Positions 1-64,000 of a DNA stretch of 64,000 nucleotides are shown one piece after another. The notes below the pieces were generated by a model. The model was given only the letters and a program-made list of their open reading frames with translations. It was not told where the DNA came from and searched no databases. Each line of letters opens with the position of its first letter. Positions within the stretch are counted from its first letter, which is position 1. Both the position numbers and the translations under genes were made by a program. Source of the DNA: Acidimicrobiia bacterium (lineage in GTDB: Bacteria; Actinomycetota; Acidimicrobiia; Spongiisociales; ZC4RG35); the NCBI GenBank assembly GCA_036555105.1, contig DATBMA010000023.1, positions 3,786 to 67,785 on the forward strand. Direction: 5' to 3'.

Positions 1-242
1 CGGGACAGGGCGTAGTCTCTGTGAGAGATGTCGACGCCAGGGCCGACAGACCCGACACCGCCCCTGCTGCCAGCGGCCTCAGCTGGAATGCCCACCAGGA
101 CGAAGGTGCTCGTCGCGGTGGTGATAGCTATCGCGGTCTTACCCCTCGCACTCTTCTTCGTGTTCATGGTCTTCTGGGCTGCCATGGACGGCTAGCGCAT
201 TCCCATCGGCGGGGACGGCTCAATGGCGGGAGGAGGTTGGGA

Positions 243-584
243 ATGGAGACAGTCGGCATAGTCCTCAACATCGACCAGAGTCGAGTCGACGAATTCCTCC
301 AAGGGTTTCGGGAACACGAACTCCCGATCTGGCAGGACTATGTGAGTCGGGGAGTGATGCTCCATGCCTCACTCAGCAGGATGGACATCTCGACAGCCCC
401 GGTGTCGGGGGCCATTCAATTCCTGGTCAGCGTCACGTTTGCGGATGGCCAGGGACATCATCTGCATGACAGCGATCCGCGGTTCCAGGCGTGGAACCAG
501 ATAGCAGACGCCTTCCAGGTGGCATCGCCGATCGTGACCGGCGGAGAAGTGGTTCTTAGGGCAGGCGCGGTCTACTCCGAGTAG
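243..584 (+). CDS. hypothetical small protein (113 aa), possibly dimeric alpha/beta-barrel-like
   Basis: Internal ATG at 243 of the 21..584 ORF, preceded by GGAGGT (231-236); the N-terminal 74 codons of the track ORF are Arg/Gly-rich junk, so the shorter ORF is preferred; no recognisable motif. Confidence 0.45.
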   Translation: METVGIVLNIDQSRVDEFLQGFREHELPIWQDYVSRGVMLHASLSRMDISTAPVSGAIQFLVSVTFADGQGHHLHDSDPRFQAWNQIADAFQVASPIVTGGEVVLRAGAVYSE

Positions 585-709
585 GGGCCTGTACCCGTGA
601 AAACACGGTAGGGCTATGTTTGGAGCGGACCCCTGACCCATCGTGTGGCTGGGGGTTAGGCCAAGGGCGGCGTTCGGCATCGCCCTACACGCGACGCGAT
701 GGAGGAGCC

Positions 710-1045
710 ATGGGGGTCGAAGAAATGATCGGACAAGCCAGGGACGCCGTCACCGTGCGCCGGGTGTTCGGGGATCCGTACGAGAAGAACGGGCTCACGT
801 TCGTGCCCGCCGCTCGGGTGATGGGCGGCGGAGGAGGTGGTGAGGGCGAGTCTCCTGGCGGCGAAGGCAAAGCCTTCGGATCTGGCTTCGGGGTGAATGC
901 CAAGCCTGCAGGGGCCTATGTCATCCGCGATGGCGAAGTCACATGGAAGCCGGCAGTCGATGTGAATCGCGCCATCCTCGGAGCTCAGGTCGTGGCGGTG
1001 GTGTTCATCCTGGCCGTGCTGCGCGCGATTCGTAAGTCGAAATAG
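710..1045 (+). CDS. GerW/YtfJ-family (sporulation-protein-like) protein with poly-Gly linker
   Basis: MGVEEMIGQARDAVTVRRVFGDPYEKNGLTFVPAARVMGGGGGGEGE...GFGVNAKPAGAYVIRDGEVTWKPAVD matches the YtfJ/GerW fold family; ATG 710 preceded by GGAGGAG (701-707). Confidence 0.55.
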   Translation: MGVEEMIGQARDAVTVRRVFGDPYEKNGLTFVPAARVMGGGGGGEGESPGGEGKAFGSGFGVNAKPAGAYVIRDGEVTWKPAVDVNRAILGAQVVAVVFILAVLRAIRKSK

Positions 1046-1055
1046 CCTTGACGCG

Positions 1056-2009
1056 GTGACCACGGGGGCCGTCGGGCATCGCCAGCAGTGGCTTGGGCTG
1101 GCGGGGCTCCTCAGCGCATCGACCGTTGTCGTCACCCTCGTCCTCACGGCCTCCGCCGATTCGTTGCCTGATCCCATTGCGACGCACTGGGGAATCGATG
1201 GGCATCCCGACGGGTACATGTCGCTAGTCGGTCTGTTGCTCTTCACCGCCGGGTTGATCCTGGGGGTTGGAGGGCTGACGGGGTTCCTGATGGCCCGGCG
1301 GACACCGTCGCCCGACGGAGCCGTCGTTCGCACGCCCGCGGGCGAGTCGTTCGGTCTGGCCGGGTTCATTGCCGCACTCGGTTTGGCGCTGACTCTTGTG
1401 ACGGTCGGTCTCAATTGGGGGCGAGCGAGCTGGCAGGAGGCGGGTGCGCTCGAGTGGTGGATGCTGATCGGCACCCTGATCATCGCGGTGGCCGGAGGAG
1501 TGTTGGGCTACCGGATCGGCCGTCGGTGGGCGCCGCCGCTTCCGATCCGAGCCGACGGGAACATGTCCGTCCCCATGAGCAGCGCCTCGAGCTGGAGAGG
1601 GACGGCGCAGTCGCCCGGCCAACTGTTCGGTGCGGCGATCGGCGTTGCCGTCCTGTTGCTGGTGCCTGGCTTCCTACGTTGGATCGGGCTCCTCCTGGTG
1701 ATCCTCGGCGTTTTGATGTCGAGGTTGACGGTCATGGTCGACCGAAGCGGCCTTCGGGTTCGGATGGGCGGGTTCCTGCCGGTGAGGAGGTATCAGCTGG
1801 TAACAATCGGCGAAGCCCGGGCGGAGTACGTTGATCCAGCCCGCTGGGGAGGCTGGGGCTATCGCATGATCCCGGACGGGTCGGCCGTGGTCATCCGGGC
1901 CGGGGAGGGGATCGTCCTCGAGCTCAGGAACGGACGCCGGTTCGCGGTGACAGTGGATGACGCCGCAGAAGGCGCCGGCGTGGTCAACGGTCTCCAGGCT
2001 CGCAACTGA
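1056..2009 (+). CDS. DUF1648-domain integral membrane protein
   Basis: N-terminal TM helix followed by the PIATHWGIDGHPDGYMS motif typical of DUF1648, plus several further TM segments; GTG start 10 nt after the upstream stop. Confidence 0.5.
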   Translation: MTTGAVGHRQQWLGLAGLLSASTVVVTLVLTASADSLPDPIATHWGIDGHPDGYMSLVGLLLFTAGLILGVGGLTGFLMARRTPSPDGAVVRTPAGESFGLAGFIAALGLALTLVTVGLNWGRASWQEAGALEWWMLIGTLIIAVAGGVLGYRIGRRWAPPLPIRADGNMSVPMSSASSWRGTAQSPGQLFGAAIGVAVLLLVPGFLRWIGLLLVILGVLMSRLTVMVDRSGLRVRMGGFLPVRRYQLVTIGEARAEYVDPARWGGWGYRMIPDGSAVVIRAGEGIVLELRNGRRFAVTVDDAAEGAGVVNGLQARN

Positions 2010-2066
2010 AGGCGCGTCCCACCCAGCCCGACTCGTATCATCGACAAGCCGGATGTCGCCACTCTG

Positions 2067-2567
2067 ATGTCGGTGAGAGCTCTCCGTTGTCATAAGCGCG
2101 CCATCACCTCCGGGATACTGGGCCTGGCTCTGGCGGCGGCCTCATGCGGATCGTCTTCCACCGACGTACGCGACGGCCGTTATGTCGTTTATGTCCATGG
2201 TGGAGGGGTGGCCCCTTCAGACCTGGCGGCTCAGCTGACAGGGAGCGAGCTGACTCTGGCGGCGGGTGGGGAGTCGGCGGTGTATCAACTGGCGGAGTCG
2301 GAAGCCAGGTTCCAGGTCTGTGCGTCCAACGAGGACGAGCAGGCGGTGCTGCTCCTGGATCCCCCTTCAGTCCTGTTGCCTGGCATGGGTATGGAGCGAG
2401 CCGGCCTGCACGGGCCTTGCGTCGATGGTGATCCCTACCTGATCCATCTGGTGGATCTAGCCGTCACCGACGTCAGCTCCCCGCTGCAATTTCCCAATTC
2501 AGTGGCGTTGTGCGAGGAGGCGAGCACCGGGTGCCCGCTACAACCGGTGGAGACGACCGGCGGCTGA
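2067..2567 (+). CDS. putative lipoprotein
   Basis: Signal peptide ending in lipobox LAAASC-GSSS; no other similarity recognised. Confidence 0.5.
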   Translation: MSVRALRCHKRAITSGILGLALAAASCGSSSTDVRDGRYVVYVHGGGVAPSDLAAQLTGSELTLAAGGESAVYQLAESEARFQVCASNEDEQAVLLLDPPSVLLPGMGMERAGLHGPCVDGDPYLIHLVDLAVTDVSSPLQFPNSVALCEEASTGCPLQPVETTGG

Positions 2568-2614
2568 CGTCGATGTTTGACTGATCGGATGCCAGAGCGG
2601 CAGCAGGTCGGATA

Positions 2615-4291
2615 GTGACCGGCCGGAGACCCGGCGCCGTGGCTCGCTGGTGGGCACGCACCAAGCCGCAACCCGGCACCTTCCGAAGCGAGCTCCTCGC
2701 CGGGCTCCCCGGCGCTCTCGGCAGTGTCCCCGACGGGATGGCGTCGGGTGTCCTGGCCGGCGTGAGCCCAATACATGGCCTCTACGCCAGCATGGCCGGG
2801 CCGATCGGGGGCGGGCTGGCGTCGAGCACGCAGCTGATGGTGATCGCCACCACGAGCGCTGCAGCGCTCGCCTCCGGATCTGCGATCGCCAGGCTCGATC
2901 CCCAAGGGCGCGAATCGGCGATCGTCCTCTTGACCTGGATGGCGGGAGCGTTGATGGTGGTTGCCGGCCTACTCCGGCTGGGAAGGCTCACCCGCTTTGT
3001 TTCCTATTCGGTGATGCTGGGGTTCCTGACCGGCGTCGGGTTCAACATCATCTTCGGCCAGCTCCCCGACCTGGCCGGCGTCGCCGCCCAAGGCAGTACC
3101 TCGGTGGCCAAGGCGATCTTCGTGCTTACGCATCTGGGCGAGGTCCACCTGGCTTCGTTCCTGACCGGACTTGCCACTCTGGCAATCCTGTTCGGGGTCC
3201 ACCGCACCCGGTTTCGCTCCTATGGCGCGCTCTTGGCATTGATTGTCCCGACGGTCATCGCTGCCCTGACCAATGCCGAAGTCGCGATCGTGTCCGATCA
3301 GGGTGAGATCCCGGCTGGACTCCCATTGCCGGCTCTTCCCGACCTCTCGGCCTTCAGCCTCGATCTCCTGGCCGGCGCCGTGGCGGTGGCCGCCATCGTC
3401 CTTGTGCAAGGGGCGGGTGTGGCCGAGGCGGCTCCGAATCTCGACGGCTCACGTTCCAGATCCAACCAGGACTTCATGGCCCAGGGAGTCGGGAATCTCG
3501 CCTCGGCCGCCTTCAAGGGCCAGCCGGTGGGGGGCTCGGTAGGGCAGACCGCCCTCAATCGGGCAGCAGGAGCGACTACCAGGTGGGCGTCGATCCTCTC
3601 CGGCGTTTGGATGTTGTTGATCCTCGTGTTCTTCGCCGGGCTGGCGGGGACGATCGCCATGCCCACGCTGGCTGCAATCCTCATCTACGCCGCGATCGGA
3701 TCGTTCAAGCCCGGGGAGATCGCGACCATCTGGCAGACCGGCCCCAGCTCGCAGATCGCGATCGTGACGACCTTCATCAGTACGCTTTTCGCACCCATTG
3801 CGCTGGCGGTGCTGATCGGTGCCGCCCTGTCGATGCTGCTGCAGGTCAACCGGGACGCGCTCGATCTCACCCTCCGACGAATCGTGCCGGAGGATGGACG
3901 GTTTCGAGAAGAGGTACCGCCGAAGCGGTTGGAGACCAGGACCGTGACGATGCTCGACATCTACGGGAGCCTCTTCTTCGCCGGGGCGAGGACCCTCGAG
4001 GTCAACCTCCCCGACCCGATCGGCAGCGAGAGGCCCGCGGTCGTCGTCCGGCTCAGAGGCCGCACGGCTTTGGGAGCTACGGCTCTGCGGGTGCTGTCGG
4101 TGTATGCCGAGCATCTCGATCGGGTCGGAGGACGGCTTTACCTGTCTGGTGTGGATCCTGAGCTGGTGACCCAGTTCGAGCGCACTGGCATCGCCGACAC
4201 CGACGCCATGGTCCTTTTCGCGGCGGGGGAGTACCTCGGCGAGTCGAGCATGGCCGCCTACGAAGCGGCTGAGCGATTCGTCGCGGGCTGA
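2615..4291 (+). CDS. SulP-family inorganic anion (sulfate) transporter with C-terminal STAS domain
   Basis: 558 aa, ~11 TM segments, conserved SulP N-terminal motif LAGLPGALGSVPDGMASGVLAGVSPIHGLYAS and a C-terminal STAS-like tail; GTG start. Confidence 0.85.
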   Translation: MTGRRPGAVARWWARTKPQPGTFRSELLAGLPGALGSVPDGMASGVLAGVSPIHGLYASMAGPIGGGLASSTQLMVIATTSAAALASGSAIARLDPQGRESAIVLLTWMAGALMVVAGLLRLGRLTRFVSYSVMLGFLTGVGFNIIFGQLPDLAGVAAQGSTSVAKAIFVLTHLGEVHLASFLTGLATLAILFGVHRTRFRSYGALLALIVPTVIAALTNAEVAIVSDQGEIPAGLPLPALPDLSAFSLDLLAGAVAVAAIVLVQGAGVAEAAPNLDGSRSRSNQDFMAQGVGNLASAAFKGQPVGGSVGQTALNRAAGATTRWASILSGVWMLLILVFFAGLAGTIAMPTLAAILIYAAIGSFKPGEIATIWQTGPSSQIAIVTTFISTLFAPIALAVLIGAALSMLLQVNRDALDLTLRRIVPEDGRFREEVPPKRLETRTVTMLDIYGSLFFAGARTLEVNLPDPIGSERPAVVVRLRGRTALGATALRVLSVYAEHLDRVGGRLYLSGVDPELVTQFERTGIADTDAMVLFAAGEYLGESSMAAYEAAERFVAG

Positions 4292-4321
4292 GGCGACGTC
4301 CCAGGTGGCACACTGCAGCCG

Positions 4322-5239
4322 ATGAGGGGCCGGATCGTCCTTTCCTGGATCATGGTTGTGCTTGTCGGGATGACCGTGCCGCTGTCGTTGGCAGCGCTCT
4401 GGGTGCGATCGGAGCTGCTCAACACCGAGCGTTACGTGGCCACCGTGGCCCCGCTGGTCGACGACCCCGCCATCGTCGAGGGTGTGTCCACCAGAGCAGC
4501 GGGCGCCCTCACCGAGGCTCTCGGGGTAGGGACCAGGATCGAAGACGCCCTGCCCGAAGTGGGTGCAGTCGTGGGACCGGCCCTGGCCGACGCCTTCAAC
4601 GGCTGGATGGAGGGGGTGGTCGCCCAGGTGCTGGAGAGCGACCTGTTCGCTCGGGTGTGGATGGGCGCCAACCGAGCCGCCCACCAGGCGTTCGTGCGGG
4701 TGGTCACCGGGCCCCACGAGGGCGGGGCCGCCACGATCAACGAACAGGGAACCCTCGTGCTGGATCTCAACCCGGTGTTTGCCATGGTGAAAGACCGATT
4801 GGCCCAATCCGGGTTCACCGGTCTGGACCGGCTATCGCTCGACAACCTGAGTCTCCAGTACGAGCTGTTCACGCTCGAGGCAATCCCCGGCGCCAGGAAG
4901 GCGGTCGAGACCCTGCAGACCCTGGCCTGGGTGCTTCCCGTCGTCGCGATCCTCGCTGCGGTGGCGGCGACCATGACCGCCGGCAAGCCCCGTATCTGGA
5001 TCCGGCGGGTGTTCGCAGCAGTGGCCATCGGGTCGCTGGTCCTGTGGCTGGTGCTGGCCTGGGTCGGGTCCTCTTACCTGGCCGACACGCCGGCGGCGGC
5101 GGCCGCCTTCGAGACGATCGCTTCCCTGCTGTTGACTGCAGCGAAGGTCGCCACCGCAATCGGGGTGGTCGGTTGGCTGGTGGCGCTCGTGTTCCTGCGG
5201 CCCCGCGCAGCCGAAGTCAGCGGGGTGTCCCCACCCTGA
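4322..5239 (+). CDS. hypothetical integral membrane protein
   Basis: 305 aa with N- and C-terminal TM helices and strong third-position GC bias; 3' end overlaps the convergent patatin gene by 23 nt. Confidence 0.5.
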   Translation: MRGRIVLSWIMVVLVGMTVPLSLAALWVRSELLNTERYVATVAPLVDDPAIVEGVSTRAAGALTEALGVGTRIEDALPEVGAVVGPALADAFNGWMEGVVAQVLESDLFARVWMGANRAAHQAFVRVVTGPHEGGAATINEQGTLVLDLNPVFAMVKDRLAQSGFTGLDRLSLDNLSLQYELFTLEAIPGARKAVETLQTLAWVLPVVAILAAVAATMTAGKPRIWIRRVFAAVAIGSLVLWLVLAWVGSSYLADTPAAAAAFETIASLLLTAAKVATAIGVVGWLVALVFLRPRAAEVSGVSPP

Positions 5240-6176
5240 TGAGATGGCGCTCGATCGGGCGCCAGACCTCGGGGTGAGTCAGAACCCGCTTCATCCCCCT
5301 CAACGCCCGGATGAAGGTGGGGACGGCAGAGTCGGCATCCATTGGATTCGGCCTCATGGCCGCCAGCGTGGCCGCGGTAGGAGTGATCACCACCACGTCG
5401 CAGCTGGGCCAGGCGGAGCGGATCATCGCCACCTCCTCGTCGAGATATCTACGGCCCACCCGGTCGAACATGCGCTCGTGGAACCAGGCGCCACGCCTCT
5501 CCAACTCCGATGCCATGGGGGCGAATATGAGGACGAGGTCGAGAGGGGCGTCGCTGCCGAGCACGAGGTCGGCATTGGTCCCCGAGACGATCCCACCGTC
5601 GACGTATAGGCGGTCATCGATCCGAAACGGGCGGAACAGCACCGGTATCGCAGAGGAGGCGGCGACGGCGTCGGCCAACCCGACATCGGGGGCGTCGATC
5701 GTCCCGAATGGGACACGCCGCTTGGCTGCCACGTCATAAGCCACTACCACGGTCGGGCTGTGGGGCCAGCTCTCGGCCTCGGCACCCACCTGCTCCCTTA
5801 CCCAATCGGCGATGCCATTGGCGTCGAACCTTGCTGGGGAACCAAGCAGCAATGTGAGGCCCGGGTTGCGAATCCCGGCGAGCAGCCCATGACGCACCCA
5901 TGTGGTCGGGTGTACACCAGGCCGCGCCCGATACACCTTCTCTCTGATCCGCTCGGCCACCGCTTCCCGCTCGTCGGTCGGCAGGACGAGTGCATCGAGG
6001 TCGAGGCGCCCATGACGGGCGAGCGAGGCAACGAAGGAGCCGGATGAAGTTCCAACGATCACATCGGCCTCATGAGGAGTCCAGCCGGTCGCCAATTCGA
6101 GCGCCATCAATGAAGCGATCTCGAAGGCGGCACCGGTGATGCCCCCTCCACCGAGCACGAGCCCTACCGCACTCAT
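5217..6176 (-). CDS. patatin-like phospholipase
   Basis: GGGITGAAF oxyanion motif, GTSSG nucleophile elbow and a downstream DGG motif; start moved to the MSAVG Met (complement 6174-6176) because residues upstream of it are not conserved. Confidence 0.8.
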   Translation of the reverse strand: MSAVGLVLGGGGITGAAFEIASLMALELATGWTPHEADVIVGTSSGSFVASLARHGRLDLDALVLPTDEREAVAERIREKVYRARPGVHPTTWVRHGLLAGIRNPGLTLLLGSPARFDANGIADWVREQVGAEAESWPHSPTVVVAYDVAAKRRVPFGTIDAPDVGLADAVAASSAIPVLFRPFRIDDRLYVDGGIVSGTNADLVLGSDAPLDLVLIFAPMASELERRGAWFHERMFDRVGRRYLDEEVAMIRSAWPSCDVVVITPTAATLAAMRPNPMDADSAVPTFIRALRGMKRVLTHPEVWRPIERHLIRVGTPR

Positions 6177-6202
6177 ACCTCGAGCCAGCCTAGGTATCGG
6201 AG

Positions 6203-7117
6203 ATGCACAAGCTGCGACCATGTGCACTCGTTACCTTCTGTCCGGTGGAGCTGCGCCCGGCCACGAATGAGGATCGCGCCGCCCTGACCGCCCTGGCCCA
6301 TCGAGTCGCTTCGGCAGACGGCCTGCCGGCAGTGGGGGAGCACCTGATCCCCGATCTCGACGAAGCCGACCTGGGCGGCGGCATCTTGGCTTGGGAAGGT
6401 GCAGACCTGGTGGGTGCGGCAGTGCTGGTGGATTTGATCGACCCGGGTTGGTGGGGCCTCGAAGTGATGCTCGACCCCGACCACCGTGGTGAGAACCTGG
6501 TGGCGGCGCTGGTCGACCGGGTGCTGGAGGGGGATTCTCTAGAGAGTGGAAAGGGGGTCAGGGCATGGGCGCACCTGGATCTGGTCGCATCTGCCCTGAC
6601 CACCCGGGGATTCAGGCAGAGACGTGCAGTCCAACAGTTGGGTCGGTCCCTGCCGGCAAATCCACCTGAGGCGGTAGCCGATGTGTCGTGGGATCCCTAT
6701 CGGGAGGGCGATCTCAGTGATCTTCTGGGCCTGCACAACCGGGCTTTTGCCGGAGGGGGTGGAGCGGAGGGCTGGACCGAGGTCGAGCTGAGGCGTCGAA
6801 TGGGCCTCCGATGGTTCCGGGCTGAGGGCCTCATCATCTGCAAGCAGGAAGGGACGCCGATCGGTTATTGCTGGACCAAGCGGCACAGTTCGGCGGTCGG
6901 GGAGATCTATGTGATCGCGATCGATCCTGGTGCCGCCGGCCGGGGCTTGGGAAGGCAGCTGTTGCGACGAGGCCTCGAGCACCTGACGGGCGAGGGCTGC
7001 GAAAGAGCGATCGTCTACGTCGACGACCAAAACCGGCGAGCGATCACCCTATACGAGTCGGAAGGGTTCACCCTCAATCGGACCGAGCGTGTCTTCGAGA
7101 GGGCGACGAGCGCCTAG
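6203..7117 (+). CDS. mshD: mycothiol synthase (mycothiol acetyltransferase) with tandem GNAT domains
   Basis: Two GNAT domains aligning to mycobacterial MshD (HNRAFAGGGGAEGWTEVELRRR; CWTKRHSSAVGEIYVIAIDPGAAGRGLGRQLL); alternative GTG start at 6245 would leave a 69-nt divergent spacer from patatin. Confidence 0.75.
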   Translation: MHKLRPCALVTFCPVELRPATNEDRAALTALAHRVASADGLPAVGEHLIPDLDEADLGGGILAWEGADLVGAAVLVDLIDPGWWGLEVMLDPDHRGENLVAALVDRVLEGDSLESGKGVRAWAHLDLVASALTTRGFRQRRAVQQLGRSLPANPPEAVADVSWDPYREGDLSDLLGLHNRAFAGGGGAEGWTEVELRRRMGLRWFRAEGLIICKQEGTPIGYCWTKRHSSAVGEIYVIAIDPGAAGRGLGRQLLRRGLEHLTGEGCERAIVYVDDQNRRAITLYESEGFTLNRTERVFERATSA

Positions 7118-7311
7118 CCGAACCTCCGAAGGCAGCCGGGGCAGCGGGAGTCTTCCGCTCTGGTGGACGTGAAGCACCATGGGCATGGAAGATCGTCGTC
7201 GCCCGGGTCCACCGTCAACTGCAAGATCGGTCCGGGTGAGTCACGCCTGCGGCCGCGCGCCAACGCGACCAAACCACCGGTGGCGGTGACCGCCAGCAAC
7301 GCTTCGAGCAC
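7114..7311 (-). CDS. candidate 65-aa membrane-anchored zinc-ribbon mini-protein
   Basis: Minus-strand ORF with GTG start (complement 7309-7311) preceded by a GAGGAGGAGG SD run; hydrophobic N-terminus LEALLAVTATGGLVALA; C-terminal CPWC-x10-CPGC zinc ribbon; third-position GC ~80%; lies downstream on the same strand as the APH-like gene; stop overlaps the mshD stop in a CTAG palindrome. Confidence 0.3.
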   Translation of the reverse strand: MLEALLAVTATGGLVALARGRRRDSPGPILQLTVDPGDDDLPCPWCFTSTRAEDSRCPGCLRRFG

Positions 7312-7418
7312 GCCTCCTCCTCGTCCTCGCCTGCTGTCGAGCGTAAGGCTGGGCAGGCGCGGATTGGTGGATTTCGCGTTCTAGCCAGGATTCGCGTGAA
7401 CCCCGAGGGCGAAGGAGA

Positions 7419-8261
7419 TCAGGCGGCGCCGACTGCGTCGGCCAGCGCGGCTCCGAGGGGGGCGAGGTCGTGAAGCCTCCCGTCACGGTTCTCGGCCGCA
7501 TCGAGCATCAACATGGCGGCGTGGTAGGCGATCCAGGGCTGCAGCCTGTCGGTCGAACCGCTGTAGCCGTAGCCGCTGCGGAAGTCTTCCGCCGCCTCGT
7601 CTCCGAGCTTGCTCTGGAGGCGCCAAGAGGCCAGCGACAGGTCCCATTCGGGCGGGGCAAGCGTCGCCCACTCCCAGGCGATGAGGGTCACCTTCCCGTC
7701 CTCGTTGATGAGGAAGCGCTCAGGGGTTGGACGGGTGTGGGCGGGACGTGCCGGGCTCGGCTGCGGTGGCGGGGCCTCGGCCGCGGCATCGAGCACGCTC
7801 TGGTCGAGCCCCAGACGGCGCCGAAAACGCCCAAGCCGCTCGATGGTCGACAGGTAGTGGTTCTCCACTCCCGAGCCGATCCCCTCCTCGAGGTTGGTGA
7901 TCTTGGCCTCGGTGTCGTGGACCCCGCGCAGGACCTGGCCGGCCCGCTTGAGGATCTCGGCGTTGTAGGGAAGGCTGGCAAGGCTCCACGTCCCGGCATC
8001 GGTCATCAAGAGCCAAGAGGTGCCGTCGACGTTGCCGCGGTGGAGGATCGCAGGCACTCCGGAGGTGCCGGCCAAAGCTTCGAGAGCGTGGCGCTCACGC
8101 CGCTCGCGCGAGACCATCGGGTAGATCTTGAGGATGGTGCTGACGCCGGTCTCTTCGAGAAGGCGGTACACCGAATTGTCGGTTGTGCTGCCCTCGGTTC
8201 CGCTCAACCGGCGGTAGGTGGCGGTTCCCGAGATCGATCTGATGAGTGCTTCGATGTCCAT
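7419..8261 (-). CDS. phosphotransferase-enzyme-family (APH-like) kinase
   Basis: 280 aa with the APH/choline-kinase-like architecture: nucleotide-binding N-lobe (ILKIYP), Brenner-like segment (LINEDGKVTLIAWEWATL) and a C-terminal DLSL motif. Confidence 0.65.
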   Translation of the reverse strand: MDIEALIRSISGTATYRRLSGTEGSTTDNSVYRLLEETGVSTILKIYPMVSRERRERHALEALAGTSGVPAILHRGNVDGTSWLLMTDAGTWSLASLPYNAEILKRAGQVLRGVHDTEAKITNLEEGIGSGVENHYLSTIERLGRFRRRLGLDQSVLDAAAEAPPPQPSPARPAHTRPTPERFLINEDGKVTLIAWEWATLAPPEWDLSLASWRLQSKLGDEAAEDFRSGYGYSGSTDRLQPWIAYHAAMLMLDAAENRDGRLHDLAPLGAALADAVGAA

Positions 8262-8339
8262 GTTTGGCTCTCGGTATTGGGTGCGGGCAGGTGGCAGGCG
8301 CGGAGTACCCTGCCGGCTTCAGGCTAGCGAGTAGGACCC

Positions 8340-10274
8340 GTGGCACTAGACCTTGTGTATCCCGACGGGGCCACGGCCGCCTTTCCGGACGGAACTACCG
8401 GGCGATCCGTGGCCGCATCGATCGGGCGACGGCTCGCCCAAGCCGCGGTCGCAGTGAGGCTCGATGGCGAGCTGTTCGACCTCGACCGACCGCTCCCGGG
8501 CAGTGGGAAGTTCGAGGTGGTGACCGACACCTCCGACGACGGCCGTTCGGTCCTCCGCCACTCCGCAGCGCACATCCTGGCGCAGGCAGTACTGGGGCTG
8601 TTCCCGGGAGCCACTTTCGCAATCGGTCCCGCCATTGCGGACGGCTTCTATTACGACTTCGACATAGGGCGCCCCTTCACCCCCGACGACCTGGCGGCTA
8701 TCGAGGCGCGGATGTCTGAGATCGTGGCGGGGGATCAGCCATTCGTCCGGGAGTCGGTGGGTCGCCAGGAGGCATTGGAGATCTTCTCCGACCACCCGTT
8801 CAAGCGAGAGATCATCGAAGGGGTCGAGCCGGGCGAGGTCGACGACGGCTCCGAAGTCACGCTTTACCGAAACCTCGACTTCGTCGACCTCTGCAGAGGT
8901 CCTCACCTGCCTTCGACCGGGAGGCTGGCTGCCTTCAAGCTCCTGCGCACGGCCGGTGCGTACTGGAGGGGGGACGAGAGTCGCCAGCAACTCCAGCGCA
9001 TTTATGGGACGGCCTGGGAGAGCGAGAAGGCACTCGGCGACTATCTGCTGAGGCTGGAGGAAGCCGAGAAGCGCGATCACCGCCGTCTGGGGCCGGAGCT
9101 CGACCTCTACAGCTTCCCCCGTGCGCTCGGTCCCGGGTTGCTCGTCTGGCATCCGCGCGGAGGCATGGTGCGCAAGCTCATGGAGGACCACTCGCGCCGC
9201 CTTCATGAGCGGTTCGGCTTCGAGTTCGTGAGCACTCCGCACGTGGCCCGCGAGGAGCTCTGGGAGATCTCTGGCCATCTCGGCTACTACGCCGAGAACA
9301 TGTACCCGGCCATGGAGGCCGACGACGGCGAGCGTTATCGGATCAAGCCGATGAACTGCCCAGGGCATATCCTCATCTATCAGAGCAAGAGCCGAAGTTA
9401 TCGGGACCTCCCGATGCGCCTCTCCGAGCTCGGCGCGGTCTACCGGTACGAACGGTCGGGGGTGGTGCACGGAGCATTGCGGGCTCGGGGATTCACCCAG
9501 GACGACTCCCATACTTTCTGCACCCGCGATCAGCTGCCGTCTGAGCTGGGGCGCCACCTCAAATTCGTCATGACCTGGCTGCGGGATTTCGGCTTCGAGG
9601 AGTTCGAGGCCGAGCTCTCGACCAAGCCCGACAATTCGGTGGGTGAGGCCGAGCTGTGGGAGGTTGCCGAGCGCGAGTTGGAGGCCGCCCTCAAGGATGC
9701 CGGCCTCGACTACCGGGTGGCCGCGGGCGAGGGGGCTTTCTACGGGCCCAAGATCGATGTGCACGTGAAGGATGCGATCGGGCGTAAATGGCAGATGTCG
9801 ACGGTGCAGCTCGACTTCGGTCTGCCGGAGCGATTCCAACTCGAGTACACGGCACCCGACAATCATCCGGCCCGGCCGGTGATGATCCATTGCGCCAAGG
9901 CCGGATCGATCGAACGGTTCATGGGGGTCCTGGTCGAGCACTACGCGGGCGCCTTCCCGATGTGGCTGGCCCCGGTGCAAGTCACGGTGGTGCCGGTGGC
10001 GGATCGCCATTGCCAGTACGCCACTCAAGTGGCTACCCAGCTCCGCGAGGCCGGGCTCAGGGTGGAGGTGGACGGCGGTGACGACACGGTTGGCGAGAAG
10101 ATCCGGCGGGCACTGACCCATAAGACCCCGGCCGTGCTGGTGACCGGGGACAAGGACGAGTCGGCTGGGACTGTCGGGATGCGCAGGTACGGTGAGGAGG
10201 AAGAGCGGCGCGGCGTGAGGTTGGATCAGGCGATTCAGGAATTGACCGACTCTGCCCGATCGCCCGGGGACTGA
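8340..10274 (+). CDS. thrS: threonine--tRNA ligase
   Basis: 644 aa; TGS/editing N-domain with HSAAHILAQAV, class II core motifs and a C-terminal anticodon-binding domain; GTG start. Confidence 0.95.
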   Translation: MALDLVYPDGATAAFPDGTTGRSVAASIGRRLAQAAVAVRLDGELFDLDRPLPGSGKFEVVTDTSDDGRSVLRHSAAHILAQAVLGLFPGATFAIGPAIADGFYYDFDIGRPFTPDDLAAIEARMSEIVAGDQPFVRESVGRQEALEIFSDHPFKREIIEGVEPGEVDDGSEVTLYRNLDFVDLCRGPHLPSTGRLAAFKLLRTAGAYWRGDESRQQLQRIYGTAWESEKALGDYLLRLEEAEKRDHRRLGPELDLYSFPRALGPGLLVWHPRGGMVRKLMEDHSRRLHERFGFEFVSTPHVAREELWEISGHLGYYAENMYPAMEADDGERYRIKPMNCPGHILIYQSKSRSYRDLPMRLSELGAVYRYERSGVVHGALRARGFTQDDSHTFCTRDQLPSELGRHLKFVMTWLRDFGFEEFEAELSTKPDNSVGEAELWEVAERELEAALKDAGLDYRVAAGEGAFYGPKIDVHVKDAIGRKWQMSTVQLDFGLPERFQLEYTAPDNHPARPVMIHCAKAGSIERFMGVLVEHYAGAFPMWLAPVQVTVVPVADRHCQYATQVATQLREAGLRVEVDGGDDTVGEKIRRALTHKTPAVLVTGDKDESAGTVGMRRYGEEEERRGVRLDQAIQELTDSARSPGD

Positions 10275-10753
10275 TGGACGGCATCGAGATACCCCGCGAG
10301 GTTGCGGACTCGGTCGACCTGCCGGGCGACCTCGACTCCAGCCAGGGTGGTCCCTATCGGTTTCCCGATCCACGCCGCCGTCGCATCTCGGCGGCGGTAT
10401 TCGTAGTAGCGGCTGCGGTCATGTGGTTCGTGATCCCGGCCGGGGTCGGCCGAATGGTGGCGATCGTCATCGCCCTCGGGTTGGCAGCCTGGAATGCGGC
10501 CGGAGCCTGGGAAGTGAAGGTCGATCAGGGGCGGGCGCTCTCACTGGCTGCCCCCGCCGCCCCCTTTGCGATCGGCCAGATCTCGGCGGCGCTGACCTTT
10601 CATGGCCTGCGGGCCCGACCCCGGTGGCACGTTCTCATATATGAGGCCTCGGATCCGCCCCGTCACCGGGCGCTGGTGGTCATCGACGCCATCACCGCCG
10701 CTCGGCTGGGCGAGCCGTTGGTGGAGACGCTTGGTGGGGCCGTTCGGGCCTGA
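10274..10753 (+). CDS. hypothetical small membrane protein
   Basis: 159 aa with two or three TM helices; ATG overlaps the thrS stop (TGATG); strong codon bias. Confidence 0.5.
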   Translation: MDGIEIPREVADSVDLPGDLDSSQGGPYRFPDPRRRRISAAVFVVAAAVMWFVIPAGVGRMVAIVIALGLAAWNAAGAWEVKVDQGRALSLAAPAAPFAIGQISAALTFHGLRARPRWHVLIYEASDPPRHRALVVIDAITAARLGEPLVETLGGAVRA

Positions 10754-10771
10754 GACCTGAACACACCAAGG

Positions 10772-10820
10772 TTCTGGCGCGGGATTGTGAAGCCATAGCG
10801 GCATATCCCTGCGCCAGAAC
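10772..10820. terminator. bidirectional hairpin between convergent genes
   Basis: ttctggcgcggga (10772-10784) pairs with tccctgcgccagaa (10807-10820) around a ~22-nt loop, in the 78-nt spacer between the membrane protein (+) and citrate synthase (-). Confidence 0.35.
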
Positions 10821-10831
10821 GAGGATCTAGG

Positions 10832-12121
10832 TCAGGACTTGCGCTGCTCGATCGGGAGGTAGTCCCGGACCGGGGCTCCCGAGTAAAGCTGTTGGGGCCG
10901 GTAGATGCGGGTGGCCGGGTCCATCGCCATCTCTCGATACTGAGCCAGCCAGCCGGGGAGGCGCCCGAGGGCGAAGAGCACTGGGAACATGTCGGTGGGG
11001 AAGCCCATGGCTCGGTAGATGATCCCCGAGTAGAAGTCGACGTTCGGATACAGCTTGCGCTGGATGAAGTAGTCGTCTGAGAGCGCCAGGTCTTCCAGCT
11101 CTTTCGCAGCGCGAAGGAGAGGGTCGTCGACCCCGAGCTTGGCAAGCACCTCCTCTGCGGCCTTCCTGATGATCCTGGCCCGCGGATCGAAGTTCTTGTA
11201 GATGCGGTGCCCGAAACCCATCAGCCGGAATGGGTCCTCCCGGTCCTTGGCCCGCTCGACGTAGTACGCGATGTCTTTGCCACCCACCACGATCTGCTCC
11301 AGCATCTCGAGCACGGCCTGGTTGGCCCCGCCATGCAGAGGGCCGGACAAGGCGTGGATGCCGGCCGAGATCCCGGAGAAGACATTGGCTTCTCCCGAGC
11401 CGACCAGACGTACCGCGGTCGCCGAGCAGTTCTGTCCATGGTCGGCATGGAGGATCAACAGCACGTTCAGCGCGGCCGCCACCACCGGATCAGGGGTGTA
11501 CGGCTCCGATGGGATCGAGAACATCATGTGAAGGAAGTTGCCCGCGTAGTCGAGCTCGTTGCGCGGATAGGTATACGGCTGGTGGGCCCGGTACTTGTAA
11601 CTCCAGGCGATCATCGTCGGCACCTTGGCGATGAGGCGACGGGATGAGATGTCGAGCGACGCTTCGCTGCGCGGGTCGAGGGCATCGGGGTAGTAGGTGG
11701 CCAGTGCCGACGTCGCCGATGCCAGGATCTGCATCGGGTGGGCCGAGTGGGGGAAGGCCTCGAAGAGGTGCTTCATGTCCTCTCTGAGCAAGGAATGCCG
11801 GGTTATCGAGGTCTCGAACTCGTCGAGCTCGCGCCGGCTGGGGAGCTCGCCATACAGGAGCAGATAGGCGACCTCCAGAAACGATGCCTGCTCTGCCAGC
11901 TGCTCGATCGGGTAGCCGCGGTAGCGGAGGATGCCGGCATCGCCATCGATGTGGCTCACCGAACTCGAGCTCTCGGCGGTGTTGCCGAAGCCCCGATCGA
12001 CGGTGATCAGCCCGCTTTGAGAGCGGAGCCCGGAGATGTCGAGGGCCAGCTCGCCCTCGGTCCCTTCCTCCACCGGGAGGGCGTATTCCTGGTCCCTGTA
12101 TCTCAGAACGGCGTCTGACAT
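10832..12121 (-). CDS. gltA: citrate synthase
   Basis: ~430 aa citrate synthase with conserved His/Asp active-site regions (GFGHRIYKNFDPRA); ATG at complement 12119-12121 has a GGAAGG SD and is preferred to the track GTG at 12127. Confidence 0.9.
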   Translation of the reverse strand: MSDAVLRYRDQEYALPVEEGTEGELALDISGLRSQSGLITVDRGFGNTAESSSSVSHIDGDAGILRYRGYPIEQLAEQASFLEVAYLLLYGELPSRRELDEFETSITRHSLLREDMKHLFEAFPHSAHPMQILASATSALATYYPDALDPRSEASLDISSRRLIAKVPTMIAWSYKYRAHQPYTYPRNELDYAGNFLHMMFSIPSEPYTPDPVVAAALNVLLILHADHGQNCSATAVRLVGSGEANVFSGISAGIHALSGPLHGGANQAVLEMLEQIVVGGKDIAYYVERAKDREDPFRLMGFGHRIYKNFDPRARIIRKAAEEVLAKLGVDDPLLRAAKELEDLALSDDYFIQRKLYPNVDFYSGIIYRAMGFPTDMFPVLFALGRLPGWLAQYREMAMDPATRIYRPQQLYSGAPVRDYLPIEQRKS

Positions 12122-12160
12122 GGCCACCTTCCGTCGCAGGACTATGGGCGTCCCGGCCCC

Positions 12161-14215
12161 TTACTCCTTGTCCTTGGCCGCTGCCGCCGCGGCGATGACT
12201 TTCTGTGCCTCAGGATGAGGCATCTCCGCATAGTGGTCGAATTCGACCTCAAAGGTACCCCGTCCGCTCGTCATAGATCGCAGGTCGGCTGCATAACGCT
12301 GGACCTCTGACATCGGGACCTCGGCTTCGATTACACGGGCCGAGCCATCGGTGTCCATCCCCAGCACACGTCCCCGGCGACCATTGATGTCACCCATCAC
12401 ATCGCCGGTGTGATCCTCCGGCACCCGGATGCTCAGCCGCATGATCGGCTCGAGCAGCACAGGTCGCAGCAACGGGGCCGCCGACTTGACAGCTTGGATG
12501 CCGGCCATCCGAAAGGAGAGCTCATCCGAGTCGACGGCATGGAACTTCCCGTCGAACACTTGGGCAGAGACATCGATTACCGGGTAACCGGCCAGGATCC
12601 CGCGTTCCAATGCCTCGTGAATGCCCTTGTCCACCGCCGGGATGAACTGACGGGGGATCGCGCCGCCCTTGATGGCGTCGACGAACTCGTAGCCTGCGCC
12701 CCGCGGGCGGGGGCTGAACCGGACGCTGCAGACGCCGTACTGCCCGCGACCCCCGGTCTGCTTCTTGTGCTTGCCTTCGGCTTCGCCCGCCGCGGTGATG
12801 GTCTCCCGAAACGGGATCGTGGGAAGGGCGGTGTCGACTTCAACCCCGAACTTGCGCCGGATTCGGGCCAAAGTCACATCGAGGTGGGTGTCGCCCAGCC
12901 CGGCCAGGACGGTCTCACCGGTGGCAGCCCGGCGGTCGACTCGCAGGGTCGGGTCCTCCTCGGTCATCTTCTGCAAGGCCGTGGACAGCTTCTCCTCATC
13001 ATGCTGGCTGTGAGGTTCCACCGCCAGCTCGGTCACCGGCCGGGGGTAGACCACCGGGGCGAACTCGAGCGGGGTTCCCGATCGCAGGGTGTCGCCCGCC
13101 CGTACGTTCTCCGCTTTCGCCAGGGCGGCGATCTCTCCTGCCACCAACTCCTTGGCGTCGTGGTGATCCTTGCCAAGCTGATAGAAGAGGTTGTGCATCC
13201 GCACCTTGCCCCCGCGGGCGAGGTCGAGCTCCATGTCAGGATTGATGCGCCCCGAGTAGAGCCGGAAGAGCGAGATGCGCCCGACGAACGGGTCGCTGAT
13301 CGTCTTGAACACGTAGGCCACCACCGGGCCGTCTTCCTTCACTTCGACGGAGTCGCCCTTGGCGATCGGGGGGAGAGCGCGCTCGAGAGGAGAGGGGGCG
13401 AAATCGACCAGGAATTCGAGCAGGGTGTCGGCGCCGATGCGGCGTGCTCCCGAGCCCACAAGGACGGGCTGGATCTCACCCGCAAGCATCCCTTTGTGGA
13501 CTGTGGAGACGATCACCTCGGACGACGGCTCTTCGCCCTCGAAGTACTTCTCCATCAGGGTGTCGTCGGTCTCGACCACGCTTTCGACCAGGGCGGTATG
13601 GGTGTCTGCCACCAGCCCGGCCGTGTCGGCGGGGACCTCCGACGGGGTGCCGGTCTTGTCGTCCGGCCCGTAGACGAACGCGTTGCCTGAGACCACCCTC
13701 ACCAAGCCCCGCAGGTCATGCTCGGCCCCAATCGGGACCTGGACCGGAGCAACCCGCTTTCCAAAGGCCTCCCGGAGCTGGTCGAGGACTCGCGGGAATG
13801 ACGAGCGCTCGCGATCGAGCTTGGAAATGAAGATTGCCCGCGGGATCCCCTCGTCGGCTGCCGCCTTCCAGAGGAGCTCGGTCTGGACTTCTACTCCGTC
13901 CACTCCGGAGACGACGAACAGGGCCAGGTCGGCTGCCCGCAGAGCGGCGCGGGCATCACCCCCGAAGTCGGCATAGCCAGGGGTGTCGATGAGATTGATC
14001 CGATGGCCCTTCCAATCGAGGGTGGCGATGGCAAGGCCGAGGGAGATCTTGCGTTCTTGTTCCTCGGGCTCGAAGTCGAGGAGTGCGGTTCCCTGGTCGA
14101 CCGATCCCTGCCGGGTCGAAACGCCGGCCACGTAGAGCAATGCCTCTGCCAGTGTCGTCTTTCCACTTCCGCCGTGGCCGAGCAATGCGACATTGCGGAT
14201 CTTGTCGGGGACCAC
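12161..14215 (-). CDS. elongation factor G family GTPase (EF-G paralog, fusA2-like)
   Basis: 684 aa; G1 motif AHGGSGKTT, DTPGYADF, and the five-domain EF-G architecture; no rpsL/rpsG neighbours, so a paralog rather than the canonical fusA. Confidence 0.85.
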   Translation of the reverse strand: MVPDKIRNVALLGHGGSGKTTLAEALLYVAGVSTRQGSVDQGTALLDFEPEEQERKISLGLAIATLDWKGHRINLIDTPGYADFGGDARAALRAADLALFVVSGVDGVEVQTELLWKAAADEGIPRAIFISKLDRERSSFPRVLDQLREAFGKRVAPVQVPIGAEHDLRGLVRVVSGNAFVYGPDDKTGTPSEVPADTAGLVADTHTALVESVVETDDTLMEKYFEGEEPSSEVIVSTVHKGMLAGEIQPVLVGSGARRIGADTLLEFLVDFAPSPLERALPPIAKGDSVEVKEDGPVVAYVFKTISDPFVGRISLFRLYSGRINPDMELDLARGGKVRMHNLFYQLGKDHHDAKELVAGEIAALAKAENVRAGDTLRSGTPLEFAPVVYPRPVTELAVEPHSQHDEEKLSTALQKMTEEDPTLRVDRRAATGETVLAGLGDTHLDVTLARIRRKFGVEVDTALPTIPFRETITAAGEAEGKHKKQTGGRGQYGVCSVRFSPRPRGAGYEFVDAIKGGAIPRQFIPAVDKGIHEALERGILAGYPVIDVSAQVFDGKFHAVDSDELSFRMAGIQAVKSAAPLLRPVLLEPIMRLSIRVPEDHTGDVMGDINGRRGRVLGMDTDGSARVIEAEVPMSEVQRYAADLRSMTSGRGTFEVEFDHYAEMPHPEAQKVIAAAAAAKDKE

Positions 14216-14275
14216 TCGACCTCCTCGGGGGACGGGGCTGCGGATGATAGTGAAGGTGCCTCAGCCCAACTCGGC

Positions 14276-14866
14276 GTGCTACTTTGCCCGCCGGTGATCG
14301 ACCAGCGGGTGCGTCCGCGTGTCCAATGGCTCCTCGATCCGATCGGTGGGTCGCTGGCACACATGGGGGTCACCCCCCAATTCATGACCCTGTTCGGGCT
14401 GACCATCACGGTCGGCGGTGCCGTGCTGATCGGACTCGGCTATCTCCGCATAGGCGCCGCTGTGGCCTTGCTGGGGGCCCTGCTCGACGGGCTGGATGGC
14501 TCGGTGGCGCGGGCCGGGGGGTCGGTGACCCCACGGGGGGCGTTTCTCGACGCCGCCAGCGACCGCATCGGGGAGATCGCGGTGTTCGCAGGACTGGCGG
14601 TGGCTCGGGCCGGGAACCGGCGGGAGCTGCTGCTGATCGTGCTCGCCATAGGGGGCGCCACGCTGGTGCCATACCTGCGGGCCAAGGCCGAGGCCGTGGG
14701 GCTCAACGGCAAGGCAGGGTTCATGGGGCGGGCCGAGCGGGTAATCCTCTTCTCGGTCGGCCTCATCTTGGGATTCATCGAGCCAATGCTCTGGGTGATG
14801 GTGGCCGCCACCTGGTTCACAGCCGGTCAGCGCTTCTTCGACACGTATCACGCCATCGAGCCGTGA
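14276..14866 (+). CDS. pgsA: CDP-diacylglycerol--inositol-3-phosphate phosphatidyltransferase (PI-phosphate synthase)
   Basis: CDP-alcohol phosphatidyltransferase motif DGLDGSVAR...DAASDRIGE; aligns to mycobacterial PgsA1; sits first in a pgsA-patA-pimA operon; start uncertain (GTG 14276 or GTG 14294). Confidence 0.8.
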   Translation: MLLCPPVIDQRVRPRVQWLLDPIGGSLAHMGVTPQFMTLFGLTITVGGAVLIGLGYLRIGAAVALLGALLDGLDGSVARAGGSVTPRGAFLDAASDRIGEIAVFAGLAVARAGNRRELLLIVLAIGGATLVPYLRAKAEAVGLNGKAGFMGRAERVILFSVGLILGFIEPMLWVMVAATWFTAGQRFFDTYHAIEP

Positions 14867-15741
14867 GGCACCGCCTCTTCTACCTGCTGCTGCAGGTGGC
14901 GAGCGCAGTGGTGGGAGTCCTACCGCTGTCCTGGGCACGGCGGGTGTGCTCGGCCATCGGCGCCCTCTCGTATCCGTTCGCCGGGGAGCGACGCCTGATG
15001 TCCAAGCGGCACATGGAGCGCATCGCCCCTGATCGCAAGGACCACGACGCCCTCGCCCGTCGAGTGTTCGCGAACTACGGAAGGCGATGGGCCGAGTCGC
15101 TGTGGCTGCGCCCCAGCCGGGTCCCCGGATTGGTGGCGGCCGCCCAGACCGAAGGATTCCAGAACCTGATCGACGCCAAGGCGAAGGGACGGGGGGTGAT
15201 ACTCGCCCTTCCACATCAGGGCTACTTCGAGCTGTCGGCTCCGGTAACGGCCACCCTCGGGCTCAAGGTGGTGGCGGTGGCCGAGAACCTCGAGAATCGC
15301 TACGTGCGCGACTGGTTCACGCGTATGCGCGAGGCCTTCGACATCCAGGTGAGATACGCCGATGACCCGGCCGTGATGCGGTCCCTCGTCTCCGACCTGG
15401 CCGCCGGCAAAGCGATCGCGCTCGTCTCAGACCGCGATCTCTCCGGGCGCGGCGTCGAGGTGGAGTTCTTCGGGGAGCGGACCACCCTTCCATCTGGACC
15501 TGCTGGGTTGTCGATCCGCACAGGGGCTCCGATCGTCCCGGTCGGCACATATTTCACTCCAGGTGCCAACCTGTTGATCGTCACACCCAGCATCGACATC
15601 CCGACCGAGGGAACGGTGGCAGAACGGACGGTTGCGATGACCCAGCAGCTCGCCAATCGTTTGGAAGACCTCATCAAACGCGATCCCAGCCAATGGCTGG
15701 TACTGCAACCCAACTGGCCATCCGACAGCCAACCGGCGTGA
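14863..15741 (+). CDS. patA: phosphatidylinositol mannoside acyltransferase (LPLAT/HtrB family, PatA-like)
   Basis: LPLAT domain with an H-x4-acidic motif (HQGYFE), ~290 aa; GTG start overlaps the pgsA stop (GTGA); position matches mycobacterial Rv2611c. Confidence 0.8.
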   Translation: MRHRLFYLLLQVASAVVGVLPLSWARRVCSAIGALSYPFAGERRLMSKRHMERIAPDRKDHDALARRVFANYGRRWAESLWLRPSRVPGLVAAAQTEGFQNLIDAKAKGRGVILALPHQGYFELSAPVTATLGLKVVAVAENLENRYVRDWFTRMREAFDIQVRYADDPAVMRSLVSDLAAGKAIALVSDRDLSGRGVEVEFFGERTTLPSGPAGLSIRTGAPIVPVGTYFTPGANLLIVTPSIDIPTEGTVAERTVAMTQQLANRLEDLIKRDPSQWLVLQPNWPSDSQPA

Positions 15742-16775
15742 AGGTCGCCGTTGTTTGCCCCTACGACCTCGGATTCCCCGGAGGAGTCCAGCACCAAGTC
15801 GCCCAACTGGTGGTCCACCTCAGGGCCTCAGGTGAGGATGCGTGGGCCGTGGGGCCCCGTTGCCCGGCCGACCTCGGAGTCGACATCGGAAACTCGGTGG
15901 AGGTTCCGGCCAATGGCTCCAAGGCCCCGGTGGCTCTGAACCCGGGGGTGGCAGGGAGGGTGCGCAAGGCGGTACGCGACGCACAGGTGATCCACATCCA
16001 CGAGCCGTTGATGCCGTTGACTTCGTTCGCGGCATTGACTGTGCCCAATCCCAAGGTGACGACGTTCCATGCCCGCCCTCCCACCTGGGTGCGCAGCCTC
16101 TACCGGGTGGCGAGCAGCCCGATGCGGCGCTCGATCGGGAGCGGCATCGTCACAGCCGTGAGCGCCGAGGCGGCAGCTGCGCTCCCATTCGATGACGTCC
16201 GCATGATCCCCAATGGCATCGATCTCGAGACGATCGACGTGGCCAAGACCAGGCAACAGGTTGTCTTCGTGGGGCGTGATGAGCCGCGCAAAGGCCTGGA
16301 CACCCTCCTCAAAGCGTGGCCCAATGTGATGGAAGTGCACCCGGGGGCCCGCTTGACCGTGGTGGGGTCGATGCGCCAGTCACCCCCCGTCGGCGTCGTC
16401 TTTCTGGGCCGGGTTCCCGAGGACGAGAAGAACGACTTGCTCGCCACAGCCGAGGTGCTGGTGGCTCCCAACCTCGGCGGTGAGAGCTTCGGCATCGTCC
16501 TGCTGGAGGGAATGGCCGCCGGCTGCGCGGTGGTGGCGAGCGATCTCCCTGCCTTTCATGAGTTGCTGGCCGGAGTCGGGGTCGAGTTTCCGGCCGGCGA
16601 CTCCGGGTCCCTGGCCGAGCATCTGGTCCGCCTGCTCGCATCTCGCGAGGAACTCGACCGGCTGGGATCAGCCGGTCGTACACGAGCCGCAGAGTTCGCA
16701 TGGCCACGCGTGCTCGGGCTGTATCTAACGGCGTATGAAGACGCCACCGCCAAGGCTGCGACCCGCTCCAGGTAG
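15738..16775 (+). CDS. pimA: phosphatidyl-myo-inositol alpha-mannosyltransferase PimA (GT4)
   Basis: VKVAVVCPYDLGFPGGVQHQV, HIHEP, GRDEPRKG and NLGGESFGIVLLEGMAAGCAVVASD align closely to mycobacterial PimA; GTG start overlaps the patA stop (GTGA). Confidence 0.9.
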   Translation: MKVAVVCPYDLGFPGGVQHQVAQLVVHLRASGEDAWAVGPRCPADLGVDIGNSVEVPANGSKAPVALNPGVAGRVRKAVRDAQVIHIHEPLMPLTSFAALTVPNPKVTTFHARPPTWVRSLYRVASSPMRRSIGSGIVTAVSAEAAAALPFDDVRMIPNGIDLETIDVAKTRQQVVFVGRDEPRKGLDTLLKAWPNVMEVHPGARLTVVGSMRQSPPVGVVFLGRVPEDEKNDLLATAEVLVAPNLGGESFGIVLLEGMAAGCAVVASDLPAFHELLAGVGVEFPAGDSGSLAEHLVRLLASREELDRLGSAGRTRAAEFAWPRVLGLYLTAYEDATAKAATRSR

Positions 16776-16809
16776 CATCTGACCCCTCAGACAACCTGGC
16801 AAGGAAGAC

Positions 16810-17691
16810 GTGGAACGCGGAACTGATCTGGTCAAGCGGGGACTGGCGGAGATGCTCAAGGGCGGCGTGATCATGGATGTGGTCACCGCCGACCAGGCGC
16901 GGATCGCCGAGGAGGCCGGAGCAGTGGCGGTGATGGCTCTCGAGCGGGTGCCGGCCGACATCAGGAAGCAGGGTGGGGTGGCCCGCATGGCCGACCCGAC
17001 CAAGATCCAGGAGATCCAGCAGTCGGTGACCATCCCGGTCATGGCGAAGTGCCGGATCGGCCACGCGGTCGAAGCGCAGGTGCTGCAGGCCCTCGGGGTC
17101 GACTACATCGACGAGTCCGAGGTGCTGACTCCCGCCGACGCCGAGCACCACGTGGACAAGTGGGCTTTCACCACGCCCTTCGTTTGTGGCGCCCGCAACC
17201 TTGGCGAGGCTCTTCGCCGGATCGGGGAGGGTGCCGCCATGATCCGTACCAAGGGCGAGGCCGGCACCGGAAACGTGGTCGAGGCGGTCACCCACATGCG
17301 GGCGGTCAAAGAAGGGATCGGCAGGCTGGTGCAGGCCGGCACCGACCAGCTGATGGCCGAAGCCCGGGATCTTGCTGCCCCGTTCGAGCTCGTGCGGGAA
17401 GTACACGAAACCGGCCGGCTGCCGGTTGTGAACTTCGCTGCAGGTGGCATCGCCACTCCGGCGGACGCGGCGCTGATGATGGCGCTCGGATGTGATGGGG
17501 TGTTCGTCGGCAGCGGGATCTTCAAGTCCTCCGACCCCAAGGGCTACGCGGCCGCCATCGTCGAGGCGACGACCTTCTGGAACGAGCCCGAGGTGATCGC
17601 CAAGGTTTCCCGCGGGCTCGGCGAGGCCATGCCGGGGATCGAGCTGGAACGGCTCGACCCAAGCGAGCGGTTGGCCCAGCGCGGTTGGTGA
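16810..17691 (+). CDS. pdxS: pyridoxal 5'-phosphate synthase lyase subunit PdxS
   Basis: [18 protein letters not shown] and the conserved (beta/alpha)8 PdxS/SnzP sequence throughout. Confidence 0.95.
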
Positions 17692-17695
17692 CCAG

Positions 17696-18277
17696 ATGGG
17701 GCCCAAGCGGGGTCCATCGGTCGGTGTGCTCGGTCTCCAGGGAGACGTCCGCGAGCACCTGATCGCAATCGAGCGGGCCGGGGCCGCCCCCCTGGTGGTG
17801 AAACATCCTTCCGACCTCGTCTCGATCGACGCGATGATCATTCCCGGCGGTGAGTCGACGACGATCGGCCGGCTGGCGACCCGGTTCGGCCTGATGGAGC
17901 CACTGCGCGAGGAGATCGACTCCGGGATGCCGGTCTATGGCACCTGCGCGGGGATGATCTTGCTGGCGGCCGGCCTCACCGAAGGCGACCAGCCGCTGGT
18001 CGGGGCGCTCGACATCGTTGTCCGCAGGAACGCCTTTGGTCGCCAGAACGAGTCCTTCGAAGCGGAACTGGAAATCGACGGCTTCGCCGAGCCCTTTCCG
18101 GCCGTGTTCATCAGGGCACCGTGGGTGGCCAAGGTGGGAGCAGGAGTCGAGGTGCTCGCTACCATCGACGAGCATCCGGTGATGGTCCGCCAGGAGCGGA
18201 TCCTCGCCACGTCATTCCATCCCGAGCTGGCCGGCGACGACCGGATCCATCGCATGCTCATCGAAATGATGGAGTAG
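17696..18277 (+). CDS. pdxT: pyridoxal 5'-phosphate synthase glutaminase subunit PdxT
   Basis: VGVLGLQGDVREH, GTCAGMILLA (catalytic Cys) and class I glutamine amidotransferase His/Glu; 4 nt after the pdxS stop. Confidence 0.9.
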   Translation: MGPKRGPSVGVLGLQGDVREHLIAIERAGAAPLVVKHPSDLVSIDAMIIPGGESTTIGRLATRFGLMEPLREEIDSGMPVYGTCAGMILLAAGLTEGDQPLVGALDIVVRRNAFGRQNESFEAELEIDGFAEPFPAVFIRAPWVAKVGAGVEVLATIDEHPVMVRQERILATSFHPELAGDDRIHRMLIEMME

Positions 18278-18279
18278 CC

Positions 18280-19026
18280 ATGTCCGGACATTCGAAGTGG
18301 GCGACGATCAAGAGGAAGAAAGCGGCCAACGACGCCCGCCGCGGGCAGCTCTTCGGCAAGCTCATCAAGGCCGTCGAGGTGGCGGCTCGAGCGGGCGGGG
18401 GCGACCCGGGCGGCAACGCCACGTTGGCTGCGGCCATCGCCAAGGCCAGGTCCAACGCGGTGCCGGCCGACAACATCGAACGGGCCATAAAGCGGGCGAC
18501 CGGTGCCGGCGACGGCGCAACGTACGAGGAGATCTGGTACGAGGGCTACGCCCCGGGAGGGGTTGCCCTCTATGTTCAGGTCGTCACCGACAATCGGAAT
18601 CGAGCGGCCTCGGACGTTCGGGCCACTTTCACCCGCAACCACGGGAACCTCGGGGAGCCCGGCTCGGTCGGCTACCTGTTCGAGCAGAAGGGCTACCTGG
18701 AGGTGGCGGGAGAGGAGGACGCAGTGCTGATGGCTGCGCTCGAAGCCGGGGCCGAGGATGTCAAGCCAGGCGACGAAGAGGGATTCCAGGTCTACACCGC
18801 CCCCGCCGACCTGTTTCCGGTCCAGCGTGGGATCGAACAGGCCGGCTTGGCTGTTGCCTCGGCCGACCTCGTCCAGGTCCCCAAGACCTCGGTGCAACTC
18901 GACGCAGCCGGCGCCGCCAAGGTTCTGCGGCTGGTCGACGCCCTCGAGGACCTCGACGACGTCCAGGCGGTGTATGGCAATTACGAGATGGACGACGAGG
19001 TGATGGCCGCCCTCGCAGGCGACTGA
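18280..19026 (+). CDS. yebC: YebC/PmpR-family probable transcriptional regulator
   Basis: MSGHSKWATIKRKKAANDARRGQLFGKLIKAV N-terminus is diagnostic for YebC; GGAG RBS; start 3 nt after the pdxT stop. Confidence 0.9.
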   Translation: MSGHSKWATIKRKKAANDARRGQLFGKLIKAVEVAARAGGGDPGGNATLAAAIAKARSNAVPADNIERAIKRATGAGDGATYEEIWYEGYAPGGVALYVQVVTDNRNRAASDVRATFTRNHGNLGEPGSVGYLFEQKGYLEVAGEEDAVLMAALEAGAEDVKPGDEEGFQVYTAPADLFPVQRGIEQAGLAVASADLVQVPKTSVQLDAAGAAKVLRLVDALEDLDDVQAVYGNYEMDDEVMAALAGD

Positions 19027-19073
19027 GGCCAGGTTCCACTTCGACCAATACGGCCATCCCTAGGCTCTCCCGG

Positions 19074-19556
19074 ATGCTGGTCATGGGCATCGACCCCGGC
19101 CTCACAACCACCGGCTACGGGCTGGTGCGTGGGGGCGGCTCACCGCAAGCGGTGGTGGCGGGGGTCATCAGGACCGGTACCACCGATCCGACCTCCGAGC
19201 GCCTGCGGATTCTCCACGAGCAACTCCTGGCCTTGTTGCGGGAGACCGGGCCGGATGCTGTCGCCATCGAGCAGGTCTTCACCAACGCCAATCGACAGAC
19301 TGCGGTGGCGGTCGGAAGGGCTTCGGGGGTGGCCCTCCTGGCGGCGGCCCAGGCGGGCCTGCCTGTCTTCGAGTACACGCCGACCGGGGTCAAGGCGGCG
19401 GTGGCCGGAGATGGCGCCGCCGACAAGCGAGCGGTGGCGAGCATGGTGGCGCGTCGCCTGCGCCTGTCCGAGCCCCCCAGTCCGGCCGACGCCGCCGACG
19501 CTCTGGCGGTGGCCCTGTGCCATCTGCAAACTGCATTTGTGGAAGTGGCCTCATGA
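19074..19556 (+). CDS. ruvC: crossover junction endodeoxyribonuclease RuvC
   Basis: MLVMGIDPGLTTTGYGLV with catalytic Asp/Glu positions conserved; ~160 aa. Confidence 0.9.
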   Translation: MLVMGIDPGLTTTGYGLVRGGGSPQAVVAGVIRTGTTDPTSERLRILHEQLLALLRETGPDAVAIEQVFTNANRQTAVAVGRASGVALLAAAQAGLPVFEYTPTGVKAAVAGDGAADKRAVASMVARRLRLSEPPSPADAADALAVALCHLQTAFVEVAS

Positions 19557-20119
19557 TCGGCCGGCTGCGCGGGGTCCTGGTCGGGATCCGGCCGCAACAG
19601 GCGATAGTCGACGTCGCCGGGGTTGGCTACGAGGTGGCTGCCAGCCCCCGCACCCTGGCCGACCTACCCGGGGTGGGGGAGGAGGTCGTCATCCACACTC
19701 ATCTCGTGATGCGAGACGATGGGATGTCGCTGTACGGATTCAGCTCCGAGGGTGAGCGTGACCTGTTCAGGATGCTTCTTACCGTCTCCGGAATCGGGCC
19801 CAAGGTTGGGCTGTCGGTGCTCGGATCGATGAGCCCGACCGAGTTGCGCCGGGCCATCGCCGCCGAAGACGCCGACGCCATCGCCATCGCCCCTGGGCTG
19901 GGACGCAGAGGAGCGCAGAAGGTGATCCTCGAGCTCAAGCCCAAGCTCAATGACGGCGAGGCCGAGGTCGTCAGCGCCGGGGCCGGCGATCTGCGGCGGG
20001 CATTGGAAGGGTTGGGTTACACGGCCGCAGAGATCCGACCGGTGATGGCTTCGGTCGACCCAGGCCTGTCACTTCCCGAGCAGGTCCGGGCCGCCCTCAA
20101 GGAGCTAGGTCGGCCATGA
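19553..20119 (+). CDS. ruvA: Holliday junction DNA helicase RuvA
   Basis: MIGRLRGVL... with an OB-fold domain and helix-hairpin-helix pair; ATGA overlap with ruvC. Confidence 0.9.
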
Positions 20120-21132
20120 GAGAGGACTCGCTGCTCAGCCCGGTCGCCGCGGACGACGACCTCACCTTGAGGCCGCGCCGCCTCGACGAGTTCGTTGGTC
20201 AGGAGGCGGTAAAGGAGCGGCTTCGCATATCGATCGAAGCCGCCCGCTCCCAGGGCCGCCACCTCGACCACGTCCTGCTCTCCGGTCCACCCGGACTGGG
20301 CAAGACGACCTTGGCCGGCATCATCGCCGCCGAGCTCGACACCATCATGCGGATCACCTCCGGCCCAGCACTCGAGCGGGCGGGAGATGTCGCCGCCATC
20401 ATCTCCAACCTCGACCATGGCGGGGTCTTCTTCATCGATGAGATCCACCGGCTCCCACGAGCGGTGGAGGAAGTGCTCTACCCGGCGATGGAGGACTTCC
20501 AGCTCGACATCGTCTTGGGGAAGGGCCCTTCTGCTCAATCGATCCGGCTCGACCTGCCGAAGTTCACGCTGGTGGGAGCGACCACCAGGAAAGGGAAGGT
20601 GTCGGCGCCACTGCGCGACCGGTTCGGGATCGAGGACCGGCTCGACTACTACGGGGTGGACGACCTCTCCACCATCATCAGCCGCTCCGCTCGCATCCTC
20701 GAGGTCGACATCGATGTCGAGGCCGCACATCTCATTGCGAGCCGCAGCCGAGGCACGCCCCGCATCGCCAACCGGCTCCTGGCAAGGGTGCGCGACTACG
20801 CGGTGGCCCGGGCCGAGGGGGTGATCGACCTGACCGCCGCCGAGGATGGCCTGGTGATGTTCGAAGTCGACGGGCTGGGCCTGGACAAGGTCGATCGGGC
20901 GATCCTCGAGGCGATCATCGGCAAGTTCCAGGGCGGCCCGGTGGGGCTGGGGACCCTGGCCATCGCCGTGGGTGAGGAGCCGGAGACCGTTGAGGACGCC
21001 TACGAGCCGTTCCTCCTGCAGAGCGGGCTCATTCAACGGACATCGCGGGGTCGCCTCGCCACCACCCTGGCCTACCGCCACCTCGGTGTGGAGGCTCCGA
21101 AGGGCCCCGAGCAGGGCAAACTCCTCGACTGA
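20116..21132 (+). CDS. ruvB: Holliday junction branch migration ATPase RuvB
   Basis: [13 protein letters not shown], Walker [12 protein letters not shown], and AAA+ plus winged-helix domains; ATGA overlap with ruvA. Confidence 0.95.
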
Positions 21133-21174
21133 AGAGTCTCATGTCTCAAGACCCGAGACTCAAGCTGTGAGTCG

Positions 21175-22182
21175 TTGAAGACTTCCGAGTTTCGTTACGA
21201 GCTGCCGGAGGCGTCGATTGCCCAGGAGCCGGTGGAGCCCCGACATGCGGCCCGCCTGCTCGACACCCGCGACCTCAGTGATCACCGCTTCCTCGACCTG
21301 GCCGACCTGCTCGAGCCTGGGGACCTGGTGGTCGTCAACCGCACCAGGGTCCGGGCGGCGCGAATGCGGGGCCATAGGTCCGGAGGAGGGCAAGCCGAAG
21401 CCCTCTTGTTGAAGCCCCTCGGGGCCGATCGGTGGGAGGCGCTTCTGCGACCCGCCCGCAAGCTCGGGCCCGGGACCAGATTGACATTGGGCGAGATCGA
21501 AGCAGAGGTGGTCGAGCAACTCGGCGAGGGACTGGCGGTGGTGGAGCTCCGCGGACCGGAGGACATCGAGGATGCCATTGCTCGGTCGGGAGAAGTGCCG
21601 CTCCCCCCATACTTCAAGGGCAAGCTGGCGGACCCCGAGCGATATCAAACGATGTTCGCTCGCAATCCCGATTCGGCGGCGGCTCCCACCGCCGGTCTCC
21701 ACTTCACGCCGCAGGTGGTCTCGCGGCTGGAAGCTCGCGACATCCGCCTCAGCGCGGTCGACCTCGAGGTCGGCCTCGACACCTTCCGCCCGATCACCTC
21801 TGCCAGGATCGAAGATCACCGGATCCACCGCGAGCGCTACCGACTGGATGATGTCTGTGCAGGCGAAGTCGCGGCAGCCCGTTCTCGGCAAGGTCGGGTG
21901 GTGGCGATCGGGACAACCGTGGTGCGGGTGCTCGAGACCACCGGGATGGGAGACGGATCGGTGGAGGTCGGCGAGGGCGAGACCAACCTCTACATCACCC
22001 CAGGATACGAGTTCAAAGTGGTCGATCTGATGGTCACGAACTTCCACCTCCCAGGCACCACCCTGATCGTGCTCGTGGCTGCCTTCATGGGAGCTGGATG
22101 GCGCCGGGCCTATGAGGCTGCCTTGGCCCGGGGTTATCGATTTCTCTCCTTCGGAGATGCCATGCTCACCGCCCGCGCATGA
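21175..22182 (+). CDS. queA: S-adenosylmethionine:tRNA ribosyltransferase-isomerase QueA
   Basis: (M)KTSEFRYELPEASIAQEP ... VAIGTTVVRVLE; TTG start codon. Confidence 0.9.
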   Translation: MKTSEFRYELPEASIAQEPVEPRHAARLLDTRDLSDHRFLDLADLLEPGDLVVVNRTRVRAARMRGHRSGGGQAEALLLKPLGADRWEALLRPARKLGPGTRLTLGEIEAEVVEQLGEGLAVVELRGPEDIEDAIARSGEVPLPPYFKGKLADPERYQTMFARNPDSAAAPTAGLHFTPQVVSRLEARDIRLSAVDLEVGLDTFRPITSARIEDHRIHRERYRLDDVCAGEVAAARSRQGRVVAIGTTVVRVLETTGMGDGSVEVGEGETNLYITPGYEFKVVDLMVTNFHLPGTTLIVLVAAFMGAGWRRAYEAALARGYRFLSFGDAMLTARA

Positions 22183-23294
22183 CCTTTCGTTGGGACAAGC
22201 AGACCGAGTCCGGACGCGCAAGGAATGGTCTTATGACCACTCCCCATGGTGAGGTGTTGACCCCGGCCTTCATGGCGGTGGGAACTCGGGCTGCGGTGCG
22301 GGCGGTCGACGTGGACGATCTGGCGGCTGTAGGAGCAGAGATCGTTCTGGCCAACACTTATCACCTGATGCTGCGGCCGGGGGCAGAGGTGGTCAGATCG
22401 GCCGGTGGGCTGCATCCCTTCTGGGGATGGGACAGGCCGATTCTCACCGATTCCGGCGGCTACCAGCTCTTCTCTTTGCAGCCGACCATCAGCGAAGATG
22501 GCGCTGGATTCCGCTCGACCTACGACGGCTCCTCGGTCACCTTGACCCCGGAGCAGGCGGTGGCGATACAAGAGGCGCTGGGAGCCGACATCGCGATGGC
22601 ACTCGATGTCTGCATCGGCCTTCCGAGCTCGGCCGATCTCGTGAAAGCGGCGATGGACCGCACCTTGCGGTGGGCCGAGCGGGCGCTAGCTGTCCGCAGC
22701 CGTAACGATCAGGCACTATTCGGGATCGTGCAAGGCGGGTCCGACCCCGTTCTCCGGGCAACCAGCGCGAGGCTCACCGCAGAGCTCGGGTTCCCCGGTT
22801 TCGGGATCGGGGGCCTGGCGGTCGGGGAGGGACCAGAGGAGCGAGCCAGCTCCATCGATGCGGTCGTGTCCAAGCTCCCAGACGACAAGCCGAGGTACCT
22901 GATGGGTCTCGGGGACCCAGAGGGCGTGCTCGAGGCAATAGCTCGTGGTATCGACCTCTTCGACTGCGTCTGGCCCACCCGGCTGGCCCGCCACGGTCGA
23001 GTACTAACCGACGACGGAGACTTCAACCTGCGCAGGGCCGAGTTCGCCGAAGACCTGCGACCCCTGGGGGCGAGTTGCGACTGCGGTACCTGCCGGCGCC
23101 ATCACCGGAGCTACCTCAGACACCTGCTGATGACCGGGGAGATGAGCGCGTTCCGTCTGATCTCGATCCACAATCTGCATTTCACGCTGGGGCTGATGGG
23201 GCGGGCAAGAGCGGCGATCGCCGACGGCTCGTTCGACGACCTCCGGCGCGACCACATGGCGCGCCGACTCCGCTCAAGCCGGCTGGACCGCTAA
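22179..23294 (+). CDS. tgt: tRNA-guanine transglycosylase (queuine tRNA-ribosyltransferase)
   Basis: HGEVLTPAFMAVGT, LANTYHL, DSGGYQ and a C-terminal zinc site CDCGTCRRH; ATGA overlap with queA. Confidence 0.95.
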   Translation: MTFRWDKQTESGRARNGLMTTPHGEVLTPAFMAVGTRAAVRAVDVDDLAAVGAEIVLANTYHLMLRPGAEVVRSAGGLHPFWGWDRPILTDSGGYQLFSLQPTISEDGAGFRSTYDGSSVTLTPEQAVAIQEALGADIAMALDVCIGLPSSADLVKAAMDRTLRWAERALAVRSRNDQALFGIVQGGSDPVLRATSARLTAELGFPGFGIGGLAVGEGPEERASSIDAVVSKLPDDKPRYLMGLGDPEGVLEAIARGIDLFDCVWPTRLARHGRVLTDDGDFNLRRAEFAEDLRPLGASCDCGTCRRHHRSYLRHLLMTGEMSAFRLISIHNLHFTLGLMGRARAAIADGSFDDLRRDHMARRLRSSRLDR

Positions 23295-23329
23295 CCTCGG
23301 TGCCTCCACACAACGGATCTCTCCTGAAC

Positions 23330-23626
23330 TTGCCCGTTTTCTTCGCCCAGGCCGCAACCACCGGAAGCCCCCTCGTCTCCTATCTCTTCCTCGGGGGCAT
23401 GGTCGCCCTCATGTACTTCTTCATGATCAGGCCCCAGCGCAATCGGGCCAAGGCTCAACAGGAGCTGACCGCATCCCTTGAGCTCGGCGACAAGGTCACC
23501 ACGATCGGTGGGATGCACGGGGTAGTGCGGGCGCTTGACGAGACATCAGTGGTCATCGAGCTGGAGCAGGGCAGAGTGCGGGTGGAGCGGCGGGCGATTG
23601 CCAGCCGACGCAATTCGACGAGCTGA
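23330..23626 (+). CDS. yajC: preprotein translocase subunit YajC
   Basis: TM helix then MYFFMIRPQRNRAKAQQEL and VTTIGGMHGVV; start uncertain (TTG 23330 or GTG 23300). Confidence 0.7.
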   Translation: MPVFFAQAATTGSPLVSYLFLGGMVALMYFFMIRPQRNRAKAQQELTASLELGDKVTTIGGMHGVVRALDETSVVIELEQGRVRVERRAIASRRNSTS

Positions 23627-23629
23627 AGC

Positions 23630-25180
23630 ATGCGCCGCCGCCTGATCGGTCTGATTGTCGTCCTCATCGTCGCCTGGGGGGGCGTGGCCCTCGCCTACTA
23701 CTACGGCCTCACCCCGCGGCTGGGCCTGGATCTACAGGGGGGAACCTCGGTCGTGCTCACCGCACCGGCCGGTACCCCGACAGACGTCGTCGACGTGGCC
23801 ATCGGCATCATGAACGACCGTATCGAGGCGGCCGGAGTGCAAGAACCCGAGATCACCAAACAGGGCAACAGCACCGTTTTGGTCCAGTTGCCAGGGGTTG
23901 AGGACGAGGAGCGGGCGCTACGAGCATTGGGGCAGACCGGCTTCCTGTCCTTCCGGCCGGTGATCGGCATCACTGCCGGATCGGTAGGTCCCTCGGCTAC
24001 CACGACCACAACCGCCAGCCCTTCTTCCACCACCTCCGGGACCGGCTCGACCAGCACGTCGGCAGCGCCGACCAGTTCGATCACCACTGCCGCTTCCTCC
24101 ACAACCGTCACCACTACTCCGGGATCGACCACTACCACGACCCTCCCCCCCAACACCGATCCCGAGACCGGGCTGACCAATCCCGACGACCCGACGAATG
24201 AGGCCTACCTGCTGTACGAGCCTGCCGAGGGTACGCCCGAGGTATTGCACGTTGGGCCAGCCGATCTCGTCGGCTCGGACGTGGCAGATGCAATACCGGT
24301 GTTCGACACCACCCAGGGTCAATGGGTGGTCCGCCTCGAGCTCACATCAGAGGGCACGGACAAGTTCGCAGCGATGACGGCCGAGGCGGCGTCGTACCCG
24401 ATTGGCGATCCCCGCCGGAACATTGCCATCGTCCTCGATGGTGACGTGATCACCGCCCCGTCCGTGGCCACCGACGTAGATCCCTCGACCGGCATCACCG
24501 GGGGCACCGCCATCATCACCTTCGGGTCGAGCGCCGATGCCGAGCAGGAGGCACAGGACACCGCGGTCATCCTGCGATACGGTTCCTTGCCAGTTTCCTT
24601 CGAGGTATCGGCCGTGCAAAAGGTGTCGGCCAGCCTCGGTTCGGACTCCCTTCGTCTGGGGATCATCTCCGGGCTGGTAGGCCTCTTACTGGTGGCAACC
24701 CTGCTGATGGTGGTCTACCGGTCGCTCGGGGCGCTGGCGGTGGTGGGCCTGTCGGTGTTCGGCGCCCTGTTGTTGTTGGTTTTCGGATTGCTCGGCGCCA
24801 CCCAGGGTCTGACCTTGACCCTCGCCGGGGTCACCGGCGTGATCATCTCGGTCGGCATCACTGCCGACTCATACATCGTCTATTTCGAGCGTATCAAAGA
24901 GGAGATGGGTGAGGGCCTCACCATGCGGGCGGCAGTGGACGACGGGTACAGAGCTGCGTTCAGGACGATCATCACGGCCGACATCGTCAGCTTGTTGGCG
25001 GCCATCCTTCTGTACTGGCTCGCGGTCGGGCCGGTCAAGGGCTTTGCCCTTTCGCTCGGGATAGCCACCGTGCTCGACCTCGTGATCTTCCGTGTCTACA
25101 CAAGGCGGGCGGCCTGGCTGCTGGCCCGGACGGGTGTCGGTGAGCACGGCCCCGTATCGATCGAGGCGCTGAGAGGATGA
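23630..25180 (+). CDS. secD: protein translocase subunit SecD (with Thr/Ser-rich periplasmic insert)
   Basis: GLDLQGGTSVVL motif and SecD periplasmic/TM organisation; ~60-aa T/S/P-rich low-complexity insert (residues ~120-185). Confidence 0.95.
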   Translation: MRRRLIGLIVVLIVAWGGVALAYYYGLTPRLGLDLQGGTSVVLTAPAGTPTDVVDVAIGIMNDRIEAAGVQEPEITKQGNSTVLVQLPGVEDEERALRALGQTGFLSFRPVIGITAGSVGPSATTTTTASPSSTTSGTGSTSTSAAPTSSITTAASSTTVTTTPGSTTTTTLPPNTDPETGLTNPDDPTNEAYLLYEPAEGTPEVLHVGPADLVGSDVADAIPVFDTTQGQWVVRLELTSEGTDKFAAMTAEAASYPIGDPRRNIAIVLDGDVITAPSVATDVDPSTGITGGTAIITFGSSADAEQEAQDTAVILRYGSLPVSFEVSAVQKVSASLGSDSLRLGIISGLVGLLLVATLLMVVYRSLGALAVVGLSVFGALLLLVFGLLGATQGLTLTLAGVTGVIISVGITADSYIVYFERIKEEMGEGLTMRAAVDDGYRAAFRTIITADIVSLLAAILLYWLAVGPVKGFALSLGIATVLDLVIFRVYTRRAAWLLARTGVGEHGPVSIEALRG

Positions 25181-26286
25181 GTCACTGGAACAACGTCGTG
25201 CACGGGCGAACCCACATCGACTTCGTGGGTAAGCGCCGCATCTGGTTCGCGGTAGCGGCCGGGTTGATGGTCGTCTCCATCCTCAGCCTGATCACCCGTG
25301 GCCTCGATCTCAGTCTCGACTTCACAGGTGGACTTTCGGCATCGGGCCCCAACCCGGCCGCGGCGAGCGTCGCCGACTTCCGATCGGCCCTGGCGCCTCT
25401 GGGTGTCGCCGATGCCCAGATCCAATTGCTTGGTGACGGGGAGGCCTTCCTGGTCGAGACGGGGGTACTGCCCCTGGAGACCCAGTCCGACATGCTCGAC
25501 ACGCTGGCCGCCACAGCCGGCACGGATCGAGCCTCGATCTCTGTGGAGTCGGTAGGCCCGTCGTTCGGGAGTCTGGTCGCCAACAAGGCTCTCATCGCTC
25601 TCGCCTCCTTCCTGGCGGTAGCTGCCATCTGGATCACCATCAGGTTGGGGGAGTGGAAGATGGCAGGCGCCGCCCTCCTGGCCTTGCTCCACGATGTGGT
25701 GCTGACTGCCGGCATCTATTCGATCACCGGTTTCCAAGTGAGCCCCGCCACCGTGGTGGCATTCCTCACCATCCTCGGCTACTCGATGTATGACACGGTG
25801 GTGGTGTTCGACAAGGTGGGTGAGATTGCCGAGGAGCGCGCCAACCGTGACACCTACTCGAACATCGTGAACACCGCCGCCAATCGGGTGCTGTTCAGAT
25901 CAATGATGACCTCACTGACCTCATTGCTGCCCGTTGGGGCGATCCTCTTCATCGGTGCGTTCATATTCGGGGCTGCCTCGCTGCAGGACTTTGCACTTGC
26001 CCTGTTCGTGGGGATAGGAGCCGGGACCTATTCATCCCTTTTCGTGGCCGCCCCCATCCTGGCGGTGTGGAAGGAGTCAGAGGAGGAGTGGGCAGGGCGC
26101 CGCCGCAAACTGGAGAGCAAGTCGGCCGCCGCCAAGGTCTCTGCCACGGCCCCAGTGGCACCTGCGCCCGAACCTCTACCGCCGCCCGCCCAGCTCGTCG
26201 GGGAGGGGCCCGAGCAGCCAGCTCGTCCGGCCCGGGCGCCCGGAAGTGGGGCAAAGCCGCGGCCTCCCAAGAAGAAGCGGCGCTGA
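25177..26286 (+). CDS. secF: protein translocase subunit SecF (with Ala/Pro/Lys-rich C-terminal tail)
   Basis: LDFTGG motif and 6 TM segments; ATGA overlap with secD; ~70-aa low-complexity tail ending PRPPKKKRR. Confidence 0.95.
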   Translation: MSHWNNVVHGRTHIDFVGKRRIWFAVAAGLMVVSILSLITRGLDLSLDFTGGLSASGPNPAAASVADFRSALAPLGVADAQIQLLGDGEAFLVETGVLPLETQSDMLDTLAATAGTDRASISVESVGPSFGSLVANKALIALASFLAVAAIWITIRLGEWKMAGAALLALLHDVVLTAGIYSITGFQVSPATVVAFLTILGYSMYDTVVVFDKVGEIAEERANRDTYSNIVNTAANRVLFRSMMTSLTSLLPVGAILFIGAFIFGAASLQDFALALFVGIGAGTYSSLFVAAPILAVWKESEEEWAGRRRKLESKSAAAKVSATAPVAPAPEPLPPPAQLVGEGPEQPARPARAPGSGAKPRPPKKKRR

Positions 26287-26330
26287 ATAGGGGGCCGGGT
26301 GTCGGTACCGGCTGCCCTTAGACTCCCCGC

Positions 26331-26846
26331 GTGGACCTGATCGCACTCATCCGAGACATTCCCGACTTCCCAGAGCCCGGAATCGTCTTCAAGGACATAA
26401 CCCCGGTGCTGGCTGACCCGTCGGCCTTCGGGCAGCTGATCGACCTGATCGCCGACCCCCACAGGGACGCCCGAGTGACCAAGGTTGCCGGCATCGAAGC
26501 GCGGGGGTTCACGCTCGCCGCTCCGGTCGCGGAGAAGCTCGAAGCAGGATTCATCCCGCTGCGTAAGCCAGGCAAGCTGCCCTACCGAACCATTCGTGAG
26601 GAGTACAGCCTCGAGTACGGGGCCGACGCACTCGAGATGCATGTCGATGCGGTCGACCAAGGCGAGCGAGTGTTGGTGGTCGACGACGTCATCGCCACCG
26701 GTGGCACGGCCGCTGCAGCCATCAGGCTGCTCCGTGGGGCCGGGGCGGAGGTCGTTGGTTGCAGCGTCTTCATTGAGCTCGGCTTCCTGAACGGACGCGC
26801 CATGATCGGCGACGTCCCCTTCCATGCAATCCACCGGGTCGACTGA
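26331..26846 (+). CDS. apt: adenine phosphoribosyltransferase
   Basis: 171 aa with the PRPP-binding motif VLVVDDVIATGGTAAA; GTG start. Confidence 0.9.
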   Translation: MDLIALIRDIPDFPEPGIVFKDITPVLADPSAFGQLIDLIADPHRDARVTKVAGIEARGFTLAAPVAEKLEAGFIPLRKPGKLPYRTIREEYSLEYGADALEMHVDAVDQGERVLVVDDVIATGGTAAAAIRLLRGAGAEVVGCSVFIELGFLNGRAMIGDVPFHAIHRVD

Positions 26847-28995
26847 AGCCCTCGACGGCATTCTTACAGCGTTCGCCCAACACCATCCGGAGGGCGATCG
26901 GGATCTAGTCCTGCGGGCGCATGCCCTGGCCACCCACGCCCATTCTGGACAACTTCGCAAGTCGGGTGACCCCTTCATCACCCACCCGGAGATGGTCACC
27001 AAGCTCCTTGCGGAGTACGGGCTGGACGCCCCCGCCCTGGCCGCGGCATTGCTCCACGACACGGTCGAGGACACCAATCTCTCGCTGACCGAAATCGAGT
27101 CCGAGTTCGGCTCAGAGGTGGCCGGCCTCATCGACGGTGTCACCAAGCTCGACCGAATCTCTTACTCGAGCCCCCAGCAGGCGCAGGCGGCAACGATCAG
27201 GAAGATGGCCGTGGCCATGGCCCAGGACTTGAGAGTGCTGCTCATCAAGCTGGCCGACCGTCTCCACAACATCCGCACCATCTCCGCTCTGCGGCTCGAG
27301 AAGCAGGAGCGGGTGGCCAGGGAGACTCTGGACGTCTATGCGCCGCTGGCCCATCGGCTCGGGGTGCAGGAGATCAAGCACGAGCTGGAGGATCGCTGCT
27401 TCGCCATCCTCGAGCCGGCAATGTTCGTGGAGATCGAGGCGATGTTGGCCGAGCGCGCTCCGGAGCGTGAGCTCTATCTGGAAAAGGTCATCGCCGAGGT
27501 CGGAGGCGCCCTGGCCGATGCGGGCGTCGAAGCAGAAGTAACAGGTCGCCCGAAGCACCTCTACTCGGTGTATCGCAAGATGGTGGAAACCGGGCGGCCG
27601 TTCTCCGAGATTCACGACCTAATCGGAATCAGGGTGATCGTCCCCGACACCCGCGCTTGCTACGCGGCACTTGGCCTCGTTCATTCGATGTGGGTCCCGA
27701 TTTCCGGGCGATTCAAGGACTACATCGCCATGCCCAAGTTCAACCTCTATCAGAGCCTGCACACCACGGTGGTGGGACCCGAGGGGAGGCCGCTCGAGGT
27801 TCAGATCCGCACGCCGGAGATGCATCGACTGGCTGAGTCGGGAGTGGCGGCCCACTGGCGTTACAAGGAAGGGCCGGGAGCGGAGGCGCTCGAATGGGTC
27901 GGGGACGTCCGCTCCTTGCTGGAGGCAGCGGATCCGGAGGAGTTCCTCGACCAGCTGAAGCTCGATCTCTACCAAGACGAGGTTTTCGTCCTCACCCCGG
28001 CGGGAGACGTCAAGACATTGCCGCGGGGAGCCACCACGGTCGACTTCGCATACGCGGTGCACTCAGAGGTGGGGAGCCGATGCGTGGGGGCCAGGGTCAA
28101 CGGACGGCTGGTGCCCCTTTCCACCCGGCTGGAGTCGGGTGACATCGTGGAGGTCATCACCTCCAAGGCGATCGACTCAGGGCCCAGTCGCGACTGGCTC
28201 AATTTCGTTCGCACCTCCCGTGCCAAGACGAAGATCAAGGCCCACTTCCTGAAGGAGCGACGCGAGCAGGCACTAGCCGAGGGCAGAGACCAGGTGTTAG
28301 CTGCTCTTCGCAAAGAAGGCCTGGGTCTGGGAGCTGCCGAGCGGGAGCGGTTGCTTGCAGATGTCGCCACCGACCTGGGGCGACCCGATCTCGATTCCCT
28401 GTACGTATCGGTGGGAGAAGGGTCCGTCGCCGCCTCGACCGTGGCGGGCCGCTTGGTGCGAGTCGTGCGCCCGGAGGAAGAAGAGGCCGAGGACTTGCTG
28501 GCCCCACCGAGGGCCCGTACCCCCTCACAGCCGGGGGCCGGGATCATTGTCGAAGGCATGGACGACATGCTCGTGCGGGTTGCTCGCTGCTGCGCACCCG
28601 TGCCAGGGGATCAGATCGTTGGCTTCGTGACAGTCGGCCGGGGTGTCTCGGTGCACCGCTCGGACTGCACGAACGTCTCCTCTCTGTCGGAACAGAGAGA
28701 ACGGATGGTGGAGGTGTCATGGCCGCCCGAGAGGGTCGGGAGGTTCGCGGTTTGGGTGCAGGTGGAAGCTCTCGACCGGACCAAGCTGCTCCGGGATGTC
28801 ACCGCCGCCATCTCCGACCTGGGCGGGAACATCGCGGCTTCGTCGTCTGTGACCGGCCGCGACCGCGTCGCCATCCTCCGATACGAGGTGGAGCTTTCGG
28901 ATTCCGAGCAGCTCCAGCGCCTCCTGGCTGATCTCCGGGGCGTGGACGGAGTGTTTGCCGCCTACCGCCTCGTCACCGAGGCACCCTCGGCTTGA
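26824..28995 (+). CDS. relA: bifunctional (p)ppGpp synthetase/hydrolase Rel
   Basis: 723 aa; HD hydrolase domain (HD...ED), synthetase domain (RVKHLYSVYRKM), and TGS, zinc-finger and ACT C-terminal domains; start overlaps apt by 23 nt. Confidence 0.95.
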   Translation: MQSTGSTEALDGILTAFAQHHPEGDRDLVLRAHALATHAHSGQLRKSGDPFITHPEMVTKLLAEYGLDAPALAAALLHDTVEDTNLSLTEIESEFGSEVAGLIDGVTKLDRISYSSPQQAQAATIRKMAVAMAQDLRVLLIKLADRLHNIRTISALRLEKQERVARETLDVYAPLAHRLGVQEIKHELEDRCFAILEPAMFVEIEAMLAERAPERELYLEKVIAEVGGALADAGVEAEVTGRPKHLYSVYRKMVETGRPFSEIHDLIGIRVIVPDTRACYAALGLVHSMWVPISGRFKDYIAMPKFNLYQSLHTTVVGPEGRPLEVQIRTPEMHRLAESGVAAHWRYKEGPGAEALEWVGDVRSLLEAADPEEFLDQLKLDLYQDEVFVLTPAGDVKTLPRGATTVDFAYAVHSEVGSRCVGARVNGRLVPLSTRLESGDIVEVITSKAIDSGPSRDWLNFVRTSRAKTKIKAHFLKERREQALAEGRDQVLAALRKEGLGLGAAERERLLADVATDLGRPDLDSLYVSVGEGSVAASTVAGRLVRVVRPEEEEAEDLLAPPRARTPSQPGAGIIVEGMDDMLVRVARCCAPVPGDQIVGFVTVGRGVSVHRSDCTNVSSLSEQRERMVEVSWPPERVGRFAVWVQVEALDRTKLLRDVTAAISDLGGNIAASSSVTGRDRVAILRYEVELSDSEQLQRLLADLRGVDGVFAAYRLVTEAPSA

Positions 28996-29001
28996 CCGAA
29001 C

Positions 29002-29661
29002 GTGCTGATCGTCTCCTCGCCACTGTGGCTGGCTTCGACCAACTGCTACGCCATCGCCGCCGAAGCAGGAAGCCAGGCGGTGATCGTCGATGCACCGCCC
29101 GATCCCGAGGGAGTCATCGAGCTCCTGGCCAGACATCGACTCATTCCGGTGGCGCTGGTGGTCACGCACGGCCACGTCGATCATTGCGGAGGTGCCGGTT
29201 CAGTGGTGGGTGCCACCGGTATCACGGCCTACGTCCACCCGGATGACGACTTCCTCACCCTGGATCCCGGCCGGCAGATGCAGATGATGCTCGGCCAAGC
29301 CATCCCCAATGACTTCGCTCCACCCGACTACCTGGCGTTGTCCGGTGGGGAGACGCTGACGCTGGCGGGGTTCGACTTCGAAGTCCGGCACACACCCGGT
29401 CACACGCCCGGGCACTGCTGTTTCTTCGAGGCAGGCGAAGGGCTGCTGTTCAGCGGCGACCAGCTCTTCGCCGGCTCGATCGGAAGGACCGACCTGCCTG
29501 GCGGGGACACTGGTGCGTTGTTTCGTTCCATGCGGGACCACGTGATGACTCTCGATGACGGAGTCAGGGTGCTCCCTGGCCACGGACCCGAGACGACTAT
29601 CGGGCGGGAGCGGCGCACCAACCCATTCAGAGATGAATGGGAGACCCTGGCCCAGTCATAG
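29002..29661 (+). CDS. MBL-fold metallo-hydrolase (glyoxalase II-like)
   Basis: THGHVDHCGG metal-binding motif with downstream His/Asp ligands; ~219 aa. Confidence 0.8.
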   Translation: MLIVSSPLWLASTNCYAIAAEAGSQAVIVDAPPDPEGVIELLARHRLIPVALVVTHGHVDHCGGAGSVVGATGITAYVHPDDDFLTLDPGRQMQMMLGQAIPNDFAPPDYLALSGGETLTLAGFDFEVRHTPGHTPGHCCFFEAGEGLLFSGDQLFAGSIGRTDLPGGDTGALFRSMRDHVMTLDDGVRVLPGHGPETTIGRERRTNPFRDEWETLAQS

Positions 29662-29901
29662 AACGGGTGTATTCGCGTACTTCGAGGTGCTCTGTCGGCG
29701 GTGTCATGTACTCACCTAGGGCTGCAGCCAGCCACATAGCGGCAGATGCACCCATAGGCAGCAACCGGGGATTGCGCCCTCGATATCGACGGGCCGCCCC
29801 ACGGTAACGAGTGTTGTCGACGAGTTGGACGCGTCAATCGTGGGACAGAGCTTGAGGACTACCCTCGCCGCCGAGCTGCGGTTCAACCCGTTCCTGCACC
29901 A

Positions 29902-31107
29902 ATGAGCTTCCGCGCCCCCAAGGGCACCGACGATGTCTTGCCGCCTGCCTCCCTCGTGTGGCGGGAGCTTCTCGCTGCCTGGGAGGACCACGCTTCCCGC
30001 TTCGGCTATCCGCCTGCCTTCACCCCGATCTTCGAAGCGACAGACCTGTTCGAGCGAGGCACCGGGGACGCCACCGATGTCGTCCAGAAGCAGATGTACA
30101 CCTTCCAGGACCGAGGCAACCGCTCGCTGACCCTCCGCCCGGAGGGGACCCCGGGGGTGATGCGCGCCTACTTGGCCAGCGGAGGGCGGGGCATCACCAA
30201 GGTCTCCTACTCGGGCCCGATGTTCCGATATGAGCAGCCCCAGGCCGGGCGGCGCCGCCAGTTCTGGCAGCTCGGGGTCGAATACCTCGGCACCCCCTCA
30301 CCCGTAGCCGACGTCGAGGTGATCGAGCTCGGATTCGCCTATCTGGTGGCAGTCGGCCCCACTCCCGAGGTCAGGATCAACTCGCTGGGAGATCAGGTGT
30401 GCCGACCCGCCTACCTGGATATGTTGCGTGCCTTTCTCAACGAGCGGCGCGAGCGGCTCTGCGAGGACAGCCTGGCCCGGATCGAGACCAACCCGCTCCG
30501 GGTACTCGATTGCAAGGTCTGTGGCCCGGAACTGCTGGACGCGCCGGCGATGGTCGACCACCTGTGCGATGAGTGCGGCGCCCACCATCGAGCGGTCCTC
30601 CACGGCCTCGAAGCACTTGGCATCGCCTTTGTGAGCGATCACCGCCTCGTGCGGGGGCTCGACTACTACACCCGGACCGCCTTCGAATACATTGCCACCG
30701 GCCTCGATGCCGCCCAAAACGCGGTGGGAGGCGGCGGCCGCTACGACGGCTTGGCAGAGGCCCTGGGAGGCCCACCGGTGGCCGGAGTCGGGTTTGCCCT
30801 TGGGCTCGATCGGATCATCCTCGCCTCGGGCCGGACCCCCGGAGCCACGGTCGGGATCTTCTTGGTTGGCGACGGAGTGAGAGTCGGTGAACTGATGGGA
30901 CTGGCCTCGGAGCTGAGAGGGGCGGGGGCGACGGTCGATTTCGATCCGGACGAGCGGTCGATCAAAGCCCAATTCCGGGCAGCGGGGCGATCTGGGGCAT
31001 CGATGATCCTGGTGTTGCGCCCGGAAGGGATCGAAGTGAGGCGTGCGGGGACATCGACCAACCTGAGCCGCGAGGAGGTCGTGTCCATGGTCAAGGAGGG
31101 TCGGTGA
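29902..31107 (+). CDS. hisS: histidine--tRNA ligase
   Basis: Class II motifs (FQDRGNRSLTLRPEGT..., GGGRYDGL) and an anticodon-binding domain. Confidence 0.95.
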   Translation: MSFRAPKGTDDVLPPASLVWRELLAAWEDHASRFGYPPAFTPIFEATDLFERGTGDATDVVQKQMYTFQDRGNRSLTLRPEGTPGVMRAYLASGGRGITKVSYSGPMFRYEQPQAGRRRQFWQLGVEYLGTPSPVADVEVIELGFAYLVAVGPTPEVRINSLGDQVCRPAYLDMLRAFLNERRERLCEDSLARIETNPLRVLDCKVCGPELLDAPAMVDHLCDECGAHHRAVLHGLEALGIAFVSDHRLVRGLDYYTRTAFEYIATGLDAAQNAVGGGGRYDGLAEALGGPPVAGVGFALGLDRIILASGRTPGATVGIFLVGDGVRVGELMGLASELRGAGATVDFDPDERSIKAQFRAAGRSGASMILVLRPEGIEVRRAGTSTNLSREEVVSMVKEGR

Positions 31108-32837
31108 GAAGCATCGGGGCGGGCGCATTGGGGCTCGACCAAGTCGGGAACGGCGTGACGCTGGCGGGCTGGGTGGATCGACGCCGCGACCACGGCGGGG
31201 TGACCTTCATCGATCTGCGCGACCACAGTGGGATCGTCCAGGTCGTGTTCGATCCTGAGTCGATCCCCGATGTGACCGAGCTCCGCATGGAGTACTGCAT
31301 CTCCGTCTCCGGATCTGTTCGCCCGCGCCCACCTGGCACCGAGAACCCCGATCTGGCGACCGGGGCCGTAGAGGTGGCAGCCGGGTCCCTCGAGATCCTC
31401 AGCACGTCCGAAGCGTTGCCCTTCATGATCGATGATCGGACGGAAGTCGAGGAGCTGACCCGGCTCGAGTACCGATACCTCGACCTGAGGAGGCCGCGTA
31501 TGGCCGCCAACCTCAAGGCCCGCAGCCGGGTGGTTGCGGCGATCCGCCAGACCTTCGACCGGGCCGGATTCCTAGAGGTGGAGACTCCCGCCTTGGTGAG
31601 GTCGACCCCGGAGGGGGCTCGGGACATGCTGGTGCCGAGCAGGCTGCAGATCGGGAGCTTCTACGCCCTTCCCCAGTCGCCCCAGCTCTTCAAGCAGCTG
31701 CTGATGGTCTCGGGTGTCGACCGCTACTTCCAGATCGCCCGCTGCTACCGGGACGAGGACTTTCGCTCCGACCGCCAGCTCGAGTTCACTCAGCTCGACA
31801 TGGAGGGGGCCTTTTGGGCCGAGGACGACGTGCAGGGGGCGATCGAGGAGTGCCTGGTGGCGGCGGTGGCCGCGGTCCGCGGAGTCGAGCCCCCGCGGCC
31901 ATTCCGACGGATGACATGGCATCAGGCGATGGATCGCTACGGCTCGGACAAACCCGATCTCCGCTTCGGAATGGAGATCATGGACCTGTCCGAGGTCTTC
32001 AGCGGCACGGGGTTCCGTGCCTTTGCCAACGCGCTGGAGGCCGGAGGGCACGTGCGCGGGATCAACGCCGGTCCCGGAGACTTGAGCCGGGCCAAAGCCG
32101 ACACGTTGACCGAGATCGCCAAGCGGGCAGGGGGCCGCGGGTTGGTCTGGCTGGTGACGGAGCAAGACGGGTCGATTCGATCTCCGATCTCGAAGTTCCT
32201 CACCGAGGACGAAGCTGCCGCTCTCATCTCCGCTATGGCGGCAGTCCCCGGCGACCGCCTCCTGCTCGTCGCCGATTCGTGGAAGGTGGCGGTGGAGGCG
32301 CTTGGCGCATTGAGGCTCGAGCTAGGGCGCCCCCAAGGCCATCAAGACCTCGAGTTCCTGTGGGTGACTGACTTCCCGATGTTCGAGCCTTCGGCCGGCG
32401 GGATCACCTTCCTCCACCATCCCTTCACCGCCCCCCAGGATGTGATGGTCATGGAGGAGCGTCCACTGGAGGCTCTGGCCCGGGCATACGACGTCGTGGT
32501 CAACGGGGTGGAGCTCGGCTCCGGGAGCATCAGGATCCACGACCCCAACATCCAGGAGCGGGTCTTCGAGATCCTCGGAATCTCCAAGGCGGAGGCTGAG
32601 TCCCGCTTCGGATGGTTCTTGCGCGCCCTTCGGTTCGGTCCGCCCCCGCACGGGGGATTCGCGTTCGGAATCGATCGCCTGGTCATGGTTCTGCAGGAGG
32701 AGAATTCGATCCGTGAGGTGATCGCGTTCCCCAAGACCCAATCGGGCAGCGATCCGATGACCGAGAGCCCCTCCGTCGTGGACCCGGCCCAGCTGGCGGA
32801 GCTCGGGATCAAACTGAGCACTCCTCGCCAGGAGTGA
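31104..32837 (+). CDS. aspS: aspartate--tRNA ligase
   Basis: OB-fold N-domain, class IIb core (FQIARCYRDEDFRSDRQLEFTQLDME), GAD insert; GTGA overlap with hisS and an AAGGAGGG RBS. Confidence 0.95.
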   Translation: MRSIGAGALGLDQVGNGVTLAGWVDRRRDHGGVTFIDLRDHSGIVQVVFDPESIPDVTELRMEYCISVSGSVRPRPPGTENPDLATGAVEVAAGSLEILSTSEALPFMIDDRTEVEELTRLEYRYLDLRRPRMAANLKARSRVVAAIRQTFDRAGFLEVETPALVRSTPEGARDMLVPSRLQIGSFYALPQSPQLFKQLLMVSGVDRYFQIARCYRDEDFRSDRQLEFTQLDMEGAFWAEDDVQGAIEECLVAAVAAVRGVEPPRPFRRMTWHQAMDRYGSDKPDLRFGMEIMDLSEVFSGTGFRAFANALEAGGHVRGINAGPGDLSRAKADTLTEIAKRAGGRGLVWLVTEQDGSIRSPISKFLTEDEAAALISAMAAVPGDRLLLVADSWKVAVEALGALRLELGRPQGHQDLEFLWVTDFPMFEPSAGGITFLHHPFTAPQDVMVMEERPLEALARAYDVVVNGVELGSGSIRIHDPNIQERVFEILGISKAEAESRFGWFLRALRFGPPPHGGFAFGIDRLVMVLQEENSIREVIAFPKTQSGSDPMTESPSVVDPAQLAELGIKLSTPRQE

Positions 32838-34156
32838 CTGTGGACCTGTTCGAAGCCAGGGGAGCAGCCCAACTTGGCAGGGTGGCGCCGTTGGCAACCC
32901 GCATGAGGCCAGCCACCCTGGACGAGGTGGTCGGCCAGCCCAACCTGCTCGGCCCGAGAGCATCGTTTCGCCGGCTGGTCGAAGCGGGGCGCCCGATCTC
33001 GATGGTGGTATGGGGTCCTCCCGGCACCGGCAAGACCACCCTGGCGAGGCTGGTGGCCATCAATGCCGACGCGGTGTTCGTCCAACTCTCGGCCACCTCG
33101 GCCGGTGTCAAGGAGGTGAGGGAGGTACTGGCGGCCGCTCGCCAGCGCTTGGAGATGGAAGAGAAGCGGACGGTCCTCTTCCTCGACGAGATCCACCGCT
33201 TCACCAAGAGCCAGCAGGACTCGCTGCTTCCCGGCGTCGAGGAAGGCACCGTGATCTTGGTGGGAGCCACCACCGAGAATCCCTACTTCGAGGTGAACTC
33301 GCCTCTCATCAGCCGCTCGTCGGTCTTCCACCTGAAGCCCCTTTCCCCAGGAGACCTGGGTGTCCTCGTCGAGCGGGCTCTGCAGGACGAGGAACGCGGC
33401 CTCGGTGAGATGGGTCTCTCCCTCAGCCCGGACGCGCAGGAATTGCTCTACAACGGAGTCGGGGGCGACGCCAGGAGAGCGCTCAACTCGCTCGAGGTCG
33501 CTGCCCACCTTGCCCAAGGGGCCGGCCGGACCGAGATTGGCGAAGCCGACATCACCGAGGCCCTCCAAGGCCGCATTATCCGCTACGACAAGGCCGGCGA
33601 CCAGCACTACGACGTCATCTCCGCCTTCATAAAGAGCATGCGAGGCTCCGACCCCGACGCCGCCGTGTTCTGGCTCCACCTGATGCTGGAGGGGGGCGAG
33701 GACCCTGAGTTCATCGCCAGGCGAATGGTGGTGTTTGCCTCAGAAGATGTCGGTCTGGCCGATCCGACCGCCTTGCCGGTGGCGGTGGCGGCTGCCCAGG
33801 CCCTCGCATTGGTGGGCTTGCCCGAGGCTTCGTACAACCTGACCCAGGCGTGCCTACATCTCTCGACCGCCCCCAAGTCGAACTCGGTGGCGACCACGAT
33901 GGCGGCCGCCTCGGCAGCGGTTGCCGAAGTCGATTCACCGATGGTCCCTGCCAACCTGCGGTCGAGCGGGGCCAGGGGCTACGTCTACCCGCACGACCAA
34001 CCAGGACACGTGGTGGGCCAGCGCTACTGGCCGGAGGGCTCCGAGCCACGCACGTTGTACGTCCCTTCGAGCCAGGCGGCGGAGCAGGAGGTGGGCGCTC
34101 GGCTGGAAGAGATCGACGACAAGATGGGGAAGCCGGCGCGTCCGCGCCGCGATTGA
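32834..34156 (+). CDS. rarA: replication-associated recombination protein A (AAA+ ATPase RarA/MgsA)
   Basis: Walker A GPPGTGKTTLA, FLDEIHRF, and a MgsA C-terminal domain; GTGA overlap with aspS. Confidence 0.9.
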   Translation: MTVDLFEARGAAQLGRVAPLATRMRPATLDEVVGQPNLLGPRASFRRLVEAGRPISMVVWGPPGTGKTTLARLVAINADAVFVQLSATSAGVKEVREVLAAARQRLEMEEKRTVLFLDEIHRFTKSQQDSLLPGVEEGTVILVGATTENPYFEVNSPLISRSSVFHLKPLSPGDLGVLVERALQDEERGLGEMGLSLSPDAQELLYNGVGGDARRALNSLEVAAHLAQGAGRTEIGEADITEALQGRIIRYDKAGDQHYDVISAFIKSMRGSDPDAAVFWLHLMLEGGEDPEFIARRMVVFASEDVGLADPTALPVAVAAAQALALVGLPEASYNLTQACLHLSTAPKSNSVATTMAAASAAVAEVDSPMVPANLRSSGARGYVYPHDQPGHVVGQRYWPEGSEPRTLYVPSSQAAEQEVGARLEEIDDKMGKPARPRRD

Positions 34157-34171
34157 GGGCAGAATCGGACC

Positions 34172-34345
34172 GTGCTGAAGAGGCTCTGGTGGTTCGCAGT
34201 CGGGCTGTTGGCCGGTGGCTGGGTAACCGCCCGCGCTCTGCGCAGGCGCCCGGCACCAGATGAGTTGAAGCGGGCTGCCGCCACGAGCGGGGCCGACCTC
34301 CTCAAGTGGACGGCCAAGGCGGTGCGACCGCCCACCCGGGCCTGA
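34172..34345 (+). CDS. candidate 57-aa single-TM mini-protein (absent from the ORF track)
   Basis: GTG 34172 opens an ORF VLKRLWWFAVGLLAGGWVTARALRRRPAPDELKRAAATSGADLLKWTAKAVRPPTRA; third-position GC ~82%; it fills the 217-nt gap between rarA and alaS. Confidence 0.35.
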   Translation: MLKRLWWFAVGLLAGGWVTARALRRRPAPDELKRAAATSGADLLKWTAKAVRPPTRA

Positions 34346-34373
34346 AACAGGCGGCCGGTATCCTCCTGCTCTG

Positions 34374-37001
<2,628 letters not shown>

Positions 37002-37011
37002 GCGGGGTCTT

Positions 37012-37416
37012 ATGAGTCGCATCCTCGGAGTCGATCTGGGAGAGACTCGGGTTGGATTGGCGGTCTCCGATCCGGACGGAGTGATTGCCCTGCCGTTGGA
37101 AGTGGTCGAGAGAGGTGGGGCCGTCGGCCGGATCCTCGAGCTGGCGGCGGACCTGGACCTGAGCGAGGTGGTGATCGGACTCCCGGTGTCCCTCTCCGGC
37201 GAAGAGGGAAGGAGCGCGATCCGCAGTCGTGAGTTCGGGGCGGAGGTGGCAGCCGCCAGCGGCCTCCCGGTCCATCTCGTGGACGAGCGGTTCACAACCC
37301 GGATCGCCGATTCGGCACTAAAGGAACAGGGGAAGTCGGCGCGGGCGAGGCGTGGCTCCATCGATAGGGCGGCGGCCACCGTTATCCTCCAATCGTTCCT
37401 CGACCGCGCTCGATGA
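37012..37416 (+). CDS. ruvX: Holliday-junction-resolvase-like putative pre-16S rRNA nuclease YqgF/RuvX
   Basis: MSRILGVDLGETRVGLAVSD N-terminus and RNase H-like fold; ~134 aa. Confidence 0.9.
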   Translation: MSRILGVDLGETRVGLAVSDPDGVIALPLEVVERGGAVGRILELAADLDLSEVVIGLPVSLSGEEGRSAIRSREFGAEVAAASGLPVHLVDERFTTRIADSALKEQGKSARARRGSIDRAAATVILQSFLDRAR

Positions 37417-38495
37417 CACTCACCCCTTCCACTACCCGTGTTCCGCGCTGGCTGCGCGTTCTGGCGGCGGTCGCAGTGACCGCCATCGTCGTCGTGGTCG
37501 GAGCCACCACCCTGGGCAGGATGGTGGCCGACCGGGTGGGCAGCGGTGGCGGTGGCACCAACGTGACGGTGCTGCCCGGACAAGAAGTCGACGTGAGCAT
37601 CCCGCCAGGCTCCAGCGCCCAGGAGATCGCGGCGATCCTCGCCGCGCAGGGGGTGGTTTCGTCTTCGACGGAGTTCGAGCTCGCAGTCCGAGCCTCAGGC
37701 ACCGCCTCTCAGCTGAAGGCCGGCACCTACACACTGCTCACCGGCATGCAACCCGGCGAAGTGGTGACCCTGCTGGTCAGGGGTCCCGTCGCCGAGACGT
37801 ATCGCATCACTGTCCGCGAGGGGCTCCGAGTGTCGGAGATGCTCGATGTCCTCTCCGAGGCTTCGGGCATCCCGGTCGCTGAACTCGAGGACGCACTCAC
37901 CAATGGCACCGTCACGACGTCACTCCGCCAGATGCCGGCCACACCGGCGGTGGCCGATTGGGAAGGGCTCCTCTTCCCAGACACCTACGAGTTCCTGCGC
38001 ACGGCCACCGCCACCCAGATCTTGCAGAGGCTGGCCGAGACCATGGAGTCGAGAGTCGCCGCCATCGACTGGGCCCGCTTCCAGCAGGCCGGCTTCAACA
38101 AGTATCAGGGCATAGTCATCGCCTCGATGATCGAGTCGGAGGTGAGGGTGCCATCGGAGCGCCCCCTGGTCTCGAGCGTCATCCGAAACCGCCTTGACCA
38201 GGAGATGCCGCTCCAAATCGACGCCACCGTCCTCTATGCACTGGGGACACGGGACATCGCGGAGTTCGACAGCGACTTCGACTCGCCCTTCAACACCTAC
38301 AAAGTCGCCGGCTTGCCACCGGCGCCTATCTCCGCCCCCGGCCGGGCCTCCCTCGAAGCCGCGGCATCGCCGGCGGCGAGCGATTACCTCTTCTACGTCC
38401 TGTCGGCCGCCGATGGGAGCCACACCTTCACCACCAACTACGCCGACCATCAGCAGGCCGTCGCCCAAGCCAAGGCCGACGGAATCATCCCCTGA
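37413..38495 (+). CDS. mltG: endolytic murein transglycosylase MltG (YceG-like)
   Basis: N-terminal TM, LysM-like region and a YceG domain (LLFPDTYEF, ...SMIESE); ATGA overlap with ruvX. Confidence 0.9.
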   Translation: MTLTPSTTRVPRWLRVLAAVAVTAIVVVVGATTLGRMVADRVGSGGGGTNVTVLPGQEVDVSIPPGSSAQEIAAILAAQGVVSSSTEFELAVRASGTASQLKAGTYTLLTGMQPGEVVTLLVRGPVAETYRITVREGLRVSEMLDVLSEASGIPVAELEDALTNGTVTTSLRQMPATPAVADWEGLLFPDTYEFLRTATATQILQRLAETMESRVAAIDWARFQQAGFNKYQGIVIASMIESEVRVPSERPLVSSVIRNRLDQEMPLQIDATVLYALGTRDIAEFDSDFDSPFNTYKVAGLPPAPISAPGRASLEAAASPAASDYLFYVLSAADGSHTFTTNYADHQQAVAQAKADGIIP

Positions 38496-39277
38496 CCATC
38501 CGGCTGCTCCTGGTCGGCGATCCGGTAGATCACTCCCTCTCGCCGATCATCCATCGGGCTGCGATGGAGCTCACCGGGCTGGATGGGGAGTACACCAAGC
38601 AGCGGGCCGACGCCGAAGTGCTGGGGCAGGCAATCAGCCGGCTGCGGGCGGGAGAGCTCGATGGCATCAACGTGACGATGCCGCTCAAGCGGGCCGCCGC
38701 CGGGTTGTGTGACCGGCTCGACCCCCAAGCTCAGCGCACCGGCTCGGTCAACACCATCGTGCGAGTAGGAGATCGGGCGATCGGGCACGACACCGACGTG
38801 ATCGCACTCAAGCTGGCGCTGGAGGAGATGCCCGAGACCGCTCCGCTGCTGATCCTCGGAGCGGGCGGTGCTGCATCGAGCGCGGCCGTGGCCGCTGGTA
38901 GTCGCCCCACCTACGTGGCCGGACGCCGCCCTGGCGCCCTGCAGGCACTGGCTGAGGCCGCCAATCAAGCGGCGGCCGAGGTGCCTTGGGGGGTGCCGGT
39001 GGTAGGGGCGGTTGTGGTCAACGCCACCCCATTGGGAATGGCGGGGGAGGCGCTTCCACCGGGGTTGTTGGCCGTGGCCGGCGGGCTGGTCGACCTCGTC
39101 TATGGGCCGAAGGTGACCCCGGCAGTGGAAATGGCCGCTGACCTGGGAATTCCCGCGGTGGACGGCCTGAGTCACCTGGTCAGGCAGGCGGCCGCCGGAT
39201 TTCAGCTGTGGACCTCCCGGGCCGGGGTCGAGCAAGCCATGATGGAGGCCGCGAAAAGAACTCAAGAGGTTGGTTGA
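38492..39277 (+). CDS. aroE: shikimate dehydrogenase (start codon unresolved; CTG proposed)
   Basis: Essential substrate-binding motif LLLVGDPVDHSLSPIIHRAAMELTGL lies upstream of the first in-frame ATG (38564); no ATG/GTG/TTG between it and the upstream stop; CTG 38492 overlaps the mltG TGA (CTGA). Confidence 0.75.
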   Translation: MTIRLLLVGDPVDHSLSPIIHRAAMELTGLDGEYTKQRADAEVLGQAISRLRAGELDGINVTMPLKRAAAGLCDRLDPQAQRTGSVNTIVRVGDRAIGHDTDVIALKLALEEMPETAPLLILGAGGAASSAAVAAGSRPTYVAGRRPGALQALAEAANQAAAEVPWGVPVVGAVVVNATPLGMAGEALPPGLLAVAGGLVDLVYGPKVTPAVEMAADLGIPAVDGLSHLVRQAAAGFQLWTSRAGVEQAMMEAAKRTQEVG

Positions 39278-39320
39278 AAGGGCCGAAGCTCATTTCGAAC
39301 CTGGCACAAGGAGCTTGCCC

Positions 39321-40412
39321 ATGTCCCTGACCGGGCATCTTGATGTTTTTGCTCTCGAGGAGGTGCTTCGCCTCCTGGCGCGTTCGTACAAGACCGGCTG
39401 CCTGCGGGTGGACGCCGGCGAGGTGCACGGACGCGTCTACCTGTCCTCCGGGACGATCTCGTTCATCACAGCTGGAACAGACGACGATCTGAGGCGCCAA
39501 CTGCTTCGCGCGGGCGTGGCGGACGACGAGAGCCTCCGGGCAATGGAGCGGGGCTCGAGCTGGAGTGATCCCAGCACGACCCGCAGCCAGGGGCTCAGCA
39601 ACTTCGTCAGGGAAGAAGTCGTCGAGAGCCTCTACCGGATCCGCCGCCCCGGACGCGGCCAATTCGTCTTCAATGCCGACGTCGCGCCCCGCTACCCGAT
39701 AGGGCAGAGCTTCGACGTGGAGATGACGATCGCGGACGCCGACCGTCGGGCTGCCGACTGGGCAGACATCGAGGCAATCCTGCCTTCGGTGGAGCTTCCG
39801 ATTCGCATCGTGACTGATGTCGAGGGCGACATCACCGTCTCCCCCTTCGCCTGGAAGCTGATCTCCGCCATGGGCGGCATCGCCACCCCGGCCGGGCTCG
39901 CCGACGGCATGGGCCTCAGCCGATTCGTAGTGGCACGCGAGGTTGCCGATCTGATGCACCGCTCGCTGCTCGAACCTGCCGTGCAGACGGCCGAGCATGA
40001 GCATGAACCTGAGCGGGAGCCCGAGGCCGAGGCCGAGCCTTACTCTTACGAGACCTTCGCCCCGGCAGCCACCGCGGACACGGCCTTGCAGGAGACCTAC
40101 GGCGACGAGCCGATCGCGGACACCGCACCGGCCTTCGAGGAGTCAAACCAGGCCGAGGAGACCCAGGCCCCGGCGGCAGGTGTCGACGGTGGTTGGTGGG
40201 TCGAGCCGGACCGCCCAAGTGGTCAGGCGGCCGACGAGAGCGCACCCGAAGGCCAGGGCGAGGGCACCCCGCTGGCCGATGGCTTCCTCGAGAGGGTCTT
40301 CGCCCAGCTCGAGGAGACCGACGCCGAAGGCACCGCCGAGCAGCCCAGCATCGGACACGGGTTCCTCAAGCGGCGCCGGATGAGCTCGCTCACTCCAGAA
40401 GACCTCACCTGA
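39321..40412 (+). CDS. DUF4388-domain protein with long acidic low-complexity C-terminal tail
   Basis: N-terminal LTGHLDVFALEEVLRLLARSYKTGCLRVDAGEVHGRVYLSSGTISF matches DUF4388/PATAN-like; C-terminal half is highly acidic (HEHEPEREPEAEAEP...); AAGGAGC RBS before ATG 39321. Confidence 0.6.
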   Translation: MSLTGHLDVFALEEVLRLLARSYKTGCLRVDAGEVHGRVYLSSGTISFITAGTDDDLRRQLLRAGVADDESLRAMERGSSWSDPSTTRSQGLSNFVREEVVESLYRIRRPGRGQFVFNADVAPRYPIGQSFDVEMTIADADRRAADWADIEAILPSVELPIRIVTDVEGDITVSPFAWKLISAMGGIATPAGLADGMGLSRFVVAREVADLMHRSLLEPAVQTAEHEHEPEREPEAEAEPYSYETFAPAATADTALQETYGDEPIADTAPAFEESNQAEETQAPAAGVDGGWWVEPDRPSGQAADESAPEGQGEGTPLADGFLERVFAQLEETDAEGTAEQPSIGHGFLKRRRMSSLTPEDLT

Positions 40413-40489
40413 CGCCCGCCGGGCCGGGCTCTCGATCCTTCAGCGAGGTCATTGGCCGCCGATAGGCGGACCGATAAGGTCGACGGCAG

Positions 40490-41215
40490 TTGCAGACGGC
40501 GCTTCTCACCATCGCCGGGCTCCTGCTCGGGCCCTGGTTGCACACGCTTGCAATCCAGGCCGGAGCCGACCTCCCATTTCGCCTCAACGCTGCCCATTGC
40601 CGGGTCTGCGACCAGCCGGTGTCGACCTTCGACCTCCGCTGCTCCAGTTGCGGGCGCACCCGCTGGCGGGAGTGGCTGACCGGGCTGGTGGCGGCGGCAG
40701 GATTCGCCGCCATGAGCTGGCGGTTCGGCACCGATCCGGTGTTACCCGCCTATGTCTGGCTGGTTGGCACCGGGGTGGTGCTGATCCTCACGGACTTCGA
40801 TCACTTTCGCATCCCCAACCGCATCCTCTATCCGGCCACCTTGGTGTCGGTCGTGCTGCTTGCCACCAGCGCCTTGCCCACCGGCCGTGCCCCTGACCTG
40901 CTGCGGGGAATGCTGGCCGGGCTCGCCTACGGCTTGTTCTATTTCCTCGTATTCCTCCTGGCGCGGGGGCGGGGGTTGGGCTTCGGGGACGTGAAGCTGG
41001 CCGTGATGCTGGGGCTTTACGCCGGATTCCAGTCGTGGCCGACGTTGGTCCTCGCCCTCTTCGCCACCGCCATCATCGGGGGGGCGGCAGCCATCATCCT
41101 GCTCGGACTGGGCCGGGGCCGAAAGGCCGAGCTGCCCTATGGACCGCCGCTCATCATGGGAACTTGGCTTGCGATCGTGCTGGGCCCGACGTTCCTCTCT
41201 TGGTACCTGGGCTGA
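40490..41215 (+). CDS. prepilin (type IV leader) peptidase, A24 family
   Basis: N-terminal Cys-rich zinc region (CRVCDQP...CSSCG), polytopic TM, and a GFGDVKL-containing aspartyl protease core; TTG start. Confidence 0.8.
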   Translation: MQTALLTIAGLLLGPWLHTLAIQAGADLPFRLNAAHCRVCDQPVSTFDLRCSSCGRTRWREWLTGLVAAAGFAAMSWRFGTDPVLPAYVWLVGTGVVLILTDFDHFRIPNRILYPATLVSVVLLATSALPTGRAPDLLRGMLAGLAYGLFYFLVFLLARGRGLGFGDVKLAVMLGLYAGFQSWPTLVLALFATAIIGGAAAIILLGLGRGRKAELPYGPPLIMGTWLAIVLGPTFLSWYLG

Positions 41216-41233
41216 GGCTTACCATCGCAGGCG

Positions 41234-42376
41234 GTGATGCGGTTCCTGACCGCGGGCGAGTCGCACGGTCCCGCCCTGGTCACAATCGTCGAGGGTCTGC
41301 CGGCCGGCCTCTCGTTCAGCAGCGAGGCGCTGGCCGGCGAGCTGGCGCGCCGCCGCCTGGGGTTCGGCCGAGGAGCCCGGATGCGGATCGAGCAGGACGA
41401 GCTAGAGGTCCTCGGAGGTATCAGGCACGGTCGCACCCTGGGCAGCCCCGTATCGGTGCTGATTCGCAACACCGAGTGGGCTCGCTGGTCGCAGGAGATG
41501 GCGGCCGAAGGCGAGCCTGCCGGAATTGCGCTCACCAAGCCCCGACCGGGCCACGCCGATTTGGCGGGGATGCAGAAGTACGACACCACCGACGCCCGCA
41601 ACATCCTCGAACGCGCCTCGGCCAGAGAGACCGCCGCCAGAACCGTGGCCGGGTACCTGGCGAAGTGCCTACTGGACTCGATCGGAATCTCGATCGTCTC
41701 CCACGTGGTGTCGATCGGGAGTGCCCGGGTCGATGACGAGGCAGATCCTCCTGGCCCGGGTGACCTGGACCGGGTGGACGCGTCTTCTGTGCGTTGTTTC
41801 CACCCGGAGGCAGAGCGGGCGATGGTGGAGGCAATCGAGGAGGCCAACAGAGCCGGGGACACCCTCGGCGGCGTGGTGGAGGTCCTCGCCTATTCGGTCC
41901 CGCCGGGGCTCGGCAGCCACGTCCATTGGGACCGGCGGCTCGACAGCCTGTTGGCGGCTGCTCTGATGTCGATTCCCGCCATCAAGGCGGTTGAGGTGGG
42001 GGACGGCTTGGCCTCCGCCTCCCGGCTCGGATCGGCGGCCCACGACGAGATCCTGACCGACCTGACTCGCGCTACCAATCGCGCGGGTGGGATCGAGGGT
42101 GGGATGTCGATCGGTGGGACGGTGCGCCTGCGTGCCGCGATGAAGCCGCTTTCAACGCTGCGCAAGGGCCTTGGCACGGTCGATGTCGCCACCGGGGAGC
42201 CTGCTCAGGCGTTCTTCGAACGCTCGGACGTTTGCGCTGTGCCGGCAGCCGGAGTCGTAGCGGAGCAGATGACGGCGCTGGTGCTGGCTTCCGAGGCCCA
42301 GCGAATGTTCGGAGGCGACACCGTCGACGACTTCATGGCCGCCCACGCGGCCTATCTGCGTCGCCTGGAGCGATGA
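41234..42376 (+). CDS. aroC: chorismate synthase
   Basis: (M)MRFLTAGESHGPALV and GRGARMRIEQD...RPGHAD motifs. Confidence 0.95.
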   Translation: MMRFLTAGESHGPALVTIVEGLPAGLSFSSEALAGELARRRLGFGRGARMRIEQDELEVLGGIRHGRTLGSPVSVLIRNTEWARWSQEMAAEGEPAGIALTKPRPGHADLAGMQKYDTTDARNILERASARETAARTVAGYLAKCLLDSIGISIVSHVVSIGSARVDDEADPPGPGDLDRVDASSVRCFHPEAERAMVEAIEEANRAGDTLGGVVEVLAYSVPPGLGSHVHWDRRLDSLLAAALMSIPAIKAVEVGDGLASASRLGSAAHDEILTDLTRATNRAGGIEGGMSIGGTVRLRAAMKPLSTLRKGLGTVDVATGEPAQAFFERSDVCAVPAAGVVAEQMTALVLASEAQRMFGGDTVDDFMAAHAAYLRRLER

Positions 42377-42876
42377 TGCCGCTCTGGCTGATCGGGATGC
42401 TGGGAGTGGGGAAGTCCGCAGTTGCCCCACGGCTGGCTGAGGCATTGGGAGTCGAGTCCCACGACACCGATGAGTGGGTGGAACGCCACAGCGGTCGCTC
42501 GATTGCGAGGATCTTTGCCGAGGAAGGCGAGGCCGGCTTTCGGCGTCTCGAGTCCGAGGCCGTCGCCGAGCTGGCATCGGCGGCCGGCGTGGTTGCCACC
42601 GGCGGGGGAGCGGTGACCAGCCCCGACAACGTCACCCGGATGAAGGGCAGCGGCGTGGTGATCTGGCTGCGCGCTTCGCCCGCAACCCTTGCCGCGCGGT
42701 TGGGCGTAGCCGACCGACCTCTCCTCGACGGAGCCAAGGACCGGGTGGCAACCCTGCACGGCCTGCTCGAGGCACGGGAGGACTCGTATGCGGGCGCCGC
42801 CGACCTGCGGGTGGAGACCGACGGCCTCTCACCTGCCCAGGTCGTGGCCGAAGTCCAGAGGAAGCTGCCGTCGTGA
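42373..42876 (+). CDS. aroK: shikimate kinase
   Basis: Walker A IGMLGVGKSAV with LID and SB regions; ATGA overlap with aroC. Confidence 0.9.
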   Translation: MMPLWLIGMLGVGKSAVAPRLAEALGVESHDTDEWVERHSGRSIARIFAEEGEAGFRRLESEAVAELASAAGVVATGGGAVTSPDNVTRMKGSGVVIWLRASPATLAARLGVADRPLLDGAKDRVATLHGLLEAREDSYAGAADLRVETDGLSPAQVVAEVQRKLPS

Positions 42877-43886
42877 GGTCGCCGGCCGAGATATGGATCG
42901 GATCCGGGCTGCCGGATCCATTGCTGCCGGAGCGCACCGGAAGGAGAAGGGTGGCTCTGATCCTGCAGCCGGGAGCGGCTCACCTGGCGGGCTCTGTCTT
43001 GACACGATTGGGTGCATACGAGGTGGTCACGGTGGACATTCCGGACGGCGAGGAGGCCAAGCACCTCCAGGTCGTGTCGGATGTCTATGACGTCCTCGAA
43101 CGGTCCCTCATCGGCCGGCTCGACACCATCGTTGGCCTCGGAGGGGGAGCGGCCACCGACCTGGCCGGGTTCGTCGCCTCCACCTGGATGCGGGGCATCG
43201 AGGTGGTGCAGATCCCGACCACGTTGCTTGCCGCGGTCGACGCCGCCATCGGGGGAAAGACCGGGATCGATCGAGCCGGCAAGAACCTGGTGGGAACCTT
43301 TTGGGATCCGTCCCGGGTGCTCGTCAACCTGGAGATCATGCGGGCCCTTCCCCCAGATCGGCTTCGGGACGGGCTGGCCGAGATCATCAAGATCGGCCTC
43401 GTAGCCGACCCTGCCCTCTTCGGCGAGCTCGAAGGGCCCGACTCATCGCTTGATCTGGAGGCTCTGGTGAGGGCAGCGATCTCCACCAAGCTGGCCGTGA
43501 TCGTCGACGACCCCTACGACCTGGATGGGCGCCGGGCGATCCTCAACTTCGGACACACCATCGGCCATGCCGTGGAGAGAGCAGGGTCCCTGACCCACGG
43601 CGAGGCCGTTGCGGTCGGGATGGTGGCAGCCGGCCACCTGTCGGCTGAGCGACTGGGCTTCGAGGCTCTGGCGAGGATCGAGGCGTGCCTGCGCCTCCAC
43701 GGGCTCCCGTTGGCGGTCCCCGGGATCCGAGCCGGCGCCGTCATCGACCTGCTCGCGTTGGACAAGAAGAAGGACGAATCGGGGCTGCGGATGGTGCTGC
43801 TGGCCGATCTCGGCCGGCCGATGCTGGTTCCGGTCGACTTCGCCGAGATCGAACCGGCTCTGTCCGCCATCGGAATTGACAGCTGA
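42873..43886 (+). CDS. aroB: 3-dehydroquinate synthase
   Basis: GLGGGAATDLAGF NAD-binding motif, GGKTGI, and metal-binding His residues (NFGHTIGHAVE); GTGA overlap with aroK. Confidence 0.9.
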   Translation: MRSPAEIWIGSGLPDPLLPERTGRRRVALILQPGAAHLAGSVLTRLGAYEVVTVDIPDGEEAKHLQVVSDVYDVLERSLIGRLDTIVGLGGGAATDLAGFVASTWMRGIEVVQIPTTLLAAVDAAIGGKTGIDRAGKNLVGTFWDPSRVLVNLEIMRALPPDRLRDGLAEIIKIGLVADPALFGELEGPDSSLDLEALVRAAISTKLAVIVDDPYDLDGRRAILNFGHTIGHAVERAGSLTHGEAVAVGMVAAGHLSAERLGFEALARIEACLRLHGLPLAVPGIRAGAVIDLLALDKKKDESGLRMVLLADLGRPMLVPVDFAEIEPALSAIGIDS

Positions 43887-43928
43887 CCGCACACCTTCCT
43901 ACAGGTAGGGCCACCAGGAGCAAGACAC

Positions 43929-44486
43929 ATGGTTTCCACCAACGACTGTCGGCCGGGGATGGCCCTCGACCTCGGGGACGGCATCTTCACCATCATCGAG
44001 TACCAGCATGTCAAGCCGGGGAAGGGGAGGGCGTTCGTCCGCATGCGGCTGCGCAACATCGAGACCGGGCAAGTGCTCGACCGCACCTTCCGGGCCGGCG
44101 AGGACGTCTCTCAGGCCATCATCGAGCGCCGGGAGCATCAGTTCCTCTACAAGGACGACCTGGGCCTGCACTTCATGAGCTTGGAGGACTTCTCGCAGAT
44201 GGCGATGAGCCCAGCCGAGGTCGGGGAGGCGGTCAGCTTCCTGACCGACGGCTCCACTGTCACTCTTGCGCTGTACAAGGGCAAACCGATATCGGTGGAG
44301 TTGCCGGCCTCGGTCGAGATGGAAGTGACCTACACCGAGCCCGGGGTGCGAGGCGACCGGGTCTCCGGGGCATACAAACCGGCGACAGTGGAGACCGGGC
44401 TGGTCGTGCAGGTCCCGTTGTTCGTCAACCAAGGCGACCGCGTGAAAGTCGATACTCGCTCAGGCGAGTACATCACCAGGGTGTGA
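43929..44486 (+). CDS. efp: elongation factor P
   Basis: 185 aa with a KOW-like N-domain (KPGKGRAFVRMRLRNIETG) and two OB domains; AGGAG RBS. Confidence 0.95.
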   Translation: MVSTNDCRPGMALDLGDGIFTIIEYQHVKPGKGRAFVRMRLRNIETGQVLDRTFRAGEDVSQAIIERREHQFLYKDDLGLHFMSLEDFSQMAMSPAEVGEAVSFLTDGSTVTLALYKGKPISVELPASVEMEVTYTEPGVRGDRVSGAYKPATVETGLVVQVPLFVNQGDRVKVDTRSGEYITRV

Positions 44487-44869
44487 GCACCGACGCACGC
44501 GACCTGGCAGTGGCCGCCTTGTATGAGTTGGACCTGAGGGGGAGCACGGAACCCCCCACAGACCTCCCTCCCAAAGCGGCCGCGCTCGTGGCCGGGGTGA
44601 TCGAGCATCGGAACGAGCTGGATGAAGCCATCGACACGGTCTCCGAGCACTGGAGACTGGAGCGCATGCCGGTGGTGGACAGGGCCATTCTCAGGCTCGG
44701 CGTCTTCGAGCTGCGCCACCGGCCTCGAACTCCGGCGGCAGTGGTCGTCTCCGAAGCCGTTCGGTTGGCGAAGGAGTACTCCACCGAGCGGAGCGGGGCA
44801 TTCGTCAACGGAGTGCTTGCCACGCTGGCCGAACAAACGGGTGCCTCTACCCCGCCCGAGTCTGGCTGA
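44483..44869 (+). CDS. nusB: transcription antitermination factor NusB
   Basis: ARDLAVAALYE ... DRAILRLGVFEL; GTGA overlap with efp. Confidence 0.9.
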   Translation: MSTDARDLAVAALYELDLRGSTEPPTDLPPKAAALVAGVIEHRNELDEAIDTVSEHWRLERMPVVDRAILRLGVFELRHRPRTPAAVVVSEAVRLAKEYSTERSGAFVNGVLATLAEQTGASTPPESG

Positions 44870-44905
44870 CCGAGTCGGAGGGGACGGCTGCTAGCCTCGC
44901 CCCCG

Positions 44906-44939
44906 CCTTTAAGTCCGGTCCAGAGAGGCCGGGAAGGAG
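44906..44939 (+). promoter_or_regulatory. PyrR-binding RNA hairpin (pyr leader) positioned to occlude the pyrR Shine-Dalgarno
   Basis: ccgg-UCCAGAGAGG-ccgg stem-loop (44915-44932) carrying the conserved PyrR binding-loop motif; flanking ccuu (44906-09) can pair with the aagg of the SD GAAGGAG (44933-39) just upstream of GTG 44944. Confidence 0.6.
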
Positions 44940-44943
44940 CGAA

Positions 44944-45468
44944 GTGCCACAGGTCATGGATGAGGCCGATGTCGGCCGGGCGATCAAGCGGATCGCCCAC
45001 GAGATGCTCGAGCGCCATCGGGGCGCCGACGGTCTGATTCTTCTCGGCGTTCACACCCGGGGCGTCCCTCTTGCCTCTGCCCTGGCCGCAGCCGTCTCCG
45101 AGCTCGGCGAGCCGGTTCCGGTGGGTGAGATCGACATCGGGCCTTATCGGGACGACCTGGGCCGCCGCCCCACCACCCGGCTCGGCCGGACATCCCTGCC
45201 GGTCGATCCCAACGACCGAACGGTCGTGCTGGTGGACGACGTCCTGTTCACCGGGAGGACGATCCGGGCTGCACTCGACGCCGTATCCGATCTCGGCAGG
45301 CCCGCCTCGATCGAGTTGGCGGTGCTGGTGGACCGGGGCCACCGCCAGCTGCCGATCCGCCCTGACTACATCGGCAAGAACCTGCCGACATCGCTCGACG
45401 AGCGAGTCACAGTAAAGGTGGGCGCCGTCGACGGCGACACCGGAGTCTGGGTGGAACGAGCTCTATGA
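44944..45468 (+). CDS. pyrR: bifunctional pyrimidine operon regulator / uracil phosphoribosyltransferase PyrR
   Basis: RAIKRIAHEMLER..., PRPP motif VVLVDDVLFTGRTIRAA. Confidence 0.9.
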   Translation: MPQVMDEADVGRAIKRIAHEMLERHRGADGLILLGVHTRGVPLASALAAAVSELGEPVPVGEIDIGPYRDDLGRRPTTRLGRTSLPVDPNDRTVVLVDDVLFTGRTIRAALDAVSDLGRPASIELAVLVDRGHRQLPIRPDYIGKNLPTSLDERVTVKVGAVDGDTGVWVERAL

Positions 45469-46376
45469 GTCACCTGCTGACCGTCGAGGGCCTGCCCCGC
45501 GAGGAGATCGAGGAGATTCTCGACACAGCCGAGAGCTTCATGGAGGTCTTGGAGAGGGACATCCCCAAGGTGCCGGCGCTGCGCGGCTCCACCGTCGCCA
45601 CGATGTTCTTCGAGGCATCGACCAGGACCCGGCTCTCGTTTGAGCGGGCAGCCAAAGCTCTGTCGGCGGATGTGATGACCTTCAACCCTGGGACCTCCTC
45701 TGTCTCGAAAGGCGAGAGCCTCAAGGACACAGCCCTGACCCTGCAAGCGATGGGATGCAACTTGATGGTTGTGCGTCACCAGGCGGTGGGAGCGGCACAC
45801 CGCATCGCCGAATGGGTCGACTGCCCGGTGGTGAATGCCGGCGACGGTGCCCACCAGCATCCGACCCAGGCGCTGATCGACTGCCTGGCGCTGCGGCGCC
45901 GGTTCGGCAAGCTCGACGGGTTGCGAGTGTCGGTGGTTGGTGACATCCGCCACTCGCGGGTGGCCCGCTCGGATGCCTTCGCCTTCACCGCCATGGGCGC
46001 CAGCGTCACATGGGTGGCGCCCGCCACGCTGCTTCCTCCTTCGCTCGAGATGTTCCCGGTCACCGCCACTGCCGACCTCGAGCCCCAGCTGCCTGACAGC
46101 GACGTCATCTATCTGCTGAGGGTCCAGTCCGAGCGCGGGGCTACGAGTGGCCTGCCTTCGTCATCGGAGTTCGCCGCTCGTTATGGAATGGACCTGGATC
46201 GCCTAGCCCGACTGCCGAGTGAAGCCGTGGTCATGCATCCCGGGCCCATCAACCGCGGTGTCGAGCTGGCGGGGGCGGTCGCCGACGATCCCCGTTCGCT
46301 CATCGTCGAGCAGGTCGGCGTGGGAGTGGCGGTCCGGATGGCAGTGCTCTTCCGGCTATCGGGGGGGCAGCTGTGA
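45465..46376 (+). CDS. pyrB: aspartate carbamoyltransferase catalytic subunit
   Basis: STRTR, HPTQ and HP.P motifs; ATGA overlap with pyrR. Confidence 0.95.
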   Translation: MSHLLTVEGLPREEIEEILDTAESFMEVLERDIPKVPALRGSTVATMFFEASTRTRLSFERAAKALSADVMTFNPGTSSVSKGESLKDTALTLQAMGCNLMVVRHQAVGAAHRIAEWVDCPVVNAGDGAHQHPTQALIDCLALRRRFGKLDGLRVSVVGDIRHSRVARSDAFAFTAMGASVTWVAPATLLPPSLEMFPVTATADLEPQLPDSDVIYLLRVQSERGATSGLPSSSEFAARYGMDLDRLARLPSEAVVMHPGPINRGVELAGAVADDPRSLIVEQVGVGVAVRMAVLFRLSGGQL

Positions 46377-47638
46377 GCTTGCTGATTCGCGGCGGGTTGG
46401 TGCTCACCGGGTCGGGCATGGTGAATGCGGACGTGCTGGTCGAGGGAGATGGGGTGACGGCGATCGGGCTCGATCTGCAGGCCGACTCCGAGATTGATGC
46501 CAGCGGCTGCTGGGTGGGTCCCGGCCTCGTGGACCTCCACACCCATCTGCGGCAGCCTGGGTTTGAATGGAAAGAGGACATTGCCAGCGGGAGCAGGGCA
46601 GCCGCCGCCGGTGGCTACACGGCGGTGCTGGCGATGCCCAATACCGAGCCTGCCGTCGACTCGGGAGCGGTGGCCAGGTTCGTTGCGTCCGAGGGCCGAT
46701 CCGCCGGTCTGTGTGAGGTCGCCGTCGCCGGGGCCATCAGCGCCGGACGCAACGGCGAATACCTCGCCCATCTCGACGAGCTCTGGGAGGCCGGAGCCCG
46801 CATCTTCACCGACGATGGCAACTGCCTTGCCAACTCCGGGCTGCTGCGGGCGGCGATGGAGTACCTGGCGGGGAGAGGCGGGGTCATCGCCCAGCACTGC
46901 GAGGACACGGGACTCTCGGATGGCGGACACATGCACGAAGGGGCGGTGTCCTCACTGCTTGGTATCGGCGGCATCCCGGCTCTGGCCGAGGAGTCGATCC
47001 TGGCTCGGGATCTCGCCCTGGTGCGGCTCACGGGCGTCGCCTATCACGCGATGCACCTCTCCACCGCCGGCAGCGTCGATCTGATCGCCCGCGCCAAGGC
47101 GGAGGGTCTGCCGGTGACAGCGGAGGCCACTCCGCATCATCTGACCTTCGACGACGCCACCGTGCGAAGCCTGGATCCCACCTACAAGATGTATCCACCA
47201 CTGCGCGGCATCGCCGACCTCGAGGCTCTGCGCAGTGGGGTGGCTGGCGGAGTGATCGACGCGGTGGCCACCGATCACGCCCCCCATGCCCCTCACGAGT
47301 GCGAGGTCCCGTTCGAAGAAGCCCCTCGCGGGGTGATCGGCCTCGAGACCGCGGCCGCCGCCGTCAATACTGCTCTCAGTCCGACTCCCGAAGTCTTCTT
47401 CGACCGAATGTCCACGGCTCCCGCCCGCATCGCCCGCCTGCAACGGCATGGGCTCCCGGTAGAGCCGGGAGGGCCTGCCAACCTCGTCGTGTTCGCTCCA
47501 GGACAGGACTGGATCCCGGTTTCCTTCATCTCCAAGTCCGCAAACTCGCCGTTCCTCGGAGCCGAATTACGGGGCCGTGTGATGCACACCATTTGGGAGG
47601 GCAAGGTCACCCACAGCACGGTCGAGGCGAGAGCATGA
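46373..47638 (+). CDS. pyrC: dihydroorotase
   Basis: DLHTHLRQPG metal motif and an amidohydrolase fold; GTGA overlap with pyrB. Confidence 0.9.
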   Translation: MSLLIRGGLVLTGSGMVNADVLVEGDGVTAIGLDLQADSEIDASGCWVGPGLVDLHTHLRQPGFEWKEDIASGSRAAAAGGYTAVLAMPNTEPAVDSGAVARFVASEGRSAGLCEVAVAGAISAGRNGEYLAHLDELWEAGARIFTDDGNCLANSGLLRAAMEYLAGRGGVIAQHCEDTGLSDGGHMHEGAVSSLLGIGGIPALAEESILARDLALVRLTGVAYHAMHLSTAGSVDLIARAKAEGLPVTAEATPHHLTFDDATVRSLDPTYKMYPPLRGIADLEALRSGVAGGVIDAVATDHAPHAPHECEVPFEEAPRGVIGLETAAAAVNTALSPTPEVFFDRMSTAPARIARLQRHGLPVEPGGPANLVVFAPGQDWIPVSFISKSANSPFLGAELRGRVMHTIWEGKVTHSTVEARA

Positions 47639-48789
47639 AGGCCGGCGGGCTGCTGGTGACCGCCGAAGGCGATGCCTTCGCCGGAGTCTCCGTAGGCGCC
47701 GAGGGGATGGCCGTCGGTGAGGTCGTCTTCAACACGACCATGACCGGATACCAAGAGGTGATCTCGGACCCTTCCTATGCCGGTCAGTTGGTGGTCATGA
47801 CGATGCCTCACATCGGCAACTACGGCGTTGCCGAGGCCGACATGCAGTCGCCTGCGCCGGCCGCGGCCGGGCTGCTGGTCCGATCGCTCACCAACTCACC
47901 CACCGGCTGGAGGAGCGAGGGGAGTTACGGAGAGTTCCTGGCGGCGCACGGGCTCGTGACCCTGGCCGAGATCGACACCCGCAGGCTCACCCGTTACATC
48001 AGGTCGAAGGGAGCCATGCCTGCCGCCATGGGCAGCGATTTGAGTGAGTCGGATCTGCGAGAGGCTGCTGCTGCCGCACCGCCGATGACGGGACTCGATC
48101 TCGCCTCGGTGGTCAGCACCAAGGAGCCATACCGGGTCGAGGCGGTGGGGGAGCGACGGGGGCTGGTGGCGGCCATCGACCTCGGTATCAAGCGCGACAT
48201 CCTTGCCCACCTGACCCGATTGGGCCTGGAGGTAGTGGTGCTGCCGTCATCGGCCTCGTCAGAGCAGATCCTCTCGCTCGAACCGGACGGGCTGTTCCTG
48301 TCCAACGGGCCAGGGGATCCCGAGCCGCTGCACGAAGCCTCCAACGCGCTCCGAGGGGTCCTGGGCAAGGTGCCGGTTTTCGGCATCTGCCTCGGCCATC
48401 AAGTGCTTGGACTGGCACTGGGTGCGAGGACGTTCAAGCTCCCCTTTGGCCACCATGGTGGGAACCACCCGGTCCGCCGCCTCGGTGACGGACGGGTCGA
48501 GATCACCAGCCAGAACCATGGCTTTGCTGTCGATCTCTGGAGCCTCGCCTCCTCCAACCGCCCAGCCAGCAGCGGCAGCTTGGCCTCGGCCGACATGCTT
48601 CCCGAACGAGTCGAGACCGACTTCGGGCCCGTCGAGCCCACCCACCAGAACCTGAACGATGGCAGCCTCGAAGGCCTCAGGTGCCTGGAGGTCCCCGCAT
48701 ACTCGGTCCAGTACCACCCGGAGGCGGCGCCAGGCCCTCACGAGGCCTCTGCTCTGTTCGACCGGTTCCTCGAATTGATGGAGGTCTGA
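47635..48789 (+). CDS. carA: carbamoyl-phosphate synthase small (glutaminase) subunit
   Basis: GICLGHQ catalytic Cys motif and N-terminal CPSase small-chain domain; ATGA overlap with pyrC. Confidence 0.95.
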   Translation: MKAGGLLVTAEGDAFAGVSVGAEGMAVGEVVFNTTMTGYQEVISDPSYAGQLVVMTMPHIGNYGVAEADMQSPAPAAAGLLVRSLTNSPTGWRSEGSYGEFLAAHGLVTLAEIDTRRLTRYIRSKGAMPAAMGSDLSESDLREAAAAAPPMTGLDLASVVSTKEPYRVEAVGERRGLVAAIDLGIKRDILAHLTRLGLEVVVLPSSASSEQILSLEPDGLFLSNGPGDPEPLHEASNALRGVLGKVPVFGICLGHQVLGLALGARTFKLPFGHHGGNHPVRRLGDGRVEITSQNHGFAVDLWSLASSNRPASSGSLASADMLPERVETDFGPVEPTHQNLNDGSLEGLRCLEVPAYSVQYHPEAAPGPHEASALFDRFLELMEV

Positions 48790-52010
<3,221 letters not shown>

Positions 52011-52029
<19 letters not shown>

Positions 52030-52934
52030 CCACCAGCCTGGGCCCGCTGACATTGCGGACCCCGCTGGTGGCGGCCGCGGGCACCTTCGGGGCGGTCCAT
52101 GAGTTTGCCGGCTTTGGAACTCTCGGCTTTTACGGGGCGGCGGTTGCCAAGTCGGTCAGCCGGGACCCATGGCCGGGCCGGCCTGCACCTCGTCTGGCGG
52201 CGGTCGGCGACGGGATGTTGAACGGGATCGGGATCCAGAACCCAGGGATCGATGCATGGGTAGATGAGGTCGCCCCGCTAATGCCCCGGCTGGACGTCCC
52301 GGTTTGGGGCTCAGCGGTCGGTCGCACACCCGACGAATTCGCGCACGTTGCCGTGCGTCTGGCCGAGGCGGGCGTGGCCGCGGTCGAGATCAACCTCTCT
52401 TGTCCCAACCTCGAGGATGAGCGGATGTTCGCCCTCGACCCAGGGCTGTCTTCGGCGGTGATGGGCACCGTACGATCCGCGCTTGGAGCCGGCGTGCCGG
52501 TGGGAGCCAAGCTGGCGCCGAACACTCAGGACATCTCGGCGGTAGCGGGGGCGTGCCGAGACTCCGGTGCAGACTGGGTGGTGATCTCCAACACCCAGTT
52601 GGGCGCTGCGATCGACCCATCGACCCGCAGGCCGCGTCTGTCGATCGGGGTCGGCGGGCTGAGCGGCCCCCCCTTGAAGCCGGTCGCCATCCGATGCGTA
52701 ATGGAGGTGAGGCAGTCGCATCCCGACCTCCCGATCCTCGGTTGTGGAGGTGTTACCACCGGAGCGGACGTAGTCGAGTATCTGCTGGCGGGCGCCTCAG
52801 CGGTGGGGCTTGGCACCGTTCACTTCGCCGAGCCCAGAGCGGCGAAACGGATCACCGGCGAGTTGACGCGCTTCTGCCTGGCACAGGGGGTGGCTCGCAT
52901 CGCCGACCTCGTGGGGGCGGTGCGGCCGTGGTGA
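52011..52934 (+). CDS. pyrD: dihydroorotate dehydrogenase, class 1 (Cys active-site base)
   Basis: NLSCPN catalytic loop with Cys, GIQNPG and GGV(T)TG FMN-binding motifs; start overlaps carB by 19 nt. Confidence 0.85.
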
Positions 52935-53638
52935 CCGGCCTCATAGTGGCGTTGGACGTGGCTCAGGCGGCTGAAGCTCTCACCCTGGCCAACAAGCTTC
53001 GACCGATAGTCGACGGCTTCAAAGTGGGACTGGAGCTGCTGGCCGGACCCGGGCCAGCCGTCATCGGAGCAGTGCGCGAGCTGGGCCTGCCAGTGTTTGT
53101 CGACGCAAAGCTGCACGACATCCCCAACACCGTCGAAGCCGCCGCCAGCCGACTTGGCGCCTATGGAGCCCGCTGGCTGACCGTTCATGCCTCTGGGGGC
53201 GGGCCGATGATCGAAGCGGCCACGCGAGGGCTCGCAAGGGGCGCCGACGGGCACGAAGCCGGGATCCTGGCAGTGACCGTGCTCACCAGCCTCGATGCCG
53301 CCGACCTCGCTCAGACCGGCGTATCGGGGAGCCCGGGCAGCCAGGTGGCGCGGCTGGCACGCCTCGCCGCCTCCGCCGGGGCTGAGGGAGTGGTGTGCGC
53401 GGTGCGTGAGCTGGGTGATGTTGCCCAGGTCGCGCCAGGGCTCACCAGGTTCACACCAGGAGTGAGGCCTGCCGGCGCCGACGCGGGGGACCAGGCCAGG
53501 GTGGCCACCCCGGAGGAAGCGGCCCGCCGCGGCGCCGACTACGTCGTGGTCGGACGCCCGATCATCGCAAGTCCAGATCCGGAAGAGGCCGCGCGGAGCA
53601 TCCGCCGCCAGCTCGAAGGGGCGGCGACTGGTGGATGA
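52931..53638 (+). CDS. pyrF: orotidine 5'-phosphate decarboxylase
   Basis: LIVALDV ... FVDAKLHDIPNTV (DxKxxD) ... VVVGRPI; GTGA overlap with pyrD. Confidence 0.85.
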   Translation: MTGLIVALDVAQAAEALTLANKLRPIVDGFKVGLELLAGPGPAVIGAVRELGLPVFVDAKLHDIPNTVEAAASRLGAYGARWLTVHASGGGPMIEAATRGLARGADGHEAGILAVTVLTSLDAADLAQTGVSGSPGSQVARLARLAASAGAEGVVCAVRELGDVAQVAPGLTRFTPGVRPAGADAGDQARVATPEEAARRGADYVVVGRPIIASPDPEEAARSIRRQLEGAATGG

Positions 53639-54878
53639 GTTACAGCGGACCAGGTTGACAACCGACGAGGTCCAGAACAGGACGGTTCACACTCTGATGG
53701 CCTCCAATGCGGTTGGCAGCGGAGCCGTGGCCTCAGCGGTGGCAGCCATCGGCCTTGTGGCGGCCGAGATCCTGGGAGGCGACTCCTTGGCTGGGCTGCC
53801 GGTCGCAACCATTTCGATCGGCTCAGCCTTGGCCGCCCCGCTTCTTGCCGCCATCATGAGCCAGCGAGGCCGCCGTCCAGGAATGGTCGCCGGTTACTCG
53901 GTCGGTATCGTCGGCGCCCTCGGGGTGGTCGCCAGCGCTCAAGCCGGGACCTTCGTGTTACTGCTCCTCTCGCTGGTCGCCTTCGGCGCCGGCCAGGCCG
54001 CCAATTATCAGGGCAGGTTCGCGGCGGCCGACCTGGCCCAGCCGGATCACCGAGGCCGCGATATCGCCAGTGTCGTCTGGCTGGGAGCCTTGGGAGGGAT
54101 CCTGGCGCCACTGCTGGGACCCTGGGAGCAAAGGCTGGGGGAGTCATACGGGTTGGGAACCTATGTGGGACCAATGGTGATGGCAGTTGTCTTCTTCTCG
54201 GTCGCGGGCCTGATCGTCCTGATCCGGCTGCGGCCCGACCCGCTTGCCGTCCTCGGGTTCCCCGGCCGGGGAGCATCTGCTCCCGACCGCCGGCCGTTGG
54301 CGGGCCTGGCCGCCGCGATCCGAATACCAGCCGCGCGTTTGGCGCTGGTGGCGCTGGCCGTGTCTCAGGTGGTGATGGTTGCGGTCATGGCGATGACGCC
54401 GGCTCACATGCGTGATCACGGCCAGGCGGACCTCTCCTACTTCGTGATCGCCGCCCACATCGCCGGGATGTTCGGGCTCGCCCCATTGGTCGGGCGCTGG
54501 AGCGATGCATGGGGGAGGGTCAGGACAATCGGCTACGGGGGAGCCATCATCACGATCGGGACCGTCGCCTCGGTAGCAGCGGGATATGTCCCTGCTCTTC
54601 TCTTCGCCGGCTTGTTCTTGCTTGGGTTGGGCTGGAACTTCTGCCTGATCTCGTCCAGTGCGCTGCTGGTCGATTCGGTGTCCGAGTCCATGAGAGTGAA
54701 CGTCCAGGGCGGCTCCGATCTGCTGCTTGGCCTGGCGGCAGCAGTCGCCGGTCTCGTCTCGGGCATCATCAAGCAGGCAGCGGGCTTCCACTGGCTCGCC
54801 AACCTCGCTGCAGCAAGCGCCCTGGGGCTGGTGGTATACGCAATCGCTTTCACAAGAAGGCCGAATCCGGCGATCTGA
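53631..54878 (+). CDS. MFS transporter
   Basis: 415 aa with 12 predicted TM helices in the MFS topology; GTG start overlaps the pyrF end. Confidence 0.75.
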   Translation: MDELQRTRLTTDEVQNRTVHTLMASNAVGSGAVASAVAAIGLVAAEILGGDSLAGLPVATISIGSALAAPLLAAIMSQRGRRPGMVAGYSVGIVGALGVVASAQAGTFVLLLLSLVAFGAGQAANYQGRFAAADLAQPDHRGRDIASVVWLGALGGILAPLLGPWEQRLGESYGLGTYVGPMVMAVVFFSVAGLIVLIRLRPDPLAVLGFPGRGASAPDRRPLAGLAAAIRIPAARLALVALAVSQVVMVAVMAMTPAHMRDHGQADLSYFVIAAHIAGMFGLAPLVGRWSDAWGRVRTIGYGGAIITIGTVASVAAGYVPALLFAGLFLLGLGWNFCLISSSALLVDSVSESMRVNVQGGSDLLLGLAAAVAGLVSGIIKQAAGFHWLANLAAASALGLVVYAIAFTRRPNPAI

Positions 54879-54908
54879 CGCGATACGATCTCCCCAAGGA
54901 GGGAGACG

Positions 54909-55223
54909 ATGCCTCAACCACCCCCGATCACCCCGGAACAGCGACAGGCTGCTTTGGCCAAGGCGGCCGAAGCTCGCCGAGTGCGCGCCGAGGTCAAGGA
55001 ACTGCTCAAGACCGGATCGGTCGACTTCGCCGAACTGCTGAATCGTGCCGACAGCAACGACACCATCGCAGGCCTCAAGGTCGAAGCCGCTCTGGCTGCC
55101 CTGCCTGGCATGGGCAAGATCAAGGCCAAGCGGCTGATGGAAGCCAACGGCATCGCCGACAACCGCCGGTTGCGCGGGCTGGGCGAAAGGCAGCGTGCCG
55201 CGCTCCTCAGCGAACTCGGCTGA
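54909..55223 (+). CDS. mihF: integration host factor, actinobacterial type (mIHF)
   Basis: 104 aa aligning to mycobacterial MihF (GSVDFAELLN...LPGMGKIKAKRL); AAGGAGGGAG RBS; conserved position before gmk. Confidence 0.85.
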   Translation: MPQPPPITPEQRQAALAKAAEARRVRAEVKELLKTGSVDFAELLNRADSNDTIAGLKVEAALAALPGMGKIKAKRLMEANGIADNRRLRGLGERQRAALLSELG

Positions 55224-55803
55224 GGAAAGCGGCCGGCTCTTCGTCGTCTCCGGCCCTTCTGGAGTCGGCAAGTCGACGATCGTGGACGGGCTGGCTCGTC
55301 TGCGGTCTTTCCATTTCTCGGTATCCGCCACCACCCGGTCGCCCCGGCCCGGCGAAACCGAAGGTGTCGACTACCTCTTCGTGGATCGGGCCGGCTTCGA
55401 GCGGATGATTGCCGAAGGCGAGCTACTCGAATGGGCTACCTACGGAGACGATTACTACGGCACCCCGCGCCGCCCGGTGGAGGATGCCCTGACCGCCGGG
55501 AGCGACGTTGTGCTTGAGATCGAGGTGCAAGGGGCCCGGCAGGTCCGGAGCGCCTTCCCTGAGGCGGTTCTGGTGTTCATCGCGCCTCCTACCCCAGATG
55601 TGCTCGAGACCCGGCTGCGAGGCCGGGGTGACACCTCACCGGAGGCTATTGCCCGCCGCCTGGCGATAGCCAGGGAGGAGCTGGCCGCAGTCGACGAATT
55701 CGACCATGTCGTGGTGAACCATGACCTCGGTCAGGCGATCGCGGAGCTGGATCGAGTCATGGCCAGGTATCCTGGGGGCCAATCCAGCCAGGAAACACCA
55801 TGA
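55195..55803 (+). CDS. gmk: guanylate kinase
   Basis: P-loop VVSGPSGVGKST and SATTR motif; start (GTG 55195) uncertain and overlaps mihF. Confidence 0.85.
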   Translation: MPRSSANSAEESGRLFVVSGPSGVGKSTIVDGLARLRSFHFSVSATTRSPRPGETEGVDYLFVDRAGFERMIAEGELLEWATYGDDYYGTPRRPVEDALTAGSDVVLEIEVQGARQVRSAFPEAVLVFIAPPTPDVLETRLRGRGDTSPEAIARRLAIAREELAAVDEFDHVVVNHDLGQAIAELDRVMARYPGGQSSQETP

Positions 55804-56021
55804 AGATCGAAGAAGTAATCGACAACATCGGCAACCGTTTCGCGACGGTGGTGGTTTCTGCCCGACGCGCCCGCCAGATCAATTCCTACTTCAGCCAGCT
55901 CGGAGTCGGAATCGGCGAGTACGTGCCGCCGCAGGTCCACTCCCTCTCTCGCAAGCCACTGACCATTGCGATGGAGGAGATCGCCGAGGGGCGGGTCTCG
56001 GTCGAGCGCACCGAGGTCTGA
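55800..56021 (+). CDS. rpoZ: DNA-directed RNA polymerase subunit omega
   Basis: 73 aa; NRFATVVVSARRARQI; ATGA overlap with gmk. Confidence 0.9.
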   Translation: MKIEEVIDNIGNRFATVVVSARRARQINSYFSQLGVGIGEYVPPQVHSLSRKPLTIAMEEIAEGRVSVERTEV

Positions 56022-57199
56022 TGCTTCGCGGCCGGCGCATCCTGCTGGGGGTGTCCGGCGGGGTCGCCGCCTACAAGTCGGTCTATCTCTGCCGCCTCCT
56101 GATCGAGGCCGGGGCCGAGGTCGAAGTTGTGCTCTCCCAGGAGGCGCAGAACTTCGTGGGCGCCCAGACCTTCGCTGCCGTCACCGGGCGCAAAGTCGTG
56201 ACGTCTCTTTTCGGACAGGACCTGGTGAGCCCCCACACCGACCTTGGCAGGTGGGCCGACCTGGTGGTCGTCGCTCCTGCCACCGCCGCCACCCTCTCGC
56301 GGCTGGCAGGCGGTGCATCCACCGAAGTCCTCTCTGCCGTCCTGCTGGCCACGCGGGCGCCGGTGGTCCTGGCTCCTGCCATGCACACCGAGATGTGGGA
56401 GCACCCCGCCACCCGCAGGAACCTGGACGTGCTGAGGGGTGATGGCCACATCATCGTGGGCCCAGTCAGCGGCGACCTGGCGGGAGGGGACGAGGGCATC
56501 GGCCGGATGGCGGAGCCAGATGAGATCCTAGGCGTGGTGGAGGAGATGCTTGCCGGTGACTTCCAGGGGGTACGGGTACTGGTGACGGCCGGCGGGACCA
56601 GGGAAGCCATCGATGCGGTGCGGTTCATCGGCAACCGGTCGTCCGGAAAGATGGGCCATGCCGTCGCCTCCGAGGCAGCCACCCGAGGAGCCGACGTCAC
56701 GCTGGTCACCACCTCGGATCTCGCTGCCCATCCTTCGGTGAAGCTGGTGAGGGTCGAGTCGGCGGAGGAGATGGCTGCGGCAGTGGCCGGCATCGAGGCA
56801 GACGTGGCCGTGATGGCTGCCGCGGTGGCCGACTTCCGCCCGGCCCGGCCATCTGACGGGAAACTGGCCCGGGCCGACGGCCCTCCCGATCTCGCTCTCG
56901 AACCGACGCCCGATGTGCTTGCCGAGGTGGCACGGAGGTCGCCGCCTCCCTTCCTGGTTGGTTTCGCTGCAGAGGCAGGCGGGCTCGAGCGGATCGCCGG
57001 CAAGGCCGCCGCCAAGGGAGTGGACCTGCTCGTGGCCAACGACGTCACCGCGCCGGATGCCGGATTTGCGGTCGACACCAATCGGGTCACGATCGTGTTC
57101 AAGGGAGGGGAGATGGAGGAGTGGCCATTGGCCTCCAAGGTCGAGATCGCCAGGCGATTGCTCGATCTGGTGGGTGGGCAGATGGGCCGGCGGCGGTAA
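56021..57199 (+). CDS. coaBC: bifunctional phosphopantothenoylcysteine decarboxylase / phosphopantothenate--cysteine ligase CoaBC
   Basis: N-terminal flavoprotein domain (ILLGVSGGVAAYK) and C-terminal CoaB domain (GNRSSGKMG); TGATG junction with rpoZ. Confidence 0.9.
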   Translation: MLRGRRILLGVSGGVAAYKSVYLCRLLIEAGAEVEVVLSQEAQNFVGAQTFAAVTGRKVVTSLFGQDLVSPHTDLGRWADLVVVAPATAATLSRLAGGASTEVLSAVLLATRAPVVLAPAMHTEMWEHPATRRNLDVLRGDGHIIVGPVSGDLAGGDEGIGRMAEPDEILGVVEEMLAGDFQGVRVLVTAGGTREAIDAVRFIGNRSSGKMGHAVASEAATRGADVTLVTTSDLAAHPSVKLVRVESAEEMAAAVAGIEADVAVMAAAVADFRPARPSDGKLARADGPPDLALEPTPDVLAEVARRSPPPFLVGFAAEAGGLERIAGKAAAKGVDLLVANDVTAPDAGFAVDTNRVTIVFKGGEMEEWPLASKVEIARRLLDLVGGQMGRRR

Positions 57200-57210
57200 C
57201 CTCTCAATCC

Positions 57211-58389
57211 ATGCGGCGCTGGTACTTCGCTTCTGAATCGGTCACGGAGGGTCATCCCGACAAGGTGGCAGACGCCATCTCCGACTCGGTTCTCGATGCC
57301 GTCCTGGCTCAGGATCCGATGGGCCGGGTCGCCTGTGAATCAATGGTCACGACCGGTGTCGCCGTCGTCGCCGGAGAGATCTCTTCGCAGGCGGTGATAG
57401 ACATCGAAGCTCTCACCAGGTCGACAGTTGCCGACCTTGGCTATGACTTCGACCCAGAGTTCTCGGCCGACACGATACGTGTCCAGTCGCTCGTCCACAG
57501 CCAGAGCCCGGACATCGCCGCCAGCGTGACACGATCCCTCGAAGATCGGTCTGGCTCCCAGGATCCCCTTGATGCGCTGGGGGCCGGTGACCAAGGGATC
57601 ATGTTCGGATTCGCGGTAGACGAGACGAGCGAACTGATGCCACTTCCCATTCAACTCGCCCATCGCCTGGCCGAGAGGCTCGCCGCGGTGCGGCGTGAGG
57701 GGTTGCTCGGCTATTTGCGCCCCGATGGCAAGACCCAGGTGACGGTCGAGTACGAAGGAGACCGGCCGCTTCGAGTCACCTCGGCTCTGATTTCCGCCCA
57801 CCACGCCCCCGGGGTCGACTCGAAGGCGATGGCCGCTGATCTCCGGGCCGAGGTGGTCGAACGGGTCATACCTGACGACCTGCTGGCAGGAGATGTCGCC
57901 GTTCTCATCAACCCCTCCGGCAACTTCGAGGTCGGCGGGCCTCCGGCCGACACCGGCCTCACTGGCCGCAAGATCATCGTCGACACCTATGGGGGATATG
58001 CCCGTCACGGTGGGGGTGCCTTCTCGGGGAAGGACCCCACCAAGGTGGATCGATCGGGGGCCTATGCCGCCCGCCACGCCGCCAAGAACGTCGTGGCCGC
58101 GGGTCTGGCAAGGCGATGCGAGGTTCAGCTGGCATATGCCATCGGCCAGGCCGCCCCCTTCTCCATCCATGTCGACACCTTTGGCACCGCCAACATCGCC
58201 CCCGAGCGCCTCGACAAGTTGGTGGGCGAATACTTCGACTTCCGGCCGGCCGCCATCCTCCAGCGCCTGGGACTGCGCGCGCCGGTCTACCGACCAACCT
58301 CCGCTTACGGTCACTTCGGTCGCCCGGGCTTCCCATGGGAGTCAACGGAGGAGGCCGAGGCCCTCGCCGCAGCCGCCGAACAGTTCTGA
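57211..58389 (+). CDS. metK: S-adenosylmethionine synthase
   Basis: FASESVTEGHPDKVAD ... GGGAFSGKDPTKVDRSGAYAARH. Confidence 0.95.
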   Translation: MRRWYFASESVTEGHPDKVADAISDSVLDAVLAQDPMGRVACESMVTTGVAVVAGEISSQAVIDIEALTRSTVADLGYDFDPEFSADTIRVQSLVHSQSPDIAASVTRSLEDRSGSQDPLDALGAGDQGIMFGFAVDETSELMPLPIQLAHRLAERLAAVRREGLLGYLRPDGKTQVTVEYEGDRPLRVTSALISAHHAPGVDSKAMAADLRAEVVERVIPDDLLAGDVAVLINPSGNFEVGGPPADTGLTGRKIIVDTYGGYARHGGGAFSGKDPTKVDRSGAYAARHAAKNVVAAGLARRCEVQLAYAIGQAAPFSIHVDTFGTANIAPERLDKLVGEYFDFRPAAILQRLGLRAPVYRPTSAYGHFGRPGFPWESTEEAEALAAAAEQF

Positions 58390-60182
58390 GCCAGCCAGAG
58401 CCCATCAGAGCCGCCCGGGTCGTTCCCGCCGTTCCGACCTTCGCGGTCGATGCCGGGTTCTGGTATTCGATCCCCGACCACATGACGGTGGGATTGGGAA
58501 CGGCGGTCAGGGTCCCGCTGGGTGGACGGCGGACTGGTGGCCACGTGGTCGAGATCGGGGAGCGATCGCCCGAGCGACTGCGCCCGATCGCGTCCGTGTC
58601 CAGCCCGATCCCGATCTTCGACGCCCCGCTCTTGGAGGTCTTGATGTGGGCGGCCCATCACTATGTGGCACCGGTCTCGGTTCTGCTCGAGAAGGCGGCG
58701 CCACCCAATCGTCCCCGCCGGCCCGACCCGGGTTTGTTGCCTGCTCGCCTAGATGGGGCTGGCGCGGGCGGGCTGGACGCTCTCGGTCGGAGGAGCGCGG
58801 CCGGAGGAACCGGGGTCAGATTGGCCTATGTGAGCCGGGCGGCCGATCTCGGCTGGATCGCCGGACTGGCCGGCCCGGTGATGGCGGCGGGCGGGGGCTG
58901 CCTGATCGTGATGCCGACGGGGGCCGAAGTGTCGATGGCGGAGACGGCTGCGCGGCCCTTGCTGGGGGACCACTTGTTGACAGTCGACAATGATCGATCC
59001 GACGCCGAGGTCACCAGGGCTTGGGAGATGGCCGCCACCGTCGCCGGGGTGGCGCTGGTCGGGACCCCGCGGGTGGCGTCATGGCCGGTTCGCGATCTCC
59101 GTGTCGCCGCTGCCACCGAGGAGGGGCGCCGGGCTATGAAGGAGCGGCAGACACCGACCGTTGCTGTGAGGGAGCTCCTTTCCAGGCGGGCTGTCGCCAC
59201 TCCCCACAACCTGGCCTTTGTTGGGCCGACGCCGAGCATCGAGTGCCTCGGATCCGGGCTCGAGGAGGTCACCGCTCCCGGCAGGAGTTGGGGACTGGTC
59301 GAGCTCGTGGATCGGACCCGTGATGAGCAGAGCCGGGATCTGATCTCTCCGACCCTGGCCGCCGCGTTGCGCCGGGTGTTGGCCAATGGGGAGTCTGCAT
59401 TCGTATTTGCCCACCGGCGTGGATACGCCCCGGCATTCGTCTGCATCCAGTGCCGCAACGTGCGCCGGTGCCAGGTCTGCGGCGCCCGTCCCGAGCCAGG
59501 ACTCAGCTGCGTTCGTTGCGGGGCCGTGCTGGGGCCATGTGCCCATTGCGGCTCCGAGCGCTTTCGCCCACTGGGGGCCGGCGTGCAGCGGGTCGTGGAG
59601 ACCCTGACCCGAGTGTTTGGAGCCCAATCGGTCGGGGCCGCACCGGCGGCCACCGAGATACAGGTGGGGAGCGAAGCCGACCTGGCCGCCCTCCCCATCC
59701 AGGACCTGATGGGGGTGGTCGATGCCGACGGGCTGCTGCTCGGCACGCACTTCCGCGCGGCCGAAGAAGCCATCCGCATCCTTGGGCGGGTCGCAGGCAA
59801 AGTCGGACGAGGCGGAACCCGGCGGGCGATAGTGCAGACCGCGCTGCCCGGCCATCCAGCCATGGTCGCCCTCAAGAGCGGGAAGGCGCTTCCGTTCCTG
59901 CATTCAGAGCTGGCCATCCGGCGCCAACTCGGCTATCCGCCCGCTGGCGAGCTGATGATCGTGGAGCTGCGGGGTCAGGTGCCGGCCGATCCGCGGCGGG
60001 CCTTGGTCCAGCTCGACGACGGCATCGACCTGTTGGGGCCGGCCGAGACGCGCCATGGGATTCGATTCCTCGCCCAAGGCAACAGCCTCGACATGCTCCG
60101 CACCGGCCTTCGACCCGTCGTGCAGCGCTGGCGCGACTCGGGCACGATCGTGCGCATCGACGCCGACCCGCTGGAGTTGTGA
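58386..60182 (+). CDS. priA: primosomal protein N' (PriA), helicase-motif-degenerate actinobacterial type; start codon unresolved (CTG proposed)
   Basis: Conserved N-terminus LSQPEPIRAARVVP aligns to mycobacterial PriA residues 1-13; C4-C4 zinc region CIQCRNVRRCQVCG...CVRCG...CAHCG; no GxGKT Walker A or DExH motif; no ATG/GTG/TTG between the metK stop and the conserved N-terminus. Confidence 0.8.
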   Translation: MSQPEPIRAARVVPAVPTFAVDAGFWYSIPDHMTVGLGTAVRVPLGGRRTGGHVVEIGERSPERLRPIASVSSPIPIFDAPLLEVLMWAAHHYVAPVSVLLEKAAPPNRPRRPDPGLLPARLDGAGAGGLDALGRRSAAGGTGVRLAYVSRAADLGWIAGLAGPVMAAGGGCLIVMPTGAEVSMAETAARPLLGDHLLTVDNDRSDAEVTRAWEMAATVAGVALVGTPRVASWPVRDLRVAAATEEGRRAMKERQTPTVAVRELLSRRAVATPHNLAFVGPTPSIECLGSGLEEVTAPGRSWGLVELVDRTRDEQSRDLISPTLAAALRRVLANGESAFVFAHRRGYAPAFVCIQCRNVRRCQVCGARPEPGLSCVRCGAVLGPCAHCGSERFRPLGAGVQRVVETLTRVFGAQSVGAAPAATEIQVGSEADLAALPIQDLMGVVDADGLLLGTHFRAAEEAIRILGRVAGKVGRGGTRRAIVQTALPGHPAMVALKSGKALPFLHSELAIRRQLGYPPAGELMIVELRGQVPADPRRALVQLDDGIDLLGPAETRHGIRFLAQGNSLDMLRTGLRPVVQRWRDSGTIVRIDADPLEL

Positions 60183-60201
60183 CGTCGGGTACTGTCCGGT
60201 C

Positions 60202-60711
60202 GTGGCTCTCTACCCGATCCGCGTCTTCGGGGACCCGGTATTGCGTATGCGAGCGGGTGCGGTCACGACCTTCGACGAGCGGCTGGAGAAGCTCGTGAAC
60301 GACATGATCGAGACGATGTATGCCGCCCCCGGAGTCGGCTTGGCGGCCCCTCAAATCGGGGTCTCGCGCAGGGTGGCGGTGTTCGACGCGCAGGACGGCG
60401 AAGGAGCACGCGTACTCATCAACCCCGAGCTCCTCGAGACCAGGGAAGTCGAGGAATGGGACGAGGGGTGTCTGTCGGTGCCCGGCCACTATTGGGAGAT
60501 CACCCGTCCCGGCTTCGCCACGGTGCGCGGCGTCGACGTCACGGGCCAGCCGGTGGAGTACTCCGGTGACGGTCTCATGGGGCGAGTCCTCCAACACGAA
60601 CTGGATCATCTCGATGGCAAGCTCCTGTTGGAGCATCTCCCCTCCAAGGTCCGCAAGCAGGCGCTCCGGGTCCTCAGAGAAGAGGCGCTCGGATTGCCCG
60701 CCTTCGAGTGA
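60202..60711 (+). CDS. def: peptide deformylase
   Basis: GVGLAAPQIG, EGCLSVPG and QHELDHLDG metal-binding motifs. Confidence 0.9.
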   Translation: MALYPIRVFGDPVLRMRAGAVTTFDERLEKLVNDMIETMYAAPGVGLAAPQIGVSRRVAVFDAQDGEGARVLINPELLETREVEEWDEGCLSVPGHYWEITRPGFATVRGVDVTGQPVEYSGDGLMGRVLQHELDHLDGKLLLEHLPSKVRKQALRVLREEALGLPAFE

Positions 60712-61628
60712 CGCGCGCCGTCTTCCTCGGCACGCCGGACGAGGCCGTTCCCGCCCTATCGGTCCTGCGCAATATCGCCGACGTGAACCTGGTCATCACC
60801 AGACCGGACCGCCCGCGGGGGCGCTCCGCCCGTCCACAGCCATCAGCGGTCAAGGAAGCTGCACTGGCGGCCGGTCTGCCCGTCGCCCAGCCGGACGGGG
60901 CAGCGGCCCTGACCGAAGCGCTTCGCAGCCTTCCCGAGCAGCCCGAGGTCGGCCTGGTGGTGGCATTCGGCATGCTGCTGAGGCCGGAGGCATTGCAGGT
61001 CCCCCGACGGGGGCACCTCAACCTCCACTTCTCCCTGCTGCCGAGGTGGCGGGGGGCCTCACCGGTCACCGCCGCCCTTCTTGGCGGTGACAAGGAAACC
61101 GGGGTCAGCCTCATGCAAATGGACGAAGGGCTCGACCGCGGGCCTGTGCTGGCTTCGACCCGTATGCCGATACCTGAGTCCGCCGACCGCGGATCGCTGA
61201 GTGCCGAACTGGCCGACCGGGCTGCGGCGCTCCTCAGCCAAAGCTGGGAGCCGTTTCTCGCCGGCGACCTGATCCCCGTGGCTCAGGACGAGTCAAACGC
61301 CACCTACGCCCCCAAGCTGGGCGACTCCGATCGGCGGCTACGCCTGGACGATCCACCCGAGGCCTTCGTTCGCAGAGTGCGCGCCTTCGGCCCTCGCCCC
61401 GGGGCCTATCTGTTCATCGACGGCGCCCGTCACAAGGTCTTGGCTGCCAGGGTGGCTGAGGGTCAATCGCCACCGGGAAGCCTGGAGGTGGCTGCCGGCG
61501 GTGCGCTCCTCTGCGGCACGGGCGGAGGCGTGGTCGAGCTACTGCGCATCCAGCTGGAAGGACGGAGGCCGATGAACGCGGCCGATTGGCTGCGGGGGAG
61601 GCGCCCGAGGCCGGGGTCTGCCTCGTAG
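60708..61628 (+). CDS. fmt: methionyl-tRNA formyltransferase
   Basis: Formyltransferase N-domain (HFSLLPRWRGASP) plus C-terminal domain; GTGA overlap with def. Confidence 0.9.
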   Translation: MTRAVFLGTPDEAVPALSVLRNIADVNLVITRPDRPRGRSARPQPSAVKEAALAAGLPVAQPDGAAALTEALRSLPEQPEVGLVVAFGMLLRPEALQVPRRGHLNLHFSLLPRWRGASPVTAALLGGDKETGVSLMQMDEGLDRGPVLASTRMPIPESADRGSLSAELADRAAALLSQSWEPFLAGDLIPVAQDESNATYAPKLGDSDRRLRLDDPPEAFVRRVRAFGPRPGAYLFIDGARHKVLAARVAEGQSPPGSLEVAAGGALLCGTGGGVVELLRIQLEGRRPMNAADWLRGRRPRPGSAS

Positions 61629-61669
61629 CCGCGACGAGTCCGCAGATGGCCGCTCGGTAGACTCGATCT

Positions 61670-62329
61670 GTGCGACGAGTTCAGATCGCCCCGTCGCTCC
61701 TCGCCGCAGACTTCTCCCGGCTCGGGGCCGAACTTGCCCTCATCGAACCCTTCGCCGACCTCCTCCACCTGGATGTCATGGACGGACATTTCGTCCCCAA
61801 CCTCAGCTTCGGGATGCCGGTGATCTCATCCCTGCGATCGCACATCTCGCTGCCATTCGACTGCCACCTCATGACCAACAACCCGCTCGCCCTGATGGAG
61901 CCCCTGCGCGAGTCAGGCGCCGACCTCATCACCGTCCACATCGAGGCCGTCCCCAATCCTGTGGACGCCGCCGGTCTGGCGGGCGAGCTCGGCTTGCGCT
62001 TCGGGCTGGTGGTGTCACCTGCCACCCCTGTCGAATCGGTCGAGCCCTTCCTCGAGTTGTGCGACCTGCTGCTGGTCATGTCGGTCGTGCCCGGATTCGG
62101 CGGGCAGGCCTTCATGCCGGAGGCCCTTCCGAAGCTGGAGAAGGTCGCGACATGGGTTGATTCGAGGGGGTTGGCGGTCGATATAGAGGTTGATGGTGGT
62201 ATCAACCCGCAGACGGCGGCACTGGCACGCGCCGCTGGAGCGAACGTCTTCGTCGCCGGGACGACCGTTTTCGGGGCACCTGACCCGGTCGTTGCCATCA
62301 AGGAGTTGCGAGCGGCGGTCGAGCCATGA
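61670..62329 (+). CDS. rpe: ribulose-phosphate 3-epimerase
   Basis: IAPSLLAADF, LHLDVMDGHFVPN and VDGGIN motifs. Confidence 0.9.
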   Translation: MRRVQIAPSLLAADFSRLGAELALIEPFADLLHLDVMDGHFVPNLSFGMPVISSLRSHISLPFDCHLMTNNPLALMEPLRESGADLITVHIEAVPNPVDAAGLAGELGLRFGLVVSPATPVESVEPFLELCDLLLVMSVVPGFGGQAFMPEALPKLEKVATWVDSRGLAVDIEVDGGINPQTAALARAAGANVFVAGTTVFGAPDPVVAIKELRAAVEP

Positions 62330-63255
62330 GTGAGCGAATCCTCGTCGTCGACGACGACCCCGACATCCTCCAGGTGGTCAAGATCAACCTCGAGCTCGAG
62401 GGCTATGAGGTGGAGACGGCGACCGACGGGGTGGAAGCGGTTGACAAGGCCACCGCCGACCCGCCCCAGCTGATCCTGCTCGACATCATGATGCCGCGGA
62501 TGGACGGGCTCACGGCCCTCCGCCGGATCAGGGCTCATGGGGCCACCGGCAACACCTCGATCATCCTGCTGACTGCCCGTGGCCTGCCCGAGGACCGTGT
62601 GCGCGGGCTCGAACTCGGCGCAGACGACTACATCACCAAGCCGTTCGACGTCGCCGAGCTCGTGGCCAGGGTCATGGCCGTGCTTCGACGCACTCAGGCT
62701 GCGCGCGATCTCTCTCCCCTGACCGGCTTGCCAGGCAACTTCCGGATCGGGCAGGAGATCGAGAAGACGATCGCGTCCGGCCAGCAGTTCGCTCTCGTGC
62801 ATTGCGATCTCGACAACTTCAAGGCTTTCAACGACCACTACGGGTTCATGCGCGGAGACGAGGTCATCCGCTTCTTCGGACGTTGCCTGCGGAGGGCATC
62901 CGAAGAGGTCGGCGAGCCCGACTCGTTCGTCGGGCACATCGGGGGTGACGACTTCGTGACTTTGCTCGAGGCCGAACATGCAGAGGAGTTCTGCAAGCAC
63001 GTCATCGAGCATTTCGATGATGGAATCCTCGACTTCTATGACACCGCCGACGCCCTGCGGGGCTATATCGAGGTAATCGACCGGCGAGGTGAGCGTTATG
63101 CGTTCCCGGTCGTCTCCATCTCGCTAGGTGTCGTCACCAACCTCAACCGGGCGATCGAGAGCCAGTGGGAGGCCTCGGCGGTAGCCGTCGAGATGAAGGA
63201 GTTCGCCAAGAAGAAGTCCGGCTCCTCCTACGAGATCGATCGTCGTACCACCTGA
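62326..63255 (+). CDS. response regulator: REC domain fused to a GGDEF-family domain (motif variant GGDDF, no RxxD I-site)
   Basis: N-terminal receiver (VVDDDPDI...D55-like LLDIMMP...K-like ITKPF) plus a GGDEF fold (HCDLDNFKAFND ... HIGGDDF); ATGA overlap with rpe. Confidence 0.8.
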   Translation: MSERILVVDDDPDILQVVKINLELEGYEVETATDGVEAVDKATADPPQLILLDIMMPRMDGLTALRRIRAHGATGNTSIILLTARGLPEDRVRGLELGADDYITKPFDVAELVARVMAVLRRTQAARDLSPLTGLPGNFRIGQEIEKTIASGQQFALVHCDLDNFKAFNDHYGFMRGDEVIRFFGRCLRRASEEVGEPDSFVGHIGGDDFVTLLEAEHAEEFCKHVIEHFDDGILDFYDTADALRGYIEVIDRRGERYAFPVVSISLGVVTNLNRAIESQWEASAVAVEMKEFAKKKSGSSYEIDRRTT

Positions 63256-63256
63256 C

Positions 63257-64000
63257 GTGGGGGCCGAACAGGCCGCAATGGAACGCGCCGGTCAACTGGC
63301 CGGCTCCCATCACACTCATCCCAACCCTCGCGTGGGCGCCGTGATCCTGGATGCAGCCGGGTCGATTGTGGGGGAGGGGAGTCATCGGGGCCCGGGATCC
63401 CGACATGCCGAGATAGAGGCCTTGGCTGCCGCCGGGCCGGCCTCCGAGGGGGCGACGATGGTCGTGACCCTCGAGCCATGTGTGCACTACGGGCTCACTC
63501 CTCCATGCACGGATGCCATCGTCGCGGCCGGGATCGCCAGAGTGGTGGTTGGAGCCGTTGATCCGGATGAACGGGTGGGTGGAGGCGGCATCGCGGCTCT
63601 GCGCCGAGCGGGCATCGCAGTGGAGGTGGACCCAGATGCAAACCGGTGGGAAGCGATAGACCCCGACTATTTCCATCATCGCCGGACCGGGAGGAGCCGC
63701 TTCATGCTCAAACAGGCAGCGACGCTCGACGGACAGACTGCGGCGTTGATGGGAAGCTCGCGCTGGATCACAGGCGAGCGGGCGCGGGCCGATGCGCACC
63801 GGCTGAGGTCGGAAGCAGACGCGGTGCTGATCGGGGCAGGCACGCTGCTGTCCGACGACCCCGGCCTCGACGTCCGCCTTCCCAATTGGAACGGCCCCCA
63901 GCCGCGGCCAGTGGTGGTGGCCGGCCGGCGACCTCTGCCGATCGAGGCCAAGATCTGGGATCGAAGCGCCCTGGTGGTGGCGACCTCCGAGCCGCCCATA
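63257..64000 (+). CDS. ribD: riboflavin biosynthesis protein RibD (deaminase/reductase), 5' partial running off the window
   Basis: CMP/dCMP-type deaminase zinc motif HAEIEAL ... TLEPCVHYGLTPPC followed by the reductase domain start; no stop before the window end. Confidence 0.85.
   Translation, partial: MGAEQAAMERAGQLAGSHHTHPNPRVGAVILDAAGSIVGEGSHRGPGSRHAEIEALAAAGPASEGATMVVTLEPCVHYGLTPPCTDAIVAAGIARVVVGAVDPDERVGGGGIAALRRAGIAVEVDPDANRWEAIDPDYFHHRRTGRSRFMLKQAATLDGQTAALMGSSRWITGERARADAHRLRSEADAVLIGAGTLLSDDPGLDVRLPNWNGPQPRPVVVAGRRPLPIEAKIWDRSALVVATSEPPI

Follow-up and report, generated by a model that had tools for sequence, protein, structure and literature searches.

A strongly conserved gene for a small predicted membrane protein with a putative C-terminal zinc ribbon in Acidimicrobiia

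Does a short, unlisted open reading frame (ORF) between the genes for an APH-fold protein and a patatin-like phospholipase encode a protein, and with which neighbor would that protein work? The ORF occupies positions 7114 to 7311 on the minus strand of a 64,000-nucleotide stretch of an Acidimicrobiia bacterium contig (DATBMA010000023.1), the whole of which is called the window here. A sequence-only reading had described its 65-amino-acid product as a possible membrane-tethered, zinc-binding partner of the APH-family kinase encoded upstream. The ORF, its length, its Cys motif (CPWC-x10-CPGC), and the co-oriented APH-like gene ending 107 nt upstream (spacer 7312..7418) were all confirmed from the sequence.

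The coding sequence (7114..7311, minus strand; MLEALLAVTATGGLVALARGRRRDSPGPILQLTVDPGDDDLPCPWCFTSTRAEDSRCPGCLRRFG) was delineated from the ORF reading, its homologs, and their conserved ends. It starts with GTG at 7311-7309 and ends with TAG at 7116-7114, both on the minus strand. The start codon is preceded by a GA-rich Shine-Dalgarno run, GAGGAGGAGG (7313..7322, minus strand), at positions -11 to -2 relative to the G of GTG. This run had been noticed before and is indeed present, but at a distance of 2 to 11 nt it lies slightly closer to the start than the 5 to 13 nt originally given. In relatives, a conserved AAGGAGGAC-type Shine-Dalgarno sequence is found about 3 to 8 nt before the start, the start codon gives M-[LFIV]-E, and FG followed by the stop codon forms the C-terminal end in all close members.

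At 66% G+C, random frames of this size are common at the locus, with 51 ORFs of at least 40 amino acids within 6 kb, so the size of the ORF is in itself unremarkable. What marks it as more than a chance frame is its conservation across relatives. Fourteen close homologs have a length of 60 to 69 amino acids (60 to 80 amino acids in the wider homolog range), and 208 species-level genomes, nearly all titled Acidimicrobiia, contain a relative. A profile search places the family in 167 clusters at 50% identity. The median dN/dS in the frame of the small gene equals 0.14 (NG86, 449 pairs), indicating strong purifying selection, and the codon-position entropies are 0.64, 0.49, and 1.35, the third being more than twice the first and second. 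Together with an invariant set of four cysteines, the conserved Shine-Dalgarno sequence, start, and stop, and a gene-specific upstream motif that is likewise conserved, these comparative data effectively refute the idea of an unexpressed chance frame in G+C-rich DNA, which we regard as extremely improbable. They indicate that ORF 7114-7311 is a genuine, strongly conserved gene of the Acidimicrobiia, the class to which the family appears to be confined. The family is without a Pfam or NCBIfam model, the literature searched yielded nothing on it, and no paralog of the gene is present in the 64-kb window. In public metagenome-assembled genome (MAG) annotations, the homologs are called 'hypothetical protein'.

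The Cys motif is part of a predicted Cys4 zinc ribbon at residues 41 to 65 (7117..7191, minus strand), which follows the pattern LPCPWC-x3-T-x3-D-x2-C-x2-C-x3-FG and ends exactly at the C-terminus. Residues L41, P42, C43, W45, C46, T50, D54, C57, C60, F64, and G65 are invariant in 60 divergent members. The earlier description of a hydrophobic N-terminus followed by paired, zinc-ribbon-like cysteines is borne out. In the AF2 model, the ribbon is predicted with a pLDDT of 90 to 92 and can be superposed on zinc ribbons of known structure with deviations of 1.1 to 1.4 Å.

The closest family-level resemblance considered was to Zn_Ribbon_1 (PF13240, formerly zinc_ribbon_2), which comprises short ribbons of the form CPxCG-x(~10)-CPxCG that are frequently joined to membrane-spanning segments. 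Both share a two-knuckle Cys4 arrangement with a 10-residue spacer, in which a conserved acidic residue precedes the second knuckle and an aromatic one follows it. This resemblance, proposed from the sequence beforehand, was recovered in part by the profile search: 11 of 15 close relatives match PF13240 (best E value, 0.0016), but all remain below the gathering threshold of 27 bits, and the window protein has no match at E values up to 10. In addition, the small proteins differ from PF13240 in carrying their own signature (DLPCPWC...T.E.D..C..C...FG-COOH), in being anchored N-terminally rather than C-terminally, and in that both their C-terminal end and their genomic context are fixed.

When the model was queried against the PDB with Foldseek, RanBP2/NZF zinc fingers were the top matches (root mean square deviation of 1.4 Å over 26 residues; probability, 0.98 to 0.99). 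These are fold-level zinc-ribbon matches that are not significant (E values of at least 0.14). RanBP2-type/NZF fingers such as Nup153 ZnF3 (PDB 3gj4, 7mo3) have the identical C-x2-C-x10-C-x2-C spacing. However, they are eukaryotic, common descent with the small protein is unsupported (Foldseek E value, 0.14), and the RanBP2-type signature W-x-C-x2-C-x3-N-x6-C-x2-C is absent from the small protein, where the Trp is placed within the first knuckle (CPWC) and the Asn gives way to Thr50. In RanBP2-type ribbons, this conserved Asn (C-x3-N) has a structural role, and Thr50, which occupies its position, is therefore likely structural as well. RanBP2-type/NZF modules dock proteins such as Ran and ubiquitin or bind RNA, which is the kind of role that we propose for the ribbon.

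A sequence search of solved structures with the family profile returned only insignificant matches to C2H2, IFT, and SUZ12 zinc fingers, and generic CPxCG-x10-CPxCG membrane proteins turn up in the tail of the family profile search. Among the best 150 profile matches, no ribbon is fused to an APH or patatin domain. Long matches, considered as potential Rosetta-stone fusions, were rejected as generic multiribbon membrane proteins or low-complexity artifacts.

The predicted layout of the protein consists of an N-terminal transmembrane helix, a linker that is first basic and then variable and acidic, and the C-terminal ribbon. The helix is placed at residues 2 to 20 (7252..7308, minus strand) by AF2 and hydropathy. 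It was modeled with a pLDDT of 85 to 89 from an alignment of 60 sequences; with the 15 close sequences, residues 1 to 25 were left unmodeled and the helix was not predicted. The best 17-residue Kyte-Doolittle window has a mean of 2.18 and reaches at least 1.6 in 58 of the 60 members, the hydropathy being kept while the residues themselves diverge. In the clade of the window protein, the helix is borderline hydrophobic (Kyte-Doolittle, 1.6 to 1.8; summed Hessa scale, about +2 kcal/mol), and in some members (L097, L139, and P0025 among others) the hydrophobic segment is missing. By these sequence criteria, a single-pass (bitopic) membrane protein is predicted, with the window clade as a borderline case.

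The mean net charge after the helix is +1.3, represented in the window copy by the basic stretch RGRRR, and Glu3 is near-invariant. From the positive-inside rule, the need of zinc binding for reduced cysteines, and the acidic residue 3, we infer an N-out/C-in topology with a cytoplasmic ribbon. An acidic residue near the N-terminus is also seen in N-out proteins inserted by YidC. Alternatively, the N-terminus could be a signal peptide that is cleaved off, with export of the Cys-rich domain, which disulfides rather than zinc would then hold together. A hydrophobic N-terminal stretch of 17 to 20 residues followed by small residues would suit such a peptide, but a positive n-region is missing: the protein opens with M-L-E, including the near-invariant acidic residue, and its positive charges follow the helix. 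The geometry of the CPxC-x10-CxxC knuckles likewise fits cytoplasmic zinc ribbons, as does the AF2 model, making export very improbable.

The upstream neighbor is an APH-fold protein (7419..8261, minus strand; PF01636, 50.4 bits versus a cutoff of 23.2). It had been taken for a kinase, an activity that its catalytic residues make doubtful. Of 73 orthologs, 70 have Lys, Arg, or His in place of the catalytic Asp, and 66 have Lys in place of the catalytic-loop Asn. The Mg-binding Asp persists in 71 of these orthologs but is Ala in the window copy, which reads HTR for HxD, Arg for Asn, and IAWEW for IDWEW. The ATP-binding residues Lys45 and Glu56 are conserved. The only solved structure matched by the APH-like profile at the sequence level is the choline kinase LicA (PDB 4r77; E value, 2.8e-6). 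The catalytic-loop and DWE regions, which define the fold, align between the two, but LicA reads HID...N where the APH-like family reads HTK...K, so that the catalytic base is missing. These substitutions suggest that the neighbor is probably catalytically inactive and most likely a noncatalytic nucleotide-binding scaffold.

On the other side lies a patatin-like phospholipase gene (5217..6227, minus strand; PF01734, 80.9 bits versus a cutoff of 27.7), whose translation retains intact catalytic motifs (GGGxxG as GGGGITG, GTSSG, and DGG). The gene order, with thrS on the opposite strand followed by the APH-like, small, and patatin genes and, in some loci, an opposing GNAT gene before patatin, is nearly universal. 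The trio beside thrS is kept down to approximately 35% identity of the small protein. Where the GNAT gene is lacking, patatin directly follows the small gene at a median gap of 53 nt (57 loci). In a reciprocal test, about 64 of 67 loci chosen via the APH-like protein contained the small gene. The ORF and its CxxC pairs are conserved in relatives, a point on which the earlier proposal had hinged. The partnership is not obligatory in cis, since in two lineages (L005 and L011) the small gene persists with its upstream element although neither an APH-like nor a patatin gene adjoins it, and two others (L161 and L169) carry the APH-like gene without the small one. Mirror-tree partial correlations of the distance matrices equal 0.76 for the small and APH-like proteins and 0.66 for the small protein and patatin; as a means of choosing between partners they are not discriminating and may reflect similar evolutionary rates only. 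PADLOC defense models returned nothing for the small, APH-like, and GNAT proteins and only generic phospholipase-effector similarity for patatin (E value, 5.6e-7 over 33 residues).

The gene convergent with the small gene in the window encodes a two-domain, MshD-like GNAT acetyltransferase (6203..7117, plus strand), assigned by Pfam and TIGR03448. Its initial designation as mshD is plausible; the match to TIGR03448 (MshD) extends over model positions 7 to 291 of 294 (152.8 bits; E value, 1.2e-44) but stays below the equivalog cutoff of 163.1 bits. When the window GNAT was queried with tblastn, most related loci gave no match; on this comparison, the gene is an optional insertion that separates the small gene from patatin. 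Its TAG (7115-7117) and that of the small gene (7116-7114) share the tetranucleotide CTAG (7114..7117), as had been seen in the sequence. The overlap had also been called unusual, which the comparison does not support: in relatives, the tail-to-tail spacing ranges from a 31-nt overlap through 0 nt (TGATCA) and 2 to 10 nt to, rarely, 57 to 60 nt. Since the GNAT gene is absent from most loci, the shared CTAG is best read as incidental tight packing, one point in a continuum, without evident function.

The spacer between the APH-like and small genes contains a bipartite, promoter-like element, AAATCC (7374-7369) and TACGCT (7345-7340) separated by 23 nt (7340..7374, minus strand); 28 nt separate it from the start codon downstream. 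Its consensus is AAATCC-N23-TAnnnT, with a gap of exactly 23 nt in all 72 of 72 spacers. Across 761 kb of related loci, the element occurs 80 times, in every case a short distance ahead of the small gene. Loci that lack the APH-like gene retain the element, and it stays beside the small gene where 1 to 1.4 kb has been inserted after the APH-like gene. Allowing up to one mismatch, the 64-kb window contains a single match, the element described here, versus 1.5 expected. No further sites that could define a regulon were found in the window or in the 761 kb of related loci.

We infer that this element acts as a promoter. Actinobacterial -10 hexamers usually take the form TAnnnT; the 23 nt between AAATCC and this -10-like hexamer are at odds with standard -35/-10 spacing. 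Scans of positions 5000 to 8600 detected no sigma-70 consensus promoter and, as to intrinsic terminators, a single weak candidate within the GNAT gene, no more than chance would give. An RNA element in the 107-nt spacer was rejected in favor of an element at the DNA level, as RNAalifold predicted 0 pairs on 28 spacers; Rfam gave no match in the whole window at gathering thresholds. As a promoter, the element would give transcripts with some 20 nt of 5' leader and would drive the small gene, plus the lipase gene where no GNAT gene intervenes. With its own upstream element and a lipase gene some 53 nt downstream in loci without GNAT, the small gene has in the lipase at least as good a partner candidate as in the APH-like protein. 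The suggested link to the kinase holds as far as co-conservation goes.

On this basis, we slightly favor the view that the locus contains a gene for a small single-pass zinc-ribbon membrane protein that serves as an adaptor for the patatin-like lipase, the APH-fold protein, or both. The zinc ribbon would act as a protein-docking module, holding or regulating the soluble lipase at the membrane, the site of its substrate; alternatively or additionally, it would hold the APH-fold protein there. A published precedent describes a comparable arrangement, in which a conserved small single-pass membrane protein, encoded beside an enzyme, is reported to attach to this enzyme through a short conserved motif and to modulate its action there, at the membrane. 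That protein has no sequence or domain relation to the one studied here, is without a zinc ribbon, and has another partner enzyme, so the analogy is one of logic only.

The adaptor proposal has to be weighed against a small protein that works independently of its neighbors, as a tethered nucleic-acid-binding or regulatory ribbon or as a homo-oligomer, the gene order reflecting nothing but a stable core-genome neighborhood beside thrS. Such independence would agree with the dedicated upstream element, with the two lineages that keep the small gene in the absence of both neighbors, and with the unrelated genes that, in several lineages, have been inserted after the APH-like gene and ahead of the small one. 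The transmembrane segment of the window clade moreover shows unusual conservation and many small residues (AATATTG), as expected for helix-helix packing, and ribbons of the RanBP2 type can also bind RNA. It sits poorly, however, with a trio that persists at such low identity while the flanking genes except thrS change, with the operon-like spacing from the small gene to patatin, and with the near-constant presence of the small gene in loci chosen via the APH-like protein; we consider it rather unlikely.

More improbable is that the APH-family protein is an active kinase with the mini-protein as its partner or substrate, phosphorylated for example on the invariant Thr50. Co-orientation and near-universal adjacency, an invariant Thr in the ribbon, and the conserved Lys45 and Glu56 could be read in this way. 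Against it stand the replaced catalytic Asp and Asn in most orthologs, the lost Mg-binding Asp of the window copy, the likely structural role of Thr50, and the promoter-like element between both genes.

Going beyond the adaptor proposal, the pseudokinase, the zinc-ribbon protein, and the patatin could form one regulated module of membrane-lipid hydrolysis core to the Acidimicrobiia, in which the mini-protein tethers the lipase, the nucleotide-binding kinase fold serves as a switch, and a specific sigma factor or regulator exerts control through the class-wide promoter. We regard this extension as unlikely in its entirety; the literature searched contained no patatin/pseudokinase/zinc-ribbon trio for a bacterial patatin.

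Small proteins are under-annotated, and this family occurs in virtually all sampled members of an actinobacterial class that is large and for the most part uncultured. The practical gain is a family model for annotation; in addition, the label 'kinase' given to the APH-like neighbor is corrected. To our knowledge, promoter recognition has not been characterized in Acidimicrobiia, and the rigidly spaced, gene-specific motif provides a handle on it. Finally, the fixed place of the small protein gene between those for a kinase fold without its catalytic base and an intact lipase leads to a testable idea of how a potentially membrane-damaging lipase may be positioned or restrained.

The minus-strand open reading frame at 7114..7311 was re-examined by reading the minus strand of 6900-7600 together with an ORF listing. 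It starts with GTG and encodes 65 amino acids (MLEALLAVTATGGLVALARGRRRDSPGPILQLTVDPGDDDLPCPWCFTSTRAEDSRCPGCLRRFG), including two CxxC pairs with 10 residues between them, as the sequence-only reading had described. The Shine-Dalgarno run GAGGAGGAGG (7322-7313, minus strand) is present as well, although slightly nearer the start codon (-11 to -2) than the claimed 5-13 nt. The APH-like ORF (7419..8261, minus strand) indeed ends 107 nt upstream, compared to a median spacer of 76 nt. The GC3 of the small ORF (0.80) is similar to that of the adjacent genes, which is weak evidence for a gene in 66% G+C DNA rich in chance ORFs.

A word-indexed search returned 14 proteins of 60-69 aa from Acidimicrobiia and Actinomycetota MAGs, labelled 'hypothetical protein' where named. 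A pattern scan in which each species was represented by one genome placed relatives in 208 genomes, and profile searching, run exhaustively over 1.84 billion representatives, yielded 167 clusters with E-values of 1e-3 or below. The loci fetched were the best 80 of the 208 from the genome-collection scan, almost all titled Acidimicrobiia (taxon names of relatives are record titles). Among 81 distinct small-gene coding sequences, the median dN/dS equals 0.14, and codon third positions are more than twice as variable as first and second positions. Relatives start with M-[LFIV]-E-, with AAGGAGGAC a few nucleotides 5', and all close members end in FG-stop. Since the small gene overlaps any other reading frame by at most 4 nt and is conserved equally in loci without the GNAT gene, this selection signal belongs to the small gene itself. 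The conservation of the ORF and its cysteines, which had been proposed as a check, is borne out, the cysteines being invariant in 60 divergent members. The small ORF is almost certainly a real gene, and a chance ORF has next to no probability.

In the same 60 members, L41, P42, C43, W45, C46, T50, D54, C57, C60, F64 and G65 are invariant, and M1, E3, D40 and P44 nearly so. Over the N-terminal 17-20 residues, the sequence varies freely while hydrophobicity is kept; the best 17-residue Kyte-Doolittle window has a mean of 2.18 and reaches at least 1.6 in 58/60 members. Monomer AF2 prediction from 15 close sequences modelled the ribbon alone, and the 60-sequence alignment gave a helix at 2-20 (pLDDT 85-89), a low-confidence linker at 21-40 and a ribbon at 41-65 (pLDDT 90-92). 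The hydrophobic segment and Cys4 ribbon seen earlier thus hold, and an architecture of transmembrane helix plus Cys4 ribbon is predicted with considerable confidence. Foldseek superposes the AF2 ribbon on RanBP2/NZF-type zinc ribbons (rmsd 1.1-1.4 A, ~26 residues); for a domain of this small size the E-values do not reach significance. The proposed zinc_ribbon_2-like assignment stands in part: PF13240 is the commonest sub-threshold family among relatives, but the small protein has no Pfam or NCBIfam match at threshold. Generic CPxCG-x10-CPxCG membrane proteins fill the tail of the family's profile search.

Net positive charge is found C-terminal of the hydrophobic segment, and acidic residues precede the ribbon. 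From the positive-inside rule, the acidic N terminus and the need for reduced cysteines, we infer a single-pass, N-out/C-in topology, and consider export of the Cys-rich domain highly improbable. In the window's clade, the helix is borderline hydrophobic and its sequence unusually conserved (LEALVAATATTGLFALA), which suggests specific helix packing. An intact DLPCPWC ribbon without the hydrophobic N-terminal segment was seen at two loci (L097, ~3600-3800; L139, ~2520-2720) and in five family proteins (P0025, P0030, P0034, P0039 and P0041); these could be soluble variants or mis-called starts.

The convergent stops of the small ORF and the plus-strand GNAT ORF (6203..7117) have CTAG 7114-7117 in common, as claimed. 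In GNAT-bearing loci, the stops abut directly as TGATCA in 11, are 2-10 nt apart in ~14 and 57-60 nt apart in 3; in one locus they overlap by 31 nt, with a C-terminally extended small protein. The 4-nt overlap in the window is one state of compaction, and a special explanation is unneeded. At the other end of the GNAT ORF (6203-6227), its longest version, opening at ATG 6203, has 25 nt in common with the divergent patatin ORF, which starts at 6227. Since the TIGR03448 match starts at residue 21 and relatives measure 263-298 aa, translation of the GNAT probably begins downstream of ATG 6203.

When the spacers between the APH-like and small genes were aligned, two blocks proved invariant: AAAT[AC]C and TAnnnT (mostly CTTAGCCTC). 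In 72/72 spacers the two are precisely 23 variable nucleotides apart, with the TAnnnT block 26-30 nt ahead of the small-gene start codon. In the window, this element spans 7374-7340 on the minus strand (AAATCC, 7374-7369; TACGCT, 7345-7340), and AAATCC-N23-TAnnnT occurs once within the 64 kb. All 80 occurrences in 761 kb of related loci lie just upstream of the small gene on the same strand, and none was found elsewhere in those loci. The element is kept in loci without the APH-like gene, and lies ~63 nt ahead of the small gene even when the APH-like gene is followed by an inserted ORF of methyltransferase-like or luciferase-like-oxidoreductase-like appearance. The spacers between the APH-like and small genes showed no consensus RNA fold, and Rfam gave no match. 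The simplest reading is a putative dedicated promoter. TAnnnT is the usual -10 form in actinobacteria; taken as such, it puts AAATCC at roughly -41 to -36, where a canonical -35 is less likely than an upstream or regulator site. The upstream block also recurs in the window in degenerate form (GCGAATCC; 7381-7395, minus strand), 16 nt before the conserved GCGAAATCC.

When the window's five proteins were queried against related loci by tblastn, the order thrS(-) / APH-like(+) small(+) [GNAT(-)] patatin(+), written in the small gene's direction, was found almost everywhere, the window GNAT being unmatched in most loci; gene calls on individual contigs give the same order. It also surrounds small proteins only ~35% identical, with different outer neighbours. 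In a reciprocal test, 80 metagenome loci were picked via the APH-like protein, 67 of them with enough flank. The small gene lies within 700 nt in 58 of the 67, is preceded by an inserted gene in 5, appears as a variant without the hydrophobic segment in 2 and is absent in 2 or 3. On two contigs, L161 (903-1021) and L169 (2907-3079), the convergent GNAT comes directly after a divergent APH-like gene (45% identity), so that the small gene cannot fit and has apparently been lost. In 57 GNAT-less loci, a possible patatin start lies a median 53 nt past the small-gene stop, an operon-like spacing.

Separate lineages have different genes inserted between APH-like and small (L112, 1880-3200; L126, 3888-4745; also L128, L151/L058 and L164), including a 345-aa luciferase-like-oxidoreductase-like and a 285-aa methyltransferase-like ORF, labelled by eye from their translations. 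Some contigs of the same synteny are titled Acidobacteriota, Acidobacteria or Gammaproteobacteria (L004, L006-L008, L010, L018-L020, L022, L024, L025, L031, L037, L039, L047, L060 and L075). Their ThrS shares 60-70% identity with that of the window, and they are probably Acidimicrobiia under a wrong label or in a wrong bin. Directly after thrS, and overlapping its stop, the window carries a 159-aa hydrophobic ORF (10274-10753, plus strand) without Pfam match; relatives have a 155-162 aa ORF, likewise without Pfam matches, in the same place.

The APH-like protein matches PF01636 in Pfam. Its catalytic-loop Asp position is K, R or H in 70/73 orthologues, and the loop Asn position is K in 66/73. 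The Mg-binding Asp is present in 71/73 and is Ala in the window copy (IAWEW), which reads HTR...R, without catalytic Asp and Asn. Choline kinase LicA (PDB 4r77), the one relative with a solved structure, shows the same correspondence in a profile alignment, with HID..EN where the family has HTK..EK. Lys45 and Glu56 of the ATP site are conserved. This is the pattern of a putative nucleotide-binding pseudokinase or non-canonical enzyme, and the window's APH-fold protein is probably a pseudokinase. These replacements argue against the sequence-only proposal of a kinase partner, read as a partner or substrate of an active kinase, which now appears quite improbable. The patatin-like protein (5217..6227, minus strand) retains its oxyanion, GxSxG and DGG motifs. 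The small gene, an APH-fold protein without catalytic base and a patatin-like lipase with intact motifs form a near-obligate trio.

Tentatively, the small protein could be a membrane adaptor, whose cytoplasmic ribbon would dock the patatin-like lipase and/or the pseudokinase. Alternatively, it might act independently of its neighbours: in two MAG lineages, L005 and L011, the small gene (5001-5204) and its upstream motif persist beside thrS and a GNAT, and the locus has neither an APH-like nor a patatin gene. Candidate partners could not be told apart by distance-matrix correlation, and PADLOC returned no defence-system match. Set beside the near-obligate trio, independent action seems rather unlikely. 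Taken as a whole, we lean slightly towards a selected small gene that encodes a transmembrane helix and Cys4 ribbon, has its own cis element, belongs to the near-obligate trio and would serve as a membrane adaptor.

Small membrane-tethered zinc ribbons are already known, both as a fold and as a general kind of protein. SafA with its sortase (PMC9282373) resembles the small protein in logic only. Literature searches found nothing on the small-protein family; as far as the tools show, the family, its signature, the fixed trio and the dedicated upstream motif are undescribed. More speculatively, the trio might constitute a three-part regulated lipase module.

Follow-up and report, generated by a model that had tools for sequence, protein, structure and literature searches.

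Our analysis suggests that the aroE gene in the window (the whole 64,000-nucleotide stretch of DNA analyzed here) is a functional shikimate dehydrogenase gene and that it is, probably though by no means certainly, translated mainly from a CTG codon at 38492 that overlaps the upstream mltG gene's stop codon as CTGA. This start is favored because it is homologous in position to the canonical overlapping starts of relatives. Alignment across genomes shows this homology to the ATGA and GTGA starts of two related loci (L033 and L037), and a similar pattern recurs in other lineages. We infer the use of this CTG over the ATC at 38498, re-initiation as the route and methionine as the initiating residue. 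The features discussed below are as follows.

37413..38495, + strand: mltG coding sequence (YceG-family lytic transglycosylase), ending ...AKADGIIP* with TGA at 38493-38495; Pfam YceG match of 267 bits
38479..38485, + strand: weak Shine-Dalgarno-like element ACGGAAT, 6-8 nt upstream of CTG 38492
38492..39277, + strand: aroE coding sequence as proposed, 261 codons plus TGA
38492..38494, + strand: CTG, proposed aroE start, forming CTGA with the mltG stop
38498..38500, + strand: ATC, second-best candidate for the aroE start, 2 nt past the mltG stop
38510..38512, + strand: CTG, start of the NCBI protein HEY7703614.1 (255 aa, MVGDPV...), judged unlikely
38516..38545, + strand: substrate-binding loop (Ser-x-Ser), G-D-P-V-D-H-S-L-S-P, encoded upstream of the first canonical start
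38564..38566, + strand: ATG, first canonical in-frame aroE start, chosen in gene calling by JGI and Logan (237 aa, P0001), giving a truncated protein

The aroE reading frame and the mltG-aroE junction

The initial annotation had reported no ATG, GTG or TTG upstream of the AroE motif and a first ATG at 38564. This was borne out, as the frame closes only at TGA 38195 and the 123 codons from there to ATG 38564 include none of the three; the positions it gave for the mltG TGA, the CTG and ATC codons and the motif codons were also all correct. From the overlap onwards the aroE frame reads CTG 38492, ACC 38495, ATC 38498, CGG 38501, CTG 38504, CTC 38507, CTG 38510, GTC 38513 and GGC 38516, and the conserved AroE N-terminus RLLLVGDPVDHSLSP is encoded upstream of ATG 38564. 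The product from CTG 38492 would read M-T-I-R-L-L-L-V-G-D-P, i.e. (f)M-TIRLLLVGDPVDHSLSPIIHR, and the N-terminus of the truncated call is MELTGLDGEYTK.

The two genes are codirectional and their stop/start overlap is CTGA at 38492-38495, which has the NTGA form of a four-nucleotide overlap but with CTG in place of the canonical ATG, GTG or TTG. Base 38492 doubles as the third position of the final Pro codon (CCC) of MltG. Overlaps of the ATGA/GTGA type are common elsewhere in the window, where about 12-14 were counted with a crude GC3-based gene finder, fewer than the roughly 19 coupling junctions first estimated.

The junction lacking a canonical aroE start is real. Six samples (two Logan SRA runs and four JGI metagenomes) were each assembled independently, and the resulting contigs (L001-L006) all carry the same bases at 38400-38599, with differences from the window at other sites (99.8-99.97% identity). 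A sequencing or assembly error, either an indel or a substitution, that masks a normal ATG or GTG was therefore hardly credible, even if one substitution of C38492 to A or G would give a canonical ATGA or GTGA. An indel, which had been put forward as the other possible cause, is effectively excluded by the identity of this 200-bp junction in the six assemblies. The NCBI MAG protein also agrees with the junction sequence, and both ends are in register without any indel: the MltG C-terminus fits the usual family ending ...DG(I/V)(I/L)P* of relatives and AroE begins in its usual register.

Identity of AroE and conservation of its N-terminus

The Pfam domain Shikimate_dh_N (PF08501) matches at 87.6 bits against a cut-off of 27, with model positions 1-83 corresponding to residues 7-89 counted from CTG 38492. 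As the match starts at residue 7, a protein begun at ATG 38564 would be missing both strand beta-1 and the H-S-x-S-P loop. With the 24 codons upstream included, the NCBIfam aroE score goes up by 29 bits, from 136.9 to 166. The protein is divergent, with scores short of the NCBIfam equivalog cut-offs (166 vs 200.2 bits for TIGR00507 and 164.9 vs 252 for NF001319) and of the Pfam SDH_C cut-off (23 vs 25.8), and the best-scoring models are all shikimate dehydrogenase. The top PDB match is 1wxd, the T. thermophilus SDH (E=8e-34), of which residue 2 aligns to residue 3 of the window protein.

In a 46-sequence alignment, AroE of the window keeps 32/32 invariant columns. Within the loop, G9, P11, S17 and P18 do not vary, and conservation reaches at least 90% at H14 and S15; the invariant columns also take in K66, N87, D102, G123 and G125, while G126 is conserved to at least 90%. 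We take these positions to represent the Ser-x-Ser loop, the catalytic Lys/Asp pair and the Gly-rich NADP loop, with residue roles assigned from the E. coli and T. thermophilus enzymes. The gene neighborhood agrees with this identity, since chorismate synthase, a shikimate-pathway neighbor, lies near aroE. The order ruvX-mltG-aroE-DUF4388-prepilin peptidase-chorismate synthase is found in L001 and L002 (99.9% identical to the window) and also in L087-L090.

Conservation upstream of the loop limits where translation may begin. Positions are numbered upstream of the motif Gly (-8, -6, -5, -4), so that CTG 38492 is at -8 and ATC 38498 at -6. Arg(-5) is kept in 36/40 AroE homologues and Leu/Phe(-4), in strand beta-1, in 40/40, which places the start at -6 or farther upstream and leaves CTG 38492 and ATC 38498 as the only candidates. 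A start at CTG 38510 would remove both conserved residues of strand beta-1. Judged by these alignments, Arg(-5) and Leu(-4) argue against both deposited starts, CTG 38510 (NCBI) and ATG 38564 (JGI/Logan).

The mltG-aroE junction in relatives

At 24/60 mltG-aroE loci, stop and start overlap in a canonical form, as ATGA, GTGA or TTGA. The exact register of the window (-8, CCC-CTGA) is shared by L033 (CCC ATGA CG) and L037 (CCC GTGA GC), where the C-terminal context of MltG is near-identical to that of the window; the remaining 22 canonical four-nucleotide overlaps among the 60 loci are in other registers. The base that varies between the window, L033 and L037 is the synonymous third position of the final Pro codon of MltG. 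The ortholog comparison that the initial annotation had called for thus gives ATG (L033) or GTG (L037) at the position homologous to CTG 38492, both as stop/start overlaps, and its choice of the CTG within CTGA as the likely start gains support from this shared register together with the recurrence of CTGA described below. The commonest single start position in relatives is an ATG or GTG at -6. No relatives at 60-95% identity, in which conservation of the CTG within the genus could be followed, were found in a collection of 5.8 billion proteins; the next AroE match below the 100% cluster is 53-55% identical, and a GTDB scan gave matches of at most 55%.

At 79/79 related loci where the motif was located, the 17 codons upstream of its Gly include a canonical start, although in L040, L041 and L054 the sole such codon is a GTG for an internal Val, at -1 or -2. 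By this comparison the aroE start arrangement of the window is unusual rather than a chance pattern. Six other loci have no canonical start upstream of strand beta-1, five of them with CTGA (L040, L054, L087, L088 and L091, from other Acidimicrobiia lineages) and one with ATAA. Counting the window, a near-cognate codon lies exactly on the mltG stop in 7/7 loci without a canonical start (6 CTGA and 1 ATAA; Fisher p=0.007 over the 60 loci, with kinship between loci ignored). These junctions arose independently at least four times as CTGA and once as ATAA. L054 and L088 share CTGA with AroE proteins that are 71% identical, which suggests that a CTG start can persist.

L087, L088 and L091 came from looking for truncated gene calls, which makes that sample biased; in the unbiased GTDB set, near-cognate loci are 3/50. 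The internal Val GTG at -1 or -2 is in principle an alternative start in every near-cognate relative. Six more loci (L089, L090 and L092-L095) were considered as further non-canonical cases and rejected as ordinary gene-caller truncations with canonical starts upstream.

Shine-Dalgarno elements and predicted RNA structure

The relatives carry ACGGGGT or GAGGAGG where the window has ACGGAAT. The duplex energy of this element, -3.5 kcal/mol, does not stand out from the background of the window (mean of -4.4). Shine-Dalgarno strength was rejected as a means of choosing the start in the window, being uninformative there: CTG 38492 and ATC 38498 share one weak GGA element, and several bona fide ATGA/GTGA starts in the window are also without a Shine-Dalgarno sequence. 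None was found ahead of CTG 38510 or ATG 38564. A strong and well-spaced element, for example GAGGAGGG-N9-CTG, is present in 5/7 near-cognate loci, all of them relatives, whereas that of the window is weak. As compensation would predict, the Shine-Dalgarno is on average the stronger at CTG junctions (means of -8.0 vs -6.3 kcal/mol for canonical junctions), but the difference is not significant (Mann-Whitney p=0.25). CTG 38492 is unpaired in the predicted fold, and no significant structure was predicted downstream of the junction (fold z=-1.13).

Alternative explanations

ATC is, no less than CTG, a legitimate near-cognate start (translation table 11), and AroE could start at ATC 38498 (M-R-L-L-L-V-G-D-P), alone or alongside CTG 38492. 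Such a start would retain both Arg(-5) and Leu(-4), it lines up with the Met of numerous homologues of the form MRLxxxGDP, the commonest homologue N-terminus, and it has a validated precedent in Deinococcus dnaA (PMC2830850). The GGA element is also found upstream of it, but at 14 nt, a long spacing from the sole Shine-Dalgarno-like element. In the closest relative, L008, the equivalent ATC encodes an internal Ile, coming after a GTG start at -7, and the other six loci without a canonical start have no ATH codon here, their common feature being the codon that overlaps the stop. We consider use of the ATC unlikely. The case for the deposited starts, CTG 38510 (NCBI, 255 aa) or ATG 38564 (JGI/Logan, 237 aa), is that gene callers picked them and that ATG 38564 is the only canonical start; with the latter, AroE would be without strand beta-1 and the Ser-x-Ser loop, an inactive protein or a decaying gene. 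However, the 24 codons before ATG 38564 encode the invariant G, P, S and P and the conserved H and S, uninterrupted by any stop or frameshift, CTG 38510 would lose the conserved Arg and Leu of strand beta-1, and neither deposited start is preceded by a Shine-Dalgarno. The same callers truncated aroE in L089, L090 and L092-L095 despite upstream canonical starts, so their choice carries little weight, and we find it quite improbable that either deposited start is right.

MltG has an N-terminal membrane anchor and an extracytoplasmic YceG domain. A programmed -1 slip of tRNA-Pro on C-CCC-UGA (38489-38495) would join it to AroE in a fusion protein, as the aroE frame is -1 to that of mltG and CCCC next to a slow-to-decode stop codon permits re-pairing of the P-site tRNA-Pro. 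Such a fusion, however, would put an NADPH-dependent enzyme outside the cell, and C-CCC-UGA is not an X-XXY-YYZ heptamer. The slip site varies among CTGA loci (T-CCC-TGA in L087, C-TCC-TGA in L040), relatives show plain ATGA/GTGA start/stop overlaps at this position and no significant stimulatory structure is predicted downstream; the frameshift is very improbable and was rejected.

A model for initiation at the CTGA overlap

If CTG 38492 is the start, ribosomes that finish MltG at UGA 38493-95 would stay on the mRNA and re-initiate with fMet-tRNA one base upstream, as they may do at ATGA and GTGA junctions, which are frequent in the window and in related genomes. The arrangement could have originated by one substitution, A/G to C, in the last Pro codon of MltG; lying at the synonymous third position, it would be silent for MltG, and it would weaken the aroE start. 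The weaker start might be tolerated because ribosome delivery by coupling, low AroE demand or both compensate for it. More broadly, and only as a tentative proposal, re-initiating ribosomes at four-nucleotide overlaps may select start codons less stringently than ribosomes initiating de novo. If so, a housekeeping gene could permanently exchange its AUG or GUG start for CUG, or perhaps for AUA, and the Acidimicrobiia mltG-aroE junction would be a natural, repeated experiment on relaxed start choice.

Housekeeping genes that start with CTG or ATC have been documented before. In Deinococcus, those of rpsL (CTG) and dnaA (ATC) were confirmed by N-terminal mass spectrometry, and a CTG start was assigned to Deide_03051 (Baudet et al. 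2010, PMC2830850). Like these three, aroE is a housekeeping gene with no canonical start before conserved N-terminal residues, and the argument for Deide_03051, that a canonical start would remove conserved fold elements, is the same as for aroE (PMC2830850). The near-cognate CTG or ATC codons of Deinococcus are conserved across related genomes (PMC2830850). The rpsL and dnaA starts are experimentally proven, whereas that of aroE is proposed from sequence comparison; the Deinococcus cases are not described as lying on a four-nucleotide stop/start overlap, and the aroE CTG does. The aroE gene would thus add a rare but documented kind of case. In E. coli, initiation at CUG and AUC reaches about 1-2% of that at AUG (bioRxiv 10.1101/063800), and start switches to CUG are very rare, with 2 among 61,358 ancestral AUG starts (PMC5622118).

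Overlaps of the ATGA/GTGA type, such as trpB-trpA, couple translation by termination-reinitiation (Huber et al. 2019, PMC6728339; Huber et al. 2023, PMC10666635; reviewed in PMC12548453). The aroE junction resembles them in its NTGA form, in joining codirectional operon genes and in its homologous position in relatives; it differs in that the surveys cited considered ATG, GTG and TTG, and here the codon is CTG. Our literature search for CTGA stop/start overlaps found nothing specific, nor did we find a bacterial experiment on re-initiation relaxing start-codon choice, and a 2025 review of coupling regards start-site specificity during re-initiation as an open issue (PMC12548453). At the E. coli thrS-infC junction (UAA GGU AUU), re-initiation contributes to expression (Osterman et al. 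2013, PMC3592434), and there too a near-cognate start lies a few nucleotides from the upstream stop. That junction, however, has a 3-nt spacer in place of the mltG-aroE overlap, and the infC AUU is the sensor of the IF3 autoregulatory loop, a logic that is not evident for aroE. Termination-reinitiation in caliciviruses and influenza B also tolerates non-AUG codons near the stop (PMC2793014), but this route uses the eukaryotic 40S subunit with a tethering element (TURBS) and serves for aroE as an analogy only.

The interesting part of the present case is the recurrence at one gene junction, only where the codon overlaps the upstream stop, which makes it testable whether termination-reinitiation relaxes start-codon discrimination in bacteria.

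Consequences for database entries

This AroE is deposited at 237 aa by JGI and Logan and at 255 aa by NCBI. All three versions are probably truncated at the N-terminus, and pathway reconstruction or structure modelling from such entries would have a defective N-terminus from the outset. Among the 120 closest database homologues, about 14 have their N-terminus at or after the GxP motif, and at 6/9 such loci that were checked the cause was plain gene-caller truncation.

The mltG-aroE junction

The initial annotation had described an aroE gene (shikimate dehydrogenase) lacking a canonical start codon (ATG, GTG or TTG) ahead of its substrate-binding motif. Its coordinates were all correct, and a walk along the frame from ATG 38564 back to TGA 38195 bore the description out, with 123 open codons and zero ATG, GTG or TTG. 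Close to the AroE domain, table-11 alternatives are limited to CTG 38492, ATC 38498, CTG 38504 and CTG 38510. The junction reads as follows.

37413-38495, + strand: mltG coding sequence (YceG family, Pfam 267 bits)
mltG 3' end: GCC AAG GCC GAC GGA ATC ATC CCC TGA (A-K-A-D-G-I-I-P-stop)
aroE-frame codons: CAT CCC CTG(38492) ACC ATC(38498) CGG CTG(38504) CTC CTG(38510) GTC GGC GAT CCG GTA GAT CAC TCC CTC TCG CCG
aroE frame from CTG 38492: L-T-I-R-L-L-L-V-G-D-P-V-D-H-S-L-S-P

Six independent assemblies speak against the alternative of a sequencing indel, also raised in the initial annotation. Twelve contigs encode exactly the 237-aa protein called from ATG 38564, and in all six contigs compared (six samples: two Logan-assembled SRA runs and four JGI metagenomes) positions 38400-38599 are identical to the window, the same contigs being 99.8-99.97% identical elsewhere, with SNPs and small indels. 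The same 90% cluster includes an NCBI MAG protein of 255 aa from an Acidimicrobiia bacterium, HEY7703614.1, with MVGDPV at its N-terminus, indicating that the NCBI pipeline had already fallen back on a CTG start, at 38510.

Integrity of the AroE N-terminus

The codons upstream of ATG 38564 are coding, judging by their conservation. With numbering from CTG 38492, the whole Pfam Shikimate_dh_N model (1-83) aligned to residues 7-89, and the NCBIfam aroE model scored 136.9 bits from ATG 38564 versus 166 bits with the upstream codons included. The alignment with the best solved structure, 1wxd (T. thermophilus shikimate dehydrogenase, MLRFAVLGHPVAHSLSP...), starts at residue 2 of that protein, opposite Ile 38498. 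Across an alignment of 46 sequences, the window protein matches every one of the 32 invariant columns, among them G9, P11, S17, P18, K66, N87, D102 and the G123xG125 loop (with G126 ≥90% conserved). The gene looks intact and functional. A truncated AroE starting at ATG 38564 is thus contradicted by upstream codons that are both intact and conserved.

Junctions in related genomes

No relatives above ~55% protein identity were found in the collections searched. Eighty-six loci were fetched and the GxP motif was located in 79 relatives, all of which have a canonical start at most 17 codons ahead of the Gly of this motif (38516 in the window); the window lineage alone has none. Counting the window, mltG lies immediately upstream of aroE in 60 loci.

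Table. Junction classes (60 loci)
Genes separate or otherwise overlapping: 29
Canonical 4-nt overlap: 24 (14 GTGA, 9 ATGA, 1 TTGA)
No canonical start at least 4 codons upstream of Gly: 7

Table. Loci without a canonical start (register: codons upstream of Gly)
Window: CTGA, -8
L087: CTGA, -9
L091: CTGA, -11
L054: CTGA, -12
L088: CTGA, -12
L040: CTGA, -12
L041: ATAA (ATA, likewise a near-cognate start of table 11, over the TAA stop), -19; junction 2440-2450, mltG TAA at -56..-54 relative to the Gly at 2518, no canonical start upstream of strand beta-1

Two relatives, L033 and L037, carry canonical overlaps in the exact register of the window (start -8, stop -23..-21), which places ATGA and GTGA, respectively, at the position homologous to its CTGA.

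L033: GGA CGG AGT CCT CCC ATG ACG
L037: CGA CGG GGT CCT CCC GTG AGC
Window: CGA CGG AAT CAT CCC CTG ACC

The base that differs is the third position of the last proline codon of MltG (CCA, CCG or CCC), so a change to C is silent in mltG.

In 7/7 loci of the class without a canonical start, the mltG stop is directly overlapped by a near-cognate codon, against an overlap rate of 24/53 in canonical loci (Fisher p=0.007, treating loci as independent, L054 and L088 being sisters). L087, L088 and L091 form a biased sample, picked through homologues with short called N-termini; in the unbiased GTDB set such junctions occur in 3 of 50 loci. The CTGA loci are scattered over a neighbour-joining AroE tree, implying at least four origins, and CTGA is kept by both L054 and L088 at an AroE identity of only 71%. 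A strong, well-spaced Shine-Dalgarno precedes the near-cognate codon in five of the seven loci (GAGGAGGG-N9-CTG in L054, L088 and L091; GAGGGAG in L040; GAAGGGG in L041, 6 nt upstream of ATA), and this placement independently supports these codons as real starts. Each near-cognate relative also carries a Val GTG at -1 or -2, taken as the start by gene callers; in the window this codon is GTC, which makes the window the cleanest case.

Choice of the start codon and mechanism

In strand beta-1, Arg(-5) is conserved in 36/40 homologues and Leu/Phe(-4) in 40/40, which places the start at -6 or further upstream and leaves CTG 38492 or ATC 38498. This conservation argues against CTG 38504 and against the starts called by NCBI (CTG 38510) and by JGI and Logan (ATG 38564). 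CTG 38492, the start favoured by the initial annotation, is probably the main one: it occupies the position homologous to the ATGA/GTGA starts, it has the feature common to every other near-cognate locus, and L008, the closest relative, starts at a GTG ahead of the homologous ATC, which there encodes an internal Ile. ATC 38498 is the less probable candidate; its register, -6, is where members of the family most often start, with ATG or GTG. Shine-Dalgarno energy does not discriminate between the two, which share one weak GGA (-3.5 kcal/mol versus a background mean of -4.4); a Shine-Dalgarno is likewise missing from several of the window's canonical overlap starts. CTG 38492 falls in an unpaired stretch of a predicted fold that is otherwise unremarkable (z=-1.13).

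The evidence best fits ordinary translational coupling across a 4-nt overlap, the start codon being near-cognate: a ribosome would terminate at the UGA of mltG and then start again on the overlapping CUG, using initiator tRNA. What probability CTG 38492 and ATC 38498 leave is spread over the remaining rivals. One of these is a -1 slip on C-CCC-UGA, giving an MltG-AroE fusion. Against it, the CTGA loci do not share this slip site, the predicted fold offers no stimulatory structure, relatives show simple start/stop overlaps, and, given the established topology of MltG, a cytoplasmic NADPH enzyme would be sent out of the cell.

In E. coli, de novo initiation at CUG and AUC reaches ~1-2% of that at AUG (bioRxiv 10.1101/063800), and the low efficiency of CUG could be met either by low AroE demand or by a greater tolerance of re-initiation. 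Our literature search found no direct bacterial test of start-codon tolerance in re-initiation, and start-site specificity during this process is an open question according to a 2025 review (PMC12548453). Analogies are eukaryotic viral termination-reinitiation, which tolerates non-AUG codons (PMC2793014), and E. coli infC, which initiates at an AUU 3 nt past the stop codon of thrS (PMC3592434).

Housekeeping genes with near-cognate starts are already on record, and the window aroE would add one more case. In Deinococcus, N-terminal proteomics identified CTG as the start of rpsL and ATC as that of dnaA, and for Deide_03051 a CTG start was deduced from the argument that also applies to the window aroE, namely that a conserved fold would otherwise be lost (PMC2830850). 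Recurrent CTGA (and ATAA) at the stop/start overlaps of one gene pair was not found in the searchable literature, and the recurrence of CTGA stands out against how seldom start codons switch to CUG in general (2/61,358 AUG, 1/5,080 GUG and 1/2,468 UUG starts; PMC5622118). The direct consequence is a corrected aroE annotation; that start selection is relaxed in re-initiation is a wider, testable possibility, hinted at and unproven.

Annotation and gene neighborhood

Around 14 of the 120 closest public AroE homologues are called with N-termini at or after the GxP motif (among them P0010, P0016, P0018, P0021, P0029, P0033, P0065, P0082, P0090, P0105, P0118 and P0120), and gene callers truncated aroE despite a canonical upstream start in 6/9 loci inspected (L089, L090, L092-L095). 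Homologue P0095 (422 aa) is ~160 residues longer than the others, possibly a fusion or mis-call.

The ~19 ATGA/GTGA junctions claimed for the window were an overcount, a GC3-based gene finder giving ~12-14. Three further CTGA stop/in-frame-CTG junctions lie between co-directional ORFs (10271-10274, 52026-52029 and 58386-58389), each with a canonical start nearby (TGATG at 10272, and ATG 16 nt and 52 nt upstream, respectively), so no CTG start is needed there. The ruvX-mltG junction (37413-37416) is a canonical ATGA overlap with practically no Shine-Dalgarno (+0.4 kcal/mol), and none precedes the GTGA starts at 15738 and 32834 either; coupling that dispenses with a Shine-Dalgarno appears to be frequent in this genome.

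The gene order alaS-ruvX-mltG-aroE-DUF4388-prepilin peptidase (A24)-chorismate synthase (34374-42376, and contigs L001/L002) is conserved and recurs in L087-L090, also from Acidimicrobiia, with the genes for DUF4388 and the peptidase inserted between aroE and aroC.

39321-40412 (3758-4849 in L002), downstream of aroE: DUF4388/PatA_N gene, ATG 39321 behind a good AAGGAG Shine-Dalgarno

With this Shine-Dalgarno at ATG 39321, the overlapping TTG 39270 of the ORF list was rejected as its start. The DUF4388/PatA_N protein has 361, 363 or 364 aa depending on the strain (window, six contigs and two contigs listed without DNA), and the strains differ by six-base indels somewhere within these loci.

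Follow-up and report, generated by a model that had tools for sequence, protein, structure and literature searches.

Why should a prepilin peptidase be encoded in the middle of a shikimate operon, and what is the acidic protein encoded just before it? The question is raised by a 64-kb stretch of Acidimicrobiia DNA, analysed as a whole and called here the window. In it a gene for a DUF4388 protein (39321..40412; 363 aa plus stop, ATG start) lies between aroE (38492..39277; Pfam Shikimate_dh_N and SDH_C) and a gene for a PilD-type A24 prepilin peptidase (40490..41215; 241 aa, TTG start). Downstream come aroC (41234..42376; Pfam Chorismate_synt, E=1e-111), then aroK and aroB. The open reading frames and the Pfam matches agree with the initial annotation that these genes are co-oriented, and all coordinates given here are on the + strand. 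Pfam has renamed DUF4388 as PatA_N; we call the domain PATAN. The surrounding housekeeping block, alaS-ruvX-mltG-aroE...efp-nusB, is strongly conserved.

The PATAN gene has a strong ribosome-binding site of its own, as had been noted: AAGGAG (39308..39313, read from the sequence) lies 7 nt before the ATG. The true start is 39321 and not a TTG at 39270, because homologues begin at the same MSLTG. The aroE gene probably starts at a CTG (38492) that overlaps the mltG stop codon (CTGA), because a conserved GDPVDHSLSP motif precedes the first canonical start (38564) in the same open frame. A promoter scan returned 0 promoters and placed terminator-like sites only inside genes, and Rfam and tRNA scans of the 64-kb window were empty.

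The most likely answer to the first question is that the PATAN and A24 genes are the two survivors of a type IVa pilus operon still found whole, at this same spot, in related Acidimicrobiia. Evidence comes from four lineages that are basal or sister to the window's clade: L008, L047 (Acidimicrobiia UBA4744), L052 and L053. In these the slot between mltG/aroE and aroC is filled by an entire type IVa pilus operon with PATAN as its first gene, in the order PATAN-pilB-pilB'-pilC-pilins-pilD-pilM-pilN-pilO-orf-aroC. L008, L047 and L052 each have the genes for pilB, pilC, pilins and pilM/N/O, and L053 has part of this set. The Pfam content is MshEN plus T2SSE (twice), T2SSF, N_methyl pilins, A24_N_bact plus Peptidase_A24, PilM_2, PilN and PilO. 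PATAN keeps close company with pilB, at a distance of 11 nt in L008 and about 8 nt in L047 and with a 4-nt overlap in L052, and is five genes away from pilD. Are the two window genes orthologous to the PATAN and pilD genes of this cluster? Their similarity and their shared flanks (mltG/aroE and aroC) indicate that they are. The window PATAN protein matches that of L008 with E=7e-40 over residues 1-261, and the window peptidase is 40-41% identical to the PilD proteins of the full operons in L008 and L047 and ends in the same SWYLG. A link to a pilin or pseudopilin system had been suggested before, and the four operons bear it out.

The locus in the window's clade would have lost its motor, pilin and alignment genes and kept only the PATAN gene and the PilD-type peptidase. 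What remains is remarkably constant. All informative Acidimicrobiia loci examined in this clade (about 40) have the order aroE-PATAN-A24-aroC. A genome scan with the PATAN protein gave 36 loci in which the sequence continues beyond the PATAN gene. In 35 of them the peptidase and then aroC follow directly; the 36th has the full pilus operon. L001-L003, L005, L006, L055 and L056 all have PATAN directly before A24 and aroC. When the comparison is made from the peptidase side, a PATAN gene lies upstream in 5/5 relatives (L005, L006, L008, L055 and L056). The PATAN gene does accompany the peptidase, and is not a sporadic insertion. The arrangement had been described as a conserved actinobacterial one; it holds in the Acidimicrobiia loci compared, the scope of the test being Acidimicrobiia plus one more distant lineage. 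Presumably the A24 peptidase between aroE and aroC has also been kept in Actinomycetes such as Mycobacterium and Streptomyces. A literature search on Rv2551c as a prepilin peptidase found nothing.

One locus departs from this pattern. In L054, which is outgroup-like and also of the reduced type, a three-gene ABC transporter lies between PATAN and the peptidase. Extra genes were also considered for the gaps of 0.7-1.2 kb that seem to separate the two genes in L028, L032, L037-L041 and L043, but these are simply longer PATAN tails, on proteins of up to 594 aa. In L045, where the assembly is error-prone, a frameshift probably accounts for the gap. A tblastn search with the L008 pilus proteins found no pilB, pilC, pilM or pilin genes in the 64-kb window, and none of the reduced loci has pilus genes within 10 kb of PATAN. 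Motif searches of the 64-kb window found no ORF with a class III signal peptide and, in any frame, no Flp-type prepilin motif (G/xxxxEY).

Which arrangement came first? We infer the direction of change, and the pair is probably a reduced pilus operon. Neighbour-joining trees of mltG and alaS unite the reduced-locus lineages in one clade, with the full-operon lineages basal or sister to it. Alternatively, the reduced arrangement may be older and the pilus genes may have been gained in one clade, a scenario that the reduced type of the outgroup-like L054 would fit.

PATAN and A24 most likely stand together for reasons of pilus biology and not of aromatic amino-acid synthesis. The initial annotation had proposed that pilin processing is coupled to this aromatic-biosynthesis locus, which the comparison does not support. 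Placement in the aro operon is the inherited synteny of a pilus operon upstream of aroC-aroK-aroB and no evidence of metabolic coupling. The aroE gene itself is missing from the slot in several loci (L005, L006, L008 and L052). The puzzling peptidase inside a shikimate operon would then be explained as a pilus-operon relic. There is a parallel in Proteobacteria, where pil operons are flanked by aroK-aroB in the order pilMNOPQ-aroK-aroB (PMC7545093; also PMC5542475). Pilus alignment genes likewise lie directly 5' of shikimate genes in L008, L047 and L052 (pilMNO-orf-aroC-aroK-aroB), so that pilMNO followed by aroK-aroB is an order common to Acidimicrobiia and Proteobacteria. The Acidimicrobiia operon differs in being of monoderm type, without a secretin, and the window keeps only pilD and PATAN.

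Does the window peptidase still look like an enzyme? The Pfam match is secure (PF01478, E=2e-13; 51 bits against a cut-off of 26.5), and both catalytic aspartate motifs are intact in the sequence. The first, TDFDHFRIPNR (T101-R111; 40790..40822), contains D102 and D104, and in alignment A3 T101, D102, D104, H105, I108, N110 and R111 are invariant. The second, GFGDVKL (G164-L170; 40979..40999), contains D167, and G164, G166, D167, V168 and L170 are invariant in the same alignment. Peptidase_A24 and the motifs DxDHxRIPN and GxGDVK are shared with bifunctional prepilin peptidases of the PilD/XcpA type (MEROPS A24A). The window enzyme differs from these in having no pilin gene nearby and in its shortened N-terminal cytoplasmic segment. 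This segment carries a Cys cluster (CRVC...CSSC; 40598..40651) in which four Cys are retained and C37, C40 and C51 are nearly invariant (alignment A3). The segment falls about 11 aa short of its counterpart in the operon PilDs and is degenerate in some relatives, and Pfam finds the A24_N_bact domain (PF06750) in those PilDs but not in the window peptidase. In PilD, the N-terminal Cys-rich domain (A24_N_bact/DiS_P_DiS) has been tied to N-methyltransferase activity. NCBIfam gave no match for either the peptidase or the PATAN protein.

What of the PATAN protein itself? The gene encodes a presumably cytoplasmic protein of three parts: a PATAN domain with a two-helix insertion, a winged helix and a variable acidic disordered linker. 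It has 217 homologues labelled Acidimicrobiia, almost all of which cover 98-100% of the query at 35-50% identity; some bear the name 'Lrp family transcriptional regulator', given by JGI. The PATAN domain (residues 1-153; 39321..39779) matches PF14332 over residues 4-148 (E=8.5e-14; 52.1 bits, cut-off 25 bits), spanning profile positions 1-122 of 122. The initial annotation had assigned the N-terminal ~110 aa to DUF4388/PATAN; the domain is genuine, but it is ~150 aa long and includes the insertion. The AlphaFold2 (AF2) model is confident over residues 1-220, with a pLDDT of 92-98 in the PATAN domain apart from one block at 81. The modelled order of strands (E) and helices (H) is E3-6, H12-21, E26-32, E35-42, E45-50, H54-64, H69-76, H86-108, E114-119, H133-153. 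The insertion, of the alpha-clip type (residues 54-76; 39480..39548), consists of helices 54-64 and 69-76 and sits between strand 45-50 and helix 86-108 at a pLDDT >90. Such an insertion has been reported for PATAN domains as well as for the N1 domain of PilB/GspE ATPases (10.1101/2021.06.11.447907); Pfam returned no match of the window's insertion to MshEN/GspE_N. Foldseek with the model found nothing significant in the PDB, which offers no solved PATAN structure to compare, and in a sequence search of the PDB the winged helix was the only part matched.

A clue to function comes from Synechocystis. The PATAN domain of PixE alone binds the N-terminal domains of PilB1 and of PilC, is membrane-localised and switches pilus-driven phototaxis, and other PATAN proteins are fused to GspE_N domains (10.1101/2021.06.11.447907). 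Because cyanobacterial PATAN domains bind PilB and PilC, the window protein may be read, by analogy, as a pilus-motor adaptor or regulator with similar presumed partners. Its PATAN domain would bind the N-terminal part of a PilB-type assembly ATPase, the cytoplasmic domain of PilC, or both, while the long acidic linker might give the C-terminal peptides the range to contact the membrane or a second partner. The protein would act on the cytoplasmic side, at the base of a pilus or pseudopilus machine, and the neighbouring peptidase would mature the prepilins of that machine. In the window organism, the PATAN protein would work with pilus-type genes that are presumably encoded elsewhere. We favour this account as a whole, a reduced pilus operon with a PATAN adaptor or regulator at a pilus-type machine, with a confidence slightly better than even.

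How does the protein compare with known PATAN proteins? Like the cyanobacterial PatA-type PATAN-REC regulators (PixE, PixG, LsiR and PilG of Synechocystis; PatA of Anabaena), it carries an N-terminal PF14332 domain with a helical insertion and is tied to the type IV pilus machine by gene context and by function. Unlike those regulators, it has no REC domain (no Response_reg match at E<=0.1 in Pfam) and hence no phosphorylation input. It has instead a winged helix, an acidic tail and C-terminal peptides, and it comes from Actinomycetota, with its gene at the head of the pilus operon and not in a chemotaxis-like operon. The stand-alone PATAN proteins MXAN_3211 and MXAN_4965 of Myxococcus xanthus are likewise REC-less and linked to type IVa pilus-dependent motility, and PATAN proteins are among the candidate type IVa pilus regulators of this organism (10.1101/2024.03.11.584430). 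SgnC is another such protein of M. xanthus (as cited in 10.1101/2021.06.11.447907). The M. xanthus proteins go with MglA/MglB polarity modules, whereas no such genes lie near the window locus. The initial annotation had described the DUF4388 fold as often partnered with small GTPase or Roadblock modules, but the neighbours here are aroE and A24, with no MglA- or Roadblock-type gene adjacent. The called genes of related loci also lack Ras-like or Roadblock Pfam matches.

These comparisons matter because PATAN domains have been studied by experiment almost only in cyanobacteria, as chemotaxis-like outputs acting on PilB and PilC. Here a REC-less PATAN protein heads a type IVa pilus operon in Actinomycetota, where such pili have been little studied, and in one lineage (L052) it is translationally overlapped with pilB. 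This lends independent genomic support to the view of PATAN as a general partner of pilus motors. The full-operon lineages are simple test material, since each offers a single operon with a single PATAN gene whose C-terminal peptides are defined.

The tail comprises residues 221-363 (~143 aa; 39981..40409), with a pLDDT of 44-61 outside the block of a predicted helix at 321-332, and residues 228-363 hold 32 D/E against 7 K/R (net charge -25). Among homologues the tail ranges from 89 to about 380 aa. The initial annotation had described an acidic disordered tail of ~200 aa; acidic and disordered it is, but shorter, since a winged helix fills residues ~155-220. The E/D/P/A-rich repeats also claimed for it are ruled out as tandem repeats, as TRF finds only two hexanucleotide runs of 21-22 nt, which encode HEHEPEREPEAEAEP. 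Three short motifs, GWW, FLxRVFxQL and GFLKRRRM, are kept in 78-80 of 82 aligned homologues. The first, W292-W293 within GGWWVEP (40194..40199), is in 78/82 and is missing from the pilus-operon-linked versions. The other two are the conserved peptides in which the linker ends, a predicted amphipathic helix and a basic motif. The helix motif FLERVFAQL (residues 321-332; 40281..40316; block pLDDT 77) has its pattern in 79/82, with V326 and F327 invariant and F322, L323, Q329 and L330 at least 90% conserved; operon versions carry the related LLRSALSDIV, LLRDALSEVV or LLQSVLSGF. The basic motif GFLKRRRM (residues 347-354; 40359..40382) has its pattern in 80/82, with L349 and R351 invariant and G347, R352, R353 and M354 at least 90% conserved; GLRRRRTLG, SRRRGLG or GRRRGLG takes its place in the operon versions.

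Tails are longer in the reduced clade than in the operon-linked versions, and together with the added WW motif this sequence difference could signal a changed function. What if the pilus is gone altogether? On this unlikely but more novel reading, a large Acidimicrobiia clade lost the type IVa pilus and kept PATAN and the PilD-type peptidase under selection for a new, pilus-independent job. If so, the peptidase would process membrane or secreted proteins other than pilins, and the PATAN protein would organise this processing at the membrane or link it to the envelope or division machinery. A related scenario, which we consider unlikely, concerns the PATAN protein itself. After pilus loss it would have been repurposed for pilus-independent housekeeping (envelope, division or polarity), co-expressed with mltG and its essential neighbours, and its linker and C-terminal peptides might act as a tether by analogy with the linker and C-terminal peptide of FtsZ. 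The expanded tail and new WW motif fit this, as does the position within the conserved housekeeping block, and PatA, a PATAN protein of cyanobacteria, binds ZipN and SepF of the divisome (PMC7380572). The PATAN domain has 26 invariant columns among 82 aligned sequences, and because it stays so highly conserved some partner must persist. However, the helix and RRR motifs predate the reduction, and any envelope or division partner would be hypothetical. The peptidase with its intact active site is retained alongside in every case, which argues that pilin-type substrates still exist.

Could the partner be the peptidase? The initial annotation had suggested that the PATAN protein may be, for example, a regulator or chaperone of the peptidase substrate system. 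On such a reading it would serve the peptidase or its substrates specifically, as regulator, scaffold or chaperone, and the pair would form a self-sufficient two-gene processing module. They are the sole two pilus-operon genes retained, are adjacent in every reduced locus of the genome scan and are both conserved, PATAN in its tail motifs and the peptidase in its catalytic aspartates. Nevertheless, we regard this as quite unlikely, and a role as partner of the PilB/PilC motor as the likelier of the two, because in full operons PATAN adjoins pilB far from pilD, because the ABC transporter intervenes in L054 and because the experimentally known PATAN partners, in Synechocystis, are PilB and PilC, not PilD. 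Nor does the 77-nt spacer between the two window genes suggest coupling or notable structure, its hairpin being no better than that of shuffled sequence (z=-0.33).

The winged helix (residues about 155-220; 39783..39980) resembles MarR, ArsR and Lrp. No Pfam or NCBIfam match to a DNA-binding family was found in this region. That the protein is a DNA-binding transcription factor, its winged helix controlling the locus or pilus genes while PATAN senses or interacts, is very unlikely: the fold and the JGI names speak for it, but the winged helix is not basic (median net charge 0 in homologues, -3 in the window protein), the whole protein is strongly acidic, the best similarity to DNA-binding families in a profile search of the PDB is marginal (E=0.0055, winged helix only), and cyanobacterial PATAN regulators are membrane-localised, with the authors arguing against DNA binding (10.1101/2021.06.11.447907).

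The reading as a pilus-motor adaptor or regulator also gives a functional context to roughly 150 clusters (50% identity) of 'DUF4388 domain-containing / hypothetical' proteins. The same plan of PATAN, winged helix and disordered tail defines a wider family, in which the searches made found no characterised member; a profile search recovered 158 clusters at E<=1e-30 and 2601 at E<=1e-10. The window's branch is set apart by its FLxxVFxxL and GLLRRRRMG/GFLKRRRMS peptides and by its fixed place beside pilD. Distant members end in other conserved peptides, for example ...NRGLLLKFLSSV or ...KGLLLRLIDGVKG.

The product of the gene at 39321-40412 is a 363-aa member of the PATAN/DUF4388 family. Residues 4-148 match PF14332 (DUF4388, now PatA_N, the PATAN domain) above threshold (Pfam, E=8.5e-14), and in an AlphaFold2 model based on 82 homologues confidence is high for residues 1-220 (pLDDT mostly >90) and low past 220. 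Structure prediction had been proposed as a check on the N-terminal domain, and residues 1-153 are modelled confidently as a PATAN domain. Its third long strand is followed by an inserted two-helix hairpin (54-64, 69-76), in agreement with the helical insertion known for PATAN domains (10.1101/2021.06.11.447907). A winged helix (~155-220) follows. The protein is not a PatA-type response regulator, because Pfam finds in the window protein no REC domain of the kind that those regulators carry. The neighbouring gene (40490-41215) matches Peptidase_A24 (E=2e-13). With Pfam matches to both genes, the core observation of the initial annotation, a DUF4388 protein beside an A24 prepilin peptidase, therefore stands. 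The tail is acidic and disordered as had been described (32 D/E vs 7 K/R in residues 228-363, low pLDDT), but its length is about 143 residues rather than ~200. Nor is it built of repeats, as had also been claimed; TRF detects only two 21-22 nt hexanucleotide runs in the tail region.

Both genes lie on the forward strand in a co-oriented block that runs alaS (34374-37001), ruvX, mltG/yceG (37413-38495), aroE (ending at 39277), the PATAN gene, the peptidase gene, aroC (41234-42376), aroK, aroB, efp, nusB, pyrR, pyrB and pyrC. The PATAN gene starts at ATG 39321, preceded by AAGGAG (39308-39313), and not at the TTG at 39270, because homologues open with the same MSLTG. Upstream, in the stretch 38492-38566, aroE has no ATG, GTG or TTG ahead of its conserved substrate-binding motif LLLVGDPVDHSLSP; the motif shares its open frame with the first canonical start (38564) and precedes it. 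Judging from the sequence, aroE likely starts at CTG 38492, where it would overlap the mltG stop as CTGA, with ATC at 38498 as an alternative. Read by eye from ORF translations, the window is a dense housekeeping block (thrS, pdxS/pdxT, ruvA/B, queA, tgt, secD/F, apt, relA, hisS, aspS, rarA and alaS, then further along carA/B, pyrD, an mIHF-like gene, gmk, coaBC, metK, priA and fmt). No Rfam family above threshold and no tRNA gene was found in the whole window (1-64000). Within the 64 kb, tblastn finds no pilB, pilC, pilM or pilin genes, and a motif search finds no ORF with a class III or Flp-type signal peptide.

In some relatives the same slot holds a type IVa pilus operon. The first case, L008, was reached via a peptidase relative (P0200, 'bacterium BMS3Bbin01'). 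Its precomputed Pfam families give the order alaS, ruvX, mltG, PATAN (317 aa), PilB (MshEN+T2SSE), a second MshEN+T2SSE ATPase, PilC (T2SSF), two N_methyl pilins, PilD (A24_N_bact+Peptidase_A24), PilM, PilN, PilO, a 167-aa ORF, aroC, aroK, aroB, efp, nusB, pyrR, pyrB and pyrC. The same arrangement is found in three more loci: L047 (Acidimicrobiia bacterium UBA4744, with aroE ahead of PATAN), L052 and L053, the last followed to the contig end only. In all four, PATAN is the first gene of the pilus operon, separated from pilB by 11 nt in L008 and about 8 nt in L047, and overlapping it by 4 nt in L052. At the other end, pilM-pilN-pilO, a 164-167 aa ORF and aroC-aroK-aroB follow in order (L008:10973-16413, L047:17004-20661, L052:17708-20924). 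Two consecutive PilB-like ATPases, each MshEN + T2SSE, occur at L008:5967-7499, L052:12662-14197 and L053:12796-14367, and no PilT-type retraction ATPase is recognisable within these three operon loci.

Sequence comparison identifies the window pair as orthologues of PATAN and pilD in the operons. The two PATAN proteins align over residues 1-261 (E=7e-40 against L008), and the peptidase is 40-41% identical to the operon PilDs, with a C-terminal SWYLG in common. Both catalytic-Asp motifs, TDFDHxRIPNR and GFGDVKL, are kept and invariant in the window peptidase. Its N-terminal Cys-rich segment is ~11 aa shorter than in the operon PilDs and gives no A24_N_bact score. The peptidase belongs to family A24 and is a PilD orthologue with a reduced N-terminal segment. 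In an alignment of the peptidase with its relatives, the N-terminal Cys cluster is partly or wholly gone in some lineages with only the gene pair (P0165, P0183, P0190). P0165 has none of these Cys, and the catalytic Asp motifs are still invariant across the alignment, a pattern consistent with the N-terminal (methyltransferase-associated) segment being under relaxed constraint. Since the defining genes of a type IVa pilus cluster are absent, the window locus is not one, and is best described as derived from one. This bears out the suggested link to a pilus system, and the proposed coupling to the aro pathway is wrong.

The pairing itself is stable, as had also been suggested. There are 217 detectable PATAN protein homologues, almost all spanning 98-100% of the query at 35-50% identity; those that are named belong to Acidimicrobiia or Actinomycetota MAGs. 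A genome scan with one genome per species gave 42 loci, each in a MAG labelled Acidimicrobiia, Actinomycetota or 'bacterium', and their flanks were annotated by tblastn. The order alaS-ruvX-mltG-aroE-PATAN-A24-aroC-(aroK)-aroB is present in 35 of the 36 loci that reach past the PATAN gene, and the remaining one (L047) has the complete pilus operon. Extra genes between PATAN and peptidase, considered for some loci, were rejected, since the apparent gaps are long tails. Absence of the gene from close relatives keeping the peptidase had been raised as grounds for doubt. This is not so: all five loci examined for peptidase relatives at 39-44% identity (L005, L006, L008, L055, L056) carry PATAN upstream. 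aroE is missing between mltG and PATAN in L005, L006, L008 and L052, loci of both reduced and full-operon types, and its position here is therefore variable too.

Was the operon reduced, or was the pair expanded? In neighbour-joining (simple distance) trees of MltG (rooted on the more distant locus L054) and AlaS (midpoint-rooted), reduced-locus lineages all fall in one clade, to which the four full-operon lineages are a sister group or basal grade. A single loss where the reduced clade begins would account for this pattern. Reduction is favoured because the full operon, pilD included, is coherent as one functional unit, and because the order pilMNO then aroK-aroB is common to Proteobacteria, where aroK and aroB flank pilMNOPQ (PMC7545093; PMC5542475). 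This adjacency is the same as in the full-operon Acidimicrobiia loci (PMC7545093), so the linkage may be very old. However, an observation that counts against a settled direction is that L054, the most distant locus (PATAN 31% identical), is likewise reduced. In L054, aroQ and an M24 peptidase gene follow aroC-aroK-aroB, ahead of efp.

What is new is that a PATAN protein lacking a receiver domain stands at the head of a type IVa pilus operon in Actinomycetota, and that a large clade retains it together with only pilD. PATAN function has been established in Synechocystis, where the PATAN domain of PixE by itself binds the N-terminal domains of PilB1 and PilC, localises to the membrane and switches phototaxis driven by pili. 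PATAN domains are also found fused to GspE_N domains, and the authors suggested that association with the ATPases of type II secretion and type IV pili is conserved (10.1101/2021.06.11.447907). In M. xanthus, PATAN proteins are among the uncharacterised candidate pilus regulators (10.1101/2024.03.11.584430). The Synechocystis work combined with the operon position suggests, as the best reading, that the protein acts as adaptor or regulator at the cytoplasmic base of the pilus. Docking on PilB and/or PilC would fall to the PATAN domain. The acidic linker would serve as a flexible tether, and the amphipathic helix and the basic peptide would provide the second contacts, either with the membrane or with a protein partner. 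The window organism's protein, along with a peptidase whose catalytic motifs are intact, may serve pilus- or pseudopilus-type genes elsewhere in the genome.

Three short motifs are conserved amid freely varying tail length and sequence: WW (292-293, in 78 of 82 homologues), FLxRVFxQL (321-332, in 79; the sole predicted helix of the tail, block pLDDT 77 with AlphaFold2) and GFLKRRRM or GLLRRRRMG (347-354, in 80). In other species the tail is anywhere between 89 and about 380 aa long, with the motifs always at the end; the reading frame has therefore been kept and selection acts on the C-terminal peptides. Tails are shorter (~100 aa) in the operon-linked proteins, where they end with a related helix motif (LLRSALSDIV, LLRDALSEVV, LLQSVLSGF) and an RRR-G-L-G motif and lack WW. 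The longer tails and clade-specific WW would fit repurposing for a housekeeping role, and PatA does bind the divisome proteins ZipN and SepF (PMC7380572). However, this is unlikely, as it leaves unexplained the constant retention of a prepilin peptidase predicted to be active. The retained adjacency would fit a dedicated partner of the peptidase, as the initial annotation had it. This is probably wrong, and we think it quite unlikely given the gene order of the full operons, the known PATAN partners and a three-gene ABC transporter (SBP_bac_11, BPD_transp_1, ABC_tran+TOBE) inserted between the two genes at L054:3762-6390. A DNA-binding regulator would fit the winged-helix fold but is very improbable, since the domain is not basic (median net charge 0 in 82 homologues, -3 in the window protein) and membrane localisation is reported for PATAN regulators (10.1101/2021.06.11.447907).

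In some species the PATAN protein reaches 549-594 aa, with acidic tails of up to about 380 aa (L032:7785-9434, L037:10001-11737, L038:10001-11785, L039:10001-11674, L041:10001-11698). These tails have extra recurring Trp motifs (TPW..SPW(S/T)A(E/D), SPWGG, SWWSD) ahead of the usual GGWW, FLESVF and GLLRRRRMG, and that of L032 has an additional short EEAVT tandem repeat.

When 1.84 billion representative proteins were searched with a profile, 158 clusters passed E<=1e-30, 2601 passed E<=1e-10 and 5716 passed E<=1e-3. The PATAN-winged helix-disordered tail plan persists in more distant members, which have other short conserved C-terminal peptides (e.g., ...NRGLLLKFLSSV, ...KGLLLRLIDGVKG). The combination of PATAN, winged helix, linker and C-terminal peptide thus appears to be a general, uncharacterised architecture, of which the window's branch is one variant. 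The peptides suggest several sub-families, each with its own putative docking peptide. Among the distant members P0335-P0404, proteins end in ...INRGLLLKFLSSV(R/K)N, ...VNKGLLLRLIDGVKGA, ...LDKSLILRLIAGV(R/K)SL or ...ELARRWRNLR.

Follow-up and report, generated by a model that had tools for sequence, protein, structure and literature searches.

Translational coupling through four-nucleotide ATGA and GTGA overlaps between co-directional genes has been described for systems such as E. coli trpB-trpA (Huber et al. 2019, PMC6728339; PMC10666635). The metK-priA pair of an Acidimicrobiia bacterium shares this co-directional arrangement, and ATGA and GTGA overlaps are abundant in the same genomes. 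However, the start codon proposed here for priA is CTG, which surveys of overlap coupling do not consider as a start (PMC6728339, PMC10666635); the searched passages of PMC10666635 mention neither CTG nor CUG. The junction also differs from the usual ATGA and GTGA coupling in that the strong variants are avoided (0 GTGA and 2 ATGA in 79 relatives), and thus the coupling appears tuned so that a very small share of translation, not an equimolar one, reaches priA.

A conserved noncanonical start codon (GTC) that keeps expression low is known from Streptomyces sigR, where IF3 represses it (Feeney et al. 2017, PMC5472188); it has been read as a means of holding the protein below the level of its partner (PMC5472188). 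Like priA as read here, sigR is actinobacterial and has a noncanonical start that is conserved in many species, and gene callers wrongly move its start to a canonical codon close by. Nevertheless, sigR has a strong, conserved ribosome-binding site and a de novo start at a codon with a third-base mismatch, and it is conserved in one genus, whereas priA would use a codon with a first-base mismatch, which lies where a stop and a start overlap, has little if any Shine-Dalgarno (SD) sequence before it, and is conserved across a class. Low output, as we propose for the priA CTG, is likewise a feature of infC (AUU or AUC) and of near-cognate starts in E. coli, where CUG initiates at 1 to 2% of AUG (Hecht et al., 10.1101/063800). 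The infC codon, however, is part of a feedback loop that acts on IF3, the fidelity factor itself, and no such loop is evident for priA; moreover, the E. coli values were obtained with reporters driven by an SD, whereas the proposal for priA is reinitiation. No new kind of machinery is revealed; overlap coupling and near-cognate starts are both known. In the literature searched, we found no published description of this junction and nothing specific on a CTG start of priA or on CTGA as an overlap start, and one candidate precedent (PMC4648390) was set aside as eukaryotic and irrelevant. The same literature yielded neither N-terminomics nor Ribo-seq data for any Acidimicrobiia.

The metK-priA junction and the PriA protein

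The DNA analyzed is a stretch of 64,000 nucleotides, here called the window, and the features of interest are collected in Table 1. The junction reads ...cag ttC TGA gcc..., with the CTG in the priA frame. Upstream, the MetK translation matches all three S-adenosylmethionine synthetase Pfam domains, and its C-terminal 150 amino acids are 62 to 83% identical across 79 relatives. We propose that priA has no canonical start and is very probably translated from CTG 58386 by termination-reinitiation coupled to metK.

Table 1. Features of the metK-priA region, in window coordinates
Feature	Position	Strand	Remarks
metK (S-adenosylmethionine synthetase) CDS	57211..58389	+	presumed start ATG 57211; stop TGA 58387-58389
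In-frame ATG, CCA TGG of MetK FPWE motif	58335..58337	+	rival start, most likely a by-product of the Pro CCA codon
GGAGGAGG inside metK, codons T-E-E-A	58347..58354	+	31 nt before CTG
T just 5' of CTG, second base of last metK codon TTC	58385..58385	+	T in 62/72 CTGA junctions
CTGA stop/start overlap	58386..58389	+	CTG 58386-58388, proposed priA start; TGA 58387-58389, metK stop
priA (primosomal protein N') CDS as proposed	58386..60182	+	598 codons including initiator; stop 60180-60182
Variable N-terminal linker SQPEPIRAA, CTG to first conserved PriA residue	58389..58415	+	8-80 nt stop-to-Arg in relatives
In-frame ATC, Ile of PIRAARVVP	58404..58406	+	near-cognate rival start; aligned with M/V start of some relatives
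Conserved start of PriA 3'-DNA-binding domain, RVVPAVPTFAVDAGFWYSIPDH	58416..58481	+	Pfam profile positions 1-22
First downstream in-frame ATG, Met of DHMTVGLG	58482..58484	+	32 codons after CTG

Between the ATG at 58335, inside metK, and the ATG at 58482, inside the conserved N-terminal domain of PriA, there is no in-frame ATG, GTG, or TTG, which bears out the sequence-only reading that priA lacks a canonical start ahead of its conserved N terminus. That reading was also accurate in placing ATG 58335 at 55 nt inside metK without an SD (-2.9 kcal/mol) and came close in putting the next in-frame ATG about 30 codons downstream of the CTG. It was wrong to call ATG 58335 the only upstream in-frame ATG, as ATG 58116 is in frame too, and its comparison with mycobacterial PriA is off the point because the organism belongs to the Acidimicrobiia. 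The junction is identical in three independent public assemblies and therefore is not a sequencing error. An in-frame CTGA is expected by chance in about 15% of single genomes (C at ~44% of third positions, multiplied by one-third for frame), and so the significance of the overlap rests only on comparative data.

Several signals that might assist initiation were sought around the junction. No SD-like pairing precedes CTG 58386 (+0.1 kcal/mol against the anti-SD for the -20 to -3 window), and GGAGGAGG is too distant from the CTG to serve as its SD. Across loci, the SD signal before the CTG is modest (median of -5.05 versus -2.9 kcal/mol inside metK), and hence SD-driven initiation was rejected as the main determinant. 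RNA at and downstream of the junction folds no better than shuffled sequences (z = 0.34). Because 57900-58700 contains no promoter- or terminator-like site, we discounted a promoter or terminator internal to the region, as well as a transcript that begins without a leader at ATG 58335. A search of the 64,000 nt for tRNA genes, conducted with an unusual initiator tRNA in mind, returned none.

The full-length priA open reading frame is intact. When translation is started at the CTG, residues 15 to 106 match the 3'BD domain (PF17764; E = 8.3e-16; profile positions 5 to 96 of 96), with the conserved domain beginning about 10 residues after the CTG. The RVVPAVPTFAVDAGFWYSIPDH segment displays protein-level conservation with synonymous variation in all relatives, a pattern from which we conclude that it must be translated. 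Solved PriA structures (PDB 4NL4, 6DGD, and 6DCR) are matched at 1e-29; they share the 3'BD and the Cys-rich zinc region with the window protein and are homologous to it in the helicase core and the C-terminal region. The Cys-rich zinc-binding region, which lies inside the helicase core and aligns to these structures, contains four CxxC pairs (C353, C356, C362, C365, C375, C378, C385, and C388) that are invariant in 35 sequences.

The PriA proteins of the window and its class relatives nevertheless differ from known PriA in being about 130 residues shorter, in having no recognizable Walker A, and in carrying TEEG for DEEH. By inspection, the window translation contains no Walker A motif of the form GxGK[ST], the phmmer alignment to 6DGD starts only past the Walker A position, and TEEG aligns with the superfamily-2 DEEH box. 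Because of these departures, ATPase and helicase activity is doubtful. The differences have no bearing on the start-codon question.

Conservation of the overlap across the Acidimicrobiia

The comparative sample consisted of 80 loci, all Acidimicrobiia-like, including 79 species-level representatives in which priA immediately follows metK. Of these 79 relatives, 72 have CTGA in the priA frame where the two genes meet, while ATGA and TTGA occur in two each and GTGA in none. The start-codon comparison that the sequence-only reading had called for therefore comes out strongly in its favor, and the result that would have marked the CTG as an error, namely, ATG or GTG at this codon in relatives, is confined to 2 of 79 for ATGA and 0 of 79 for GTGA. 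The closest relative (L081; 66% identity) has ttCTGA as well, as does L030, whose sequence was read directly. In other words, the overlapping start, which by convention would be ATG or GTG and rarely TTG, is CTG in the window and 72 relatives and canonical in only four (ATG or TTG).

At the third position of the final metK codon, the 76 scored TGA junctions (75 relatives and the window) give C72/A2/T2/G0, while the 11 codons before it vary in their third base. Wherever MetK ends in Leu, the codon is CTC (51/51), though CTG and TTG together make up 48% of Leu codons. Since the loci share phylogeny, raw junction counts overstate independence; grouped at 70% PriA identity, they form 49 clusters, with CTGA in 45. 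Canonical starts were scored at 72 CTGA junctions (the window and 71 relatives; L030 was left out): in 29, the whole stretch that separates the conserved Arg of PriA from the first in-frame stop on its 5' side is free of ATG, GTG, and TTG, and in only 9 does one lie between the CTG and that Arg. The CTG is thus kept beyond synonymous drift (C72/A2/T2/G0 and 45/49 clusters), with 29 junctions offering no canonical alternative. In five loci (L007, L008, L011, L014, and L015), an in-frame stop lies two codons upstream (three codon positions before the CTG), so that the CTG is the sole near-cognate codon left.

Among relatives that depart from CTGA, ATGA (L048 and L068) and TTGA (L051) stand exactly where L035 and L038 have CTGA, 8 nt from the conserved Arg, and TTGA in L012 lies 14 nt from that Arg, a distance common to many CTGA loci. 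Where an in-frame CTG overlap is absent (L036, L037, L046, and L067), canonical starts are present; the exception is L062, which has ATAG.

The spacer from the metK stop to the conserved Arg varies between 8 and 80 nt, and each of its 13 lengths equals 2 modulo 3, indicating that the priA frame is locked to the xTG. In the window, the two genes are co-directional and share NTGA, with the downstream gene in the NTG frame. This frame is kept in all relatives except L046, in which metK stops at TAG, the spacer measures 61 nt, and GTG codons closely precede the conserved Arg. Pooled spacers contain only one in-frame stop in 1590 nt. In a small sample, GC by codon position in the linker (0.60/0.67/0.70, and flat in the long linkers) showed no clear coding periodicity.

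The base before the CTG is T in 62 of 72 CTGA junctions; at the ATGA and GTGA overlaps found elsewhere in these loci, the figure is 11 of 95. Initiator tRNA is able to pair through its A37 with a U at -1 (PMC10018350), and we infer that the conserved T helps the CTG in this way. Conservation of this base and conservation of the terminal Leu or Phe of MetK are inseparable.

Other four-nucleotide overlaps in these loci are GTGA (58), ATGA (37), and TTGA (14), and 18 further CTGA matches are mostly shadow open reading frames or are followed by a canonical start. CTGA is therefore specific to the metK-priA junction in these genomes. The earlier suggestion that the lineage uses CTG at coupling sites in general holds insofar as both priA and aroE have a CTGA in the window, but not beyond that: GTGA and ATGA prevail at other overlaps, and aroE does not stand as a second, class-conserved case because its relatives mostly have M/V starts 6 to 10 residues before the GDP motif.

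Alternative starts and readings

The most serious competitor, which we nonetheless regard as unlikely, is the ATG at 58335, from which priA would encode 615 residues, with the extension MGVNGGGRGPRRSRRTV and a 55-nt overlap with metK. No start codon is stronger than ATG, nothing interrupts the frame between 58335 and the conserved domain, and some PriA could have 17 extra residues; gene callers choose this start (P0001), it is the public-database model, and the same position is called in 35 of 119 homologues. However, 38 loci have CTG at the homologous triplet, 29 have GTG, 9 have ATG, and 3 have TTG, and the triplet arises automatically wherever a Pro, Ser, or Thr codon precedes the TGG of FPWE. 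CCA occupies 6 of about 51 Pro-Trp sites (~12%) compared with 9.2% overall, and so there is no sign of selection for the ATG. In about 14 loci, moreover, in-frame stops intervene between the homologous triplet and the junction. A start at a site with no SD (-2.9 kcal/mol), inside an open reading frame translated in another frame, would also leave both the conservation of CTGA and the lack of GTGA unexplained. Considerably less probable is initiation at the near-cognate ATC at 58404, even though ATC is a known start of this kind, for example, in infC of Streptomyces (PMC5472188), and some relatives have an aligned ATG or GTG three residues before the conserved Arg (P0005, P0009 [MAAARVVP], and P0012 [VAAARVVP]). 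In the closest relative (L081), this codon is GTC; the linker of most CTGA loci is free of ATH codons, most loci offer no additional near-cognate codon at this place, and the site has no SD (-2.1 kcal/mol). Furthermore, initiation at the ATC would put no demand on the phase of the linker relative to the metK stop, but all 13 spacer lengths preserve that phase.

Two other readings dispense with a separate, intact start. The consistent -1 position of priA relative to metK at the stop, together with the many loci that have no canonical start, could in principle reflect a -1 shift that yields a MetK-PriA fusion, but we consider this very improbable: there is no slippery site, the last metK codons (CTC, TTC, TCC, CGC, GAC, GCC, and CCC, with varied bases before them) bar -1 re-pairing in the P site, downstream structured RNA is absent (z = 0.34), and frameshifting would not select C over G before TGA. 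Relatives that have ATGA or TTGA at the junction, or a separate canonical start where the overlap is lost, point instead to independent initiation. Hardly credible at all is a truncated PriA beginning at ATG 58482, or a start missing through sequencing error or pseudogene decay. Among 119 homologues, 62 do have gene-caller models that are truncated, and the closest relative (P0002) is one of them, but such a protein would lose 22 of the 96 3'BD profile positions, the most conserved part of the domain and one with synonymous variation in all relatives; the identical junction in three assemblies and the intact reading frame speak against an error or a pseudogene. Set against these alternatives, the start at CTG 58386, as the sequence-only reading had it, is supported by the CTGA in 72 of 79 relatives, the locked frame, the 29 loci without a canonical start, the unconserved homologue of ATG 58335, and the GTGA and ATGA at other overlaps.

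Proposed reinitiation at CUG and its implications

In the mechanism that we propose, ribosomes finishing metK would terminate at the UGA, and a small fraction would reinitiate in place, with the initiator tRNA on the overlapping CUG and no need for an SD. In an overlap of this kind, CUG is weaker than any of the other three NUG codons, and it would in this way link an abundant MetK to a very scarce PriA. The predicted N terminus is fMet-Ser-Gln-Pro-Glu-Pro-Ile-Arg-Ala-Ala-Arg-Val-Val-Pro. We infer that the CTG start leads to very low PriA output and that low PriA dosage is the selected trait.

A bolder and distinctly more doubtful possibility is that the CTGA is itself a selected device for attenuated coupling, in which the lineage fixed the weakest NTGA and PriA would come solely from the rare ribosome that terminates metK and tolerates the first-base mismatch, helped by U(-1):A37 pairing with the initiator tRNA. 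If so, the supply of a replication-restart protein would be tied to translation of S-adenosylmethionine synthetase and would be sensitive to initiation fidelity (IF3) and hence to growth state or stress. More hidden CTG (or ATH) overlap starts might then exist in the Acidimicrobiia, e.g., aroE and possibly pyrD in the window, and proteomes would be systematically misannotated.

The junction may be an unusually clean natural case of selection for a weak start, with the codon fixed across a bacterial class. GTG, which a single synonymous change would create and which other overlaps in these genomes use most often as a start, is never seen there. The junction provides a system for asking how start-codon identity is read in termination-reinitiation and whether U(-1) offsets a first-base mismatch.

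There is a practical consequence for annotation as well. Gene callers do not usually accept CTG, and 97 of 119 database homologues have a PriA start that is either set 14 to 17 codons into metK or cut back into the conserved DNA-binding domain. A simple and, if our proposal holds, correct priA model would start at the CTG of the metK CTGA.

The metK-priA junction

Only three canonical start codons of the priA frame lie near the metK-priA junction, which is identical in three independent public assemblies. The middle one, ATG 58335, arises where a Pro codon, CCA, supplies the A ahead of the TGG in the conserved FPWE motif of MetK. The sequence-only reading, which placed the priA start at CTG 58386, had described the junction accurately (the CTGA, ATG 58335, ATG 58482, and the lack of a Shine-Dalgarno [SD] sequence before ATG 58335) but overlooked ATG 58116.

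Features of the metK-priA junction (window positions)
Feature	Position	Strand	Remark
metK stop TGA	58387-58389	+	ORF end reads ...CAG TTC TGA
Candidate priA start CTG	58386-58388	+	In frame of the long PriA ORF; overlaps the metK stop as CTGA
priA ORF from CTG	58386-60182	+	
ATG	58116	+	priA frame, 90 codons upstream of CTG, inside metK
ATG	58335	+	priA frame, 17 codons upstream of CTG, inside metK
ATG	58482	+	priA frame, 32 codons downstream of CTG

No SD-like sequence occurs within 20 nt of ATG 58335 or of CTG 58386, and GGAGGAGG, at 58347-58354, sits 31 nt before the CTG. Because an SD sequence is also missing from several of the window's genuine ATGA and GTGA junctions, SD-independent coupling is plausible in the host organism. 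The 3'-DNA-binding domain (3'BD) of PriA matches its Pfam profile (positions 5 to 96 of 96) at residues 15 to 106 of the CTG-started protein, and so the domain begins at about residue 11. Starting at ATG 58482 (residue 33) would cost 22 profile positions; this candidate was rejected because the most conserved 3'BD segment would be deleted.

Conservation of the overlap across Acidimicrobiia

The PriA homologues place the source in the Acidimicrobiia, and mycobacterial PriA is therefore not the relevant comparison. The nearest nonidentical homologue has 66% identity, and the remaining ones have about 50%. We compared 80 species-representative Acidimicrobiia loci around priA (median PriA N-terminal identity, 46%), 79 of which have metK immediately upstream, by locating in each the metK stop codon and the codon that aligns with the Arg of ARVVP, the first conserved PriA residue. 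The junction is CTGA in 72 of the 79 relatives, TTGA in 2, ATGA in 2, and GTGA in none, with TAA or TAG stops in 3; clustering at 70% PriA identity gives 49 clusters, of which 45 are CTGA. Relatives thus mostly carry CTG at the proposed start, with ATG or TTG in two each and never GTG.

The spacer between the stop and the conserved Arg codon takes 13 lengths (8, 11, 14, 17, 20, 23, 26, 29, 32, 62, 68, 71, and 80 nt), all equal to 2 mod 3, which keeps priA in frame with the overlapping triplet throughout. The sole exception is L046, which combines a TAG stop with a 61-nt spacer and carries GTG codons shortly before the conserved Arg. These in-phase lengths rule out a start just before the conserved domain as the explanation and require translation through the junction region in the priA frame. 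The scan for alternative starts covered the CTGA junctions of the window and of 71 relatives (72 in all, with L030 left out). In 29 of them, the stretch from the closest in-frame stop upstream to the Arg codon contains no ATG, GTG, or TTG, and only 9 have a canonical start after the CTG and ahead of the Arg. In five loci, the open frame begins just two codons before the CTG (TAG CTC ACT CTG in L007, L011, and L015; TGA GAG CCT CTG in L008 and L014), leaving CTG as the only near-cognate codon available.

Among loci with an 8-nt spacer, L048 and L068 have ATGA (MIARVVP), L051 has TTGA, and L035 and L038 have CTGA (LIARVVP), showing that in some lineages a canonical start occupies exactly the CTG codon. 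Canonical starts also appear where the overlap is lost or interrupted (GTG in L036, L037, and L046; ATG in L067). For instance, L067 lacks metK, and its priA directly follows coaBC with an ordinary ATG after an intergenic gap (MGAPEASQSIAQVVP; 1900-2040). L062 (2477-2504) reads ATAG at the junction, with a near-cognate ATA over the TAG stop in the priA frame. It has no canonical start from the junction to the conserved residue, and the sole nearby one in open frame is a GTG that lies within metK at the Pro-Trp codon, 16 codons before the junction. This ATAG may be a second type of noncanonical overlap start.

Codon usage at the metK end indicates selection on the C. Across 75 relatives and the window, which together give 76 junctions with a TGA stop, the last metK codon ends in C 72 times, in A twice, in T twice, and never in G, while third positions are freely mixed in the 11 preceding codons. 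A terminal MetK Leu is encoded by CTC in 51 of 51 cases, even though CTG and TTG together account for 48% of Leu codons in the compared loci. Taken as sequence evidence, the CTGA overlap would be a clean example, extending across the class, of selection favoring a noncanonical start.

Other explanations bear on these patterns. The homologue of ATG 58335 is always an NTG because the next MetK codon is TGG, and it is CTG in 38 loci, GTG in 29, ATG in 9, and TTG in 3; moreover, about 14 loci have in-frame stops between it and priA. Pro at this site is encoded by CCA in 6 of about 51 loci versus 9.2% of Pro codons generally, giving no indication of selection for ATG. It cannot be the conserved priA start, although low-level use of ATG 58335 may occur in the window's genome. 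A -1 frameshift at the metK stop, producing a MetK-PriA fusion, would also account for the locked frame. Nevertheless, the junction has no slippery sequence, downstream RNA structure was not found (z = 0.34), and some lineages show canonical starts at or near the junction; frameshifting also gives no reason for C over G before TGA. The closest relative, L081 (66% identity), reads ttCTGA with the window's 29-nt spacing and has GTG as its Pro-Trp triplet. ATC 58404 was rejected as a start because the codon is unconserved, being GTC even in L081.

Proposed coupled initiation and other overlaps

Termination-reinitiation at the overlapping stop and start is the most economical reading of the CTGA junction. 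The initiator tRNA would read CUG upon reinitiation after metK termination, rather than by de novo initiation, with the overlap using the weakest of the four possible NTG codons and PriA dosage being the putative selected trait. The MetK enzyme is abundant, and very few copies of PriA are needed. A strong overlap start would overproduce PriA. A single synonymous change would give GTGA, and its complete absence fits selection for low PriA yield. Both ingredients, overlap coupling and near-cognate starts, are already known. Termination-reinitiation is well documented at ATGA and GTGA overlaps (PMC6728339; PMC10666635; PMC3592434), and CUG initiates at about 1 to 2% of the AUG level in E. coli reporters (10.1101/063800). 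The nearest precedent is Streptomyces sigR, whose conserved GTC start, likewise misannotated everywhere, is IF3 repressed and holds SigR below its anti-sigma factor (PMC5472188). The literature searched yielded no description of a CTG start of priA or of CTGA overlap starts.

The base at -1 (58385 and homologues) is T in 62 of 72 CTGA junctions versus 11 of 95 other ATGA/GTGA overlaps, within a wider consensus of CTCTGA(G/C)C. In E. coli, U at -1 pairs with A37 of the initiator tRNA, boosting initiation (PMC10018350). This pairing may partly compensate for the CTG first-base mismatch, an effect inseparable here from the conserved terminal MetK Leu/Phe.

The proposal that this lineage uses CTG at coupling sites holds only in part: it fits metK-priA, and the window's aroE also has a CTGA, but other overlaps are GTGA or ATGA. 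Four-nucleotide overlaps between coding-like ORFs in the window comprise 9 ATGA, 9 GTGA, and 5 CTGA, and junctions other than metK-priA in the 80 loci comprise 58 GTGA, 37 ATGA, 14 TTGA, and 18 CTGA, most of the 18 being antisense shadow ORFs or having an obvious canonical start downstream. The dominance of GTGA and ATGA indicates that these bacteria rely on ordinary start codons at overlaps and that CTGA characterizes metK-priA rather than the translation apparatus as a whole. Two window CTGAs were dismissed as coincidental: that at 19023-19026 precedes a RuvC-like ORF with an obvious ATG 17 codons later (MLVMGIDP), and that at 10271-10275 reads CTGATG, a normal TGATG 1-nt overlap. At 52026, the carB stop overlaps a CTG in frame with a downstream pyrD-like ORF (52011-52029), which has a canonical start 5 codons upstream of the CTG, inside carB.

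As a second case, aroE stands in the window but not class-wide. Its CTGA (38492-38495, following an mltG-like gene) is in frame, Shikimate_dh_N begins at residue 7 of the CTG-started reading, and the conserved GDPVDHSLSP motif has no canonical start ahead of it; initiation at the next ATG, 38564, would leave a truncated domain without the HSxSP motif. Most relatives' aroE genes have an ordinary M/V start 6 to 10 residues before the GDP motif, and what the window shows looks like a lineage-specific loss of the canonical start. CTG is not the sole candidate: ATC 38498 is equally good, lying 6 residues ahead of GDP at the site where Met is second most frequent among the relatives.

Annotation and the PriA protein

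The metK-priA CTGA has practical consequences for gene annotation. Of 119 database homologues, 97 appear to be mis-started: the gene model begins at the metK Pro-Trp codon (MG.../VG...) in 35 and is cut back into or past the conserved ARVVPxVPxFxVD segment in 62. The start lies near the conserved Arg in only the other 22. The window's PriA and the relatives' consensus lack the Walker A GxGKT and read TEEG in place of the DEEH of E. coli and Klebsiella PriA, and the window's PriA may lack ATPase or helicase activity. Both the zinc-binding Cys cluster and the 3'BD are conserved in the window's PriA and its relatives.
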